Under the pieces are notes generated by a model. That model ran no database searches, had not been told where the DNA came from, and worked only from the letters and a program-made list of their open reading frames with translations. A DNA stretch of 64,000 bases from Octopus vulgaris. Its lineage: Eukaryota. A program made the translations under genes and the position numbers. The stretch covers positions 49,166,001 through 49,230,000 of the forward strand of contig OX597815.1 in assembly GCA_951406725.2 (NCBI GenBank), in the 5' to 3' direction. Shown in pieces: positions 1 through 64,000 of this stretch. Numbering within the stretch: the stretch's first letter is position 1; each line of letters begins with the position of its first letter.

Positions 1-680
1 GCACTAACATAAGATAGTTGCCTCTATTATATGAATCTATGTTATTGGAAATACCTCATGTTAGTTTATCAGCCATACTTTGCCAGGCTGGCTAAAGGCA
101 TGTTGGAAGAGGGCATTAATTTTGGAGTTTTCCTTCTCTTTGATTGCCTGCTTTCATCGCAGCAAAGGAAGCTCAATCTATCCTTACAAAAAGTATGTTT
201 AACCCACTGATGTGACCCTCACAGATACTACAGTTCCGAGTCAGAACGGACCTGGGAGTAATGGTAACTAAGGGACGATTCCACACTTCCTACATTTCCA
301 GAACACCTGAAGTGGAACATCACCAATGGATGCTGTTTAATGTCATATCCCTTACTCAATCAAATCTGTGCTAAAGTGTGAAAAATCCTTTGAGCATAGG
401 TTGCTACGCAAGGTGAGCTGATCTAGGGCAAAACACCGACCCCGGTTCTTGACTGGTACTTATTTTGGTACCTTTTGGTTATCTCACCCCCATTAAAAAT
501 ATTGGGTTATCTCCCCATGTTCTATGAAAAAATATCAGTACTTTTGATTATCTCCCCCAGCTAAAACATTGTTTAACCCTGAATAAAACAACAAAAAAAG
601 AAAAAATTAATATACGTGAAAATTTAATAAATTAGTCATCTTATTGAATCTAATAACATTTTTATAACAAATCATACCAT

Positions 681-846
681 ACGCGCAGGAGTGGCTGTGT
701 CGTAAGTAGCTTGCTTACCAACCACATGGTTCTGGGTTCAGTCCCATTGTGTGGCACCTTGGGAAAGTGTCTTCTACTATAGCCTCGGGCTGACCAAAGC
801 CTTGTGAGAGGATTTGGTGGACGGAAACTGAAAGAAGTTCGTCGTA

Positions 847-919
<73 letters not shown>

Positions 920-1110
920 ATGTTTATGTGTCTGTGTTTGTCCTCCCCCCCCCAACATTGCTTGACAACCGATGGTGGTGTGTTTACGTCCCCATAACTT
1001 AGCGGTTCGGCAAAAGAGACCGACAGAATAAGTACTAGGCTGACAAAGAATAAGTCCTGGGGTCGATTTGCTCGACTAAAAAATGACTGAAACAAGTGAA
1101 AGATAAAAGA
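681..1110 (+). mobile_element. tRNA-derived SINE, family A, with internal (TA)n(TG)n tract
   Basis: Head GCGCAGGAGTGGCTGTGT-GTAAG (A box) and GGTTCAGTCCC (B box-like); body repeated about 15 times in the window; AAAG-rich tail. Confidence 0.9.
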
Positions 1111-1339
1111 AGAAAGAAAGAGATACGTGAAAACTGAAAAAGATTAGTCATTTTATTGAATCTAATAACATTTTTATAACAAATCATGCCATGCCTATTG
1201 CGGAGGCCAATCATCATTAATGCGTTGAAGTATTGAATCAAAAGAACCTAAACCCTTTTAATCCAGTCTCTTATTGTCACACACTCAATTTTTTTAGTGG
1301 AGAGGTAACCCAATTTTTTAATGGTAATTTTTTAATGGG

Positions 1340-1495
1340 AAAAGTACCATTATTTTATCGACCCGAAAGGATGAAAGGACAAACTTCTGCAAGTCGATGA
1401 AGGTCGATGAAATAATTGCCATTCGAGTTCTGGGGTCGATGTAAGCCTCTTGTCCCTCCCCTAAATTGCCGGCCTTGTACCAAAATTAGAAAGAA
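1340..1495. mobile_element. Rearranged fragments of SINE family B
   Basis: TTTTATCGACCCGAAAGGATGAAAGG (minus orientation), then CTGGGGTCGATGTA...GGCCTTGTACCAAAATT (plus orientation), matching B copies elsewhere. Confidence 0.6.
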
Positions 1496-1900
1496 TTATC
1501 AGTCAGTTTAAAATGACCAATAATGAAAGACTTGGTTCCAGAGACAAATAAGATTAAAATTGTCAATAAATTCTTCCGCAAGTCAAATCTTATTTTGAAA
1601 TTCCTCGTTGGCTTTGACAATAACGATTTCTTACTTGGCACAACACCTGAAATAATATGTCGCTAGGCTCTAGAGTACATATGATACTGAAAAAAAAAAA
1701 AAAAAAAGAAATGGTCGGCGCAACACTTCTCAAAACAAAGAAGCGGGATGAAATCGGTTTCGAAACTGAATCCTGGAACTACTCTACTCTCCAGAGGAAC
1801 TTCGTCGTTACCCTCCTCCTCCTCCTCACGACCTCTCACCCTATGCCAATCAATTCAGGGACCAAATGTTATCTTTCTTTCACTACGTCACCTTTGCTAC

Positions 1901-3290
1901 ACTTACGTCTCTCGCCCTCCATTCCGCCCAATCCCTTAAGACACAACATAACTGGGTGTTATTATTATTATTAGTATCATTATTATTATTATTATTAGTC
2001 GTAGTAGTAGTAGTAGTAGTAGTAGTAGGGGTAGGGAGATGTAGGAGGTGGTGGCAGCGTCCTGAAGCAAAAAAACCTGGGTACAACGGTGGCGGTGGTA
2101 GCGGTGTTGGAGGAGGTTTCTCTCTTTCGTTTTATTTATGGGTTTCACATCCTCCCTCGCACCCTCACCTTCCACTTCCTTCTACCTTTACATCCCTTCC
2201 TCTTTGTAAAAATTGTTGTTGTTATAGTAATTGTTGTTGTTGTTGTTGTCGTCGTCGCCTCTATTTGCAGGCGCACGCCAGCTGTTATTTATTCGTGTGT
2301 GAGGCTGGGGGTTTAGAATGCTTTAAACATCTGGTAGTTTGCAGGTCCTCTGAGTGTCAAAGACTACTTATGAAGAGGCCCGCCTGAAATTTAGAGGTAC
2401 CGCCGCGCAGAAGATAGAGACTACTGAAAGAAAATAGATAGTGGCGGTGGAGGTGGAGGTGGAAGTGTCTTTAGTAGTGGTGGTGTTGGTGATGAGGGTA
2501 GGGTAGAAGGGATGAGGGAGTGAGAGAGAACGGTGGGGGCAAGGGCATTAGGGAATGCGCCTGTCTGTGATTGTCGCTTGTTGCTCTTTGGTTTTACTCT
2601 TCCCGCTTTTTACTCCACTACCACCGCCACCACCGCCGCCACCATCACCACCGCACACACATTTTTTACCGTCACCGCCACCATCTCCACCAACGTCACT
2701 ATCGTCACCAGCAGCACATCAGTGACAATAACAATAACAAGTTTTAAATATTAGAAGATTTGGTAAGATTAGAAGCTTAAAAAAAAAAGAGGAAGAAGAA
2801 GAAGAAGAAGAAGAAGAAGAAGAAGAGAGCGAGCAGCGGAAAGGAGTATGTGTGGGTGGGTAAGTGAAGTTGAAACGAAAGCCGGATGCCAAGAACCATA
2901 GGGAGTAAGCCGAAAGAAGCGTCTACAGCGTCAGGCACCGGAAGGAAGTTTCCCTCCATCGACTTTGTTATAAACTATTTGTTTGAGTTCATTGATATTT
3001 TATGAATGACGGTCTCAAATGTTCAATTAGTAAGTCACGTTGATGAGAAAAAGGAGAGGAGAATGAGAGGGGGAGGGAGGTAAGGAAGGAGGGATGAAGG
3101 GAGCGGGTGACAGTAAGGTAACAAGATACAACAGAAGGAGAGAGAGACAAGGAGGTGTACAAGGTAACGAGATTTCAAGAAAAGAGGAATGGGAAGAGAA
3201 TGTAATATAGATAATAGGAATACTTTTAAAGACAGACCAGAAAAAAACACAGAGAGAAGGAAAGGGGGAGGGGGAGATAGGGAGAGAGAG
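1901..3290 (-). other. GC/CpG-elevated low-complexity island; possible non-coding first exon and promoter of a minus-strand gene
   Basis: TE-free, richer in CpG than its flanks, with triplet runs; minus-strand donor-like AGAC|GTAAGT at 1901-1910; no convincing ORF. Confidence 0.25.
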
Positions 3291-3383
3291 AGATGAACAC
3301 AGACTCAGGCATGACTATTGTCAAGAAGTTCGCTTTACAACTTCGGAGTGAGTTTCAAATTCGGTTTTACTACGCGGCACCAT

Positions 3384-3942
3384 GGACGCGAAATTTGTTT
3401 TTTCCATGCGAGTTCCGGATCCCAGTTGAGAACTCATTTGCATACACCCAATCAGAGCTCAGCTATCAAACTAGAGTCCACCTAGTTACGAAAATACTCT
3501 GGTCGAGTTCAGTGGAAAATGAGTGTCATTGCAAAATTTAACTGTTCTAAACAGGTTAATAGGGGTGACAAATATGAAATTTAGAGTATAAAGTGAATGG
3601 AGATTCGCTCACCGATGAGGCCAAAAGTGTTGCCAATTTGCGTAATTTACTAGAAAATGTAAATGAGTGTAGTTTCCTAATCTCAGTCTGAGCATAGGTA
3701 CCTAATGTTAGCTCCATATAGAGATGGTGCTTAATTGATCTATGATGATGGTGAGCGGATGTGGTGCTTATGTGAAACCTGCTATGCTGTACTCACAGAG
3801 TGACATACACCGTTCTATGCCTGACTGGTTGTACTGTAATAGTACACAGTATGTGGATTTTCAAGCTGAGCTCTGATTGGCTGTATGCAAATGAGTTCAT
3901 TACTGGGGTCCGGAACTCTCGCGGGAAGAAAATTTCACGTCC
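3384..3942. mobile_element. MITE-like non-autonomous DNA element with ~85-bp imperfect TIRs, inserted in a decayed SINE
   Basis: GGACGCGAAATTT...AGTTCCGGATCCCAGT...CTCATTTGCATACACCCAATCAGAGCTCAGCT (3384-3465) is an imperfect reverse complement of 3864-3942. Confidence 0.8.
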
Positions 3943-4370
3943 TTCCTGGAGCGATTAATATCTTGTGAGTGCTACCCTTCGAGAATCACTGTTGGTTTGT
4001 TCATGACCCCGTGAATAGGTAGTTCAGCAATGGAAAGCGATAGAATAACACCAAGCTTTAAATATGAGTACTGTTCTCGATTTTTGATAGTTCTCACCGT
4101 GGCACCGCATAGATGGGGATTAGACGATCAAATCGACAACAATACTCATTTAAAAAAAAAGTTTGGACTTGTTCTATCGCTCTCTATTTGCTGAACTATT
4201 AAGTTACGGGAACAAATAACCAAGTGAAACAAGAAAGGGGTAAGAGGTGAGAATTTTGAATACTTCCGTAGAGGTTACAGCCGTTTCATGATCCGCTCCC
4301 CAAAACAAGATACCAATAACTAAGCGATATCTAAGCTTAACACGATTACGTATGAGTAAAAACAACCAAT

Positions 4371-4708
4371 AGCCGCAAGCGTGGCTGTGTGGTGAGAAGA
4401 TTGCTTCTCATCCACATGATTCCAGTTTCAGTTCCACTGCGTGGCACCTTGGGCAAGTGTCTTCTACTATAGCCTCGGGTCGACAAAAGACTTGTGAATG
4501 GATTTAGTGGACGGAAACCAAAAAAGCCTGTCGTACATATATGTATGTTTATATTTGTGTTTGTCCCACCAGCATCGCTTCACAACCGATGTTGATGTGT
4601 TCACGTCCCGTAACTTAGAATAAGTACTAGGCTTACAATGAATAAGTCCACGGGTCGATTTCTTCGATTAAAGAGTGCTCCAGCATGGCCACAAGTAAAA
4701 GAATGAAA
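4371..4708 (+). mobile_element. SINE family A
   Basis: Colinear with 681-1110, with small internal deletions. Confidence 0.88.
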
Positions 4709-4819
4709 ATATCAATGTAAGTAATCTCCAGAAATCTTGAATCTAAAAACACTTTCCACTTTATTAAAATGCAGGACAACTCCGATTAACAAAAGTAAGA
4801 TGATATAAAATCCACAAAC

Positions 4820-5535
4820 AACTCAACTTGATTTCGAGCCGGGTCGTCTGCTGCTGGAGAGGACCGATCAGGTAAAGGACCTGGGTATCTTGGTGGATTC
4901 CTCCTTTTCGCCTTCGGCCCAGTGCGTCCATGCTGCCAACAAAGCGCGCGGAATTCTGTTTTTGATTCGACGGTCATTCGGAGTGCTCACAGCAGCCATA
5001 TTCCTGCCACTCTATGTCACGCTGGTGAGACCCATATTGGAGTATGGGATTCAAGCCTCTTCTCCTTATCTCCTCAAAGACATACAGCACCTCGAAAGAG
5101 TCCAGAGGCTGGCTACCCGCCTGGTTCATGGTCTCAAAAATTTGTCCTACGAAGAAAGGCTGAGGACGCTCGACCTTTATTCTCTTGAAAAACGCCGCCG
5201 CCGTGGTGATCTCATTCTCGCCCACAACATCATAAGCGGGAAGTGTAACCTCTCGAAAGAGCTGTTCTTCACTCCTGCTCCGGAGCGTCGGCTGCGGGGT
5301 CATTCCGAAAAGCTCTACCTGCGACGATTTCATCTCAATCGAAGGAGAGGAGCTTTCTCCGTCCGGGTTGCGGATCCATGGAACAAGCTGCCAGATGAGA
5401 TGGTGAAGATGCCGACGACCGCTTTGTTCAAAGCCTCCCTGGACCTCAAGTGGCCTGAACTCTTTACATGAACACCACCCTGTACTTAACTCCATGTCCC
5501 CCTACATGGCCTTGCTATTTGCTTTTGAGCCAAAT

Positions 5536-5574
<39 letters not shown>
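4820..5574 (+). mobile_element. 5'-truncated CR1-like LINE (ORF2 C-terminus, 3' UTR, (TAAC)n tail)
   Basis: Open frame ...KDLGILVD...LYVTLVRPILEY...LERVQRLATRLV..L..LSYEERL..LDLYSLEKRRRRGDLI...FSVRV...WNKLP, typical of CR1-group ORF2; stop at 5471; perfect TAAC repeat at 5536-5574. Confidence 0.92.
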
Positions 5575-5663
5575 ATACACACACACACATACATACACAC
5601 AAACGCACACACGCACACACACACATATGTATATATCCATATCCATATATGGATCTATATATA

Positions 5664-5698
<35 letters not shown>

Positions 5699-5724
5699 AT
5701 ATAGACATACATCCATATATATAT

Positions 5725-5937
5725 GATCGCCATGTTGATTCGTTAGCTACTGCACGCATTTTTTTCTCTCCTTCTTTCTGTGTTTTTCTCTCTCTGTGTA
5801 TCTTTCTGTTGAAGAGCGTAGGCTCGAAACGTTAAAGACTTGTTTTATTTATATTTCCTGAGCGCCATACTAATACAATTGTTCGTTTGTTTTCCACCTG
5901 CCTTCGTCTTTTGTTTATTTTCATAAAGCTTCCCGTT
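5725..5937 (+). mobile_element. Short Penelope-terminal-repeat-like module embedded in (TA)n, copy 1
   Basis: Flanked on both sides by TA-rich tracts; homologous to 30970-31183; contains a hammerhead-like core. Confidence 0.65.
5801..5838 (+). ncRNA. Minimal type I hammerhead-like motif (degenerate core)
   Basis: UCUUU-CUGUUGA-A-GAGC-guag-GCUC-GAAAC-GUU-AAAGA: stems I and II pair; core A6 is changed to U. Confidence 0.55.
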
Positions 5938-5990
5938 ATATATATATATATATATATATATCCATATAGACATACATCCATATATATATG

Positions 5991-6024
<34 letters not shown>

Positions 6025-6140
6025 TATATATATATATAGATATAATAAAAGGGTAAAATTAATTAATTAAATGAATTAATTAATCAATCAATTAATTAAT
6101 AATTTTACCAAGTAGATCGGTACGTTAAAATAAACTTTAT

Positions 6141-6548
6141 AGGCGCAGGAGTAGCTGTGTGGTAAGTAGCTTGCTAACCAACTACATGGTTCCGGGTTCA
6201 GTCCCACTGCGTGGCATCTTGGGCAAGTGTCTTCTGCTATAGCACCGGGCCGACCAATGCCTTGTGAGTAGATTTGGTAGACGGAAACTGAAAGAAGCCT
6301 GTCGTATATATGTATATATATATATGTATGTGTGTGTATGTGTTTGTGTGTCTGTGTTTGTCCCCCTAGCATTGCTTGACAACCGATGCTGGTGTGTTTA
6401 CGTCCCCGTCACTTAGCGGTTCGGCAAAAGAGACCGATAAGTACTGGGCTTACAAAGAATAAGTCCCGGGGTCGATTTGCTCGACTAAAGGCGGTGCTCC
6501 AGCATGACCGCAGTCAAATGACTGAAACAAGTAAAAGAGTAAAAGAGA
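6141..6548 (+). mobile_element. SINE family A, young subfamily
   Basis: Full length; shares diagnostic variants with 40241-40650. Confidence 0.92.
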
Positions 6549-6804
6549 GAGAGGTAATATTATGCAAATATTCTACAATTATAAACATAATTATAATTAG
6601 GCGTCAGCTAATTGCTTTACCACATACCGAATTTAGAAATAAGAGTTAAAAATTCCTTTTCTGCTACTGTATGAATCTCCACGACAATAAGACATCTTTG
6701 CTTACGTAAAAAAGTGTAATAGGACGATAAAGATATATATATATATATATATTAATAAATAAAACATATGCATAGAATAAGTACTAGGCTTACAATGAAT
6801 AAGT

Positions 6805-6956
6805 CCACACACACATATAAATACATACAAAAATATATACACATATATAAATACATACATATACATGCATATACATATATATACATATATATATACATGC
6901 ATATACATATATATATACATATATATACATGCATATATATACATATATATACATAC

Positions 6957-6993
<37 letters not shown>

Positions 6994-7063
6994 CATGCAT
7001 ATATATATATATATACATGCATATCTATATATACATGCGTATATATACATATATATATATACA

Positions 7064-7098
<35 letters not shown>
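6805..7098. repeat. Degenerate (TA)n/(TACA)n microsatellite
   Basis: Direct inspection. Confidence 0.95.
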
Positions 7099-7099
<1 letters not shown>

Positions 7100-9059
7100 A
7101 AATGGGACAAGAACGCAAGACATTCAGAAGACGATACAAAAAACATGGACTGGTCATTAGATTCCTTGGAAAAAAGCTACGAACGTATACGAAACAAGGA
7201 CGGAAAAACGGACGATGATGCACGATTATAATTGAACGTTTTATGTAATTGAATAAAACAGTTATATGTTTGAAACTGTCGTTTTTAATATTTTGAACAT
7301 AACTCATAGATATTCCAGTACAACTATTGGGAATCAATAGGGTTTCAGGAAAACCAGGTTGGTAGCTGTTGATGTAGAAGTTATCTTATTGATTGTAAAA
7401 ATATTTTACATAAGTGCCGCAAGGGTTTGCCTTTATCTTTGTGTAATTATGTAGAAATACATTCTTAAGACACTGTCAAATTTATTGATAATGTTTTTTG
7501 AAACCCGTGTCGATTAAACAGATATATAATCAAATATATTACATTCCATCTCCGATTTTCTGCGGGCACAAAGTATCTTGGATGATTTTAATAATGCCTC
7601 ATTTACTTTTAAAAAGTGGTAGTGCGCAATTTGTAGGAAGATTTGGAGCCTATTTCTACGAAGTAAAAATGATGTGTAGGTGTTTCGTCATTGGGTCGTT
7701 GACTATAGATGTATTCATTGATCTCTGCTTTCATGGAAGTTTCAAGTTGATAGTAGTGGACTGATTTAATTGGTTTTTAAAGAATTTAAACAAATAAACA
7801 TCTATATCTCTGATTAACTGAGGAATTATCCTTAAATGTGGTTGTCTCAGCTTTTAATAACAGATAAGTCCCAAATACCGTCTGCAGACAACTGGACAGC
7901 ATAGCAAAAGCACGTACATCATATGTATACAGGGGGAGAGAGAAAGAGAAGAGAGGGAGAAGAACAACGGAAGATATATAGAAAGTAACTTAGAAGACAA
8001 TAATGAAGGAGATGCCCCAATTAGTAGAATTGTGATCGAAAGAATTTATGAGAAATAAATTAAGGTCTTCATTATTTGCCTGAGTTCAGTACCTCGGCGC
8101 ATTGACTTGGCTTTTTGAAGCATTTCCTTTCCTTTTTCTTTTTTCTTGTATTTTTCGTGAAAGATAATAAAAGTACAGGACGAAAAATAAGATCGATTTA
8201 TTGGCAGTACACATCTCTTTGTGTCTAATCGAAGAAAATCAATATTGTCTTTACATTCAAGATCACGAATTAGATTCGCTTCTTTATTTAATTAACTTAC
8301 CTAGGTGAAAATAATCTCTCGTCATCAGTACTAATGTATTAATTAGAGTATTAATTGATGTATTAGTTAGAGTACGACTGAACTAAAGATCTCGTCTTTG
8401 TATCATTCACCAAAGAAAAACGTTAGAATGGTGGAGCCCACTTTCTCTGTGCTATTCTAAGGTGGGGTGGACATCTGAAGATAATGCAACCGAGCGAAAC
8501 TTCCATAGAAATCACTTATGTAGCATTACTAGAGAGAACTTGAAAACGAAGAACTATATAATTAACCTGATCTACGTTCATTAAGTACCTATTTATTCAT
8601 GACTAGAATAAAATAACCGATATATGTACTCAATGGTTAAGCGAGGGTTAATACATTTAATGCAGAAATCGTTAAGATACCAATTAGTAATAGTTAAGTA
8701 GTGAGTAAACAAACAATATTAGTTAGCCAATGACAACTATTTTACTTTTTCCAGCAAGCATGGGTGACAACTCATATACGTTTCGACTTATTAAAACCTC
8801 AACAGGGAAACAAATTTGTGTCAGACTAAAGGAAAGGAACGAATGCAGCACAGCAGAGACATGTTAGCCACTCAGAAACACACAAAAAGACTGTTAATTT
8901 CACTTAAACATTTATTGCTTGTAATATAGTGAAAAATGTTTCGTCGATCGAAACTGTGGCACTACACCTCAGAGATGCACATTGGGAAAGTGTTTTTACC
9001 AATTCTTAGGATTGCCTTGAAAATGAAATTTGATAAGCGGAACTAGTGCAGAAGCTCAC

Positions 9060-9190
9060 CGGGTTCATCTACGCAAAAATACACCTGTAGGCCTTATATA
9101 TGTGCTACTTGCACAATAATTTCAAGAGCAAGCTATTCCGTAGATCGGATGAACTGGAACACTCGTTGTCGTAGCCGACGGAGTGTCCAG
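9060..9190 (+). mobile_element. 3' fragment of a SINE related to 31720-31984
   Basis: GATCGGATGAACTGGAACACTCGTTGTCGTAGCCGACGGAGTG matches the end of 31720-31984. Confidence 0.6.
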
Positions 9191-9464
9191 TTCTTCTTAT
9201 TTTTTTTGCACCATTGTTTTCAGTGGTGTTGGCTTTCAAGCAGAGACTGTGTGTATGTATGAATGAATGATAGGATATGTATGTGTGTATGTTACGTTGA
9301 CAGTAATATAGGCAGTTGCTGACAGAAAATATTGATGTGGCGGCAGTAACTGCAACCAGAGTGTCAGTTTTGTGCTTTTAGCAAGTATATATTTTGCCTA
9401 GCTGTGAAATAAAGACATTGTTAAAATCTTAATTTTCCTCTCAACAATCAAAGAAATTTAAGCT

Positions 9465-9545
9465 TCATTAGAGATCATTTGCTACTCATTAGAGATCATT
9501 TGCTACTCATTAGAGATCATTTGCTACTCATTAGAGATCATTTGC
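9465..9545. repeat. 21-bp minisatellite, about 3.9 perfect units
   Basis: (TCATTAGAGATCATTTGCTAC)n. Confidence 0.95.
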
Positions 9546-9936
9546 CTAGAGTTTATTTATCCGGAAACTTGGCAAAAGATTATTATTAATCCAAGAAATG
9601 CTACTATTACTAGCAACTTTCAACAAAAATACCAGTCATAATAACAAACATTAACTGGTATAATCCTCCTTATAATTAAATACATTCATATATGTTCTTT
9701 AGGCCTTCCTAAAACTTATCAGCACCTACTACTCTATTATTATACAAATTTCGCAAAGAAGTTGAATAAAGGTCATATTAAGTCTAGCTTATACTGTGCA
9801 AAGTTATCAAATATTTTTCCTGTTATTCGCCAGAACATAGCATGCTTCCTTTTGTATACACTTATGTATGAATGTATGTACTGGCAGTTACTTCTAACGG
9901 GTTAAGTAACTACTTACAGGCTTCTTATTTCATAGA

Positions 9937-9995
<59 letters not shown>
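9937..9995. repeat. (CTA)n microsatellite
   Basis: Direct inspection. Confidence 0.97.
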
Positions 9996-10844
9996 AATGA
10001 AATGTATCAAATAATGGTCTCTAATGACTGTAGCACGAGGTAATTTTTTAATTCCTTATTTAAATTAATTTTCATTTTTTTTCTGTGGGATGGGGTTGGT
10101 GTGGTTAACCATCAGAAAATGTCATTAATCCATCACCAGAGACACTTTAGAAAATTTTCCTGCTGTAGGTAGTGGCAAACATCCTTGAAAGTTTATAATG
10201 AAATACAGCATATTTATTTATTCATCTGTTTATATACTTATTTATTTCATTATTTATTTTCTTCTTCAGCACAGCTGTGCCGAGTTTCCAACTCTTTCAA
10301 AACATCCTAACCTTGGTAGCAGACGCTGATTCTCAGTAACTAATACTTTTGCTAAATTTCCATTATTGCAGCAATGGAAAGATTATAGATGACAAGATGA
10401 CTAATAGTAGAATCGACAAAATATTAGACATTGCTTTGTGTTGCTTAATAACGTCCCTTTTACAATTTGAGTTCAATTCCTGTCTTTGGTTAATATGTTT
10501 TAGCTAAGAACCGATATCGAGGATATTATTTAGACGAGTGGTTCTCAACCATTTTTTGCCTATGGATCCCATTTGATTCTTGTTTTACTCGGCTGAACTT
10601 CCATAACCATTCGATGTATATAAAAATATCCTATTATATTAGAATAGAAGTATTGTTTTCAGTTGTGTTAGTTTATTCGTTTGTCCGCGGACAAGATATC
10701 TCAGGAACCGCTGGATAGATTCGGATGAAATGTTCAGGGATGTTTGACCTTGTGACTGGCACGAACTGATTAGATTTTGGGATCGATCCGGTACCGGACA
10801 AGCAGTGGAAAAATTTTGACAGAGATACCAACATGGTTGAGCTT

Positions 10845-11023
10845 TTACTCTTTAGCATTCAAATTTCTGTGTCAAATGTAATGCTCATTTATTCACATTG
10901 ATTTTAATTAGTTATTCATTATGTTGTAACTTTGAGATTGCAATGTTGTGATTGTTTATTTTTAGAGTAATATTGTAGAGTAAGTTTTGGCCGGAATGAC
11001 CGGTTTAAATGCTAAAGAATTAA
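10845..11023. mobile_element. Decayed MITE with short TIRs, possibly piggyBac-type
   Basis: CTTTAGCATT near 10850 and AATGCTAAAG near 11008 are inverted; right end abuts TTAA. Confidence 0.4.
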
Positions 11024-11207
11024 TACCGAAAATAAGTTATAAGCAACATTAGGTTTTAAGTGCCGCATATTACTCGTTTTGGCATCAAAATCTACCCGCA
11101 TAATAGGTTTCCAAGATGTAACAGCATCTTTTTTTCCTTGTTTTAAATCTCTTTCTTTCCCGACGTAGCATAATAACGTTAGAAAACAATATTTCTCATT
11201 TTTAGTT

Positions 11208-11585
11208 ATCTTTTCGTTGTTTCAGTCATTTGACTGCGGTCATGCTCGAACTCCACCTTGAAGAACTTTTAGTCGAATGAATCGACCCAAGCATTTATTT
11301 TTTGCTAAGCCTGGTACTTATTCCATCGGGTTCTTTTGCTGAAGAGCTAAGTTATGGGGGCGAAAACCCAACAACACAGCTTGTCCAGCTGTGATGGAGG
11401 ACAAACACAACGACACACACACAATGGGCCTCTTTCAGTTTTCGCCTACCAAATCCACTCACATGACTTTGGTCGGCCCGAAGTTATAGTAAAAGATACT
11501 TGCCCAAGGTGCCACACAGCTGGACTAAACCCGGAACCATGTGGTTGGGAAGCAAGCTTCTTACCACACAGCCACACTTACGCCC
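11208..11585 (-). mobile_element. SINE family A (diverged)
   Basis: Reverse-complement match to family A head, body and tail. Confidence 0.85.
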
Positions 11586-12244
11586 ATTTGTCTAAGATTT
11601 TTTTTTCCAAAGGCCTGCTAGGTCCTCATAATGGCAGGTAGATATAATTTTACTGTTTTGCAGCCACATCTTTGCGAGATAGCTGATGCTCAGAGTCAGG
11701 ATAATCTTAATCATGTTGTTCGAAAGATAACTTACACATTTGTTTGTAACGGTTTGACACTTAACAAATGTTAAGGCCATATCAAGGTTATTAGACGGCC
11801 AATAAGGAATTTTGAACTTTAGTTAGAGGTCCCAGGATAAAAGTCGACTCGATAAATGTTTGACAGATGCAACAAATCATATAGCAAATCTATTTAAATA
11901 GTCAGATAGGGACTGCTGGTTGGTGAATTATGTGTTTTAAACACCAATAGTTGTACAATACGACAGATAAAATGTAAAATAACCTTGTTTAAGAAGCAAC
12001 CGAGTGACAACCTTCAACTTAGAGAAAAGTAAATTCTAAAGAATAATCTTTTGTTAAAACATGCAACGATAATCATAGGGTTTCAGGGTTGGCAAGAGAT
12101 GCCAAATTAAGTATATGTAATTTCTATTCCTTTACTATTTCTTCAATTAAGAGTCTGCTTCGTAGCTTTCCACAATCATCATAATTATAATTGCCATTGC
12201 TATTTGACTTAAAATAGTTAAGATATATTGAATATAACATTGAA

Positions 12245-12590
12245 TTCAAATTTTGGTACAAGACAAGTCGGTCTCGGTGGAATTTGAACTCAGAATGAAA
12301 GGACGGACGAAATGCCGCTAAGCTTGTTGTCCGGCATACTAACAACTCTGCCATCTCGCCGCATTTCAACAGTCATATTATATTGGTTTCAAACTTTGGC
12401 ACAATGCCAAGAATTTGTGATGGGGGAGGGGTGATTTGGTTGGGGGTGGGGGTAAGTTAATTACACCGATCATAGTTTTCAATTGGTACTTATTTTATCG
12501 ACCCCGAAAGGAATGAAAGGCAAAGTCGATCTCGGCGGAATTATGAACCCAGAACGTAAAAAACGAACGAAATGCTGCTAAGGCATATAA
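12245..12590 (-). mobile_element. Two adjacent SINE family B copies (12245-12362 and 12385-12590)
   Basis: GGAATTTGAACTCAGAA, TTATCGACCCCGAAAGG-ATGAAAGGCAAAGTCGA and GGTTTCAAACTTTGGCACA motifs. Confidence 0.8.
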
Positions 12591-13629
12591 TATTAAAAGA
12601 GAAGATAAAGAGCACTGGAAATGATTCGGATATCAAAAAACAAGCAACGCGACTGCATTCAACGATTTTCATATTCTTTCTTTGATCGAGTGCTTTAAGT
12701 GTAGAGAAAGAAGAAATTGAACGACTGACTACAGAGGTTACATATGAGAGACATGTGACTGCATATTGAGACACCCAGTCACAATAGATAAGAGACGAAA
12801 ATAAGAGAGAGCGGGGTGGAAGAGATGTGAAAGACAAGCGTGCAACATATGTGGGGGTGGGGATGGGAAAATAGAGAAAGAAAGAGAGCAAAAGAGAATC
12901 ATAAAGTGAGACTGAGAGTATGTAAAAGACGAGGTAGATGATGCTGAGCTGTAGGAGATGTGTGAAACAAAGAACGAAATAACTATATAGAATAGTTAAA
13001 AGAAAAGATGAAAAAAAATACAAGTAAAAATTGGTTAAAGACGTAAAAGAAGGAAGGGCGTAGGTGTTAGCTGAGAAAGAAAGAGTGTAATAACTAAGAA
13101 AGGGAATACGTGTAGACGAAATCTAAGTTGTATACTGGTAAAGCATATAAAGATGTCAACATACGTCTAATCGACTTTTATCAAGCAACCCAGACAAACG
13201 ACTAACGCTATCCTTCAATACTAAACATTCTCGTCGGCTCCTGGTAATGGAACACTGCTTACTCGGTTACACTTTCAATAAAAACCGACTTCTAAGAGAC
13301 TGGGCGTGGGATTTCTGAAACATTGCAGGTAACAACTAAGGAAAGCTGTGCAAGGCAGACGTAAATGAGAACATGGCGGCATCAACAGCAACGAGAAAGA
13401 ATGACGATGACAGCTGTAGTAAGAGCAACAACAGCAACAACATCAACAGTCTGGCAATGTTCCTATACCCACGTGGTGCCAATACAATGAGCTGACTCTA
13501 TGAATAGATCAAATCAAAGATCCAACGCGTAAAATATAGAAATCCAGATTAATAAGATAAGCTGCCGTTTTGAAACAAAGGAATTCGACATGCAATCGAG
13601 TGTCAGATTAGATATCAACAAAGAAGTCT

Positions 13630-13810
13630 CTATATGGTCACACGATCTGCTAGAAAAAAACAACCAAAATTCCTTTATTCCACAAGGGAGAAGAACAACG
13701 GACCCCTAGATACACTGTGCTTTAAAAAAAAAAAGAAGACGCAATGGTCACGGTTGTAATGACGAGGATCATATATCTATTCGAGTGCAACTGACCTGAA
13801 CCTAAACAAT
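13630..13810 (+). mobile_element. Old dispersed repeat (family D)
   Basis: CTGCTAGAAA...ATGGTCACGGTTG...CTGACCTG...CTAAACAA; related reverse copies at 45615-45800, 46900-47060 and 47975-48070. Confidence 0.55.
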
Positions 13811-14179
13811 ATTACCCTTTTATGTCAGAAATAACTTTAAATTTCGTCTCTTGTTGATTGATAAGTGACAATAATTAACTGGAGCCATTTCAATAGATTT
13901 TAATCTTTCCTATTTTATTTGTGCTCAAATAGTGCTGCTGAAACTTTGAGAACAGATCAAGAGTAATACAATCCACACACACACACACACACACACACGC
14001 AAGCATATGTATGAAAAAATATATATACATACATACATACATACATACATACACACACACATATTACACAATCACACACACGCATATATATATATATATA
14101 CTGACACACACACACACACACATACATACATACATACATACATACATACATACATACATACTTACATATGAGTTGGGTA

Positions 14180-14375
14180 CTAGCAGGATACCCGGTGTTG
14201 CATGAGAAACAGAGACCTCGGGAACAATTTCTTGAAAAAGAATCATGTTAATTCCGCATGAATATATTTTTTAATTTTGATGTTTGTAACGGAGATACAC
14301 AGTTCAAAAACTATTACCCCTGACGAAACAGACAAAACAATTCTCAGAGAACGAGTTCAGATAAACAACTTTTAT
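14180..14375 (-). mobile_element. Decayed non-autonomous Helitron
   Basis: Minus-strand 3' end CTAG|T with a degenerate subterminal hairpin (plus strand CTAGCAGGATACCCGGTGTTGC), similar to 35759. Confidence 0.5.
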
Positions 14376-15472
14376 TTATTTATTTATTTTATGTTGCAAT
14401 CTTAAACATTGTCAGAAATTTATCTGGCTTCCAATAAATGAACATTCAACATAAGTTTCTGCAATACTCACGTGACAGACATATAATAAAATAAACAAAT
14501 ACTTGAAATTATATAGAAATTTGCACCACCGAATGAATACGTTTTTGTTAATTACTTTTAACTGAATAGAATTTAGTTCCCACAGTTGGCGTGCAAAGAA
14601 ATAAAGAGATATTTGAACTGAATGACAGTGAAAATATGGAAGGAAAATGAATGAATAACAAGTTTTCAATGAATAGTGTTCCCGTAATGTATATGAGACC
14701 AACTTTGAAATGGAAATTAATTTTAACGAACTGAAAACATTAAAGCGGATTTATGGATGCAAGTAACCTTAACGGCAGAACTGAGCGACTGTCAAAAGAC
14801 AGGCGAGATAACAGGAAATAGAATTAGAGAGAAATAACTCATAAGGGTTAGATATGAGTTTGATCTAAACTCATCTTAAAAGGGTAAAATCCAGATACAG
14901 TTTTAATCACTATTGTATGAAGTAACCTTCAAACAGTAAAAAATATGAGAATGTAAAAAGTCCATACTTATTTTACCATAGGTACTGAAAAAGTACCCTT
15001 AAATGGATCGTGTCAATAATACGAGACCTCTTCTTCCAATGTGTATGTGTGTGTAGATAGATAGATAGTTAGATAGACAGACAGAGATATATTACATATT
15101 CTTTTATACGTTTCAGCCCCAATGACTGCGTCCATGCAAGGGCATATACATTATATATATTTCTTCGTATTTTCCTTCGAGGAGGAGAGCGATAAGAGAA
15201 AGAAATAATGAGTAGAAATGTGTAACCATTACGACGGGATTTCGAATATTTTAGGATGAATTTAGACACCTAGTTGTATATAGATTCAATTTAATCGTGA
15301 GAAACTTTCAGAATGGAGATACTAAATATTAACATTGATTGAATTTTGAGGCGTTCGTCTTGTAGTTTTTGAGTAAATCTGGCTGAGTCAACCAGAGATG
15401 CATTCATAAATATGCAATGGGATTTAGCAATATTTCGGCCACGAAAGAAAGCCCACCAAAACATTAATCACT

Positions 15473-15845
15473 GTGTATGTTTGTGTGTATGCAATGTACG
15501 CATGTATGTAATGTATGTATGTAATGTATGCATGTATGTATGTAATGGATGTATGTAATGTATGCATGTAATGTATTCATGTAATGCATGTCTGTAATGT
15601 AAGTATGTATGTAATGTACGTATGTAATGTATCTATGTATGCAATGCATGCATGTATGTATATAATGTGTGTATGTAATGTATGTAATGAAATGTATGTA
15701 TGTAATGTATATATGTAATGTATGTAATAAAATGTATGTATGTAATGTATATATGTAATGTATGTAATGAAATGTATGTATGTAATGTAGGTATGTAATG
15801 TAGGTATGTAATATAGGTATGTAATGTATGTATGCAACGTATGCA
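15473..15845. repeat. Compound (TGTAA/TGTA) minisatellite
   Basis: Recurrent TATGTAATG units. Confidence 0.9.
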
Positions 15846-16790
15846 TGAACGAAATAGCTTAAAGAATGGAAGACAGCACTGGAAATAAAAAAAATTATGG
15901 TGGGGGCGGTTATCAACTGCGACCACTGACTCCAAAATGTCAGTGTATTGACGAAGTGTTTCGCGTGGGCAGACGAATCCCAGTCGGCGAGCTTGCTGCA
16001 CAACTGTATTGTGGTCACAACGCATTGCAAAAAATGGCGGAAAACTTTGGACGTCAGAAAATGTACACAATATGAGTACCTCAACAGTTGATACCTGGTG
16101 ATTTGAAATTGAGAAGTGTGGAAATCTGCTCTGAATTGCTGGAAACGTTTCAAGCTAATAAAGACACGTTTTTTTTTTTGTTTTTTTTGTATGTTTTTTA
16201 TCTTCTCTTTTTAGGTCTAGTGACAAATGAGAAATACGCGGGTGTATCTATGTGGTCCGAAAACGATGCCTCAGTCCGTGGAATAGTGTCGCGCCGCCAA
16301 AGCCTAGAAAATTCTAGAGACAGTGATCTGCAAAGAAAGCAACTGTTTTGGAGAATAACATGGCGTCATCCTACGTGATTTTCTGGAACGAGGCTGTATC
16401 TCGAGCAGCGAAGGTTTCATTGAGACACTGAAAATACTTAAAGACGCTACTAGGCGGAAGAGACCGAAAAGGAATCTGAAAGCGGTCCACACTCACTATC
16501 AGACAAATCTGCAGCAATAAATCCAGCGATCGGTAAACTGGGTTACTGAATGGGTCCCCATCTGTCATACAGTTCGGAAATGGAGATCGAAACTAGCCCC
16601 TGTTTGATCCAATGAAACACACTCGTCAAGAACATGATTTGGTGACATAGACGAGATAAAAGTGGCTCTGAAGAAGTGGCTGCAACCGTGCACACCTGAT
16701 TTTATTCAAAAATAGGGTTTGAGAGTTAGGTTCAACGATGTTGCAAATACATATTTTGTGATGGACAGTATGTTGAATTGTACGTTTGTT
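15846..16790 (+). pseudogene. Decayed mariner (Tc1/mariner) transposase
   Basis: Frameshifted peptides IDEVFRVGRRIPVGELAAQL..GHNALQKM, VPQQL (WVPREL-like), SVEICSELLETF, GVILRDFLERG...FIETLKILKDATRRKRP, KKWLQ and DGQYVE, in mariner order. Confidence 0.8.
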
Positions 16791-16894
16791 TAGAGAAATA
16801 CATTTCTAACATGTGCGAGGTGAACGACCTACACCAATAAACAAAGCATTATGCCCACTTTCGCATTAATTTTGGTCCAACTCCCCTGTGCGCA

Positions 16895-16950
<56 letters not shown>

Positions 16951-16954
16951 GCAC

Positions 16955-16993
<39 letters not shown>

Positions 16994-17333
16994 CACACAT
17001 ATATATACATATACCTACATACACACGCGCGCGCGCACACACATATATATGGGTGTTATTCTGTCATAAATATTGAAGAATTCCATAACATATTGAATAA
17101 TGTTAGACACTAATTTATGTATTATCTTATCTGCTGGTGCGTAAGCAGCTGCTAAATTGCTTGTAATTCTCGGAGAATATGAGAGTAGACTGGATGGTTA
17201 AGCCTGTCCGCTAAAGAGATGTTAATACTTGTACTTTTTTCAACAGTTGAATTCGGTCAGAATCTCTGTGTGTGTATTTGTACATACATTCATATATGCA
17301 TATATTCACATATATGTTTTATGTGCGTGTGTT

Positions 17334-17376
<43 letters not shown>

Positions 17377-17377
17377 T

Positions 17378-17545
17378 AGGTGCATGGCCTAGCGGTTAGG
17401 GTGTTGTACTTACGATCGCAAGATCATGGTTTCGATTTCCAGACCAGTTGTACGTTTTTGCTTGATTAAAAACACTTCGTTTACGTTGCTTCAGTCTTCT
17501 CAGCTGTTAACCATGCGAGGGGCAGTGCTGGCCCTCGTCCCTGCC
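17378..17545 (+). mobile_element. tRNA-derived SINE family C (diverged)
   Basis: TGGCCTAGCGGTTAGGG (A box) and GGTTTCGATTTCC (B box), followed by ACACTT...ACGTTGCTTCAGT...CTCAGCTG shared with 25879-26215. Confidence 0.7.
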
Positions 17546-17744
17546 TAGCAAGCGGGTTGGCATCATTCGAAAGATACAATAATTTGAGACAGAAGATTGT
17601 GCTACGCTTTGATAATTTTTGATATTTTGACATCTAAAGCAGCTGGACGTACGATAGTTTGACCAAAAGAACCGGCTATTGCAAGCAAAAATAAAAGCTG
17701 AAAAAAATATATTTGGCCAAATTTGGACATGCGACAGTTTAACA

Positions 17745-17949
17745 CATATATATGCATATGTATATACATATAAATAATATATATATAAATAATATATATA
17801 TAAATAAATAATAAATATATATATATATATATAAATAATAAAAATATATAAATATATATATATAATAAAAATATATAAATATATATATATATATACAAAA
17901 ATATATATATATAAATAATAAAAAATATATATAAAAATATATATATATA

Positions 17950-18024
<75 letters not shown>

Positions 18025-18335
18025 GTATATATATTTTATATATATATATATAAATAATATATATATATATATATATATATATGCATATACATACATATGC
18101 ATAAATACATAAATATACATATATACATATATACGTATATACATATATGTACACACTCACATACATATATATATACATACGTATGTATATATACATATAC
18201 GTGCATATAAATAATATACATATGCATATATATACATATATAAATAATATATATATATATGCATATATACATACACACACACACATATATATATACATAC
18301 ACACACACACACACACATATATATATATGTATGTG
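17745..18335. repeat. Long degenerate (TA)n tract
   Basis: Direct inspection; abuts the 3' end of the Penelope-like element. Confidence 0.95.
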
Positions 18336-19660
18336 TAAAGTAACAGTTTAGAAAAAAAACATTGGTTTCATATCTAGCGTAAACTAGAAATATCTTCAGT
18401 TTCTCTAAACGATAACTGTTCTCTGCAAAGAATATTTTTTAAAACACAAGAACGCCGGTGTTCAAGAAATATTCCTCTTAAAAAATTATGGCCGAGCGCT
18501 TTGTCTTCACTTGATGGCTAAGTTTTCCAATTTTGAAGAAAAAATTTCCGAAAATATGGACAACTCCCTACGGCTTCCATCCTAGAATTCAGGTAGCATC
18601 GTGGCTCATGTGAATTCATAAGGATTATATATATTTTCTGCCATACACAATTTACATAGTTTTGTTCCATTGCGATAGGGCCCACAAATTTCCAATAATT
18701 TCTACCTGATGTTAAAGGGCGTATGATCGTCCTTTAGGCGCTATACGTATTCTGCGAGTGTCGTTGTGTTGCGTCTCTCCGGAACCCTGAAAGAAGATCT
18801 GTGGTTGTTCAGGCGAATTTTAAATTTGGATTCACAAGATCCGACATAAATTTTAGTGTGTGTCCCTGTGTTGGCATTGATGTTATTGATATTTGTGCTG
18901 CTTCTGTTTGAGGCTACCGTTGCTTGGTTCACTGTAGCCTCGGTGTTACATCAATTGTCTACTGGGCATTCATTTCTAATCCTGCATAAACAACCTGCCA
19001 CTGTCCGTGGTTTAAGAGTGCTAAGTAATTTTTTCTTAACATTGGGTGCACAACTGAAAAAGATTCTTATATTATGCCTTTTTAAAGACCTTTCTGTATT
19101 TGTGCGACCACGGGAAATGTTTATCAACCAACCTAAGAAAAATCTTATCTATGCATGTCCGGATGTTTAGGGAGAAGGGGGAGCGAAGGGGTCTTGCAGT
19201 TGCGTTTCCTTTTATGGTTACTCGATCCTAATATATGTGCTATATGGTCCTTGAACCCGCTGGCCGCTAGTGCCTCATTGTAAGTGGGAGCCGCTGCGTT
19301 GAAAATATCTTCATTTGAAGATAAGATCGAAATCCATTTACTGATACCTTTTATTAGGTTTTTGAACACTATGGGTGGGTGGCAGGAGGCTGTATTAATG
19401 TATGATAGCCTATCATTCGGTTTGCAGTATGGTCTGTAGGTGCCACTATCTAAATCAAGTGTGACATCCAAGAAGTTCACCACGGTGAGATTAGTCTCTA
19501 TGGTGATTTGAAGGCCAAGGTTGTTGAGGATGTGCATGATGTCTTTTCTAAGCCTATCTAGAGTATGGCCGTTAGTGCCTCTGGAGACAGCTAAGGCATC
19601 ATCTCTATATAAGCCGAAGTGGACAGAGGGAAATTTATTACCCAGGGTGTCCAGAATGTA
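18336..19660 (-). mobile_element. 5'-truncated Penelope-like retroelement (RT C-half, Cys-rich linker, C-terminal GIY-YIG endonuclease, terminal repeat)
   Basis: FGLYRDDAL...VNFLDVTLDL...YRPYCKPND..SYINTASCHPP (ORF 19145-19735); CLCRIRNECP linker near 18960-18990; KIYVGSCESKFKIRLNNHRSSF (18741-18932); CKLCMAE...LNSRME further 3'; frameshifts and stops present. Confidence 0.9.
18346..18410 (-). ncRNA. Hammerhead-like motif in the Penelope 3' terminal repeat
   Basis: Minus strand GUUUAGAGAAA-CUGAAGA-UAUUUCUAG uuuacg CUAGAUAU-GAAAC-caau-GUU-UUUUUUCUAAAC. Confidence 0.65.
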
Positions 19661-20799
19661 TATATGGGTATAGAACGTCACCAACAGTGAACAATACGAA
19701 ATATTAAAACAAATGAGTTCAATACAACGAAACAAATGGAAAACAGGGCAGGTGACACAAAAAAACGACCCTTCATCAGTTATCGGCTGTCTAACTGCTC
19801 CTCATTTCGAGCATTGAACGACAATGTGAGTCTTCGAAGACAGTTGCTCCCATAAGTACCAAAATAAAATTCTGGATTTATGGAGGGTCAAAATTGGAAA
19901 CAAAAACAGGATAGTGAAAACATACAAGGAAACCGAACGAAAGCAAACATGGAGGGTCGTTAGAAGAGAACGAGGGTAAAATAGCGAACGCTGGAGATAT
20001 ATTTTCTTTGAAAAGAGAAATGATAGAAGAGAGAGATAGAATACGTCCAGTCCTTAGGACAGACCTGAAAGGAAAAAAGATGATCACGTGAGGAAAAGAA
20101 AGACAGCCGTTGTCTTTAACATCTAGGACAAGATAATTTGTCAGTGATAGTTATACCCATCTACGCGCTGAACAAGGAAGAACTAACTAAAACACTTCTA
20201 ATCCAACCACATACACCATATACAATACGTACCGCATATTTATGTATAAATGCACACACACACACACACATATATATGTATATGTACGTGTAACTCTCTT
20301 TTTATATATATGTGTGTGTGTGTTTGTATGTACGTATGCATCTATGTATAAGCACTGAGAATGTGCTTGGTAAAATTTGAAAAATGTTCATCTACTGTTG
20401 CAAAAGAAAGAAATTAATAAAATTTATCAGAAAATTATTTCTTTTGACGATAAATCATGTCAAGTGTGCGGATCATAGGAATTGAGTTCAGTATATTACT
20501 GCTAGGATTTTATCATTCCTTTGGTAGTTTTCCCTAATCTCAATATGATCGAATAACACTGAGAGTAATACAGTATCTGTCTATGGTTGTGTCTTCTGTT
20601 CAAATTAACATGCAATATATAGGGGAAGTTTCAACAGCACAAAAATAAAATCACTGTAGATATCAAAGAAACGGTCTTGTATTTCAGTCTCTCTCTCTAG
20701 TTTTGGATAACAATTTTCGTAATTAATGTAGCTACAAAGTCTCAGTTTCACAATCACTAATGATCTATCATTCTTGGCGATTTCATTATTCTTAACACT

Positions 20800-21270
20800 G
20801 TATAAACCAAGACTACCTCCTCTTCAACAGCACATGTGGTACCATTAATGGATACTATTCCTACATCTTGGGCAATGCTGCTGTTACACATACAAACAAC
20901 CCTGGACAACATCCAAAAGGAAACTATCCAGCTTATTAGCAAGGACTCACTTACCAAAACACAACTTCTCACCAATCTACATACACCATATGCAGTCTTT
21001 ATTGTACTTTGACTGAATTTTCTACTGCTGTTTCAACGGTCTCCGCTTCCCAGAACTAGCAAAGTTTGCTCGATACACTTGTCTTTCTTCCTATTGTAGC
21101 CCATGTTATGTCTTTCTTCACTTCCCTGCACTAATCATAACACTCGATCCTTTCGCTTCAGAATGCCAACTGCTTCGAAATTTCCTTGCCCGCCAACAAT
21201 TTTTTTACCCTCAGACATATAATTGCAGTTGTTGAAAGTGCACGTCAGCAATATCGAGTTTATCAGTTTC
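20800..21270 (+). mobile_element. Highly decayed CR1/L2-group LINE 3' fragment
   Basis: Broken peptides TLDNIQKETIQLI, CFNGL..PELA, and a WN.LP...YNLQLFK-like end. Confidence 0.45.
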
Positions 21271-22271
21271 CTTATTTCATCGACTCTTAGAAGATAAATC
21301 TTTGCATGCCATCCTTTCGTGTGGTAGGGGCAATAAAATAAAATGCTAAAGAACATTCGACTTGTTGCGAAGCCAGAGATCATGCTCTTGCTTGTTTCTG
21401 GACTGATTGGCTTTGTAGGTGAGAGTCTTAGCGGTGTTGTGCAAGCTGCTATTCACTTTCAGTTTCAGCCCCGGCATTGCTGACAGCCATTGCATTTAAC
21501 ATCTAGGACGAAATAATCTGTCAGTGATGGTCATACCCGTCTACGAGTTGACAGCCACATGTATGTGATTTCACAGAGTGAAGTACTGGGATCGATTTAA
21601 TCATCTGTCCTCTCCCTCGAATATATATTTTTATCGTTTAGTTAGAGGAAAGGGAGCGCTCATAATCTTAACTTTTTTCAGATCCTCATAGTCATTTGGT
21701 GAGAAATAAGGAAGTTATACTCAAGTCAGTGATTTGGCCTGAATGTAAGCAATAGAGCGAACTTTGACAAGGGTACCCAAACAACGGGTAGTGGTGTTGA
21801 ACACGACAACAAATTAACTCTACTACCCATGGTTTGGGTCAACATTAGATATATCAATAATAAAGTGCTTAAAAATCTCAGAAATATGTATCAAACACCA
21901 TGTCAGGGTGGTAACCATGTCATAATCTGAAGAGTGGCGGTCAAAATACTGTATAGTATTTTACTGACTCTACATTTCAAGTTCAAAATCTTTCTGTGTT
22001 TGACTGGCAAATGTATGGCCCTATGATAGCTTTTTTTTTAAATAATAAAATCCTTGTGAGATAAATAAATGAAGCTGAGTTCTAGAGGATTGTCTATATT
22101 TCATGTTCTCCTTGAATTATCTTTCCGGCGTCAAGTGTGGTAGATATCTTATAGCTGAATATCCTGACTGTGGACATAAATAATTTTTAAAACTGATGTC
22201 GGGTTATAGTCCCAGATCAGTACTGAGTAAACCTGTGGTCAAGGGTTATTTATGTATCTTACATTCTGACA

Positions 22272-22520
22272 TTGGACCACACAAGGACCTGCTGAAAATT
22301 GTGAAGACGAAGAAGCAGAAGCTCTGGCCTAGAAAAGACAATCTTGCAAGGCACAGTGGAAGGTGGACGAAAGCAAGATATGCCAAAGAAAAGATGGGCA
22401 TATAATATCAACGAGAGGGCAGGCCTTAAATTCACCGACTCACAGAGAAGAGCAGAGGACCAGGAGAGGTAGCGACATCCGGTTGCGACATCAAGAACAC
22501 GAACAAAGGATAAGATAAGA
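22272..22520 (+). mobile_element. RTE-clade LINE 3' end
   Basis: GPHKDLLKIVKTKKQK / SGLEKTILQGTVEGGRKQDMPKKRWAYNI...RAEDQER*R, typical RTE C-terminus; GATAA-repeat tail. Confidence 0.8.
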
Positions 22521-23464
22521 TTTTCAGATATATTCTAGATATATCTTCGATACCGTTACGCGGTTTTGTAAGACTGTGTGAGTGGGAAAATTTTTGGTTG
22601 TAATTTTTGTAAGGTCAAGCGATCACATAGGGGTTTTCTCTTTAGCTCAAGTAAAATATGAACAACTGTTTTTAATGTGACTTCTATTAGAAAATGTTTC
22701 TGGGATGCTTTCTACAGGATTAAGATATCATAAAGTGCAAGCTAACATACTTACTTTGGTTTGCTCAAAATAAAATTTAATCAATTAAAGCAAATGCACT
22801 TATGTTAATAACAATTATCTTCCAGTAAAACAAGGGGGAGAACTCTGAAATTTCAGACAGTAAAGATTAAGTAAAAATTTAGTTAGGGAACTCTGGACAT
22901 ATCTCTGTTTTATTGGACTATCTCATTAGAAAGCTTACTTTCCTAGATGTAACGCTTTCCCTGCTCAGGTTTTGGGAGTCGCTATTCTCTGGTATAGATT
23001 GCTTTATAAGTGATTTTTCTGTTCTGTTCATTGTAGTTATATATCTAAGGAATGTTCAACATTATTACAAAAAACAAAACAAAAAAAAACCCAACAGCAA
23101 CAACAAGTATTCTAAACCTAGAGACAAAAAAAATAAATATTTGAAATCTTCTGCTGTGTCTTCTCTAAATTATCTAAGAAAACAGATCATATTCTTCTAA
23201 AACAGACCACATTCTTTTAAACAAGTTATTTTTATCTAAGATTGGAAATAAATAGAAATTTAAATTACAGATTTCATATTTCTTCCTATTTTTCTCTTAT
23301 TCTTAAATTTTCTTTCATTTTTCTTTTATTTATTTATTTATTTTTCTTCTTCATCTTCCAGTTTATTCTCATTTTTGTTTCCTAGTCAGTATTGATCGCT
23401 TTAGTTCTTTGAGTGGATTAGTGTTTTTAATTATCTCAATGTCATGGAAAATATCATGATATGA

Positions 23465-23500
<36 letters not shown>

Positions 23501-24020
23501 ATGCATGCGTGAGTATGTGTATGTGTATGAGAAAGAAAGAGAGACAGAGAGAGATAGAGAGACAGGGAGGGAGAGAGTGAGTGTGTGTATATGTGGATGA
23601 GCGTATACGTCAGTGTAATTGGAAAAGCACGTGCTGTTTTTCGTCTGTAGAAACAGTCTAAAGAAGCATGACATTTCAGAAAGAAAACGACTGCATGAAT
23701 TGGTTTTACTAGGTTTTAATCTGAAATAGGAGATCTGAACAAAAACAAGAAGTTCTCATGGGGAAACGCCATAAGATGCCATCAGTTGAACAGATTTATG
23801 GCTCAATCTAAATATTGCATGCTATCAAGGATAGTTTTGCTAATAAGCTAGATTGGCAGTCTAGTGGTGTTTTCAAGATTGATTGGCGTTTGATTTCTGT
23901 CCAGTGTTCATCAATGAACTATTCGCTGATAACATTATTATCAGTTGTTCATTTTGTGTGAATTATACTGAGTAATAAGTTGGGTGTCGTGTAACCTAAG
24001 TTGGAGAGCAGAGAGGAAGC

Positions 24021-24226
<206 letters not shown>

Positions 24227-24410
24227 CTGTTGCTGTTATTACATCATGATGATAAGTAACCGAGAAGTGAGTAATGAGTAAAGGGACAGTACAGAAGGAA
24301 GGTGAACTCGTGGTTAAACAGATGCATTTGGAATCTAAGTTTAGAGATACTGAGTTCAAGATCATCCCCAAAGAAAAAAAACTGGTTTCGTCTCCTATAC
24401 TGATGAAGTG

Positions 24411-24412
<2 letters not shown>

Positions 24413-24481
<69 letters not shown>
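24413..24481. repeat. (GA)n microsatellite
   Basis: Direct inspection. Confidence 0.97.
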
Positions 24482-24486
<5 letters not shown>

Positions 24487-24679
24487 GAGGAGAGATTTAA
24501 ATGAATTTTAGTCTTACTAATTAGTCTTGAAAAGTATCTTTATCAAATTTTCCTGAGTTGCTGATATTGGTATTTAGCTCCAAGTAAGGATCTGATCAGG
24601 ATTGTTGAAGCTGGGCTTATCCTGTACTCTTTCAATATAAAGTCTCTTTTGGACCACATTATTCAATGTGTGCTACTTT

Positions 24680-25278
24680 GTATTCAAATATGCCAAAATA
24701 GTCGACAATATGCTAGAGAACTTTCAAAAATTGGGAGCAAATATGAGTATGCAGCTGAACTATCTCCATAGTTACATTAATAAATTCCCCGAAAATATTG
24801 GCGACACAAGTGACGAGCATGGAAAACGTTTCCATTACATCAATAAAACACAGGTATCAAGGCAGATAGGGCTTGCCTATGATGGTTGATTAGTGCTGGA
24901 ACTTGACTTATGATCTTTCTGAGGTTTAGCACTCAAAAAAATCATCCAAACGCAAATTCACGGGAAATTAGGCATAAACAATGATGTAATTTGTCGGTAG
25001 AAATTTTAAAATTTCTATTAGTTTCCAGTAGAATATTGGGAAAATATTCTGGTTTTGAAGAAAATTCAATTTCTATAAGTTTGTATGATCTGCCTTGTTC
25101 CTCATAAGCAATTTTACTGAAACGATAATGAAATTTAATGGATCCAACATCTTAAAATCTTGACGTGGTGGTAATAAAGGTATGTCATTTTCAAATTCTG
25201 TATGCCAAAAGACCCCCTAGTTCAGGTTAACTTTTCTTGACAACAGAGATTTTTCGTTTTCTTTTATGTTGGACTGTG
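24680..25278 (+). mobile_element. 3' part of a Chapaev3-type (CMC) DNA transposon
   Basis: MLENFQKLGANMSMQLNYLHSYINKFPENIGDTSDEHGKRFH then RYQGR...MVD*CW, matching the MSLK.HFLHSH..FFP.NLG.VSDE.GERFHQ motif; terminus ...TGTTGGACTGTG followed by TAA. Confidence 0.75.
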
Positions 25279-25878
25279 TAATTATCGGCACATTTGGTTA
25301 TGTGGATAAATGTTTAAGTGACAAACTGGCAAAACTAAGATTTTCATGTAAAGAAAAGAAACTTGCTAACTTCCACGAGAAACAGTAAAAATAGGTTATC
25401 AAAATTCCAGCGATTAAACTGTTTCTTTGTTCCAAACCATATCTTCCATTCTAGAAAAATTCTAATAAAAGACAAAAAAAAAAAAAAAGAAAGAAAGAAT
25501 TCGCACACCACGCACAATCATACAAAATTTTATTGGTTGATGTAAGTAAATATATATATATGTACACACACACACGAAGGCAGGTATGTATATACATAAA
25601 AGAAAGAAAATTTTCTTTAATTTTGGCATCGAGTTTGATTTCTTCATGCAATTAGATTTACACTACCACAAGAGATATTCAATCTGAAAATTAGCGTTAT
25701 TTACCATAGGTAACTGACTGTCACAAATCGAGGTCTTTGTATAATTAATCAGTACTTGATGTGTATTACGTTCTTTCTAAGTTTTTCTTCGAAAGAAGTA
25801 TCATCATGCTATACATTCATGGTATCAGCAGAAACAGAGCTCTCTTGGAGTTTTATGAACATTACTATGCATGTATAT

Positions 25879-26215
25879 GCTGAGACCCCTTTCGACCATG
25901 ACTGACCATGGGATTGCACCTAGAAAGTTACCCTCTCAGGCACAAGTCCGGGCAAGGTTGTTTATGGAAGACCAGCAGTCGCCCATGCATACCGGCCTCT
26001 CCTCTCCATGCCACCAATGCTATCCAAGGGAAAGGCAAAAGCCGATACAACTTGGTAACTGTGACGTCGCAACTCATTTCTACAGCTGAGTGAACTGGAA
26101 CAACATGAAATAAAGTGTCTTGCTCAAGAATACAACACGCAGCCCGGTCCGGGATTCGAACTCATAATCTCATGATCGTAAGATCGACGCTCTAGCCACT
26201 CAGCCAAGTGCTTTC
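25879..26215 (-). mobile_element. SINE family C, full length with 14-bp TSD
   Basis: Minus-strand TGGCTGAGTGG (A box) and GAGTTCGAATCCC (B box); TSD ACTATGCATGTATA at 25864-25877 and 26216-26229. Confidence 0.9.
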
Positions 26216-26444
26216 ACTATGCATGTATACCAAATGTTTAATCAATTTTCTGTAGGGATATTTTTTCTGTGCGTGTTTATGTATATGTGCATGTATTAAA
26301 AAATAAAAGAATTGTAAAATATATAATATGGTATAAACGATGCAAACATTATCTGATCTGATAGGGAGCCCAATATTTGGAATAGAGTGGAAATATATAA
26401 CTAATATATTTATTACATATTTTTATTTATAAACACATATCTTT

Positions 26445-26850
26445 TATTTTTAATTTGTTTCAGTCATGCTGAGGTACCGCCTTTAAATTTCAGCCATGTT
26501 GAGGTACCGCCTTTAAATTTTAGTCGAATGTATCGACCCCATTACTTTTTTTTTAAAGCCTGGTACTTACTCTATCGGTCTTTCTGCCGAACCGCTAAGT
26601 AACGGGGACGTAAACACACCAACACCGGATGTCAAGCAGTGGTAGTGGGGACAAACATAGACATACAAAGACACGCACGCATACACACACGCACAAATAC
26701 GACGGGTTTCTTTCGATTTCTGTCTACCAAATCCACCCATAAGGCTCTGGTTGGGCCGAGTCAATAGTAATACCACTTACTTAAGATGCCACGCAGTGGG
26801 ACTGAACCCTGAGTCATGTGGTTGGGAAGCAAGCTTCTTACTACACAGCT
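26445..26850 (-). mobile_element. SINE family A, with a 30-bp tandem duplication in the tail
   Basis: Reverse match to family A; TTCAG-CATG-TGAGGTACCGCCTTTAAAT occurs twice. Confidence 0.85.
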
Positions 26851-27614
26851 GTATATATAATACAATATTTATTGTATTTATTTTGTATCTCGATAATTAG
26901 GTCAGGACCATAATTTGTTGCAGTTGGGTTGAAAGCTGGGACTTGATCAACTTCGACAGGGTCAATTAGGTGAATTACTCCAACATCCTCAGTAGTGCGT
27001 GCTAGAACATCTGAGAGAGATATCTTGAAAACTAAACATGATGTCTAACTGCCAAACTCCAAGCCTTTTTTCTTAGTTTTGGAAGAATATAATTATAAGT
27101 TTTAATAACCTTACTAAGCCTTTTTATTGTCGTTGTTGATTCTGGTGCTTTTGGTGTTTATGCTCTAACCAGCTCTAACCAAGAAGATCATTGATAAAGA
27201 TTTTTTAAAATGCATTCTAGCAGAAATTTCCCGTCCTTATAGTCAGTTTACTGCGGACTGCATTCTGCATTATGCCCATTTTTTCTTACTTTTGTAAAAT
27301 GGTTGAATGTGTTTGGAGAGATATTTGACTTGGCTGCTACTTCTAGCCGGTCAAGCAACCATGTACATACTTTTCTCAGTGGTTCATGGCAAGTCGTGTT
27401 GTTCTGCTTTGCTTCCATTAGTTACGGTGGTGAAAACAGCCAGAAATGTCTTTTCACGGTTGATTGGACAATATGAGGAAGTATTGAAGAAAGGCAAGTA
27501 AATATCTGTATTTGAAAACCCGTGCAACCCAATCTAGCATGAACATAAACATGCCAAAGCAATGAGGAGGAATAAATGAAAAAAAAAAAAAAAACTAAAA
27601 CAGAACAAAACAAA

Positions 27615-27685
27615 TATCAACATAATGGCGGTGCCCCAGCATGGCCACAGCTCATAGGCTGGAACTGGAATCAATCAATCAATCA
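27615..27685 (+). mobile_element. Very short retroelement 3' end sharing the SINE-A tail module, with (AATC)n tail
   Basis: GGCGGTGCCCCAGCATGGCCACAGC...GCTGGAAC versus SINE-A GGCGGTGCTCCAGCATGGCC-CAGTC...GACTGAAAC; upstream sequence is not SINE-A. Confidence 0.55.
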
Positions 27686-28937
27686 TAGGATTAATAAAAG
27701 AATTTTAAGGATCTGCGTTTTAAGGTAATAACATGCGGGTTATCAGCGTATTACAACATTTGATTGACACATTTTGTTTCTTTTTCGGATCATCTAACAA
27801 ATGTGATATTAAAATAGTTTAAATCAACAATAAGTCATGAATCTCAGAACACCTATACGAATGTTGTTTTTTTTCTTTTATGCCTCTTCTCTATTTATGA
27901 TCCATATTTTGTAACTAGATTAAAACTCAAGTCAGTGATGTATCCCCTCTTTACGATCCTTATTTTGTAAATGGACATATACTCATATAGGTGTTGTTTA
28001 TTTTTTTGAAGGGACAAAACAAAAAACAAAAGAAAAGAGAGAACAAAACTATACAAAAATTTTTTAAATAAAAGTAAAAAGCAAATAAAATACGATAAAA
28101 TAAATATAAATATAAATAAAATGTAAACTATGTTGATGAACATATCTGACTCAGATATATCTGAATAAAAATACTTTGTCTATGGCACTCCTTTGCGAAG
28201 AATGTAAAAATTCTGAGGCATTTTTCCTCATCAAAAATGACATAAAGGTTGCCAAGATATGACAGTTGCTTTCATGCTCAGAGAAGTTGCATTGATTACT
28301 GCCATGCACCAGTTACACATGCACAAACACACTCCCCACCACACACACAAAACACACACATAAAGTATGCTATAAAAAAATTAAGCAAGCAAATACAATA
28401 AAAATAGGTGGAGGTGTTGGTGTTTTGGAGGTGGGTAAAATCCCTTCTGCTTGCAATTTGTCTGATATTGAGGCAAACACAAAGCTGAAAATACCGTGTG
28501 TATATATACGTATATTTGTGTATGTTTATATATTCTTAGAAAGTCAACCAATCGGTCGTTATTGTTTATTATTTACTTTTATTCTTTGTTTTTATCCTCT
28601 TCATTATTATTATTATTATTGTTATTATTATTATTATTATCATCATTGTTGTTGTTGCTTGTTTTCTTGAAGTTGTTTTATTCCAAGCATGGAATGGAAA
28701 GGGATTTTTTGAAAAATAAATGTTGTTGTTTTTGATGATGATGATAGCAACAACAAACATCACCATCATAATAACCACCACTATCCCCACCACTATCACC
28801 ACCACCATCACTATTACCATCATCACCATGTTAATCACTATCATCATCAGTATCATCACCAATAACAAAATAACAAAAACTCTACCACCGACACCGTCGT
28901 CTTCATCATTATCATTACCGTCATCCTCACCACCAAC

Positions 28938-28941
28938 ATAA

Positions 28942-29004
<63 letters not shown>

Positions 29005-29048
29005 TAATAATAATAATGATAATGATAATAATAATAATGATAGTAATA

Positions 29049-29115
<67 letters not shown>
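28938..29115. repeat. (TAA)n microsatellite within a triplet-rich block (28600-29160)
   Basis: Direct inspection. Confidence 0.97.
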
Positions 29116-29116
<1 letters not shown>

Positions 29117-29458
29117 CTCCGTCATCATCGTTGTCGTCGTCATCATCGTCAACATCCTTATATACTTATATATTTTCCCTAGAAATATATATTTTGTTTT
29201 GAGTTTAGCAATTTTTTTTCTCTTTTCAATATTTTTCCCTAGACTTTCCTTGACTTGTCTTTCTGTCGATTTTATTTATTTATTTATTCATTTATTTCTT
29301 TGTTTGTATGTTTGTTACAGCAAATATCAGAAGATCGCATCTAATAATGCCCACCTTACATTGATATGATACTGCTTGCAGTAAGAGTAAATAAAAACTC
29401 ACAGTTTATTCTTTTATTTATATTTATTGTCAGCTTTTATTTTTTTACTTTATTTTAT

Positions 29459-29507
<49 letters not shown>

Positions 29508-30697
29508 TTACTTCTTTTTCTTTTTGGAGTGCCGAACTGACAGACCAATGTGTTTGTGTGGGTATTGCTATTCACCCACTTCTCCATCCCACCACCACCA
29601 CCACCATCCGCCCCCATTGCCCACCCGCTGCCCGCATGCTGCCGTAACTATAATCTTCAACACAGCATTTTTACGGTGCAATGATGTCAAATTGGCATCG
29701 GGTCGTAAAACAACATGGATGGAGAAAAGATTTCACTCAGTTTTCCTAAAATACCATCACCCCCAACATCACCACCACCACCACTATCCCCTAAATCACT
29801 AATTGACATTACCAACGCTACCAACACCAAAACCACAAACACCACGGCCACTTCTGTAAAACAGCCCCATCCCAAGACCAATACTCATATACGTACACAT
29901 ACACGTAGAGACAATTACGTACGGGGGATCGTGTATGTGTGTGTACGTGCACGCACGATCTTCCGTACATAAATGTTCAAAAATGTATCTTCAAGAAAAT
30001 GCAAAAAAAAAAAAAGGAAATAACATTATATCAGTACACATATGCAGTTATAGCTTGGCATGTTCGGTATATTTATACGCATATATATATATATAGTTTA
30101 TGGTGTAAGAAATTAGAGACTTCATGAGACGTGAAATAAGTCATTTTTAACAGTAGTACACGAAGTAGAAAAAAAAACTAGAATAGCGATGCATTAAAAA
30201 AAAACAGTCAGAAAAAGTTGAAGTCTGTCCGTGAGATTCGATCCTACTTATGTAAACATAACAGTGGCTCAAATCCTTCTTAGCATTGGACCATTTCACC
30301 AAATCATCAGATACATTTCATCCTAAGTTTAAGCCTAATGGCAACATAGATTATTTGGTTCGACTCAGTACGAATTTTTAATTGGAGTCTGCAATTCAGA
30401 GTATGTCTTGGACTGTTTGTATTCCTGTAATCATAGAAATTATGTATATTTATTTATTTTCAAATATTGAGTTTCCCTTACTTTTTCTCTTTGATTTATG
30501 GTTTTTGCTCAGTCCTCTTTCTCTCTTTCTACTTCTCCTCTCTCTCAATCTCTCTCTCTCTCGTGCACACTATTGATACTCAACACTTTGAATTATTTAT
30601 TGCGTCTTAAACACGTTCCCAGAAATCCTCAGAACTTATCTATCTATCTTTTTTCTACTTCTTTCTTTCTTCCTTTCCCTGTACGTGTGTGTGAGTG

Positions 30698-30916
30698 CAG
30701 TAATCCCTCGCCATATTGCGGTTCACCTATCACGGCTTATTATTTAAGCTTGCGTCGAATCCTCCACGATATTGTTTTGCATTTATAATAAAATAAATAT
30801 ATAAAAATTATAAACATTTCAAAAAAATATGCGGTACAGTAGTGTTTCTACCTCGCAGATTTTCACCTATCGCGGTGGGTGGGGGTGGAACGTAACAACC
30901 GCGATAATCGAGGGAT

Positions 30917-30921
<5 letters not shown>
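30698..30921. mobile_element. pogo/Tigger-like MITE
   Basis: TIR CAGTAATCCCTCG / CGAGGGATTACT abutting TA; second copy at 44437-44624. Confidence 0.75.
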
Positions 30922-30969
<48 letters not shown>

Positions 30970-30972
<3 letters not shown>

Positions 30973-31183
30973 GTGACCGCGTGTGTACCGTTGGCGATTT
31001 TTTTCCCTTCCGTCTTCCCTTCTCTGGATCCTTCCTTTTCCTATGTTTCTGACGAAGAGCTCCGCTCGAAACGTTAAACCCTCCTTCTTCCCTTCCTTCC
31101 TGAGCGTCCAATAATACTATATTTGTTCCACGTCCTCGCGTTGTTGTGTTTTCTCTTTGTGTTTTCATGTTTGGATTAACTTT
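30970..31183 (+). mobile_element. Short Penelope-terminal-repeat-like module embedded in (TA)n, copy 2
   Basis: (TA)n on both sides; same layout as 5725-5937 (pyrimidine tract, hammerhead, TCCTGAGCG...TAATAC...ATTTGTT). Confidence 0.7.
31045..31079 (+). ncRNA. Minimal type I hammerhead ribozyme motif
   Basis: GUUU-CUGACGA-A-GAGC-ucc-GCUC-GAAAC-GUU-AAAC: intact core, stems I and II; stem III is loopless within the palindrome AACGUU. Confidence 0.7.
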
Positions 31184-31196
31184 ATATATATATATA

Positions 31197-31403
31197 TAAT
31201 TCATTTTTATACTTTTTATGATCTAGTTATATGTTTTATAAAAATATATTTTATTTGATATTTATGTTTTGGTTTATGTCTATCATTGTTTGAATTGCAT
31301 AATAGTGGTTTTATCTCTAATTTATATTTTATATATTTATATCGTGAAATTTTATTTAATACTAAATTGAATTTTTCCCTGTAAGTTTGGAGCTATGCTC
31401 CCT
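31197..31403. mobile_element. AT-rich (TA)n-associated repeat, homologous to 42806-43100
   Basis: TCATTGTTTGAATTGCATAATAGTGGTTTT...AATACTAAATTGAATTTTTCCCTGTAAGTTTG shared by both loci. Confidence 0.75.
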
Positions 31404-31428
31404 ATTATTATTATTATTATTATTATTA

Positions 31429-31469
<41 letters not shown>

Positions 31470-31470
31470 T

Positions 31471-31501
<31 letters not shown>

Positions 31502-31719
31502 GTTAATTAAATATGTCCTTTGAAAACAAGGTAAACTGGCTCTACTATGAAATATGTCTAAAATCTTAAAAGATTCATGAGAGCGATTATATATTAGAGA
31601 GTAAAATAGTGGAATAGTTAACCTCAAAAATAATAATAATGTTAAGTATATAATATTAGCAATATTGTATTAATAGATAAATAAAGTACAGCTATGATGA
31701 TTAAAAGGATCGTTACGTC

Positions 31720-31984
31720 GTGAGATCAATTCCCATTTTATCTTTAAACAAGACACTTTATTTCACGTTGCTCCAACGTACTCAGCTAGAAAAATGAGTA
31801 GTATCTGTATTTCCAAGAGCCACCCTTGTCACATTTTGTGTCACGCTGAGTTTCCCTGAGATCTACATTAAGGGGAACGCTTGTCTTTAGAGTGCGCAGC
31901 AAGTTGCACGTTAATTTCATGAAAAGGCTGTTTCGTTGATCGGATCAACTGGAACCCTCGTTTTCGTAACCGACACAGTGCCAC
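31720..31984 (+). mobile_element. SINE family C variant (same central block, different 3' tail)
   Basis: CAAGACACTTTATTTCACGTTGCTCCA...ACTCAGCT...AAATGAGT shared with 25879-26215; tail shared with 9060-9190. Confidence 0.7.
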
Positions 31985-32612
31985 TTTTATATATGTTGGA
32001 AGAAAAGATGAGTGGGGGAGAGAAGATGAGGGGGAAAGACAGAGTATACAAAATATCAATTTTTCTTTTCAGTATATGATTTGATTTTGATTTTAAAATG
32101 TTTCATCATACCGACACTTTATATATTTATGTATACATTACTGTTCTAAATTTAATTCTTTTCACTTTTATGGGCCCCGTTTCTGATCACTTTGCACAAA
32201 AGAGTACTTTCTGTTTAAGTGCGAGATATATTTCTAAAAAATACTATAACATCGCATTTTCAAATATTTTTCTTTTTTTTTATGTTGATATGGGTGAATC
32301 GAATACACTCACAAAGTAATTTGCATTGCAAATTTTACGTACTTATTTTCTTGATATTTTGGTTATTTCCGTTCATCACTGTTTTGTGTGCTACGTTGCA
32401 TATAAACAGCAACACACACCTACGTTTCTACGAGAAAGGCTTGAAGAATCATCGATTTACTTCCCTGCTGATCTGACTACCAAAAACGCAACGTGTCCAG
32501 AAATGGAGTTTATTTTATGAGGATTTGCTTCAATGTATAGGTTGATTTTCTTTCTAAGTGTTTCTACCTATTAACATGTGTGTGCGTGCACATACATACA
32601 TACATTATACAC

Positions 32613-32669
<57 letters not shown>

Positions 32670-32704
32670 TGACAGAAGTAGGATTAATGCCGATAGGTAA
32701 TACT

Positions 32705-33045
32705 TATCCCCATTTAAACGTGAATGTTCTGTTTGAACAAACTATACTTCGGCAGCAGATACCATGAGAGAAACTCTCATTTGGGATTTTGGTGCAAAAT
32801 ACACGCTTGTTTACATCGCTGGTGGAGAGAAAAATCTCTGCCATCTCCAGCGCTGAGATCACCAGATCATGTGGTTTCGACCTTCCTTGATTTCGTCAAT
32901 GATGGACGTTCGACCACTAGAAAAAGTAGAAACTCAGAAGAAACTTTACCTCTCCGCCAACGATATAAACAAGAGTGCATTTTACACCAAATGCCCCAAA
33001 GCATCTACCGCAGTAAAGTTTATTTATCCACACGTATAAATGGGG

Positions 33046-33048
<3 letters not shown>
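32705..33048. repeat. Imperfect fold-back element between (TA)n tracts
   Basis: TATCCCCATTTAAACGTG / CACGTATAAATGGGGATA and inner arms TTTGGTGCAAAATACAC..CTTGTTTACATCG / CGATATAAACAAG..GTGCATTTTACACCAAA. Confidence 0.8.
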
Positions 33049-33095
<47 letters not shown>

Positions 33096-33144
33096 AAATA
33101 GAGAGAGAGTTTTTGAGGTGATGTACAGGAGTTGTATATTTAGA

Positions 33145-33351
33145 ATAATAAGGTAATCAGTATGTTGGATGATTATATATATTTTTCTATTTATTTACAT
33201 GTTATTTACAATTTTAGCGCTTTCTTTCGTTATCGGATTTTTTCTTTTTTTTTCTTTTTGAGAAATCCGATAACGGAAGAAAGCGCTAAAAATATAATTA
33301 AGATGTAAATGAATAAAAAATATATATAGCCATCCAACATTCTGACTACCT

Positions 33352-33357
<6 letters not shown>
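33145..33357. repeat. Fold-back hairpin with ~100-bp arms next to (TA)n
   Basis: ATAATAAGGTAATCAG...TTTTAGCGCTTTCTTTCGTTATCGGATTT / AAATCCGATAACGGAAGAAAGCGCTAAAA...CTGACTACCTTATTAT. Confidence 0.9.
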
Positions 33358-33381
<24 letters not shown>

Positions 33382-33382
<1 letters not shown>

Positions 33383-33811
33383 GGATCAGAATCGAAATCG
33401 ATCAATGGAAATTGCAGATGTGTTACCAGTGCCGGTGGCATGTAAGAGAACCTTCCGTTTTCGCGACCGTTGCCAGCGCCGCCCCGTTTGGCCTCGTGCC
33501 GGTGGCACGTAAAAAGCACCATCCGTTCGTGTCCGTTGCCAGCCTCGCCTGGCCCTCGTGCCGGTGGCACATAAAAAGCACCATCCGTTCGTGACCGTTT
33601 GCCAGCTCTGTCTGGCACCTGTGCGGGTGGCACGTAAAAAGCACCCACTACACTCACGGAGTGGTTGGCGTTAGGAAGGACATCCAGCCGTAGAAACACT
33701 GCCAGATTTGACTGGGCCTGATGAAGCCTTCTGGCTTCACAGACCCCAGTAGAAACCGTCCAACCCATGCTAGCATGGAAAACGGACGCTAAACGATGAT
33801 GATGATGATGA

Positions 33812-33815
<4 letters not shown>
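33382..33815 (+). mobile_element. Non-autonomous RTE-related retroposon with internal 62-67-bp tandem units and (GAT)n tail
   Basis: Units start GTGC[C/G]GGTGGCA at 33429, 33496, 33558 and 33621; then GGTTGGCGTTAGGAAGG-CATCCAGCCGTAGAAAC; ends GGACGCTAAAC(GAT)n. Confidence 0.75.
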
Positions 33816-33854
<39 letters not shown>

Positions 33855-33863
33855 CGTACATAC

Positions 33864-34056
33864 AGGCGCAGGCGTGACTGTGTGGTAAGAACCTTGCTTC
33901 CCAATCACATGGTTCTGTGTTCAGTCCCACTGCGTGGCACCTTGGGCAAGTGTCTTCTGCTATAGCCTCGGGCCGACCAAAGCTTTGTGAATGGATTTGG
34001 TAGATTTGGTAGACGGAAACTGAAAGAAGCCTGTTTTGTGTGTGTTTGTGTGTGTT

Positions 34057-34116
<60 letters not shown>

Positions 34117-34290
34117 TGTGTGTGTGTGTCTGTGTGTTTGTGTGTGTGTTTATGTCTCCGGCAAAGTGCTCGATAGAACAAGTACTAAGCTTACAAAGGA
34201 TAAGTCCTGAGGTCGATTTGTTCGACTAAAACCCCTTAAGGTGTTACTCCAGCATAGCAGCAGTCAAATGAATGAAACAAATAAAAGAAT
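33864..34290 (+). mobile_element. SINE family A with expanded (TG)n core
   Basis: Family A head and tail. Confidence 0.9.
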
Positions 34291-34450
34291 ATATATTGTT
34301 TGTTTTCCAAGATCCCGGGAACTTGCTGAAAATTATAAGATATATATATAGCAGGAAATATTTGACATACATTTTCACTTAATTACGATAAACATATTTT
34401 ACGTTGTCATTGATTTTACTTACATAATCGTTTCTTCTTTACATCGTGAT

Positions 34451-34666
34451 ACTCTTTTACCTTTTTATTTGTTTCAGTTATTTGACGGTGGCCATGCTGG
34501 AGCACCGCCTTTAGTCGAGCAAATCAACCCCAGGACTTATTCTTTGTAAGCCTAGTACTTATTCTATCGGTGTCTTTTGCCGAACCGCTAAGTTACGGAG
34601 ACGTAAACACACCAGCATCGGTTGTCAAGCGATGTTGGGGGGATAAACACAGACACAGAAACGTAC

Positions 34667-34715
<49 letters not shown>

Positions 34716-34881
34716 TACGACGGGCTCCTTTCAGTTTCCGTCTACCAAATCCATTCACAAGGCTCTGGTCGGCCCGAGGTTATAGTAGAAGACACTTGCC
34801 CAAGGTGCCACGCAGGGGGACTGAACCCGGAACCATGTGGTTCGTAAGCAAGCTACTTACCACATAGCCACTCCTACGCCT
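34451..34881 (-). mobile_element. SINE family A, full length
   Basis: Reverse match to 681-1110. Confidence 0.92.
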
Positions 34882-35185
34882 ATTTATTTTTGGTCGAACA
34901 ATGTGTCCCAAATGTATGTTGGGAAAATTTCAGTGTCATAAAACTGAATTCGAATATACAATATGTAAAGAAATAGAGGTAGGTCAACGAGCAGTCTTAC
35001 ATCACTCGCAGAAAAAGCTTGAGATTGACAAAGCAGTTGAAATGAATACAAAGCGCAAAATCGAGGAATGTGCTACAGCTGCAACTTGTAGCAAGCAACA
35101 GCCGTATCGTGTAAGCCTTGTCATCGTCTGTCTGCTTTTGTTTTGCAATGTTTTTCTTTCATTCATATAATCATTTATTTGTATT

Positions 35186-35393
35186 TTCTTTTCTTTTACT
35201 TGTTTCAGCCATTTGACTGCGGTCGTGCTTGAGCACATCCTTTAGTCGAACGAATCGACCCCAGGATTTATTCTTTGTAAGCCTAGTACTTACTGTATCG
35301 GTCTCTTTTGCTGAAATGCTAAGTTACGGGGACGTAGACACACCAACATCGGTTGTCAAGCGATGTTGGAGGGACAAAAACAGACACACAAAC

Positions 35394-35426
<33 letters not shown>

Positions 35427-35640
35427 CGATGGGCTTCTTTCAGATTCCATCTACCAAATCCACTCACAAGGCTACAGCAGAAGACCCTTGCCCAAGGTGC
35501 CACGCAGTGGGATTGAATCCAGAACCATGTGGTTGAGAAGCAAGCTTCTTACCACACAGCCACTCCTGTCAAGAAACATTCTATTACTCTTTTACTTATT
35601 TCAGTCATTTGACTGCGGCCATGCTGCAGCACCGTCTTCA
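35186..35640 (-). mobile_element. SINE family A (35186-35568) plus a tail fragment (35586-35640)
   Basis: Reverse match to family A. Confidence 0.88.
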
Positions 35641-35758
35641 AGCATTTTAGAAGAAATAATAACAACATTCGTTTTACTAAACAGTATCTCAACCAATTCT
35701 AAATAATAGAATAAAAGAGTTTATGAGAAAGTCTTTCAGAGATATCTTTTATCTTTTA

Positions 35759-36143
35759 CTAGCAGTATCGCCCGGCGTTGCTCAGGTTTGTAAGGGAAAT
35801 AACTATAAAGCATTTTTAGAGAGTTATAGCCAAAAAATAGCAAAAAAAATGGAAAAAAATGATGGTAAATTTTTTTTGAGATTTAAAAAAGGTGGAGTTG
35901 CGTCTCCTAGACAGTTTATGGTTTGTGTTTCTGATTCTCGACCCCATGTCGAATTTATCGATTTTTTTCAGAACTGGGGGAACTTTTCAAAATTTTCGCT
36001 GCGTTAGTTTTGAATTATGACATTGGGCTATGTGTGTGTCAAGTTTCATCAGAATCGGTTGAAAGCCGTGGTCAGGGTGAGGGTACAAGCAAACAGACAC
36101 ACAGAAACACGCACAGACAAACTGCCGTTTATATAGAGAGAGA
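35759..36143 (-). mobile_element. Non-autonomous Helitron
   Basis: Minus strand begins A|TC(TC)n and ends with hairpin CCTGAGCAACGCCGGG then CTAG|T; no TSD; inserted in a SINE-A tail. Confidence 0.8.
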
Positions 36144-36144
36144 T

Positions 36145-36543
36145 ATTTTGCTTGTCACTGGACTGCGGCCATACTGGGGTACCACTCCGAGGAAATTTTA
36201 TTCGAATGAACCAACTCCAGTACTTTTTTTAAAGCCTGATACTTATTCTATCGATCTTTATTGCTGAACAGCTAAGTTACGGAGACGTAAACACACCAAC
36301 ACCACGTGTGAAGCGGGGGCCAGAGGTCGAACACAGACACAAAGACACACACATATACATATATATATATGCACACATATGTGCATATGTAAGCATACAC
36401 ACACACGACGGGCTTCTTTCAGTTTCCGTCTACCAAATCTACTCATAAGATTTTAGCCGGCTGGAGGCGTCATACTGTAGGACAGAACTAAGATCCATGT
36501 GGTAGGAAAACAAGCTTCTTACCACACAGCCACACCTGTGCCT
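36145..36543 (-). mobile_element. SINE family A (diverged)
   Basis: Reverse match to family A. Confidence 0.82.
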
Positions 36544-36787
36544 ATAATGGATACCATTCAGAAAACTCGATTGCAAGGAATGGAATTTGTTCCTTTGACC
36601 ATTAAATTAATAGGGTGCATATTCTCTGAAGTTGCGACTTAATTATATTCAAAACCAAGATTTAGTTTATCCTCAGAAGTATACACCTCTCTTAATTCCA
36701 GTATTTTGATATGGATGTCCATGGAAAAATAATGAAGCAATCTGGTATCTTTGACACTCTTTCTACAGAAATGTTGTTGAAATAATT

Positions 36788-37175
36788 CGTGGCTGTGTGA
36801 TAAGAAGCTTGTTTCCCAACCACATGGTTCCGGATTCAGTCCCACTGCGTGGCACCTTGGGCAAGTTTCTTCTACTACAGCCTCGGGCTGACCAAAGCCT
36901 TGTGAGTGGATTTGGTAGAGGGAAACTGAAAGAAGCCCGTCGTATATGTATGTATATATCTATGTGTGTGTGTCTTTGTGTCTGTCCTCCCACCATCGCT
37001 TGACAACCAATGTTGGTGTGCTTACGTCTCCGTAAATTGGTGGTTCGGCAAAAGAGACCGATAGAATAAGTACTTGGTTTACAAAGAATAAGTCCTGGAG
37101 TCGATTTCTTCGACTAAAATCCTTTAAGGCAGTGCTCCAGCATGTCCACAGCCATATGACTGAAGCAAATAAAAG
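36788..37175 (+). mobile_element. SINE family A
   Basis: Colinear with family A. Confidence 0.9.
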
Positions 37176-37189
37176 TTCAAGTGAATTTA

Positions 37190-38560
37190 TTTTGAACAAT
37201 ATGTGGTGGATCGTGCTTTTTATGGTGCACCTCTGATGGGGAAATTTAGAAGGCTCGATGAACGTGAACAGCTATGATCTGCTCATGCAATTCATTTTGC
37301 AGCATACGATATGTGGCACGTAAGATCAGCGACGCCAGTCGTTGAAACTTCATTTTGGAAGAAACATGAGCCGAAGATGAGTTTGGTGGCTAAAGTGATG
37401 AATATGAACTTTTAATGCTACTGTCGATTTAGAAAGTGAATGCTTTGATAATGATCCTGAAAAGATGGAATTTTTTCTTAAATCTACACATGACTGTAAC
37501 AGGATCAATATTTCTATTAGTGTGAGACGGTGAGCTGGTAGAATCGTTGGCACACTGGGCGAAATGCTAATCGGTATTTCGTCTGCATTTACGTTCTGAG
37601 TTCAAATTCCGCCGAGGTCGACTTTGACTTTCATCCTTTTGGGGTCGATTAAATAAGTACCAGCTATGCACTGGGGTCAATGTATTCGACTTAACCCATT
37701 TGTTTGTCCTCGTTTGTCCCCTCTATGTTTAGCCCCCTGTGGGCAATAAAGAAATAAATATTTCAGTCATCATCTACAAAATCAGAGAAATTACAAGAAT
37801 CTTCCACAAATATTTTTAAAATAGCTTAGAAGGGCTATGTTCAAAATGGCACATGGAAAAATTTCGCAACTAGTAACGAATGCAACAGTCTTCTACCTTC
37901 GATTTAGGAAAATAAGATTGTCCACATGGAAAACTTTCATCACCTAAGTTCAAAACTGACAATTTTGATCTCAGAAAATAAGAAGCTCCCATCATATCAA
38001 TGACATCAATAAAAGTTGCTGAACAAAATCACGGCAGCCAATAATCGCCTCTACTTATACAAAAAGTGTATCTTCTTTCGTCATTAACGAGTGAAACCAA
38101 CTGAACAAATTTTTTTTAACTCCAGGAGACATTTATTCTACGCATAAAGAGAGAAAAAATTCGAAGTTGTCTGCTCTCATAGCAGACGAGAAAAGTTTGG
38201 CAGAGTTTCCAACCAAAGCAGATATTAGATCGTTTTTTTTTCTTTCAAGTGCACCTGTTGACTCTACAGCTAGTGAGACAGACGCATACACTCAAGAAAC
38301 TCTCCTTCAGACACCTTCGACATCTCTAGCTGAGAAACTTGATGCAGCTGTTAAAGCAGCTGAGCTAGAAAAGCAAAAATATATTACTTGACAGCAGGGC
38401 GGGAGTTCCGAGAAACCTCAAAATAGAACCTGATATCTTTGAAGAAACCAACCTAGAGAATATGAAAGAGCATTTTCTGCTGTGGGACATTTTGAAATTA
38501 AACCTGACTGAGCGGCCATAATATCGATCCACTCGTTTTAAAAATAATATAACAATGCAT
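37190..38560 (+). pseudogene. Decayed hAT-like transposase, interrupted by a SINE-B
   Basis: YGAPLMGKFRRL..EQL*SAHAIHFAAYD resembles the TDGA..M / C.AH..L catalytic region; later SLAEKLDAAVK and NLKIEPDIFEET resemble hAT C-terminal segments; many stops. Confidence 0.5.
37526..37756 (+). mobile_element. SINE family B, full length
   Basis: GAGCTGGTAGAATCGTT (A box) and GAGTTCAAATTCC (B box); GCCGAGGTCGACTTTG-CTTTCATCCTTT-GGGGTCGAT core. Confidence 0.9.
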
Positions 38561-38943
38561 TCTAATAACATTTTGTTATGGTCATTAAATTTCAAATGTA
38601 GTGGAAGGATATTAAGATAATATTTACCAAATATATTCTTGTGTCACTAATACTATCAATCATCATTGTTTCCTGAGAAAATGTTCTTGTTTCCGTTAAA
38701 TTTCAAATGTAATGAAATAAATATTTCTGAAATATATATTCTTACCACCAATGCTATTTCACATTTACCACTCGCAGAACAAAATGTATTATATGACTTG
38801 AATTTAAATAATTATCCTATCTTTCTTTATGCAGTGTATTTTATTTGAAAATATTAACATAAATTGTTATATACTCCTCAAGGAAACTCGATTTCGTCCG
38901 AGAATTCCAGAACAAACATGAATGTTCAGTATGAGAAAGCCTA

Positions 38944-39019
<76 letters not shown>

Positions 39020-39781
39020 ATGTGTGTGCACTCGCATGTGTGTGTATGGTAATCAGACATACAGGAGCCTCCCAAAATGCATTTTAATTAGCCTAATTGA
39101 GGCATTTGTCAGCTGTCAGTACTCTGTAATAGATTAGAAATTAGATGGACTATGACCTGTGTAATGTCTATATCAAGTATGTAAACGGAATGCATGACTA
39201 TTGAATAAAGGAAATAAAGAAAATATAGCTTATATTTAGCGTACAGTGATCCTCCGGGACATATGCATGTTGCTGAAACTACCTGTTTCTTCCGCAAGTG
39301 TAAAAACAAGATCCTGTCAAGCCTTGCCTTAAACTGTAGTCGACCTCGAGGATTGAATATAAAGTGATCACTGACTGCATAATAAACTAAGGGAAGGTGT
39401 TCATATACAAGCGAAAAAAATTCCGTTTCATTGAGATAGTGAAAGCACTTCTAGTATGGTTTTAGCGATTTGTGGCAACTAGACAAACGTGAATTTCACA
39501 AGACATCGACGAATTTATTCCCTGAGAGATTCCCTACAACTGCTTAGAAATAAGGAGAAGCTATGACCAATGTAAGTGTGAAATAAATGAACAGTAAGAA
39601 TAAATATATCATATAGAAGATGAATATTCTTTCTCTGATGATTATCTTAGAAGACTAGAAACAAGTCACATTCCAGACCTTTTCTATCTAAATACGCATG
39701 GCCGTTTTGTTTACACTTAACAGTGAGGCTGAATTTGCATGTTCATTTAAAATGCGACAACTTAAATTTCATCAAATCAAT

Positions 39782-39958
39782 AGGTGTGGCAGTATATGGT
39801 AAGAAGCTTGCTTTCCAACCACAGAGTTCCAGTTTCAGTCCATAGTTCCGGGTTCATTCCCACTGCAAAGCACCTTGGGCAAGCGTCTTCTACTATAGCT
39901 TCAGGCCGACCAAACCCTTGAGAGTGGATTTGGTAGATAGAAAGTGAAAGAAGCCCGT

Positions 39959-40010
<52 letters not shown>

Positions 40011-40229
40011 TGTGTGTATTTGTGTGTCTGTGTTTGTCCCCCAATATCGCTTGACAACTGATGCTGGTGTGTTTATGTGGTCGTAACTTAGCGGTTCGGC
40101 AAAAGAGACCGATAGAATAAGTACTAGGCTTACAAAGAATAAGTCCTGGGGTCGATGTGCTCGACTAAAGGCGGTGCTCCAGCATGGCTACAGTGAAATG
40201 ACTGAAACAAGTAAAAGAGTAAAAGAATA
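39782..40229 (+). mobile_element. SINE family A (older), first of a tandem pair
   Basis: Colinear with family A. Confidence 0.9.
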
Positions 40230-40240
40230 TTTATATATAT

Positions 40241-40650
40241 AGGCGCAGGAGTGGCTGTGTGGTAAGCAGCTTGCTAACCAACCACATGGTTCCGGGTTCA
40301 GTCCCACTGCGTAGCATCTTGGGCAAGTGTCTTCTGCTATAGCCCCGGGCCAACCAATGCCTTGTGAGTGGATTTGGTAGACGGAAACTGAAAGAAGCCT
40401 GTCGTATATATGTATATATATATGTGTGTGTGTATATGTGTTTGTGTGTCTGTGTTTGTCCCCCTAGCATTGCTTGACAACCGATGCTGGTGTGTTTACG
40501 TCCCCGTCACTTAGCGGTTCGGCAAAAGAGACCGATAGAATAAGTACTGGGCTTACAAAGAATAAGTCCTGGGGTCGATGTGCTCGACTAAAGGCGCTGC
40601 TCCAGCATGGCTACAGTGAAATGACTGAAACAAGTAAAAGAGTAAAAGAA
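40241..40650 (+). mobile_element. SINE family A (young 5' part), second of a tandem pair
   Basis: 5' part near-identical to 6141-6548; 3' ~100 bp near-identical to its upstream neighbour. Confidence 0.92.
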
Positions 40651-40665
40651 TATATATATATGTAA

Positions 40666-40875
40666 TTGGTTCCAAATTTTGGCACAAGGCCAGCAATTTT
40701 TGGGGAAAAGGGGTCGCCTATTACCTCAGTACTCAACTAGTACTTATTTTATCTACCTCGACAGGATGAAAGGTAAAGTCGACCTCTGCATAATTTGAAC
40801 TCAGAACATAGTAACGGACGAAATGCAGCTAAGCATTTGGTTCGGCGCTTTAACGATTCTGCTGTCTCACCACCT

Positions 40876-40877
<2 letters not shown>
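40666..40877 (-). mobile_element. SINE family B
   Basis: Reverse match to B core, with GGCCTTGTGCCAAAATTTG-AACC tail. Confidence 0.85.
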
Positions 40878-40921
<44 letters not shown>

Positions 40922-41362
40922 TTAAAAACACATATATGGTTACATGCATATATTAAGCATATCAAATATCCACTCACATACTAAATGCTTTCGTAGGATT
41001 AGAACTCGTGTCTCTGGAGCAGGCAGTCTAACTTATTCGCTTGTCCATATTTATACATGTTCGTATTTTGTGTGAGAATATATTTCTTTGTAAACATGAT
41101 TAAATATAGAAAATCATATATCGGGCAGAAAATTATGCGCAATTTTGTTTGTAGAGAAATAAATTTAAAATAAAATTGAATTAAAAAAGAATATTTACGA
41201 AAAAATATTCACATTAAGATTTTGATTGATAATTTCTATTTTTAGTTCAGATTTGATAATGAAGAGTTTATAAATTTCAGAACTCATTTAGATCATTTAA
41301 AAAATCATTAAAATCAATTTGCATTATACAGTTATTTATATATATATGTATGTATGTATATA

Positions 41363-41421
<59 letters not shown>

Positions 41422-41729
41422 CGTTTGTTTATATTTTTGTGTTAGGTGTTAAAATATTAATGTTTTATATATATATATATATACATATGCGCGTGTGTGC
41501 ATATATATATACATATACACACACACACATACCAAACGTACCTATACATATGTAACCATCTATTTGTCTATGTTTGTATTTATCTATCTGTCTATATTTA
41601 TATTTCTCTATATATACTCTCACACTCACACATACATGCACATATATGCATATGCATACATACATGCATATAAATATATCCATCCATCCATGCATACATA
41701 CACACATGCATATAAATATATGCATCCAT

Positions 41730-42060
41730 CCATGACGGCCGTCCACTTATGATCGTGGAAGACCATTGCTGACCTTCAGGAACATTGTGCACTCTAGGAC
41801 TAACTAATATTTTGCATTTGTGGCTCTGTTGGTGGCTAATGAGCTCTGCTCTTCACAAGCATATACGACTGCAAATATTGCAAACCAAGCTTTCCTCATT
41901 CACTACACCAGCAGTGCGCTTTCGAACAGCACGCTTAAGTTCTTCATGCAGAATACGTGCTCTCTCAAAAGTGTCAGCTGTGTCCCTAGAATGGCAAGGG
42001 ATGCAGTATCACCAGGGAGTCTTTAATCATCTGGTACATATAAGAGTAGGGGTGTTGTGG
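41730..42060 (-). mobile_element. RTE-type LINE 3' end with C-terminal C2H2 motif
   Basis: Minus-strand TFERARILHEELKRAVRKRTAG...VCNICSRICL*RAELISHQQSH, then a short UTR and (ATGG)n tail. Confidence 0.6.
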
Positions 42061-42721
42061 CAGTCGAGATGTAAGTGGATTTTCTATGTAAGGTTTTAAC
42101 GATCACTTTTTCAACATAGAATGCTACTGGTATTTCGGGTGTTGCTGAATTTTCCTCATAAACTTTACTCCTTACATCCCTGTAATAAAATCTCTCATCA
42201 TCTACAAGATATATTTATCCTTTGAAATTCTTTTAACCATTTCTCGTTTTCATTAATACTTTCTTCTTGATCATTTTGTTCCTCCTCACTATGCAGAACT
42301 ATCTTCACAATTTCTTCATCATTTGCCTTGATAACCAAGAGGGTCATCATTATCCTTGTCCTTTACTTGATTTTATTTCAAGCATAATCTACCGACAATA
42401 TCACCCACTAAAATTAAATTTGTTTACGAAATCTGTAGGAAGCTCCCAACCAAACCATTATTGAGTGCAACAAGGGAACGGTGAATTAACTCCAATCTGT
42501 ATTTAGGTTTCTAACAACGTAATATGTCCAGGACACAAGGCTGAATTAGGGAAGTACAGCTAAATATCCCCTGAATCACACTCTGACTGAGAGGAAGTAG
42601 GATATATATATATATACATATATATATATATGTAAATAGTAATGCAATACGAGAGTATTGCTTTCCAGTTCGCTATTTTCCAGTAAATATCGGTGCTTCG
42701 TTGTTCCATTTATTTACTTTT

Positions 42722-42802
<81 letters not shown>

Positions 42803-42805
42803 ATA

Positions 42806-43091
42806 TTAGGGAGTATAACTTCAAACTTACAGGGAAAAATTCAATTTAGTATTAAATCAAATTTCACAATATAAATATGTAATATATATAAATTAGAGAA
42901 AAACCACTTTTATGCAATTCAAACAATGAATTTAAATTGTTGTCATGAAACGTACGTATTTTTTTTTATTATATATTGTTTATTCATTTTTGTACTTTTT
43001 GTGATCTAGTTATATCTTTTAAAATATATTTTATTTATGATTTGGTTTATGTCTATCATTGTTTGAATTGCATAATAGTGGTTTTTCTCTA

Positions 43092-43104
<13 letters not shown>
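42806..43104. mobile_element. (TA)n-embedded element with inverted arms
   Basis: AATTAGAGAAAAACCACT-TTATGCAATTCAAACAATGA (42891-42929) is inverted at 43056-43094; homologue at 31197-31403. Confidence 0.8.
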
Positions 43105-43157
<53 letters not shown>

Positions 43158-43266
43158 ATCTGATCATTATATATCTCATCTGCCATACAAATGTGACGGA
43201 ATTGTCACGCTTAGAATATCTTTAATCATAAGTGTATTCGATCAGGGATGATATGAACCTTTAATT

Positions 43267-43483
43267 ATGGTTTTAAATTTTGGTACGACGCCAGAAATCT
43301 CGGGCGAGACGATAAGTCAATTACATTGACCCCAGTGATCAACTGGTTCTTATTTTATCGACCCCACAAGGATGAAAGACAAAGTCGACCTCAGCGGTAT
43401 TTGAACTCAGAATGTAATATCAGACAAAACGCTGCTAAGCATTTTTCCTTGGCGTGCTAACGATTCTGCCAGCTCACCGCCTT
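43267..43483 (-). mobile_element. SINE family B
   Basis: Reverse match to B. Confidence 0.85.
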
Positions 43484-44149
43484 ACCAAGAACTAAATAAT
43501 AACAACACCGACAACCAATGACGTCAGCAATTGAACAATGAATAAAGACAATGACTGAAAACAAAGAATCCAAACCGATACACACCAACTGTCAAGTCTG
43601 TGTGATAGATCATATGTTCAGTTTGGGTGATCTGACAGTTTTGTTTGGTGTATAAGCAGGAATTAGGTTGGACAAATAACATCAAATTGCCAAAACTGAT
43701 TCCAATTGCTTTACATAGAAAATATATAGCAGAATGAGGCAAAAGAAAAAGTAATAAATATCAAAAATGCCAAATAGTTTTTCGTTTTTTTATGTTTGTC
43801 TTCTTTTGTGTGTGTGACTGTTGTTGTTGAAGAGATTTACTCAGCTTTTGTTGAACATTGTCATATAGATTTTATACATCTGATCAAACATTTAAATAGT
43901 GAACCAGTGAAGGAACGTCAATTTGTTCGTAGCACATGCTAGAAAAAACAGCTGACTCTCCCTCAAAATATGCGCTACTGTCTCTAAGAATGCACGTAAT
44001 AGAGTGTAGTTTTTGGTCAGTGTTTTTCTAGCCTTTATATTCATTGTATTCATTTTTCTTTTACTAATTCACCAACACAATTCCTGACCACATTCGCGAA
44101 AAAAAAGTCTTCTATACACAATTTATTTCACAAAATTAACACTTTTACA

Positions 44150-44365
44150 TTGGTTTCAAATTTTGGCACAGAGCCTGCAGGTTTTGCAGAGGGGATAAGT
44201 CGATTAAATCGACCCCAGTGTTCAACTAGTACTTATTTCTTCGACCCGGAAATGATGAAAGGCAAAATCGACCCCGGTGGATTTTGAACTCTGGATGTAA
44301 AGACGGACGGAATATTGCTAAGCATTTCACCCGGTGTCCTAACGATTCTGCCAGCCCACCACCTT
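44150..44365 (-). mobile_element. SINE family B
   Basis: Reverse match to B. Confidence 0.85.
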
Positions 44366-44436
44366 GACAGTCTTATATTAGTTTAATATTATATACACTT
44401 AAATCGATATTCGGGAAAGCAGAGTAAATAATAATT

Positions 44437-44624
44437 ATGTAATCCCTCGTCTATCGCGGGTGTTACGTTCTAAAACCTCCCACTGAAATATTTAAGGTCT
44501 AAACTGCCGCAGAAACCTGGATATACTGAGGAGTCCGCGATATGATTTTACATATATTAGCCAGAAAAATCCGCGATGTACCAACTGCGTGATAGGGGAA
44601 CCGCGATGTGGAGAAGGATTATCG
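44437..44624. mobile_element. pogo/Tigger-like MITE, second copy
   Basis: GTAATCCCTCG-CTATCGCGG-TGTTACGTTC is the reverse complement of the right end of 30698-30921. Confidence 0.7.
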
Positions 44625-44871
44625 TACTTCGAATACAGGCACAAGGCAAGGAATTTCGCGGGAAGTGGTTATTAGATAGAATCATTTCAAGTACTTGACT
44701 GTATGATTCCGGAGAGATGAAAGACACAGTTAACTTCATCGTGATTAGAACTCAGAACCAGATGTTTTGCCAATCCACCACTATAATTGCACAAATCACA
44801 ATGATTGATTTATTTTCAACCGAAAATAATTTGCCACAGGAATCATCAAATTTCCGACTAGAACACTAATA

Positions 44872-45060
44872 ATGGTTTCAAATTTCTGCGCAAAACCTGT
44901 CATTTTGAGAAAGGGGATAATCGATTACATCGACCCCGGTGATCCGAAAAGATGAAAGACAAAGTTGGTATCGGCAGATTTGAACTCAGGGCGTGAAAAC
45001 GGACGAAATGCCTTGAAGTATTTTGTCCAGCGTGCTGACGTTTCTGCCAGCTCACCGCCA
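44872..45060 (-). mobile_element. SINE family B
   Basis: Reverse match to B. Confidence 0.82.
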
Positions 45061-45087
45061 AATTAGATTCGTAATACTTAGACACAA

Positions 45088-45321
45088 GGCGACGAGCTGG
45101 CAGAATCGTTAGCACGCCGGGCGAAATGCTTTGCGGTATTTCGTCTGCAGTTACATTCTGAGTTCAAATTCCGCCGAGATCAACTTTGCCTTTCATCGTT
45201 TCGGGGTTGATTAAATAAGTACCAGTTACGCACTGGGATCGATATAATCGACTTAATCTGTTTGTCTGTCCTTGTTTGTCCTCTCTGTGTTTAGCCCTTG
45301 TGGGTAGTAAAGAAATAGGTT
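45088..45321 (+). mobile_element. SINE family B, full length with 10-bp TSD
   Basis: TSD TTAGACACAA at 45078-45087 and 45322-45331; A and B boxes present. Confidence 0.92.
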
Positions 45322-46090
45322 TTAGACACAATACTATAACTGGATAGTAAAAAAGAAGATATGGCCTTGACGAGAATTGATCAGTGGTCTGTTCAATTAT
45401 ATCTACCCGGCATTAAACAACAGCAACAAATTTTAATTAAGATTGTTGATAATTTATATTGTATTTTCTCTTTCCCGCCTTTACTCAATATTCACGATCC
45501 CTTTTTTGCAGTCATAAACAACCTAGAACTACATTATACGATATGGACTTCTTTTTAAGCCAGTAGCGTATAATCTGATGAAAATTTAGCTGCTATTCCT
45601 ATATGCTAATGTCGTTGTTGTTTAGTCCCAGGGCAGCCATGAATGAGTAAACTTATAATCAGAGACGTTCCAAATGAGACCATCTAGTCTTTCGATGTTT
45701 ACACGTAATTTTATGCAGACCTACACAAAAGAATTTGTTCTTCACGTTTTTAGACAGTAGGGTGTTCTTTGAGGAAGACTGGGTGCGATTTCTAGCAGGT
45801 TAAGGGTCCACGTATAGGCTCCTTCTTTAGTTCACTTATCAGCTTTCTTGTTTTGTCAGATTTGTTATAAGTGTAATTATAGTTATTTTTACCTTTGCTT
45901 AATATAACACAATCTAGTGTAGTATAGTATAACTTAGTGTAGTTTAATGTGATGGTCTGATGTGGTGTGATGTAAGGTAGCGTGTGATACAAAATAGGGT
46001 CTATGGTCCTTCTCATTAGGCTGGTTCGTAAAGCCGGTTTCCCGAATTCTGTGGCATATATATATATGTGTGTGTGTGTGTGTATGTGTG

Positions 46091-46150
<60 letters not shown>

Positions 46151-46259
46151 AGAGAGAGAGATATGAAGGACAAAGTTAACTTCATCGCGATTTGAACTCA
46201 GAACCAGACGCTTTACCAATCCACCACCATAACTGCACATACTCTGCTGGATGTGATGC

Positions 46260-46423
46260 CGGTCCATCGCAAGTTTACTCATTCTTGTCAGCTGTGTGAA
46301 CTGTAGCAACGTGAAATGAAGTGCTTACTCAAAAACAGAACGCATCGCCAGGTCCAGTAATCGAAAGCGAAATTTTACGATCATGAGTCCAACACCCTTA
46401 CCACTAAGCCACGCATCGTCCAC
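46260..46423 (-). mobile_element. SINE family C
   Basis: Reverse match to the C head (GTGGCTTAGTGGTAAGGGTGTT) and central block. Confidence 0.75.
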
Positions 46424-46591
46424 TGTGGTGTAATATGGTAATAGTGTAAATTTAATGCAGTAAAGTATCCTATAGTGTGGTGCCTTGAAATGAGTTATAG
46501 TTTGTGGAGTGCAGTGTGATGTGAAGTGGGGTACTGTGAGTTTTGTGTAGAGTAGAGAAGAAAGATGTTATGCAGTGTAAGTGTGGGGTCG

Positions 46592-46771
46592 TTGACATAG
46601 ATGTAGTAGCTATTAGAGCCACAAAGATTTCTGGAGTGCACACACTAGCACCATTTTCAATGACTATGAGATATTCTCAACTCGTGCTCTGCCAGGATTG
46701 GGTGATGTGGTAGCAGTGCTATTCCGGAACTCCTTAGATCTCAAATGACGGTTTCTTCAGACGTCTAAAAA
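46592..46771 (+). mobile_element. Local duplicate of part of the Tx1-like endonuclease region
   Basis: Near-identical to 48632-48792 joined to 48887-48906. Confidence 0.9.
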
Positions 46772-48549
46772 CAGCAGCAATAACATCAACATCATCGTCA
46801 TCATCATCATCTCCACTTCTACCACTATCCTACTATCCTACAGTATCTTCCACCACTATCCCACTATCCAACAAAAGACAGATAAATTGGACAATGTCCT
46901 CTGAGTAAACTTATAATTAGAAACATTCCAACAGAGACCGTCAAGTCTTTCTATGTTTACTCGTAACTGTATGCAGCACTACATTATGGAATTTGTTCTT
47001 CCTGTTTTCAGATAGTAAGGTGTGCTTTGATGAAGACTGGGTGCCATTTCTAGCAGGTAGCCAGAAAAAAAAAAGATGAAATGGTCACGGTTGGATAACC
47101 GTTGATTTTAGACCTGCTCCACTAGGAATGACTTGATGGTGATGGGAATGATGGAGGTGGTGATGGGGATGATGGAGGTGGTGATGGGGATGATGGAGGG
47201 GGTGATGGGGATGATGGAGGTGGTGATGGTTTAAAAAAAAACACCAACAAAAACAGCTGCAACAGTTGAGATAAATGAAACGCATGCAACAGATCAAAAG
47301 TACAAACTCACTCTCTGAGCAGCCCATTCGCCCTGTTCTGTGCCAACTCGACACCCATCCCTGTGTTGTTCCTGTCTATATTTCGCAGACATAATGGTAG
47401 ATCAATGAATGACCAGACCAAATAAGCCATCAGCAGAGAAATCCATTGAGCAATATCGGTAAAAACAGACAACAAAAGATTCCTTCATCGCTACCATCAC
47501 CACTAACAATACCTCCGTCGCCATCCTCACCACGACTTTACCACAACATAACTACATTCATTATTATACTGCCACTATCATCACCATCACTACTATCGTC
47601 AACCCCAACACCTCAAGCTATACGACATCACTCCCACCACAACACCACCACCAACAACAAAAACATCACACTTTTATATAACTCCCCACCCGCCAGCATT
47701 CTCCATTACCACTGTTACATATTTATTAGACATGCTTATTGGTTTTAATATATTGGCAAAACATTTTTTTAAAACCAAAATCAAATTTTCAACGTTTTGT
47801 TGAAGTAACCCCACTCCCTCCTTTCCTCCCCATGTTTGTCTCCCCTCCTCACTCCTTCTCTTTGTCTCTGAGTTTCTCTTTTTGCAAATTATTTTCATTG
47901 CTGTTTTGACTTTTCTATCCACATCTCCTCACATCCACGTTTTAATGTGGAAGCTACTGGTTGTTGCTGTTGTCTAGTTGTTGTTTAGCTCCAGGTCAGC
48001 ACTGATGGCAACGTGAGCTGTATATGATGTTGTTGTTGCTGCTGTTGCTGTTTAACCCAAGATCAACCCTGATTAAGCAGTTGTGGTTACCCTTGTAGGT
48101 TGTGTTTGATGATGCTTTTGTTGTCGATGTTGTTGTTAAGCCCTCAAACCAACAAGAAAACACAAACACAACTAAGGCTAAAACTGCGGAAACAATAAAA
48201 CTCAAACTGTACAAAAACAATTTCCATCACCTTCACTGTTGTGAATAAAAACAACAGAGTCGATGGAATATTTAAATCATGTAAATAATAAAACTGATAC
48301 AGAGAGTGGGGAAGGGTTTAAGTATTTCATAATCAAACTCTGAAAGGCAGTTCCTCGATAAAGACGTCGTCACACATCTACAAAAGAATTCGAGAAAATT
48401 TTCCGTCTACCGTGGGGATTTTCAAAAAGATATCTTTACAAAGCGACAAATTACTTTTAGATAAATTATTTTCAGTAAACAGTCACTCAAGAGAGATCCG
48501 GAACATTCAGGTTTCTCTAAGGCGAGTGACCTTCCCTTTACTTTCTCCG

Positions 48550-50390
48550 ATAAACATGGCTGTGCTGAGATTGATGATGTATGAATGTGCGTGGTCTGAG
48601 GAAACAAAATCGTTCAAAGATCACAAGTCACTTGACATAGATGTAGTAGCTATTAGAGACGCAAAGATTTCTGGAGTGCACACAGTAGCGCCCATTTTCA
48701 ATGACTATGAGATATTCTCAACTCGTGCTCTACCAGGATTGGGTGATGTGGTAGCAGTGCTATTCCGGAACTCCTTAGATCTCAGATGACGGACAGCAAG
48801 TTGGTGGTCCTTGAGGTAAACTGCAGAGAAGGTCGCGCCTTTAGCCCGGAGGCTGCTTATACTCCGACAGATGCTGGGAGGCCAGGTTTCTTCAGACGTC
48901 TAAAAAAATTGATGGGGACATCCTGATCACTATTGCTAGTTGGGAATCGGAATTGTATTTTGGATGCACGGAACAATTGTGTAGGGCTAGTGCATAAACG
49001 AAACAGGTGCAAAAGTTAGGTACCACCTGAAATTCCCTGATGTGCCACCGTAGACATGGAGAAAGTACCGCAGGTCATCTGGATTGTATCTTGGTAAAGT
49101 ATTTGTTAGGTCAGTGGATGAGGATAGCGTAGGATGTTCACTGTTCAAACAGGTCAGCTATACAGATCAGAAGTTTGTAATCTGTTAAGTTGATTTAGAT
49201 ATGAGCCATATTTAGGAACTCTGTTACTGGTTGTTGAATGCATTCTTACAGGCATGCAAAGCTTACAGGGACCGGATTGGTGAACTAGTTAAACGAGTGG
49301 TGGATTGACCTGAAGTGGGCAATTAAAGTAGAATCGATAGCGTCAAGCAAAGAGCTGGCAACAGAAAGAAAAAGATTAGGAGAACTATTAGCAACGGAGA
49401 AGAGGCGATTAGTAAAAGCATCTCGACCGATGTGCTAACGGTGAGATTGACCTTTGGTGATTTCTTCGAGGGGAAACACGAAAGTTGAGTTGTCAAAGAT
49501 AAGGCCTGTGCACTCAAACACGAGGAGAACTAAAGTCGTCTTATGAGCTCGATATGATGTGACAATAAAACGTCAATCAGGTTTCAAGCAGATGTTGGCG
49601 GCTTTCCAGCAGCGCTTTGCATGACTGTTTGGAAGAGATGAGTCAACGATGATAGTTGTCTTTAGTCCGTACCTAGACGGCTAGCTATGGTTATGCCACC
49701 TGTATAGATTCCTAGACAGTGAATGTATGTAAGGCACTGTTCGCGAGGAACATCTTTCTGCAGCTCGTCTCCTTGACAGAGCTGCAGTCCTGGGTGAAGC
49801 ACAAATCGTGACTGGGTGCCTGGCACCTAGAATATCATCAGGCTCTCACCAACCTTTACCAGTCGGGCATTGGGATCAATGGATGATCCACTTTAGCAAT
49901 CTATAGAGAATTAGTAACAGGAAAGTATGATGACATTCTCGGGAAGACTCAGGACGTCGACGAAACGAGCTAGCTAATTTTTTCCGAACGATTCTTCGGT
50001 CGGGGACTATCATGAATAATGTCCAGAAGTTCTTGGCCTGACAGTGCTATCGAGGGACGCTAGCAGTCCGAGATAAACTCTACAGGTACGGATGTGCTGT
50101 CAAACGAGCTGGTCTGAGATGTGTGCAGAGCGACGAAACCGTTATACACATACTCGCTCAGTATCTGGGCATTGTCGACTTGTGGAGTTCTGTCAATCAG
50201 CAACTGTCATGCGTGGGACGGAGCCATCTAACGGTCGAGTTCATATTAATAATTACCTCTTCGCCCTTCTTAAATCGGGCAGGTAACGCCGTTTTCCTTT
50301 GTCTAGTGGACGAGGTTGAAAGGTATGAAAACAGAGGTATCGGGCTCATTAGACGGCTTTAGTTCCCCTCGTGCTTGAGCATGTCCCTTA
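48550..50390 (+). mobile_element. Decayed L1/Tx1-clade LINE ORF2 (APE endonuclease; RT apparently deleted; C-terminal Cys/His motif)
   Basis: DIDVVAIRD, VAVLFR, KLVVLEV...AAYTP...FFRRL...LLLVGNRNCILD, SYTDQK, YWLLNAFL; near 50030-50170 LA*QCYRGTLAVRDKL and CVQSDETVIHILAQ. Confidence 0.75.
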
Positions 50391-50616
50391 GTGACTGATG
50401 ATATGTGCATCTCTGATCACGAGCAGAAGTAGTGAGGCGCACTGTAGTTATGTGTTGAGAGGAATTATTTGGGGTTTGAATAATTCACCTCTGGAAACAT
50501 GGGTGTTTCGTTCAACATCCTTAAACAACCTAATTGAGAGGGATGGACTACTCAACCTGAAGATAATTCTAACTGGGCCCTACCTGCAAGGTCATGCGCT
50601 GTTAATCTTGATATGA

Positions 50617-50769
50617 GATCACTATGTCACGCACATATGGTTGTGATGCATGTGCCTGGTGCACCCTTATCAGACGGGTAGTTATGATGGGTATACTGGG
50701 TTTCGTATATTTTACCTCAGTATCACTTTGATGGCATGAACTGCTCTCTCACTCAGTAATAATAATAAT
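50617..50769 (+). mobile_element. Probable retroelement 3' end with (TAA)n tail
   Basis: GC-balanced 140-bp block ending CTCTCTCACTCAG(TAA)n; family not identifiable from this window. Confidence 0.35.
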
Positions 50770-51227
50770 TGCTGTTGTTACTATTATTATCACCATCGTC
50801 ATTATCATTAGGGTGTTTGATGATATTACCTCGGTGCCTGACTAAATGTTTTATAGTAACGTATTGAAATACCCTGACAAGTGAGTTCATACACTACACT
50901 GAAATACATTACACAGCCATGATTAATATATAGGCATTGGCTACAAAAGTGCAACATTTAGGCTTTAGCAAGTTTTTAGCTCTTAGCATTTTAACCTATG
51001 GACTATAAATGATTAATTACGTGGAAAGAGCAACTCCAGTACAGTCAGTTGCCACAGTAAGAAAATCAAATTTCATTTCGCATCAAGGTTGTCTGGTTTC
51101 GATATGACATAATCTATAGCAAGGTTAGGTTAATGTCTTGTGAACAACAAGGATTGAAATGACTGAAACGGACTAATAAGAGAAGATATATTCATACACA
51201 TACGCGTATACATGTATATATGTATAG

Positions 51228-51640
51228 AGGAAGCGTGCCTGTGTGGTAAGAAGCGTACTTTTCAAGCACCTTTTTTCCGGGTTCAGTCCCACTGCATGGC
51301 ACTTTGGGCAAGTGTCTTCTATTATAGCCACGGGCCGACCAAAGCCTTGTGAGTGAGTTTTGGTAGGCGGAAACTAAAAAAAGCCCGTCGAATATGTGTG
51401 TGTGTGTGTGTGTATGTGTGTGTGTGTGTGTGTCTGTCCCTAATCCCCACCACTGCTTGACAATCGATGTTGGAGTGTTTGCGTCTCCATAACTTAGCGG
51501 TCCGGCAAAATAGACCGATAGAATAGGTACTAGGCTTACAAAAAATAAGTTCTGGGCTCGATTGCTTCGACAAAAACCCTTTAAGGCGGTGCTCCAGCAT
51601 GGCCGCATTAAAAATTACTGAAGCAAGTCACTGAATAAAC
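51228..51640 (+). mobile_element. SINE family A
   Basis: Colinear with family A. Confidence 0.88.
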
Positions 51641-52079
51641 GCAAAAAGAATATATACATGCATACACACACGTATTTTATTGTGAGAAAGAGTACCTAAA
51701 GAGACCGGTGGTTCTCTACACCGGTAAGAATTATACATATTGCTAAACGTAAACAGTAAGTTAACATGTCGTGGAGGGTTGGGTTTCCTACACACGGGCT
51801 AAAACGTTCAAGGTTGAGATAAAGGTAAGTAAAAAGAAAACAGACAGAAATATATCGTTGCAATACCTCTCGTAGACGACAGGTGAGAGTTCTGCATGAT
51901 CGTGCTGAACAGCTTGCGCAAACGATTTATTTATAGTGATCTACTGTGTGCTGTATATTTGTCCTCTCGATCCATGAAATCGAAATTGTCTGTACAGGTA
52001 CTCGTGGTGCCACACATTGGATGTCGAAATGATGGCAGAGCAACGTTTTCCCCAAGAACATAATGCATTGGACGGTCTC

Positions 52080-52129
<50 letters not shown>

Positions 52130-52255
52130 CATATATATATATATATATATATATAATACGGATGAAAAATTGAATATTAATTTGATTAATATCAATTTTA
52201 AACCAGTGGTCTAGCATATAGAAAAATCTGAAGATTCAGAAAAATTATATTACAT

Positions 52256-52761
52256 ACATATAAGAGGGTAGACCACTAATTGGACATCCATTGTGCTAGA
52301 AGTAGATCTGCTATGGTTTTACCACTAAGAAAGGAATGTTCCCAAGAAAATTTAGCAAACGCCAGAACGTAATCGAGCAAGACAAATGAAAAGATACAAA
52401 ATATACAGATTTATCACAAACCCGGTTTCGTTGTTACCACTTACGTAATCACTTACGTAGATGTCCGCAACTTGTCAGTGTGATCGTCATAGCAAAATAT
52501 AATACACGAGGCGTCCACGTGAGATTGAACATGTATATAATTCTACCAATTACATTTGGGGTTATATTTCAAAAGACTTCGTTTTGGCGCGCAAAAATAC
52601 CAGAAATAATATATATTTTGTATCTTTTCATTTGTCTTGCTCGCTTATGTTCTGGCGTTTGCTAAATTTCCTTGAGGACATTCCTTTCTTAGTGGTAAGA
52701 CCATAGGGAGTCAACTCCTAGCTGAATGGATGTCCACTTAGTAGTCATCCCCCTTATATGT
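52256..52761. repeat. Fold-back element with ~150-bp inverted arms (52256-52405 / 52612-52761)
   Basis: ACCACTAAGAAAGGAATGT...AAATTTAGCAAACGCCAGAAC...CGAGCAAGACAAATGAAAAGATACAAAATATA and its reverse complement. Confidence 0.9.
52413..52484 (-). ncRNA. Type I hammerhead-like motif in the loop of the fold-back
   Basis: Minus strand AUCACA-CUGACAA-GUUG...CAAC-GAAAC-cgg-GUU-UGUGAU: three stems pair; the G8A change is consistent with CpG decay. Confidence 0.65.
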
Positions 52762-52943
52762 GTTGTATCTGAGGAGAGTCAGTCACTTTTAGTGCCTTAT
52801 TATTTAACACACACACACCGATAAAGTTTCCACTGATTTACCTTGTTTTTCTAGAAAAATAAATAAGTAAATGAGTGAAAATTTTACAGATGAGTGTTAA
52901 ATAATAAGGCACTAAAAGTGAATGACTCTCCTCAGATACAACA
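52761..52943. repeat. Fold-back hairpin with ~85-bp arms
   Basis: TGTTGTATCTGAGGAGAGTCA-TCACTTTTAGTGCCTTATTATTTAACAC / reverse complement; centre TTTTTCTAGAAAAA. Confidence 0.92.
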
Positions 52944-53011
52944 AAATATGATTCAACGCACGAACTGACATAAACAATCTTGCAAACCAAATCTAAAAAC
53001 GATATATATAT

Positions 53012-53024
53012 ATTTAATATTTCT

Positions 53025-53062
<38 letters not shown>

Positions 53063-53075
53063 AGAAATATTAAAT
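53012..53075. repeat. Perfect palindrome centred on (TA)n
   Basis: ATTTAATATTTCTGAC(AT)nGTCAGAAATATTAAAT. Confidence 0.95.
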
Positions 53076-53114
53076 TTCTAAATATCTCATAGAGATATGC
53101 ACGGTGGTGGGGCG

Positions 53115-53289
53115 ATAGAATGGTTGTATACTGTCAATTTAACGTGACAGTAGGGGATTACACCACCGCGTAATATATAAGGACACAGGAAAAAAATGTG
53201 TCGAAGCCATCAGGAAGCGTCGATGCTTCCTAGGGCTAAACCGCGGTGGTGTAATCCCCTACTGTCACGTTAAATTGACAGTATACAAC

Positions 53290-53297
<8 letters not shown>
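53115..53297. repeat. Perfect 56-bp inverted repeat with 71-bp spacer, abutting (TA)n
   Basis: 53115-53170 equals the reverse complement of 53242-53297. Confidence 0.95.
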
Positions 53298-53339
<42 letters not shown>

Positions 53340-53369
53340 CGAGTAGTAAATATATATACGTTAAGCGAG

Positions 53370-54039
53370 TAGCCACATCAAAGTGACAGTTGAATGTTAC
53401 TACTAGTTTAACCCCAGGCGGATTCTCCACCAGCTGATTTTCAGTGCAAGCTCTGCACTGTTTATATACAAATACATCGCTTGCAGGGGAAGCGAAACCC
53501 TACTACACTCCAGCAGTGAACAGGAACGCAGGACTGGCCCATTTTCAAACTATTTGGCTCATCCTCTGCCGCGCGCACCTGTGCAGTTGAGTGATAGCTA
53601 AGATCCGCTTCTGCCAGCGATATATTGTAAACAAAGTGACCATCGGTCACTGATTGGCAACAAGCAAAACAGCTACCTATGAAATCTCAAGAAAAGATAG
53701 AATAGTAACAGTAAAGCAGTTAGCCACATCAAAGTGGTTGTTGACGGTTACTAGTAGTTTAACCCCAGGCGGATTCTCCACCAGCTGGTTTTCGATGCAG
53801 GCTTTGCACCCTTTACATACAATACATCGCTAGCTAGGAGAGCGAACCTCTACTGCCCTCCAGCAGAAGCGATGTATGGCATATAAAGGGTGCAGAGCTT
53901 GCACCGAAAACCAGCTGGCGGAGAGTCCGCCGGGATTTAAAACTAGTTATAACATTCAACTGTCACTTTGATGAAGCTACTCACTTCATTGTTCAGTATA
54001 CGTTACTACTCTGTCCCTTGAGATTTTATAACTAGCTGT
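53370..54039. repeat. Direct plus inverted triplication of a ~150-bp unit
   Basis: 53370-53516 resembles 53721-53866 (direct); 53669-53831 is inverted at 53868-54039. Confidence 0.88.
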
Positions 54040-54323
54040 GCGTGTGTGTGTGCGAGAGAGAGAGAAATATAAGAAGTTAAGGCTTCTTGAATCATATCCC
54101 TAACTTCCGCGTTTCCGATTGCTCAATAGGTTGAAGTAGAGGGCTGCATGACGCCATACAAACATTGATATTTGAAATACATTTTGCTTACGCTCGATCG
54201 GAATTTGAGTGGATGCCGAAGGAAAACGTCAGAAAATGAATCACACATACTTCTATTCATTGCCACGCGGAAAAGGTGTTTTATTGTCTGCTTTTCACGT
54301 GCAAAAGCATGTATCTCCAATAT

Positions 54324-54354
<31 letters not shown>

Positions 54355-54419
54355 CATAAGTAAGGGGACCAGCACTTGATGATAAATTATTATCAATAAC
54401 GGGAAAATGAATGTTTATT

Positions 54420-55260
54420 TTTTTAATGTCTCTTTTCACAGCATTGCAAATTCATTGTATTAGAAATATAAAAATTTAACCAGTTGGTCGTTGAAAATTC
54501 TTTAATAAATATCAATGGAAATACCTGCCAGATTTCACCAACTCTGATCTTTTGTTGAATAATCCAAAAGCTTTCACAAAGTCTTACCTTTCTTCGAGAA
54601 ATAAAGATCGCATCATCTGAATACATTAAAGCAAAGGTCGCTGGTTTTATAATGGACCAATATTCTTATAAATGTTAATATGTTCCCTTAAACTCCTGAT
54701 ATATTTTGATAGTGAAGTCGTTATAAGCCTGTCTGAGATTTTGAATGCATATTTTCCAAGATTGTTTTAAAAGAATTTTCAATAATCTCTACATAGCGTT
54801 TTGCTTCGCTGTTATTTATTTGCATTAGAGACGTTAGATTTGATAAACTTCATGCTATAGAATGATTACTACGATAGATAGAGAAGAACGATATTAGGGT
54901 TGTTGCAATTGACTACAAGAAACAGGTTTCACATATGCTTGTGCTCAAAAGATTTTTTTATGCTAACTATGGTAGCAGCGAAGGCAACTTTAACGTTCTT
55001 CTTTGCTAAACATCTTGTGATGAATATGGTCAGTGGAGAAATACCTAATAAGATTTAGATGAATCTTGGCACAATTATATTGGATATTAAAACTACAAGA
55101 GGGAGCATTACGTATAGTATTTTGTTTCCATTTTGTATGTAAGAATAGTACTTACCTTTATATAATTATTTTGTCTTTGTAGTCAGTCTTTAATACAACT
55201 TTGTAGAAGTTAAAGGATTCTTGTCATAGATTAAGCTGGGTATGAATCTTTTGATATCAT
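54420..55260 (-). mobile_element. Possible very old Penelope-type RT remnant
   Basis: MYSDDAIFI...FIKEFS...LNF (YxDD-like) with an upstream VPRFI (LPKIH-like) fragment; heavily decayed. Confidence 0.25.
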
Positions 55261-56022
55261 TAGCAACGTTTTCTTAGGATTATTGGAAGACAGTTGGAAT
55301 ACATCAATATACAGTTATTTTTATTATTTGTATATATCGGTGACTAAATCTAGCGATACATCGTATGGACATTCATACTTTGCAAGATGGATAGGGTACC
55401 ATCACAGAAAAGTCCAAAGTCTACGAAGTGGAATCTCTTTCAAAGTAAGTCACATTCACAAATCTCATTCCCACCGAACGAACCCTTGGCAACATCACAG
55501 AATACCAAACGGCTACGTTTCAACGAAAGAGAGTTATCATAAAATAACAAAGGATATCAACGTCTGAATCACTAAACAAAATAAAACTTTTACCAAATTC
55601 TAAAACTTTCTGAAGAAGGTATTTAGCTATAAACTGATAGAATTGTACCGATCTGCATAAATGTACAAAGCTTCTTATCTACATTATTGAACACCTTGAT
55701 GACAGGTAAAATACTATTCTGTAAGAGACTAGAAGAGGACATTTTAATATTAACAAATTTAATTGACTAAAACATGTTACTTCTTTTTCAGATACATGAA
55801 ACTGAATTTGAAAAGGAAAGAAAATAATCGCTTGTATCTTTAAATGTAATATCGTACGCGTAATAAAAACGTTTACCAATCTCCTTTAACATCTCTCTTT
55901 CTCCCAATATGTGTGTGTGTGCGCGCGCGCGCGTTTAGTTATTTTGGGTAAAATTCTCGCAAAAACCTTTCAACTTAAAGCTGATGTGGGATACAGAAAC
56001 GTTCGTCGTGCCTTTTGACTTC

Positions 56023-56059
56023 CATCCTCGTGTTATATAATATATATAACACGAGGATG
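56023..56059. repeat. Short palindrome centred on TA
   Basis: CATCCTCGTGTTATATA-ata-TATATAACACGAGGATG. Confidence 0.92.
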
Positions 56060-56750
56060 TATGTATATATATATATGAGAGAGAGAGAGGTATACACACA
56101 TATATATAAATACAGAGAGAGGGGAGGAGGGAGAAATGTGTACGTATGTATATGCAAATTTATCATTTCTTCAGATAAGTCACTTCATTCCTGGCAAAAG
56201 GTAAAAGAAAGAAATGACATATTAGGAATGAGGTTTCTTTCTTCTATTTGTGTTGCATGGAATGGTAAGTAGAGAAACCTATAGATAATGAATAAATGGA
56301 GCAGGAAGGGGTAGGTGAACTGAGGATAAAATAAATACAAAGGTAAGAGGTAGGAATGACATTATGGGTAAGGCAATAGATCAGAATGGTGAACTTTACT
56401 TACTTGGGATGATTGCTAGAAAGCCACGTCTCTTACGTAATAAACACATAAGTTATTTTTATCTCTTTGATAAGCGCAGAATAATCAGTTGCTATAGGAA
56501 ATAAATTGGCGCTTGTCACCTGTAGAATTCTTGATAAACCTGCAATAAAATGAGGTTATATTAATTTTATGATACGTTGGCTTTATGTTTCAAAATTTAA
56601 TCCACAGTTAGGTCGACGCTACTTTTGTTATTCATTTGTTACGTTAAATACGTAAATATTTGGCATGGCTGTGTGCGTAAGAAGCTTGCATAACAACGCC
56701 ATAGCTTCGGGTTCAGTCCTACTGAACGGCACCTTGAGCAAGTATATTCT

Positions 56751-57164
56751 TATTTCTTTACTGTCCACAAGGGGCTACACACAGAGGGGACAAACACGGA
56801 CAGAAGAACGGGTTAAGTCGATTATATCGACCCCAGTGCGTAACTGGTACTTAATTTATCGACCCCGAAAGGATGAAAGGCAAAGTCGACCTCAGCGGAA
56901 TTTGAACTCAGAACGTTGCAGCAGACGAAATACCTATTTCTTTATTACCCACAAGGGGCTAAACACAGAAGGGACAAACAAGGACAGACATAGGTATTAA
57001 GTCGATTACATCGACCCCAGTGCGTAACTGGTACTTAATTTATCGACCCCGAAAGGATGAAAGGCAAAGTCGACCTCAGCGGAATTTGAACTCAGAACGT
57101 TGCAGCAGACGAAATACCGTTAAGCATTTCGCCCGGCGTGCTAACGTTTCTGCCAGCTCGCCGC
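56751..57164 (-). mobile_element. SINE family B head-to-tail dimer (full copy plus headless 184-bp unit)
   Basis: Units start at 56751 and 56935; only one A-box head (57120-57164). Confidence 0.92.
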
Positions 57165-57387
57165 TTTTTAGAATATACTGAGTAAGTATATCCCACGAGG
57201 TATTAGTCGGCTCGAAGCTATAGTAAAATAGCTCCGTGCTGACTAATGCCTTGTGAGTGAATTTGGTAGACGGAAACTATGTCGTGTGTGTGCGGGCGTG
57301 TTTCTCCTCCACACACTGTCTGAAAGTCAACGTTGGTTTGTTAACGTCCCTGTGACTTAGCTTTCGGCAAAAGTGACAGATAGAATT

Positions 57388-57781
57388 CTTTTTCTTTAAT
57401 TTGTTTATTTGTTTCAGTCATTTGACTGCGGCCTTGCTGAAGCACCGTCTTTAGTCGAACAAATCGACCCCAGGACTTATTCTTTGCAAGTCTAGTATTT
57501 ATTCTATCGGTCTCTTTTGCCGAACCGCTAAGTTACGGGGACGTTAACACACTAACATCGGTTGTCAAGCGATGGTGGGAGGACAAACAAAGACACACAC
57601 ACACATATATATATATGTACGATGGGTTTCTTTCAGTTTCCGTCTACCAAATCATCTCACAAGGCTTTAGTCAGCCCGAGGCTATAGTAGAAGACACTAG
57701 CCCAAGGTGCCACGCAGTGGGACTGAACCTGGAATCATGTGGTAAGGAAGCAAGCTTCTTACCACACGGTCACGCCTGCAC
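57388..57781 (-). mobile_element. SINE family A nested in the older copy
   Basis: Reverse match to family A. Confidence 0.9.
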
Positions 57782-58029
57782 CAAGATACTAAACTTTAAA
57801 AGATAAGTAGTTGGATCAATTAGTCTGACTAAAACCCTTCGACATGGTCCTCCAGCATGGCCATAGTATAACGGCTGAAACTAGTCGAAGATAAAAAAAT
57901 TACTTAGATATTACATAAGATACAAAATGACATTAGTAAGTTAAATGTTACATTAATTATTTAGATATTGCATGATATACTACAGTAGTTGAATATTACA
58001 CTGCTTTGGTATTATATCTGTAATAAAGT

Positions 58030-58217
58030 AGCGAGGTGGCTGAGTTGTTAGCATACCGGACAAAATGCTTAGCAGCACTTTTTCCATCTTTACCTTCTGA
58101 GTTCAAATTCCGCCGGGGTCGATAAAATAAATAGCAGTCGAGCACTGAGATCGAAGCCTGTGCAATTGACTTCCCTCCTTCTCTGATCATGCAAGCCTTG
58201 TGCCAAAATTTGAAATT
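58030..58217 (+). mobile_element. SINE family B (internally deleted)
   Basis: GAGTTCAAATTCCGCC...GGGGTCGATAAAATAA...GCCTTGTGCCAAAATTTGAAA. Confidence 0.78.
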
Positions 58218-58604
58218 GATATTACATTAGTAATATGTTATAATAAACGTTATATTGTAAGTTATGATACATTACTTAGATGATACATATGTTAGTTAGA
58301 TGTCACATTTGTTAGGTAGATGGTACATTACTTATGCTACAATAATTACACGCTACCTTAGTTAAACATTACATTTGGCATATTCATTCATCTTTTATTT
58401 AAAAATGCATGACTTCAATTTTACCCCCCACCCAAAAAAAAGAAATATATATATATATGGAATTGGTGATGTCTTGTGTAGACTATCATCACTATTTATT
58501 GAAGAATTTCGATCTAACAGACTGGTTGATATAAATTATTTTTCCATATAAGAATTTGTCATAACACCAAATTGACAATAAGCTAATAAACCTTTTTATT
58601 ATAT

Positions 58605-58767
58605 TCACAAGGCCTGAAATAATTTAGAGGAAGAGGATATTCGATTACATCGACCCCAGTGCTCAGCTGGTACTTACTTTATCCAGAAGGATGAAAGGCA
58701 AGGTCAACCGTGGTAGAATTTGAACTTAGGACGTGATACCGCTAAGCGTTTTTTCTGGTATGCTAAT
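58605..58767 (-). mobile_element. SINE family B (diverged)
   Basis: Reverse match to B core. Confidence 0.75.
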
Positions 58768-58831
58768 GTATTAATAGTTGTATTTCTTACATAGATTTGT
58801 GTGTGTGTGTGAGTGGTGCGTGTGTGTGAAC

Positions 58832-58882
<51 letters not shown>

Positions 58883-59068
58883 AGAGAGAGGGTGAACATT
58901 GAAATATCGTCTTTTTTGCACGGAGTTTTATTGAACAAATTATGTCACGTATCCTGCTTATGATACTGGAATACAAGAAAATGCGACATATTTCTTTAGC
59001 TTTCTCTTTTCTAAATCAAATTTCGATGATTATTCATATTTTGATGTGCTTAGGAATATTTATGCTTA

Positions 59069-59145
<77 letters not shown>

Positions 59146-59251
59146 CTGCTTCTCTACACCAATCATTTGAATAATTGAAAACGTGAAACTCAGAACTGCG
59201 ATTCGGGAAACAATAACACGAATGCACACACACACACGCATACACGCACAG

Positions 59252-59341
59252 ATACATACATACATACATACATAAATACATACATACATACATACATACA
59301 TACATACATACATACATACATACATACATACATACATACAC
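59252..59341. repeat. (TACA)n microsatellite
   Basis: Direct inspection. Confidence 0.95.
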
Positions 59342-60382
59342 GTGTGTATGTTTAATTGTATGCACAACAGTAAAGAAACAAAAGAGAGGAGAAAACAACT
59401 GAGGTTTCACAAAGTGAAACACTGAGTTTCACATTTTAGCGTTTCTCAAGCTTGAGAAGTTAATCAAATGAATTTATATACACATATGAGAAACAAATTA
59501 ATAAAATTGAATTAAAAAAAACCCATTGTATCTTCATATTGATTGTAGAAATCCGTACAAGGATACTAAACATGACATTCTAATTTTTTTTCCGCAAAGT
59601 TCACCTTGTATTCTTTGAACTCAGAAACCAAGGAAATAAATAACGTTCAAGAGATAGACAACAGGGGCGAATTTAAAGTTTTACGACATCCCTAAGGACC
59701 ACGAACAAAATTTTTGTTAATAAAGCAATTTGTAGGTTAATAAATCCAACCAAAATTTAGTTAAGTGTAGTAAGTGGAAATATCTTAGGGGCTTTTAGTC
59801 TTAGCAATAAACAAATAACTAATTAACCATTATGGGATAACAGCACTGCTATCAATAATTGGTTTCATAGTATTAGTAAAAATCTGTTAAGTAAATTTAC
59901 TCAGTTTGGTATAATTGAATTTCTATCATTTGCTAACTGAATCTTTGTTTGAAAAGCATTAGTTTTTACCAATAATTATATTTCAAACACTAAAACTGAT
60001 ATCAAAACGATCACGCATTTAGAAAACCATTGATTTCTTGTGATAATGATGCTAATTCTTTTATTGTAGCAAAGGGTAGCCAAGACTCCACAGAAACTTG
60101 TGATGTTATTGGTATTTATATATTTTTTTTTCTGTAAGTTTAAATTGCAATGTGGCTTGCATCAACATGATAGACATATTATCATACAGAAGATGAATAG
60201 TTAAATTAATGTAGAATTAGAAAAAACGACACAAATTTGTATACACTTGATTTTACAAATTTTGCCATTTATTTCAAAACAAATAAATTCTTAGTCAAAT
60301 GAAACGTTAATATATACATCACTTCAAACCACCCACACGCCAATAAATATTAATGATTTAGTGAAAAATATGAGTAAACTGC

Positions 60383-60430
<48 letters not shown>

Positions 60431-61024
60431 CGCCAGACATGGGGTTTCGACTTGATTTGGGACCCTCAGTGACAAATTCCCTATACATTCTGAGCAAAGC
60501 TGAAAATACTTGTTTCAATGAAGAAATCGTTAAACAATATAGTTTATATAAAAGCAGGCCAGGCGAGAATTAAATTAAAATACACATTGAAACAGTCTTG
60601 GATTTAGATATCAGCGAATATGACATCTATAATGTGCGTACTGATGTGAAATGTGACAAGCTGTAATATTTTGTTAAAAAAAAAAGCGTTATGGACAAAG
60701 CTTTGTATTTTTAATACAAAAGCCTTTTGGGGATGTTTCTTGGAAAGAAAATATTACAGCCAGTGTTGTCTCACGTTTGTATACCCATAAATGTTATATA
60801 GATCGGCAATTAACTTTTCATCATTACTGGAGAATCAGTAAAATATAAAACACAGAATCACAACTTGGAAAGTTTCAACGTTGGCATGAGTTGATGGAGA
60901 CTGGCTGCTGTTTCTGGCAATTCCAACAAATGCATAGAAATTACCTCCTTGGATCATGGTATCTAGTTTTCTCTGATTTAGTTGTATATATTATATAAAA
61001 AAGATGTTGCTTCTCGTGTCATGC

Positions 61025-61216
61025 CAGGCTCATAAGGGCCGGTTTCCCGGTTTCAGTGGCGTCCATCGCAGCGTTACTCATTTTTGCCAGCTGAGTGGAC
61101 TGGAGCAACATGAAAATGAAGTGTTTTGCTCAAGAACACAACGCATCGCCCGGTCCAGGAATCGAAACCACAACCTTACGATCATGAATTCAACTCACTA
61201 AGCCACGCGCCTCCAC
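61025..61216 (-). mobile_element. SINE family C
   Basis: Reverse match: GTGGAGGCGCGTGGCTTAGTG head, GGTTTCGATTCC B box, TTGAGCAAAACACTTCATTT...CCACTCAGCTG. Confidence 0.85.
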
Positions 61217-61231
61217 GGTATATATTATACT

Positions 61232-61446
61232 GATTTCAAATTTTGCCCCATGGTCAGCAATATCGAGGGAGGGTGTAAGCCGATTACATCGACCCCAGTA
61301 ATCGACTGGTATTTAATTTTATCGACCCTGAAAGAATGAAAGACAATGACGACTTTGGTAGAATTTGAACTGAGAACGTAAAGATGTACGAAATGCCACT
61401 AAGCATTTCTCCCAGTGCGGTAACGATTCTACCAGCACACCGCCTT
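61232..61446 (-). mobile_element. SINE family B
   Basis: Reverse match to B; flanked by GGTATATATTATA direct repeats. Confidence 0.85.
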
Positions 61447-62194
61447 ACTGGTATATATTATATCAAGCTTCTTTTCCCTCCACCGCTACTGCTAACCTTG
61501 CAACATACAATTGAAGGTTTAATCGTAAAAATATAGTTCTAAAAGATATTACAAGTTAGAAAGCATGTAAATTCTCAGATCTAACCATCTCTCGTTTACT
61601 TAAGTCTATGAGTCCTGGCATCGTAATATAGTTGTGTGGTTAAGATACTTCTTTTGCAGCCACGTGTTTCTAGGTTGGTGACCAATGGTTTCAGGCTAAT
61701 CAAAATCTTGTGAATGGAATTTGGTAAATGAAAACTATGCAAAATTCCATTAGGTGTGTGTGTTGGAGAAATTCTACTTTAACCTACGAACTGCTGTCAC
61801 TGAACTGAAGAATGTAAGTTTGAGACAACGCGAACAGAAGAAACTTGTTGCTACAGAAATTTCAAATTCAGAGAGGTTAGCTTTCATTCTGCTCTAATGA
61901 GAGTGACTTGTTGATTGCTAAAGGACTGTGTGATGCGGGATAGGTATTAATGATATTACTTTGCTTTTCGCTAGCACAAAAAGAGGGCACTAAAGTTTAC
62001 TGTCGAATCTATTCTAACCGATGAGTTACAAGAACCAGTAATAATTCTTTCCACCGTCTCAATTTTTCAGAATTCACATCTAGATAGCCTGAACGATCAC
62101 TCCATGCATGAAACTAGGAACAGCTAGAGAATGAATCAAACTTCACACGCAAAAACAAACACACACATACCCACACACGTGTGAATATGTGAGG

Positions 62195-62240
<46 letters not shown>

Positions 62241-62893
62241 AAATTGAAGTGGGATTTTGTCAAATGGAAACATCTGTGGTATTTTGCTCTGCCTCGGTTG
62301 CCTCTTTTATCCCTGGTTGTTGTTACCTATCAGTCTAGTCCAAGGTTGATAGAATAAGTACCAAACGAAATACCAAGGTCGATTTAAAAGACTAAAACCA
62401 TTTAAGGCAATATTCTTATCCACAATCCGATAACTGAAACCAGAAAAAAAAGTTTAAAATAAAAATAAAAGAATGTGTGTTTCATACTAAACGAACATTC
62501 TCCATATGTTTATTAATGAAGACACATACTGAGGAACTTTCTTTCCCACATAACTCCTTAGACACAGATAAGTAGAATAGATTAAAGATCTGAATCCTGA
62601 GGGCTGACAGTTATTTTGATATACTTCATTAAGTATGACTGGCTCAGAAAGAAAGAAGAGGGGAATTTTTATAAAGTCCTTAACTTCTTGGAAAATTCTT
62701 ACCTGACAAGAGTAAGCTAATAAGTAAGATTATGAATAAATGTTAAGTATGTGTTTATATTTACAGCTATAAGTGTGTACGAATATATGTCGGTATTGTG
62801 TGTGTACCGCTGTACGTATAAAATTGTATGTATGTTTGCATCTTAGTATTTCTTGTAATATATATACATTATGTACACATGCATATACCTAAC

Positions 62894-62938
<45 letters not shown>

Positions 62939-63384
62939 ATAAAATGGATGTGTGTATGTATATACACACATGGATTTCTCTATATGTGTATATGCAAATG
63001 ACTGTGGACTGCGAATGTTTTGTTGTTTTAGGAGAAATTTTAAAACTTGTTGACTTTATTCCTCCAAAACATTGGACAAATAAAATATATGTGTTTATGA
63101 GTGCATTTATTGTGTGCAGAGGGAACATGTAATAAAAACGATTTTGGCACGGACCAAAAGTGGCACCGACAATGGTGGTGGATGTGGTGATGATGTTGGA
63201 ACGGTTGAATGTTCATTGTTTATTGCATAGTAGATGGGAACAGATGACCAGTCATCTGTCAGGAACAGAATATCTTAAATTGCGAAAATTACTGGATAAT
63301 ATTTGTTTAACATCTTCATACAGCAGCATTTGGAAGTACTTAGATTGTCTTTCTAAACCGACACTGTCTTCTACCTCCATGTCC

Positions 63385-63515
63385 TTATCTATGATGGTGC
63401 TGTATGCCGCTCCATTCTCTGGCCCAAAGGCAAAAATCTATTAAGTCTGTCTGTATTTTGACAAAGCTTATCTGTAGATGATATCTTAGTGATTCATTTG
63501 TTAACTGCAGCAGTT
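63385..63515 (-). CDS. Candidate terminal coding exon of an unidentified gene (unresolved)
   Basis: Pyrimidine tract then TTTTAAG| acceptor at 63516-63517; frame LLQLTNESLRYHLQISFVKIQTDLIDFCLWAREWSGIQHHHR*; no recognisable homology. Confidence 0.2.
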
Positions 63516-63912
63516 CTTAAAATGGTTTGGAGAAGAAGGAAGAGGTGATGTGTATATATTATTGTGGTGGTAGTAGTTGTGAGGGTGATGGCGATAGTGG
63601 TGGAAGAGAGAGAGAGGCAGGAAGCAAGAAATGGAAAAGACAGTCGATCCAAGGAGAGCAGAAAGCACATAGAAGGATAGATAGAATGATGGTGGCCTGA
63701 ATGAAGTGGGACGAATGAAGAGGGAGTGAAGGAGATACAAGACATAGAGAGAGAGATAGAGATTGAATAGAGAGAGGTAGAGAGAGAGGGGGGAGACAAA
63801 AAGAGAGACAGAAGCCAAAATAGAAATAAATAATGTTTGTGATTTGAAGAGAGAAATGACAATATATGTATGTATATGTGTGTGTGTGGCAGGGTGTATA
63901 TCTGTCTATTTC

Positions 63913-63972
63913 TATGTATGTATGTATGTATGTATGTATGTATGTATGTATGTATGTATGTATGTATGTATG
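63913..63972. repeat. (TATG)n microsatellite
   Basis: Direct inspection. Confidence 0.97.
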
Positions 63973-64000
63973 CATGTATATACAGAAAGAGAGAGGCAGA

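Follow-up and report, generated by a model that had tools for sequence, protein, structure and literature searches.

The stretch of Octopus vulgaris DNA analysed here (64,000 nt of contig OX597815.1, from 49,166,001 to 49,230,000, hereafter the window) carries two short non-coding modules, m1 and m2, which are located in TA tracts and contain a hammerhead or hammerhead-like motif. A first-pass annotation, made from the letters alone, had described two modules of about 210 bp, each flanked by TA tracts, and this description was borne out (5726-5936 and 30971-31182), with end positions uncertain by a few bases. The modules and their immediate surroundings are the following:

5672-5725, plus strand: left copy of a perfect 54-bp direct repeat, adjoining m1.
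5726-5936, plus strand: module m1, 211 bp, a diverged relative of m2.
5937-5990, plus strand: right copy of the perfect 54-bp direct repeat; the 3' end of m1 joins its TA part.
30920-30970, no strand: (TA)25 plus one A, left of m2.
30971-31182, plus strand: module m2, 212 bp, with no plus-strand ORF, from a very high-copy repeat family.
31183-31199, no strand: (TA)8 plus A, right of m2; the adjacent repeat fragment likely begins with this final A.

By blastn, m1 matches m2 at 71.6% over 88 nt (E 6e-6). The single layout that had been claimed for them holds for the offsets, with 80 nt in m1 and 78 nt in m2 from the module start to the core nucleotide C3, and 103 and 107 nt, respectively, from the cleavage site to the module end. 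It does not hold for the 5' parts outside the hammerhead, which match no better than shuffles (p=0.35); the 3' parts outside the hammerhead are weakly alike in the same kind of comparison (p=0.03). The modules had also been called ORF-less, and all their plus frames are indeed stopped, whereas in m2 a single minus frame stays open over 70 codons, with no credible relative (a search at E 0.01 returned nothing and 2 further hits were unrelated). A profile of m1 and m2 gave 2 hits in the 64-kb window, with no third module and no shorter or longer member. Whole-module folding is not above shuffles (z 1.91 and -0.11 for the two modules). No hammerhead family is present among the 150 of 186 Rfam matches listed for the window, nor is either of the 2 Rfam matches of m2 a hammerhead family. 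A promoter scan returned 0 hits with a bacterial model, which is uninformative.

The hammerhead motifs of the two modules are composed as follows:

31045-31079, plus strand: minimal type I hammerhead of m2, by sequence and descriptor match.
31045-31048/31076-31079, plus strand: stem I of the m2 hammerhead, GUUU/AAAC.
31049, plus strand: core nucleotide C3 of m2.
31056, plus strand: bulged A of m2.
31057-31060/31064-31067, plus strand: stem II of the m2 hammerhead.
31071-31074, plus strand: palindrome ACGU of m2.
31075, plus strand: U17 of m2, after which cleavage is predicted.
5801-5838, plus strand: hammerhead-like motif of m1, with the core CUGUUGA (A6U), C3 at 5806 and U17 at 5833.
31096-31120 (m2) and 5854-5878 (m1), plus strand: short motif around UUCCUGAGCG, common to both modules, about 25 nt past the cleavage site.

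What had been said of the stems at first pass was confirmed. Stem I is UCUUU/AAAGA in m1 (5801-5805/5834-5838) and GUUU/AAAC in m2, the fourth pair showing a compensatory exchange from C-G in m1 to G-C in m2; stem II is GAGC/GCUC in both, with the loops GUAG in m1 and UCC in m2; and both motifs have the additional A after position 9 as well as GAAACGUU. One statement had to be corrected: the core CUGANGA, attributed to both modules, reads CUGUUGA in m1 (A6 to U) and is intact in m2 alone (CUGACGA). Thus, CUGANGA ... GAAA ... UH is present in m2, and both modules possess a residue lying between position 9 and position 10.1, the pair G10.1-C11.1, a palindromic 15.2-16.2 segment without loop 3 and a stem I of 4-5 bp. 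All these features, together with the type I core, the occurrence mostly as single dispersed copies and the compensatory changes, are given for the minimal hammerheads of metazoan Penelope-like elements (PLEs) in the available text of PMC4209133; the whole set is found in m2, in support of the earlier assignment of the motif to this type. The modules differ in stem II, which measures 4 bp versus 7-8 bp in the Schistosoma families described there, and in their core changes, A6U in m1 and U4C in the m2 family, the same text naming a U3-A8 variant and not U4C.

A strict descriptor, composed after the motif was seen (palindromic GAAACGUH, the bulge, both stems of at least 4 bp and at most 1 core mismatch), found 2 sites in the window versus 0 in each of 12 block-wise dinucleotide shuffles, and a looser one found 4 sites versus 0-1 per shuffle. 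A further hammerhead-like motif occurs at 8805, within 8760-8950 (minus strand), with the core CUGUUGA (A6U as in m1), a 5-pair, wobble-containing stem II and GAAACGUA; it has no clear stem I and lies outside TA tracts.

From a structural perspective, the isolated hammerhead motifs fold at z -1.5 and -1.8, with cores predicted to pair in non-hammerhead ways. For dimers, the predicted energies of the hammerhead form are -5.7 kcal/mol in m2 and -13.7 kcal/mol in m1, versus -22.5 and -26.8 kcal/mol for the best dimer folds, all of these values leaving out core and protein contributions. Predicted folding gives no support to cleavage by lone copies of m1 or m2, because the monomer cores mispair and the dimeric hammerhead lies far above the best dimer fold; moreover, the two modules are single copies 25 kb apart and therefore have no dimer partner in cis. 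The downstream UGAGC was considered as a switch competing for stem II and rejected, its pairing probability being just 0.03 and 0.17. Low activity of minimal hammerheads, even in dimers, is reported in the accessible text of Cervera and De la Pena (2014, PMC4209133), and cleavage in dimers is the subject of Lunse et al. (2016), as cited in the available part of PMC6765202. As for the core changes, U4C lowers hammerhead activity considerably in vitro, and A6C does likewise, according to the available text of PMC3088659 and PMC7151607, in which A6 changes lower activity and A6U itself is not named.

The repeat family to which m2 belongs is widely represented in sequencing data. Of the 24 sequencing runs listed, 21 matched the module (20 of them over at least half of its words); they span 11 studies as well as four coded organisms. 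No RNA run is among the matches listed, which carries no information on expression. In four of the 24 runs the contigs fitting m2 at 80% or more numbered 19,524, 15,163, 5,131 and 4,653. The family is large and has many variants, the contig numbers giving no copy number. The contig comparison, in which no junction led from the 3' end of m2 back to its 5' start, skipped 30951-30981 and 31173-31230 as repeats and covers the module interior. Within it, no variant at the 3% threshold is present at C3, G5, A6, A9, A13, A14, A15.1 and U16.1 in the m2-family contigs of the four runs. A change of U4 to C is found in 119, 121, 80 and 87 contigs (counted to 128) and accounts for 36-50% of the summed depth. 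CpG transitions make up 0.5-11% of the summed depth in the core versus 1-11% outside it, and this similar decay inside and outside the core is as expected for neutral decay of dispersed copies. The summed depth drops more gently towards the 5' than towards the 3' end (ratios of 0.16-0.43 at distances of 15-45 nt from the masked edges). This was not accepted as a sign of truncation, since contig depth is no guide to the ranking of segments within a stretch and since m2 carries private changes in that region.

The size of the modules falls within the range of animal retrozymes, and they could be regarded as dispersed monomers of non-LTR retrozymes, whose tandem arrays would yield transcripts that dimeric hammerheads cut and that, once circularised, a PLE reverse transcriptase (RT) copies back. 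In the accessible text of PMC7229834 and 10.64898/2026.07.22.740005, such retrozymes are like the modules in being non-coding, 200-400 nt long, of type I, related to pLTRs and dispersed over chromosomes as monomers; in addition, m2 has both an intact core and the dimer palindrome. They are defined there, however, by tandem units and, where tested, by circular RNA, whereas m1 and m2 are both single, with a minimal hammerhead devoid of the helix sizes of canonical retrozyme hammerheads, and tandem units with hammerheads were not found in the window. The far lower predicted stability of the dimeric hammerhead and the core changes A6U and U4C also speak against it. The available part of the second source, a preprint, ties animal retrozymes to pLTRs and reports cleavage in 1 of 9 dimers (Li, Clavereau & Pollet, 2026). 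On this evidence a retrozyme origin appears very improbable.

The same hammerhead subtype was found in other sequence collections by means of a pattern consisting of the core and stem II, with stem I left free. The metagenome scan gave 117 loci with 118 motifs, which belong to families other than that of m2, share with it just the 28-32 nt core and are likely animal host DNA. Copies of the octopus-type module numbered 0 in viral contigs and 0 in the prokaryote genomes scanned. Positions 1-3 of stem I pair in 108, 104 and 83 of the 118 hits, versus shuffled means of 101, 55 and 48, counts that are inflated by related copies; among the 51 distinct stems the same positions pair in 42, 39 and 22 cases versus 36, 18 and 14 after shuffling. 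Pairing at position 4 of stem I is not above chance in the 118 hits, and stem II, being fixed by the search pattern, carries no covariation information. For 14 hand-picked rows the covariation score is 0.306 versus 0.127 in shuffles, a value reached by 0 of 500 shuffles. Covariation of the stems, proposed at first pass as a check of the motif, is therefore present across the subtype, both in stem I of the 118 hits and in the 14 rows. At position 17, the hits have C in 104, U in 12, A in 2 and G in 0 cases.

A link of the motif to PLEs, also put forward at first pass, is supported by the same collection: an ORF with RT/GIY-YIG lies upstream, on the same strand, in 4 of the 118 hits (L023, L076, L006 and L064), the flanks being long in 80 of the 117 loci and about 300 nt in 37. 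L023 and L076 show the CxxCxxC linker and the CCHH form of GIY-YIG that mark Neptune entries in the accessible supplement of PMC8557442, and Hydra proteins gave 0 matches to the 117 loci by tblastn. The 3' ends of these Neptune-type elements are like the modules in their identical stem II and palindrome, in the non-coding 3' position and in a tail of about 60-110 nt; in the metagenome loci, most shared 3' extents reach 85-100 nt beyond C3, with variable 5' extents. They differ in that the core alone aligns with m1 and m2 and in that copies are almost never found beside TA tracts, a (TA)5 or longer run occurring within 250 nt in 1 of the 118 hits. Therefore, the TA placement belongs to the m1/m2 family and not to the motif, and the assignment of the modules to a PLE clade, given a likeness confined to the core, rests on analogy. 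One locus (L043) contains two hammerheads of the subtype, at 604-632 (minus strand) and 661-689 (plus strand), in opposite orientation and 28 nt apart, which is an inverted truncated pair typical of PLEs.

With regard to the insertion sites, both modules (2 of 2) lie in TA tracts, and the placement claimed for them at first pass is further supported by a likely target-site duplication at m1. The 29-nt distinctive part of the 54-bp repeat occurs in the window at 5697 and 5962 alone, and from its sequence the repeat is likely a target-site duplication, with the 3' end of m1 joined inside its TA part; a local duplication within a compound microsatellite could also have produced it. Around m2 there is a 17-bp repeat (30954-30970 identical to 31183-31199) with one informative, non-TA base, which makes it a weak candidate for a duplication of this kind. 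TA tracts of at least 4 units represent 2.8% of the window, so that two insertions in such tracts would have a naive chance of about 8e-4, an estimate that is post hoc, with n=2, for modules noticed partly because of their TA tracts. PLEs of the Hydra, Naiad and Neptune types are known to prefer (TA)n, as does Hydra-1_Obim, and target-site duplications are often indiscernible in microsatellite targets (both in the available text of Craig et al., 2021, PMC8557442). Hydra-1_Obim, described there from O. bimaculoides, is like the modules in the kind of host, the (TA)n preference and the 3' hammerhead. It differs in the shape of this hammerhead, with its long stem II and looped stem III, and in the distance of about 27 nt that separates it from the end; the hammerhead does not align to m1 or m2.

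The window contains other remains of mobile elements, among which two are described here:

18330-19699, minus strand: decayed Hydra-clade PLE with RT, CxCx5C linker and GIY-YIG; its hammerhead is at 18399 and it ends beside a microsatellite.
31199-31400 (plus strand), 42935-43094 (plus strand) and 42811-42929 (minus strand): three partial copies of a second AT-rich repeat family, the first of them right of m2.

The decayed PLE matches the protein and the hammerhead of Hydra-1_Obim (File S2 in the accessible supplement of PMC8557442). The best protein match of a window RT fragment comes from Octopus bimaculoides (66%), and Pfam returned 0 families for three RT-like ORFs of the window. As the parent of m1 and m2 this PLE was rejected, its hammerhead being different and its 3' tail measuring about 27 nt. 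In the window, neither an RT/GIY-YIG ORF upstream of m1 or m2, nor a Neptune ORF, nor the parent element was found. Decayed Hydra-like RT fragments are also present at 55353-55648 (minus strand) and 59659-60125 (plus strand), and a pyrimidine-rich stretch at 19700-20140 (minus strand), directly upstream of the truncated Hydra copy, shows CUGAUGA at about 19778 and no complete hammerhead. The copies of the second repeat family differ at their 5' ends, one of them is inverted, and a 3' extension of about 80 nt is optional; GAAACGUA occurs at 42946, about 140 nt before the end. As described in the available parts of PMC8557442 and PMC8969392, these features are PLE marks. Marks of the set formed by variable 5' truncation, partial tandems, inverted copies and an optional tail are seen in this neighbouring family and were not seen at m1 or m2.

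Further units were noted along the window. A 235-bp unit at 53060-53294, between TA tracts, has a perfect inverted repeat of about 53 nt (by eye) and could represent either a MITE or a PLE end in inverted form; a long near-perfect hairpin lies between short TA runs at 33183-33319, with a sub-threshold Rfam match to mir-392 at 33213-33290; and a pyrimidine-rich unit at 7098-7420 (minus strand), single in the window and without hammerhead, ends on a long TA-type tract and may be a PLE 3' end. At 4809-5471 (plus strand) there is an open frame of 220 aa with no Pfam match, which we take to resemble the C-terminal part of a LINE RT. A MITE-like element at 30699-30920, with 12-bp perfect inverted ends, lies directly left of the TA tract of m2, and related ends are found at 44439-44653.

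Such a setting raises the question of whether the modules are short repeats that carry the hammerhead as a passenger and are moved by a machine unrelated to PLEs, be it a LINE partner or a DNA transposase. The window does contain SINEs and pieces of LINE RT, m2 sits just right of the MITE-like element, and long target duplications are also a mark of LINEs. However, the modules have no terminal inverted repeats, Pol III boxes or tRNA, and the position and subtype of the hammerhead match PLE ends, so that this origin has very little probability. A Pol III SINE was rejected, the best plus-strand A box having 3 mismatches of 12 to the box consensus, the B-like box occurring inside the hammerhead alone and no tRNA being present; a run of seven T is located 27-33 nt from the module start. 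A MITE was also rejected, the best terminal inverted repeats reaching 5-6 of 12.

Taken as a whole, these data make it probable that m1 and m2 derive from the 3' terminal repeat (pLTR) of an autonomous PLE, as copies without an ORF that target-primed reverse transcription of uncleaved RNA placed in TA tracts. An autonomous PLE, possibly of the Neptune type, would be transcribed; its endonuclease would nick a TA tract, and reverse transcription would begin inside the RNA, at a constant distance of 103-107 nt beyond the hammerhead cut. Synthesis would halt after about 210 nt, either through 5' truncation or, where the RT has begun at an upstream pLTR, through run-off at the 5' end of the RNA, and such run-off would explain the equal lengths of the modules. 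A second, offset nick may have left the 54-bp duplication seen at m1. Since the modules contain sequence from either side of the cleavage site, the RNA that served as template was uncut or had been joined again. Once dispersed, the copies would be inert and would decay neutrally, and cleavage would need a second copy, through ACGU pairing, or the help of a protein.

Some of these steps have parallels in known systems. The fixed 3' end located 60-110 nt past the hammerhead at PLE 3' ends is found in m1 (103 nt) and in m2 (107 nt), and most minimal-hammerhead motifs are single dispersed copies, probably derived from truncated PLEs, according to the available text of PMC4209133. In the Poseidon element PAc of Anolis, as presented in the accessible text of PMC11167929, the RT initiates internally in vitro, 85-92 nt past the hammerhead cut, and the targets are AT-rich; hammerhead mutants insert normally in vitro, and the ribozyme cuts only with protein. 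PAc is like the modules in this fixed 3' end and in its AT-rich targets, and its template is uncleaved RNA; it differs in that the start of its ORF follows the hammerhead, where m1 and m2 are non-coding.

Against an origin of m1 and m2 as 3'-terminal copies of an autonomous PLE stand the missing PLE ORF beside either module, the one informative base of the m2 duplication and the near-equal lengths and offsets of the two diverged copies, which random truncation would rarely give. The same lengths (211 bp in m1, 212 bp in m2) and offsets (80/103 in m1, 78/107 in m2), kept although the 5' parts no longer align, would suit a dedicated SINE-like family that is non-autonomous, has a fixed length of about 212 bp, stems from the terminal repeat of a PLE, is transcribed from master copies of its own and is moved in trans by a TA-targeting PLE protein. 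This corresponds to the first-pass reading, with no requirement for cleavage. Just 2 members are present in the window, together with very many variant contigs in the runs, and the best-supported loose ends near the 5' end (the best 24 of 530) read the first bases of the module itself. Moreover, non-autonomous PLE derivatives are known, such as MRC1 in Chlamydomonas (available text of PMC8557442), as are pLTRs acting in trans, and PLE insertions are among the recently active repeats of O. vulgaris in the accessible text of PMC13282606. This origin is nevertheless a doubtful possibility: the lengths come from n=2, the module ends are masked in the contig comparison, Pol III boxes and a tRNA head are missing, run-off copying of an upstream pLTR also yields equal lengths, and in other animals this hammerhead subtype is the truncated end of full elements. 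A fuller form of the idea, in which a massively multiplied SINE-like Penelope derivative of about 212 bp occupies octopus TA tracts, with duplications of up to 54 bp and a major subfamily with the U4C core, is rather unlikely. If it were true, it would constitute a natural experiment in which PLE mobility tolerates weakened hammerhead catalysis or does without it, and the motif would be kept as a folding or protein-binding signal.

Judged by its sequence, the motif of m1 and m2 is the already published minimal hammerhead of metazoan PLEs. What is new here is the location of m1 between perfect 54-bp direct repeats and the very high-copy m2 family with a common U4C. In a full-text search, no paper dealt with the octopus m1/m2 family, nor did any deal with U4C in hammerheads of PLEs; both may be recorded in resources beyond its scope, namely Repbase, Dfam and the O. 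vulgaris library. The module motifs had no match in this context in the accessible supplements of PMC8557442 and PMC13282606, in which line breaks and cut runs can hide matches. According to the available text of Bonar et al. (2026, PMC13282606), in which the word ribozyme is absent, PLEs represent 6.83% of the O. vulgaris assembly, in 190 families.

With the present data, the known set of PLE ends that bear minimal hammerheads gains an abundant repeat family from octopus, which is useful for repeat annotation. Three details are worth following, namely the 54-bp duplication, the equal lengths of the modules and the U4C subfamily. The duplication at m1 would record a nick geometry that microsatellite targets usually hide. 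The U4C variant, in turn, bears on the role of hammerheads in endonuclease-bearing PLEs, a question left open in the available text of PMC8557442: should lineages with U4C prove to spread no less well than those with U4, catalysis would matter little.

Follow-up and report, generated by a model that had tools for sequence, protein, structure and literature searches.

An octopus hammerhead ribozyme motif lying in the loop of an inverted repeat raises the question of what kind of mobile element left the repeat behind. The original prediction held that the ribozyme ties the repeat to the terminus of a retroelement rather than to a DNA transposon. The locus belongs to a stretch of 64,000 nucleotides of Octopus vulgaris DNA, hereafter called the window, which is AT-rich and contains many microsatellites. 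The features at the locus and in its immediate neighbourhood are collected in Table 1.

Table 1. Features of the 506-bp fold-back and of its neighbours (positions in the window)
Feature	Position	Strand	Basis or remark
Type I hammerhead motif; this copy has G8A	52413..52484	minus	sequence, descriptor scan, folding, family G8
Left arm, putative sense continuation 3' of the ribozyme	52256..52405	minus	arm alignment; bridging pieces
Right arm, putative second copy, inverted and 5'-truncated; starts 6-13 nt 3' of the predicted cut	52612..52761	plus	
127 nt upstream of the ribozyme, putative 5'-truncated sense body	52485..52611	minus	family coverage
One-sided 3' family extension, possible long "tail"	52157..52255	minus	bridging pieces, loose ends
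Outer (TA)n tract, likely insertion target	52131..52155	none	
Fold-back of another multi-copy family	52755..53000		arms 52755-52848 / 52861-52948; one-sided extension to TA tract at 53002
Partial tandem and inverted copy	53360..54039	minus	with weak decayed hammerhead-like motif

The minus strand from 52484 to 52413 reads as had been claimed, with a stem I of six Watson-Crick base pairs, a stem II of four and a stem III of two base pairs. In the core, C3 is at 52478, the G10.1-C11.1 pair at 52471/52430, G12 to A15.1 at 52429-52426 and U16.1 at 52420. The core is canonical everywhere except at position 8 (52473), where A replaces G, in agreement with the single core change described. Since H17 is U at 52419, the predicted cut falls between 52419 and 52418. 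Folding gives pair probabilities of 0.65-0.99 for stem I and 0.90-0.91 for stem II, and both stems remain, within the loop, when the entire 506-nt fold-back is folded. Stem II bears an insert of 34 nt, which folds into a 4x4 internal loop and a hairpin of 11 positions capped by a GNRA loop. The bulk folding energy of a 91-nt stretch with the motif is ordinary (z -0.47). Stem III is unstable as a lone hairpin (+3.7 kcal/mol), but in-register dimerisation stabilises it (-7.3 kcal/mol). Such dimer-dependent stability of stem III has been described for metazoan type I hammerheads, the canonical form of which has helices of 6, 4 and 1-2 bp and a small palindromic loop (PMC4209133).

With a strict descriptor, which allows at most one core mismatch and asks for a stem I of at least 6 and a stem II of at least 4 Watson-Crick pairs, this motif is the sole match in the window, and 40 dinucleotide-shuffled windows give no site. 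A relaxed scan finds six sites in the window, against six in total in 20 mononucleotide shuffles; three of the six lie in settings of the Penelope-like element (PLE) type, namely the present motif, the hammerhead of Hydra-1_Obim and a weak motif at 53568(-). PLE hammerheads have been found genome-wide as single motifs (PMC4209133). The Rfam hammerhead models match neither the window (E<=1) nor 52200-52800 (E<=10), and what Rfam returns in the window is microsatellite-driven miRNA-type noise only. The long stem II together with G8A may be a reason for this miss. The motif is a genuine hammerhead with one broken core base, and G8A is predicted to leave this copy of the ribozyme inactive. In a PLE hammerhead, G8 is essential, its mutation abolishing cleavage and not insertion (PMC11167929).

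Public contigs provide a view of the family beyond this copy. Contigs of four of 24 listed runs (X1, X2, X12 and X14, from organisms A, B, F and A and four studies) were mapped on 52165-52985 at 80% likeness, giving 5747, 2897, 3376 and 641 mapped records, respectively, and contig depth does not measure copy number here; the listings covered 40 of 117 variant rows, 15 of 80 joints and 32 of 12,866 pieces. The hammerhead-bearing unit belongs to a multi-copy family. At 52473, the change from T to C on the plus strand, which is G8 in the ribozyme, accounts for 98.0, 99.0, 91.3 and 100% of the summed contig depth in X1, X2, X12 and X14, with 52, 63, 34 and 5 contigs carrying it. Therefore, the family core is CUGACGA, just as had been foreseen for the consensus, and G8A is private to this copy: judged at G8, the family majority conforms to the rule of CUGANGA, GAAA and UH with three helices, and the present copy departs from this rule at G8. 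Nine of the 32 listed pieces cover the full motif and at least 31 nt of the arm, each with 16-29 differing letters, suggesting that they come from other loci and that the linkage between motif and arm is family-wide. Bridges between arm and ribozyme with at least 31 letters on each side occur in 14 of the 32, and none of these 32 of 12,866 pieces holds the full unit.

Two other listed variants within the stem II insert preserve its structure, the commonest one at 52460 (30-93% of depth) turning the sole mismatch of the stem II extension into a U-A pair and the one at 52450 retaining the GNRA loop. A restoration of GUC or GUA at the cleavage site, which had also been proposed for the consensus, is not needed: none of the 40 of 117 variant rows listed changes H17, and many hammerheads of Hydra-clade PLEs cleave after U (File S2, PMC8557442). 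As for the proposed origin of G8A by CpG deamination, the base change fits, but only one of the 19 arm mismatches is of the CpG type, with 2-3 CpGs per arm; deamination is at most a fair guess. On the minus strand, a TATA-like stretch (52495-52520) precedes the ribozyme by 15-25 nt. Six of the 32 listed contigs stop at 52503 and others are gapped by 13-15 nt; this copy may have an indel at 52495-52520. In metagenome, viral and prokaryote genome contigs, neither the motif nor the arm has an exact-pattern match (0 loci).

The "500-bp fold-back" of the original prediction corresponds to the total span of 506 bp. The arms are 150 bp long, identical at 131 of 150 positions (87-88%) and separated by a spacer of 206 nt. 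As described, 7 nt separate the motif from the inner end of the left arm, and a looser alignment extends the inner end of the arm to 52412. No second or tandem copy of the fold-back is present in the window. The sense orientation was assigned from the strand of the motif and from the coverage rising outward. Beyond the left arm, the extension is covered over at least 91 nt from 52165 and is joined to the arm in 7 of the 32 listed pieces, from three runs. Loose contig ends carry the family about 20 nt beyond 52165, and in the window the family stops at the (TA)n tract. A counterpart of the extension is absent next to the right arm. One X14 contig is a mini fold-back in which the extension occurs on a single side and the short arm has the same outer sequence as the 506-bp fold-back; a matching loose end is found in X1.

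Ten of the 15 listed joints (80 in all) run from the left arm to the right arm with differing inner ends, which lie between 30 nt 5' and 139 nt 3' of the cut; the end of the reference arm limits two of the ten. The arm ends thus do not lie at a fixed distance from the predicted cut, contrary to what had been expected. A target site duplication (TSD) was sought as a direct repeat of 4-15 nt at the arm ends and was not found; the left end lies at (TA)n, and TA occurs near both outer ends. The variable inner ends, the one-sided extension, the (TA)n end and the lack of a TSD together fit a retroelement better than a DNA transposon, and on this central point the original prediction is upheld.

Therefore, the 506-bp fold-back is probably (about 0.8) a scar left by the insertion of a Penelope-like retroelement, or of a non-coding element carried by one. 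A typical PLE insertion has an inverted 5'-truncated copy at its 5' end and optionally a tail of 30-40 bp at one end, and its TSDs are often hidden by microsatellites (PMC8557442, PMC3846280). Two traits of EN+ PLEs are present here: a hammerhead in what appears to be a terminal repeat near the 3' end, and an inverted 5'-truncated copy with varying truncation points. Several features speak against a PLE. No RT or endonuclease sequence is linked to the family, and no TSD was found. The extension of at least 91 nt exceeds the 30-40-bp tail, although a neighbouring insertion may instead have cut the right arm short, and the extra base after A9 that is typical of minimal PLE hammerheads is missing, so that the form resembles the canonical one common in retrozymes.

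The fold-back would thus consist of two copies meeting head-to-head: a 5'-truncated sense copy, which kept the hammerhead of the terminal repeat, and a shorter inverted one. As the PLE literature suggests, the minus-strand RNA would fold stems I and II, and nicks in both strands of AT-rich DNA would come from an RT/GIY-YIG protein. Cleavage after U17 would require a second copy or the help of a protein because the 2-bp stem III is unstable alone and stable as a dimer. The cDNAs would begin at two internal sites, one near 52256 and the other at or beyond 52165, in the extension. The cDNA from the extension would run through the ribozyme to 52611, and the one from the 52256 site would end 6-13 nt short of the cut. 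Both might then be joined head-to-head in the TA tract, after which the arms would have decayed independently (19 of 150 positions mismatched). For the single PLE studied in vitro, the protein nicks both strands of AT-rich DNA, makes cDNA from two internal sites and assists its own ribozyme (PMC11167929).

Three ORF remnants of Hydra-clade PLEs lie in the window, at 19669-18521(-), 55651-54485(-) and 59692-60131(+). Their homologues carry the RWK, CxCX5C, CxxC and CxH motifs, which define the Hydra clade (PMC8557442). Pfam reports 0 families for four ORFs of the window and GIY-YIG, below the cut-off, for one of six homologues. The remnant at 19669-18521(-) matches Hydra-1_Obim of Octopus bimaculoides in protein and DNA by eye. 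It is part of a 5'-truncated Hydra-1_Obim copy at 19669-18345(-) with the C-terminal half of the RT, GIY-YIG, the 3' end and, at 18399(-), the published hammerhead in decayed form. Upstream of this copy, a CUGAUGA near 19775 has a possible stem and lacks a GAAA box. The ORF at 55651-54485(-) is old and heavily broken, with an NKRSEL-type C-terminus, and a very degenerate hammerhead-like stretch near 54235-54180 may be its ribozyme. The remnant at 59692-60131(+) is a third one of Hydra-type RT (profile E 8.8e-17). The nearest of the PLE ORF remnants is 1.9 kb from the fold-back and on the same strand, and no nucleotide match was found between the fold-back unit and any remnant in the window. 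That the ribozyme might have served the old ORF at 55650-54490 as its terminal repeat has no nucleotide support (best E 0.24), and a PLE C-terminus in the 127-nt part of the spacer was rejected because its profile score of -1.1 is equalled by 257 of 300 shuffles. With no RT or endonuclease ORF tied to the family, the family may be non-autonomous.

The first alternative is a non-LTR retrozyme, a non-coding monomer of about 450-500 nt with a canonical type I hammerhead that forms tandem arrays and circular RNA; the present locus would be a solitary copy with an inversion, probably mobilised by a PLE. The canonical 6/4/2-bp build with G10.1-C11.1 and without the extra base would suit such a monomer, as would the lack of an ORF, and one X12 contig that goes back 426 nt (from 52590 to 52165) may mean tandem monomers. 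Mussel retrozymes measure 350-390 bp (PMC7229834), and retrozymes have been proposed to be non-autonomous derivatives of PLEs (bioRxiv 10.64898/2026.07.22.740005). However, the window holds a single hammerhead and no tandem copy, and arm-to-arm joints make up ten of the 15 listed joints, against one that goes back. Moreover, coverage of the ribozyme is 5-27-fold below that of the arm, whereas entire monomers would give even cover. A retrozyme is therefore unlikely.

Still less probable is a DNA transposon of the MITE or fold-back type, in which the 150-bp arms would be terminal inverted repeats and the hammerhead would belong to a captured fragment. Long inverted repeats flanking a short spacer, TA near both outer ends and arms that are covered far better than the spacer in the contigs would all be expected of such an element. 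Its ends, however, should be symmetrical and fixed, which is not what is seen: the inner ends vary, the family continues on the outer side of the left arm only, for at least 91 nt (in 7 of the 32 listed pieces), and the arm ends show no direct repeat of 4-15 nt. The retention of the ribozyme core and stems across the family also argues against such an element. Finally, a hammerhead appearance by chance, to which the silence of the Rfam hammerhead models, the ordinary folding z-score and the one tolerated core mismatch could be taken to point, is essentially refuted by the absence of sites from 40 shuffles and by the mismatched base being a conserved G in 91-100% of the family depth.

The position of the right arm raises a further, tentative idea. 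At this locus the arm starts 6-13 nt 3' of the predicted cut, and in a neighbouring family the corresponding distance is 15 nt. The short inverted arms might thus have been copied from ribozyme-cleaved RNA, in which case genomic fold-backs would preserve a fossil record of hammerheads that cleaved in vivo while Penelope elements transposed. We regard this as possible and rather doubtful. Contig depth falls 2.6-2.9-fold between 52412 and 52423, across the predicted cut, in all four runs, a weak hint that many arms end at the ribozyme. From mid-arm to the ribozyme core the fall is 5-27-fold; the two figures derive from different tables, and depth also dips where this copy is diverged. The role of the PLE hammerhead has been called unclear (PMC8557442), and hammerhead cleavage is dispensable for PLE insertion in vitro (PMC11167929). 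Therefore, the family would matter more if arm starts proved to cluster at the cut site across the genome.

The neighbours of the fold-back (52755-52948, 53115-53297 and 53360-54039) share its layout, with TA tracts between them. At least four unrelated fold-back families lie end to end between TA tracts in 52131-54039, which appears to be an insertion hot spot. The palindrome at 53115-53297 has arms identical at 56 of 56 positions and may be young; a hammerhead reading of its spacer (53171-53241) was rejected by eye because of three core defects and the lack of a local stem I. The neighbouring weak motif at 53574-53526(-), which is the 53568(-) site of the relaxed scan, has U4A and a wobble-rich stem II; its predicted cut lies 15 nt 5' of the start of the next copy, and its free fold does not give the hammerhead shape. 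Further fold-backs lie outside the cluster at 3384-3942, 33135-33368 and 42869-43117, and the scans found no hammerhead in them. A SINE-like repeat with a central TA/CA microsatellite is abundant in both orientations (669-1150, 6129-6560, 33850-37120, 39785-40660, 57390-57800 and others). The frames at 4809-5471(+) and 48322-48789(+), for which Pfam has no match, resemble fragments of a LINE RT C-terminus and an APE endonuclease.

In its kind and layout, a hammerhead-bearing PLE fold-back has already been published and is a fairly ordinary type of insertion scar. PLEs make up 6.83% of the O. vulgaris genome (PMC13282606), and one octopus Hydra family with a hammerhead is known (PMC8557442). 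A literature search found no paper on the present octopus hammerhead family, which Repbase, Dfam, the O. vulgaris repeat library or the supplements of PMC4209133, PMC7229834 and the bioRxiv paper could hold. The supplements of PMC8557442 and PMC13282606 gave no match to short strings of the arm and the motif, although strings crossing line ends could be missed. The locus adds one hammerhead-bearing repeat family to octopus. For annotation, it is relevant that fold-backs of the 506-bp type are easily misfiled as MITEs.

Compared with known systems, the unit shares with the metazoan non-LTR retrozymes described in PMC7229834 a canonical type I hammerhead, a non-coding AT-rich repeat and the dimer-dependent stem III, and it differs from them in its fold-back layout without a tandem array. 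With the Hydra-clade PLE hammerheads of Files S2 and S7 of PMC8557442 it has in common the type I form, a palindromic stem III, frequent cleavage after U, likely (TA)n targets and the same host genus, and the CUGACGA core is also found in Hydra-2_aJap. Loop 2 measures 3-10 nt in the Hydra hammerheads of that table, in contrast to 34 nt here. In Hydra-1_Obim of Octopus bimaculoides the core reads CUGAAGA, loop 2 is 8 nt long and the element ends about 30 nt after the ribozyme; its sequence is unlike the present motif. Identity of the two families was rejected, since the published motif matches the window at 18399(-) and not at 52478 and the two loci have no nucleotide match. With respect to the EN+ PLE insertion unit as depicted in PMC8557442 and PMC3846280, the fold-back differs in that no ORF is seen, in its extension of at least 91 nt instead of 30-40 bp and in that the family has about 160-250 nt or more of element 3' of the cut. 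What it shares with that unit is a sense-strand hammerhead near the 3' end, a shorter inverted copy at the 5' side with variable truncation, a one-sided extension and a likely microsatellite target at which a TSD is not discernible.
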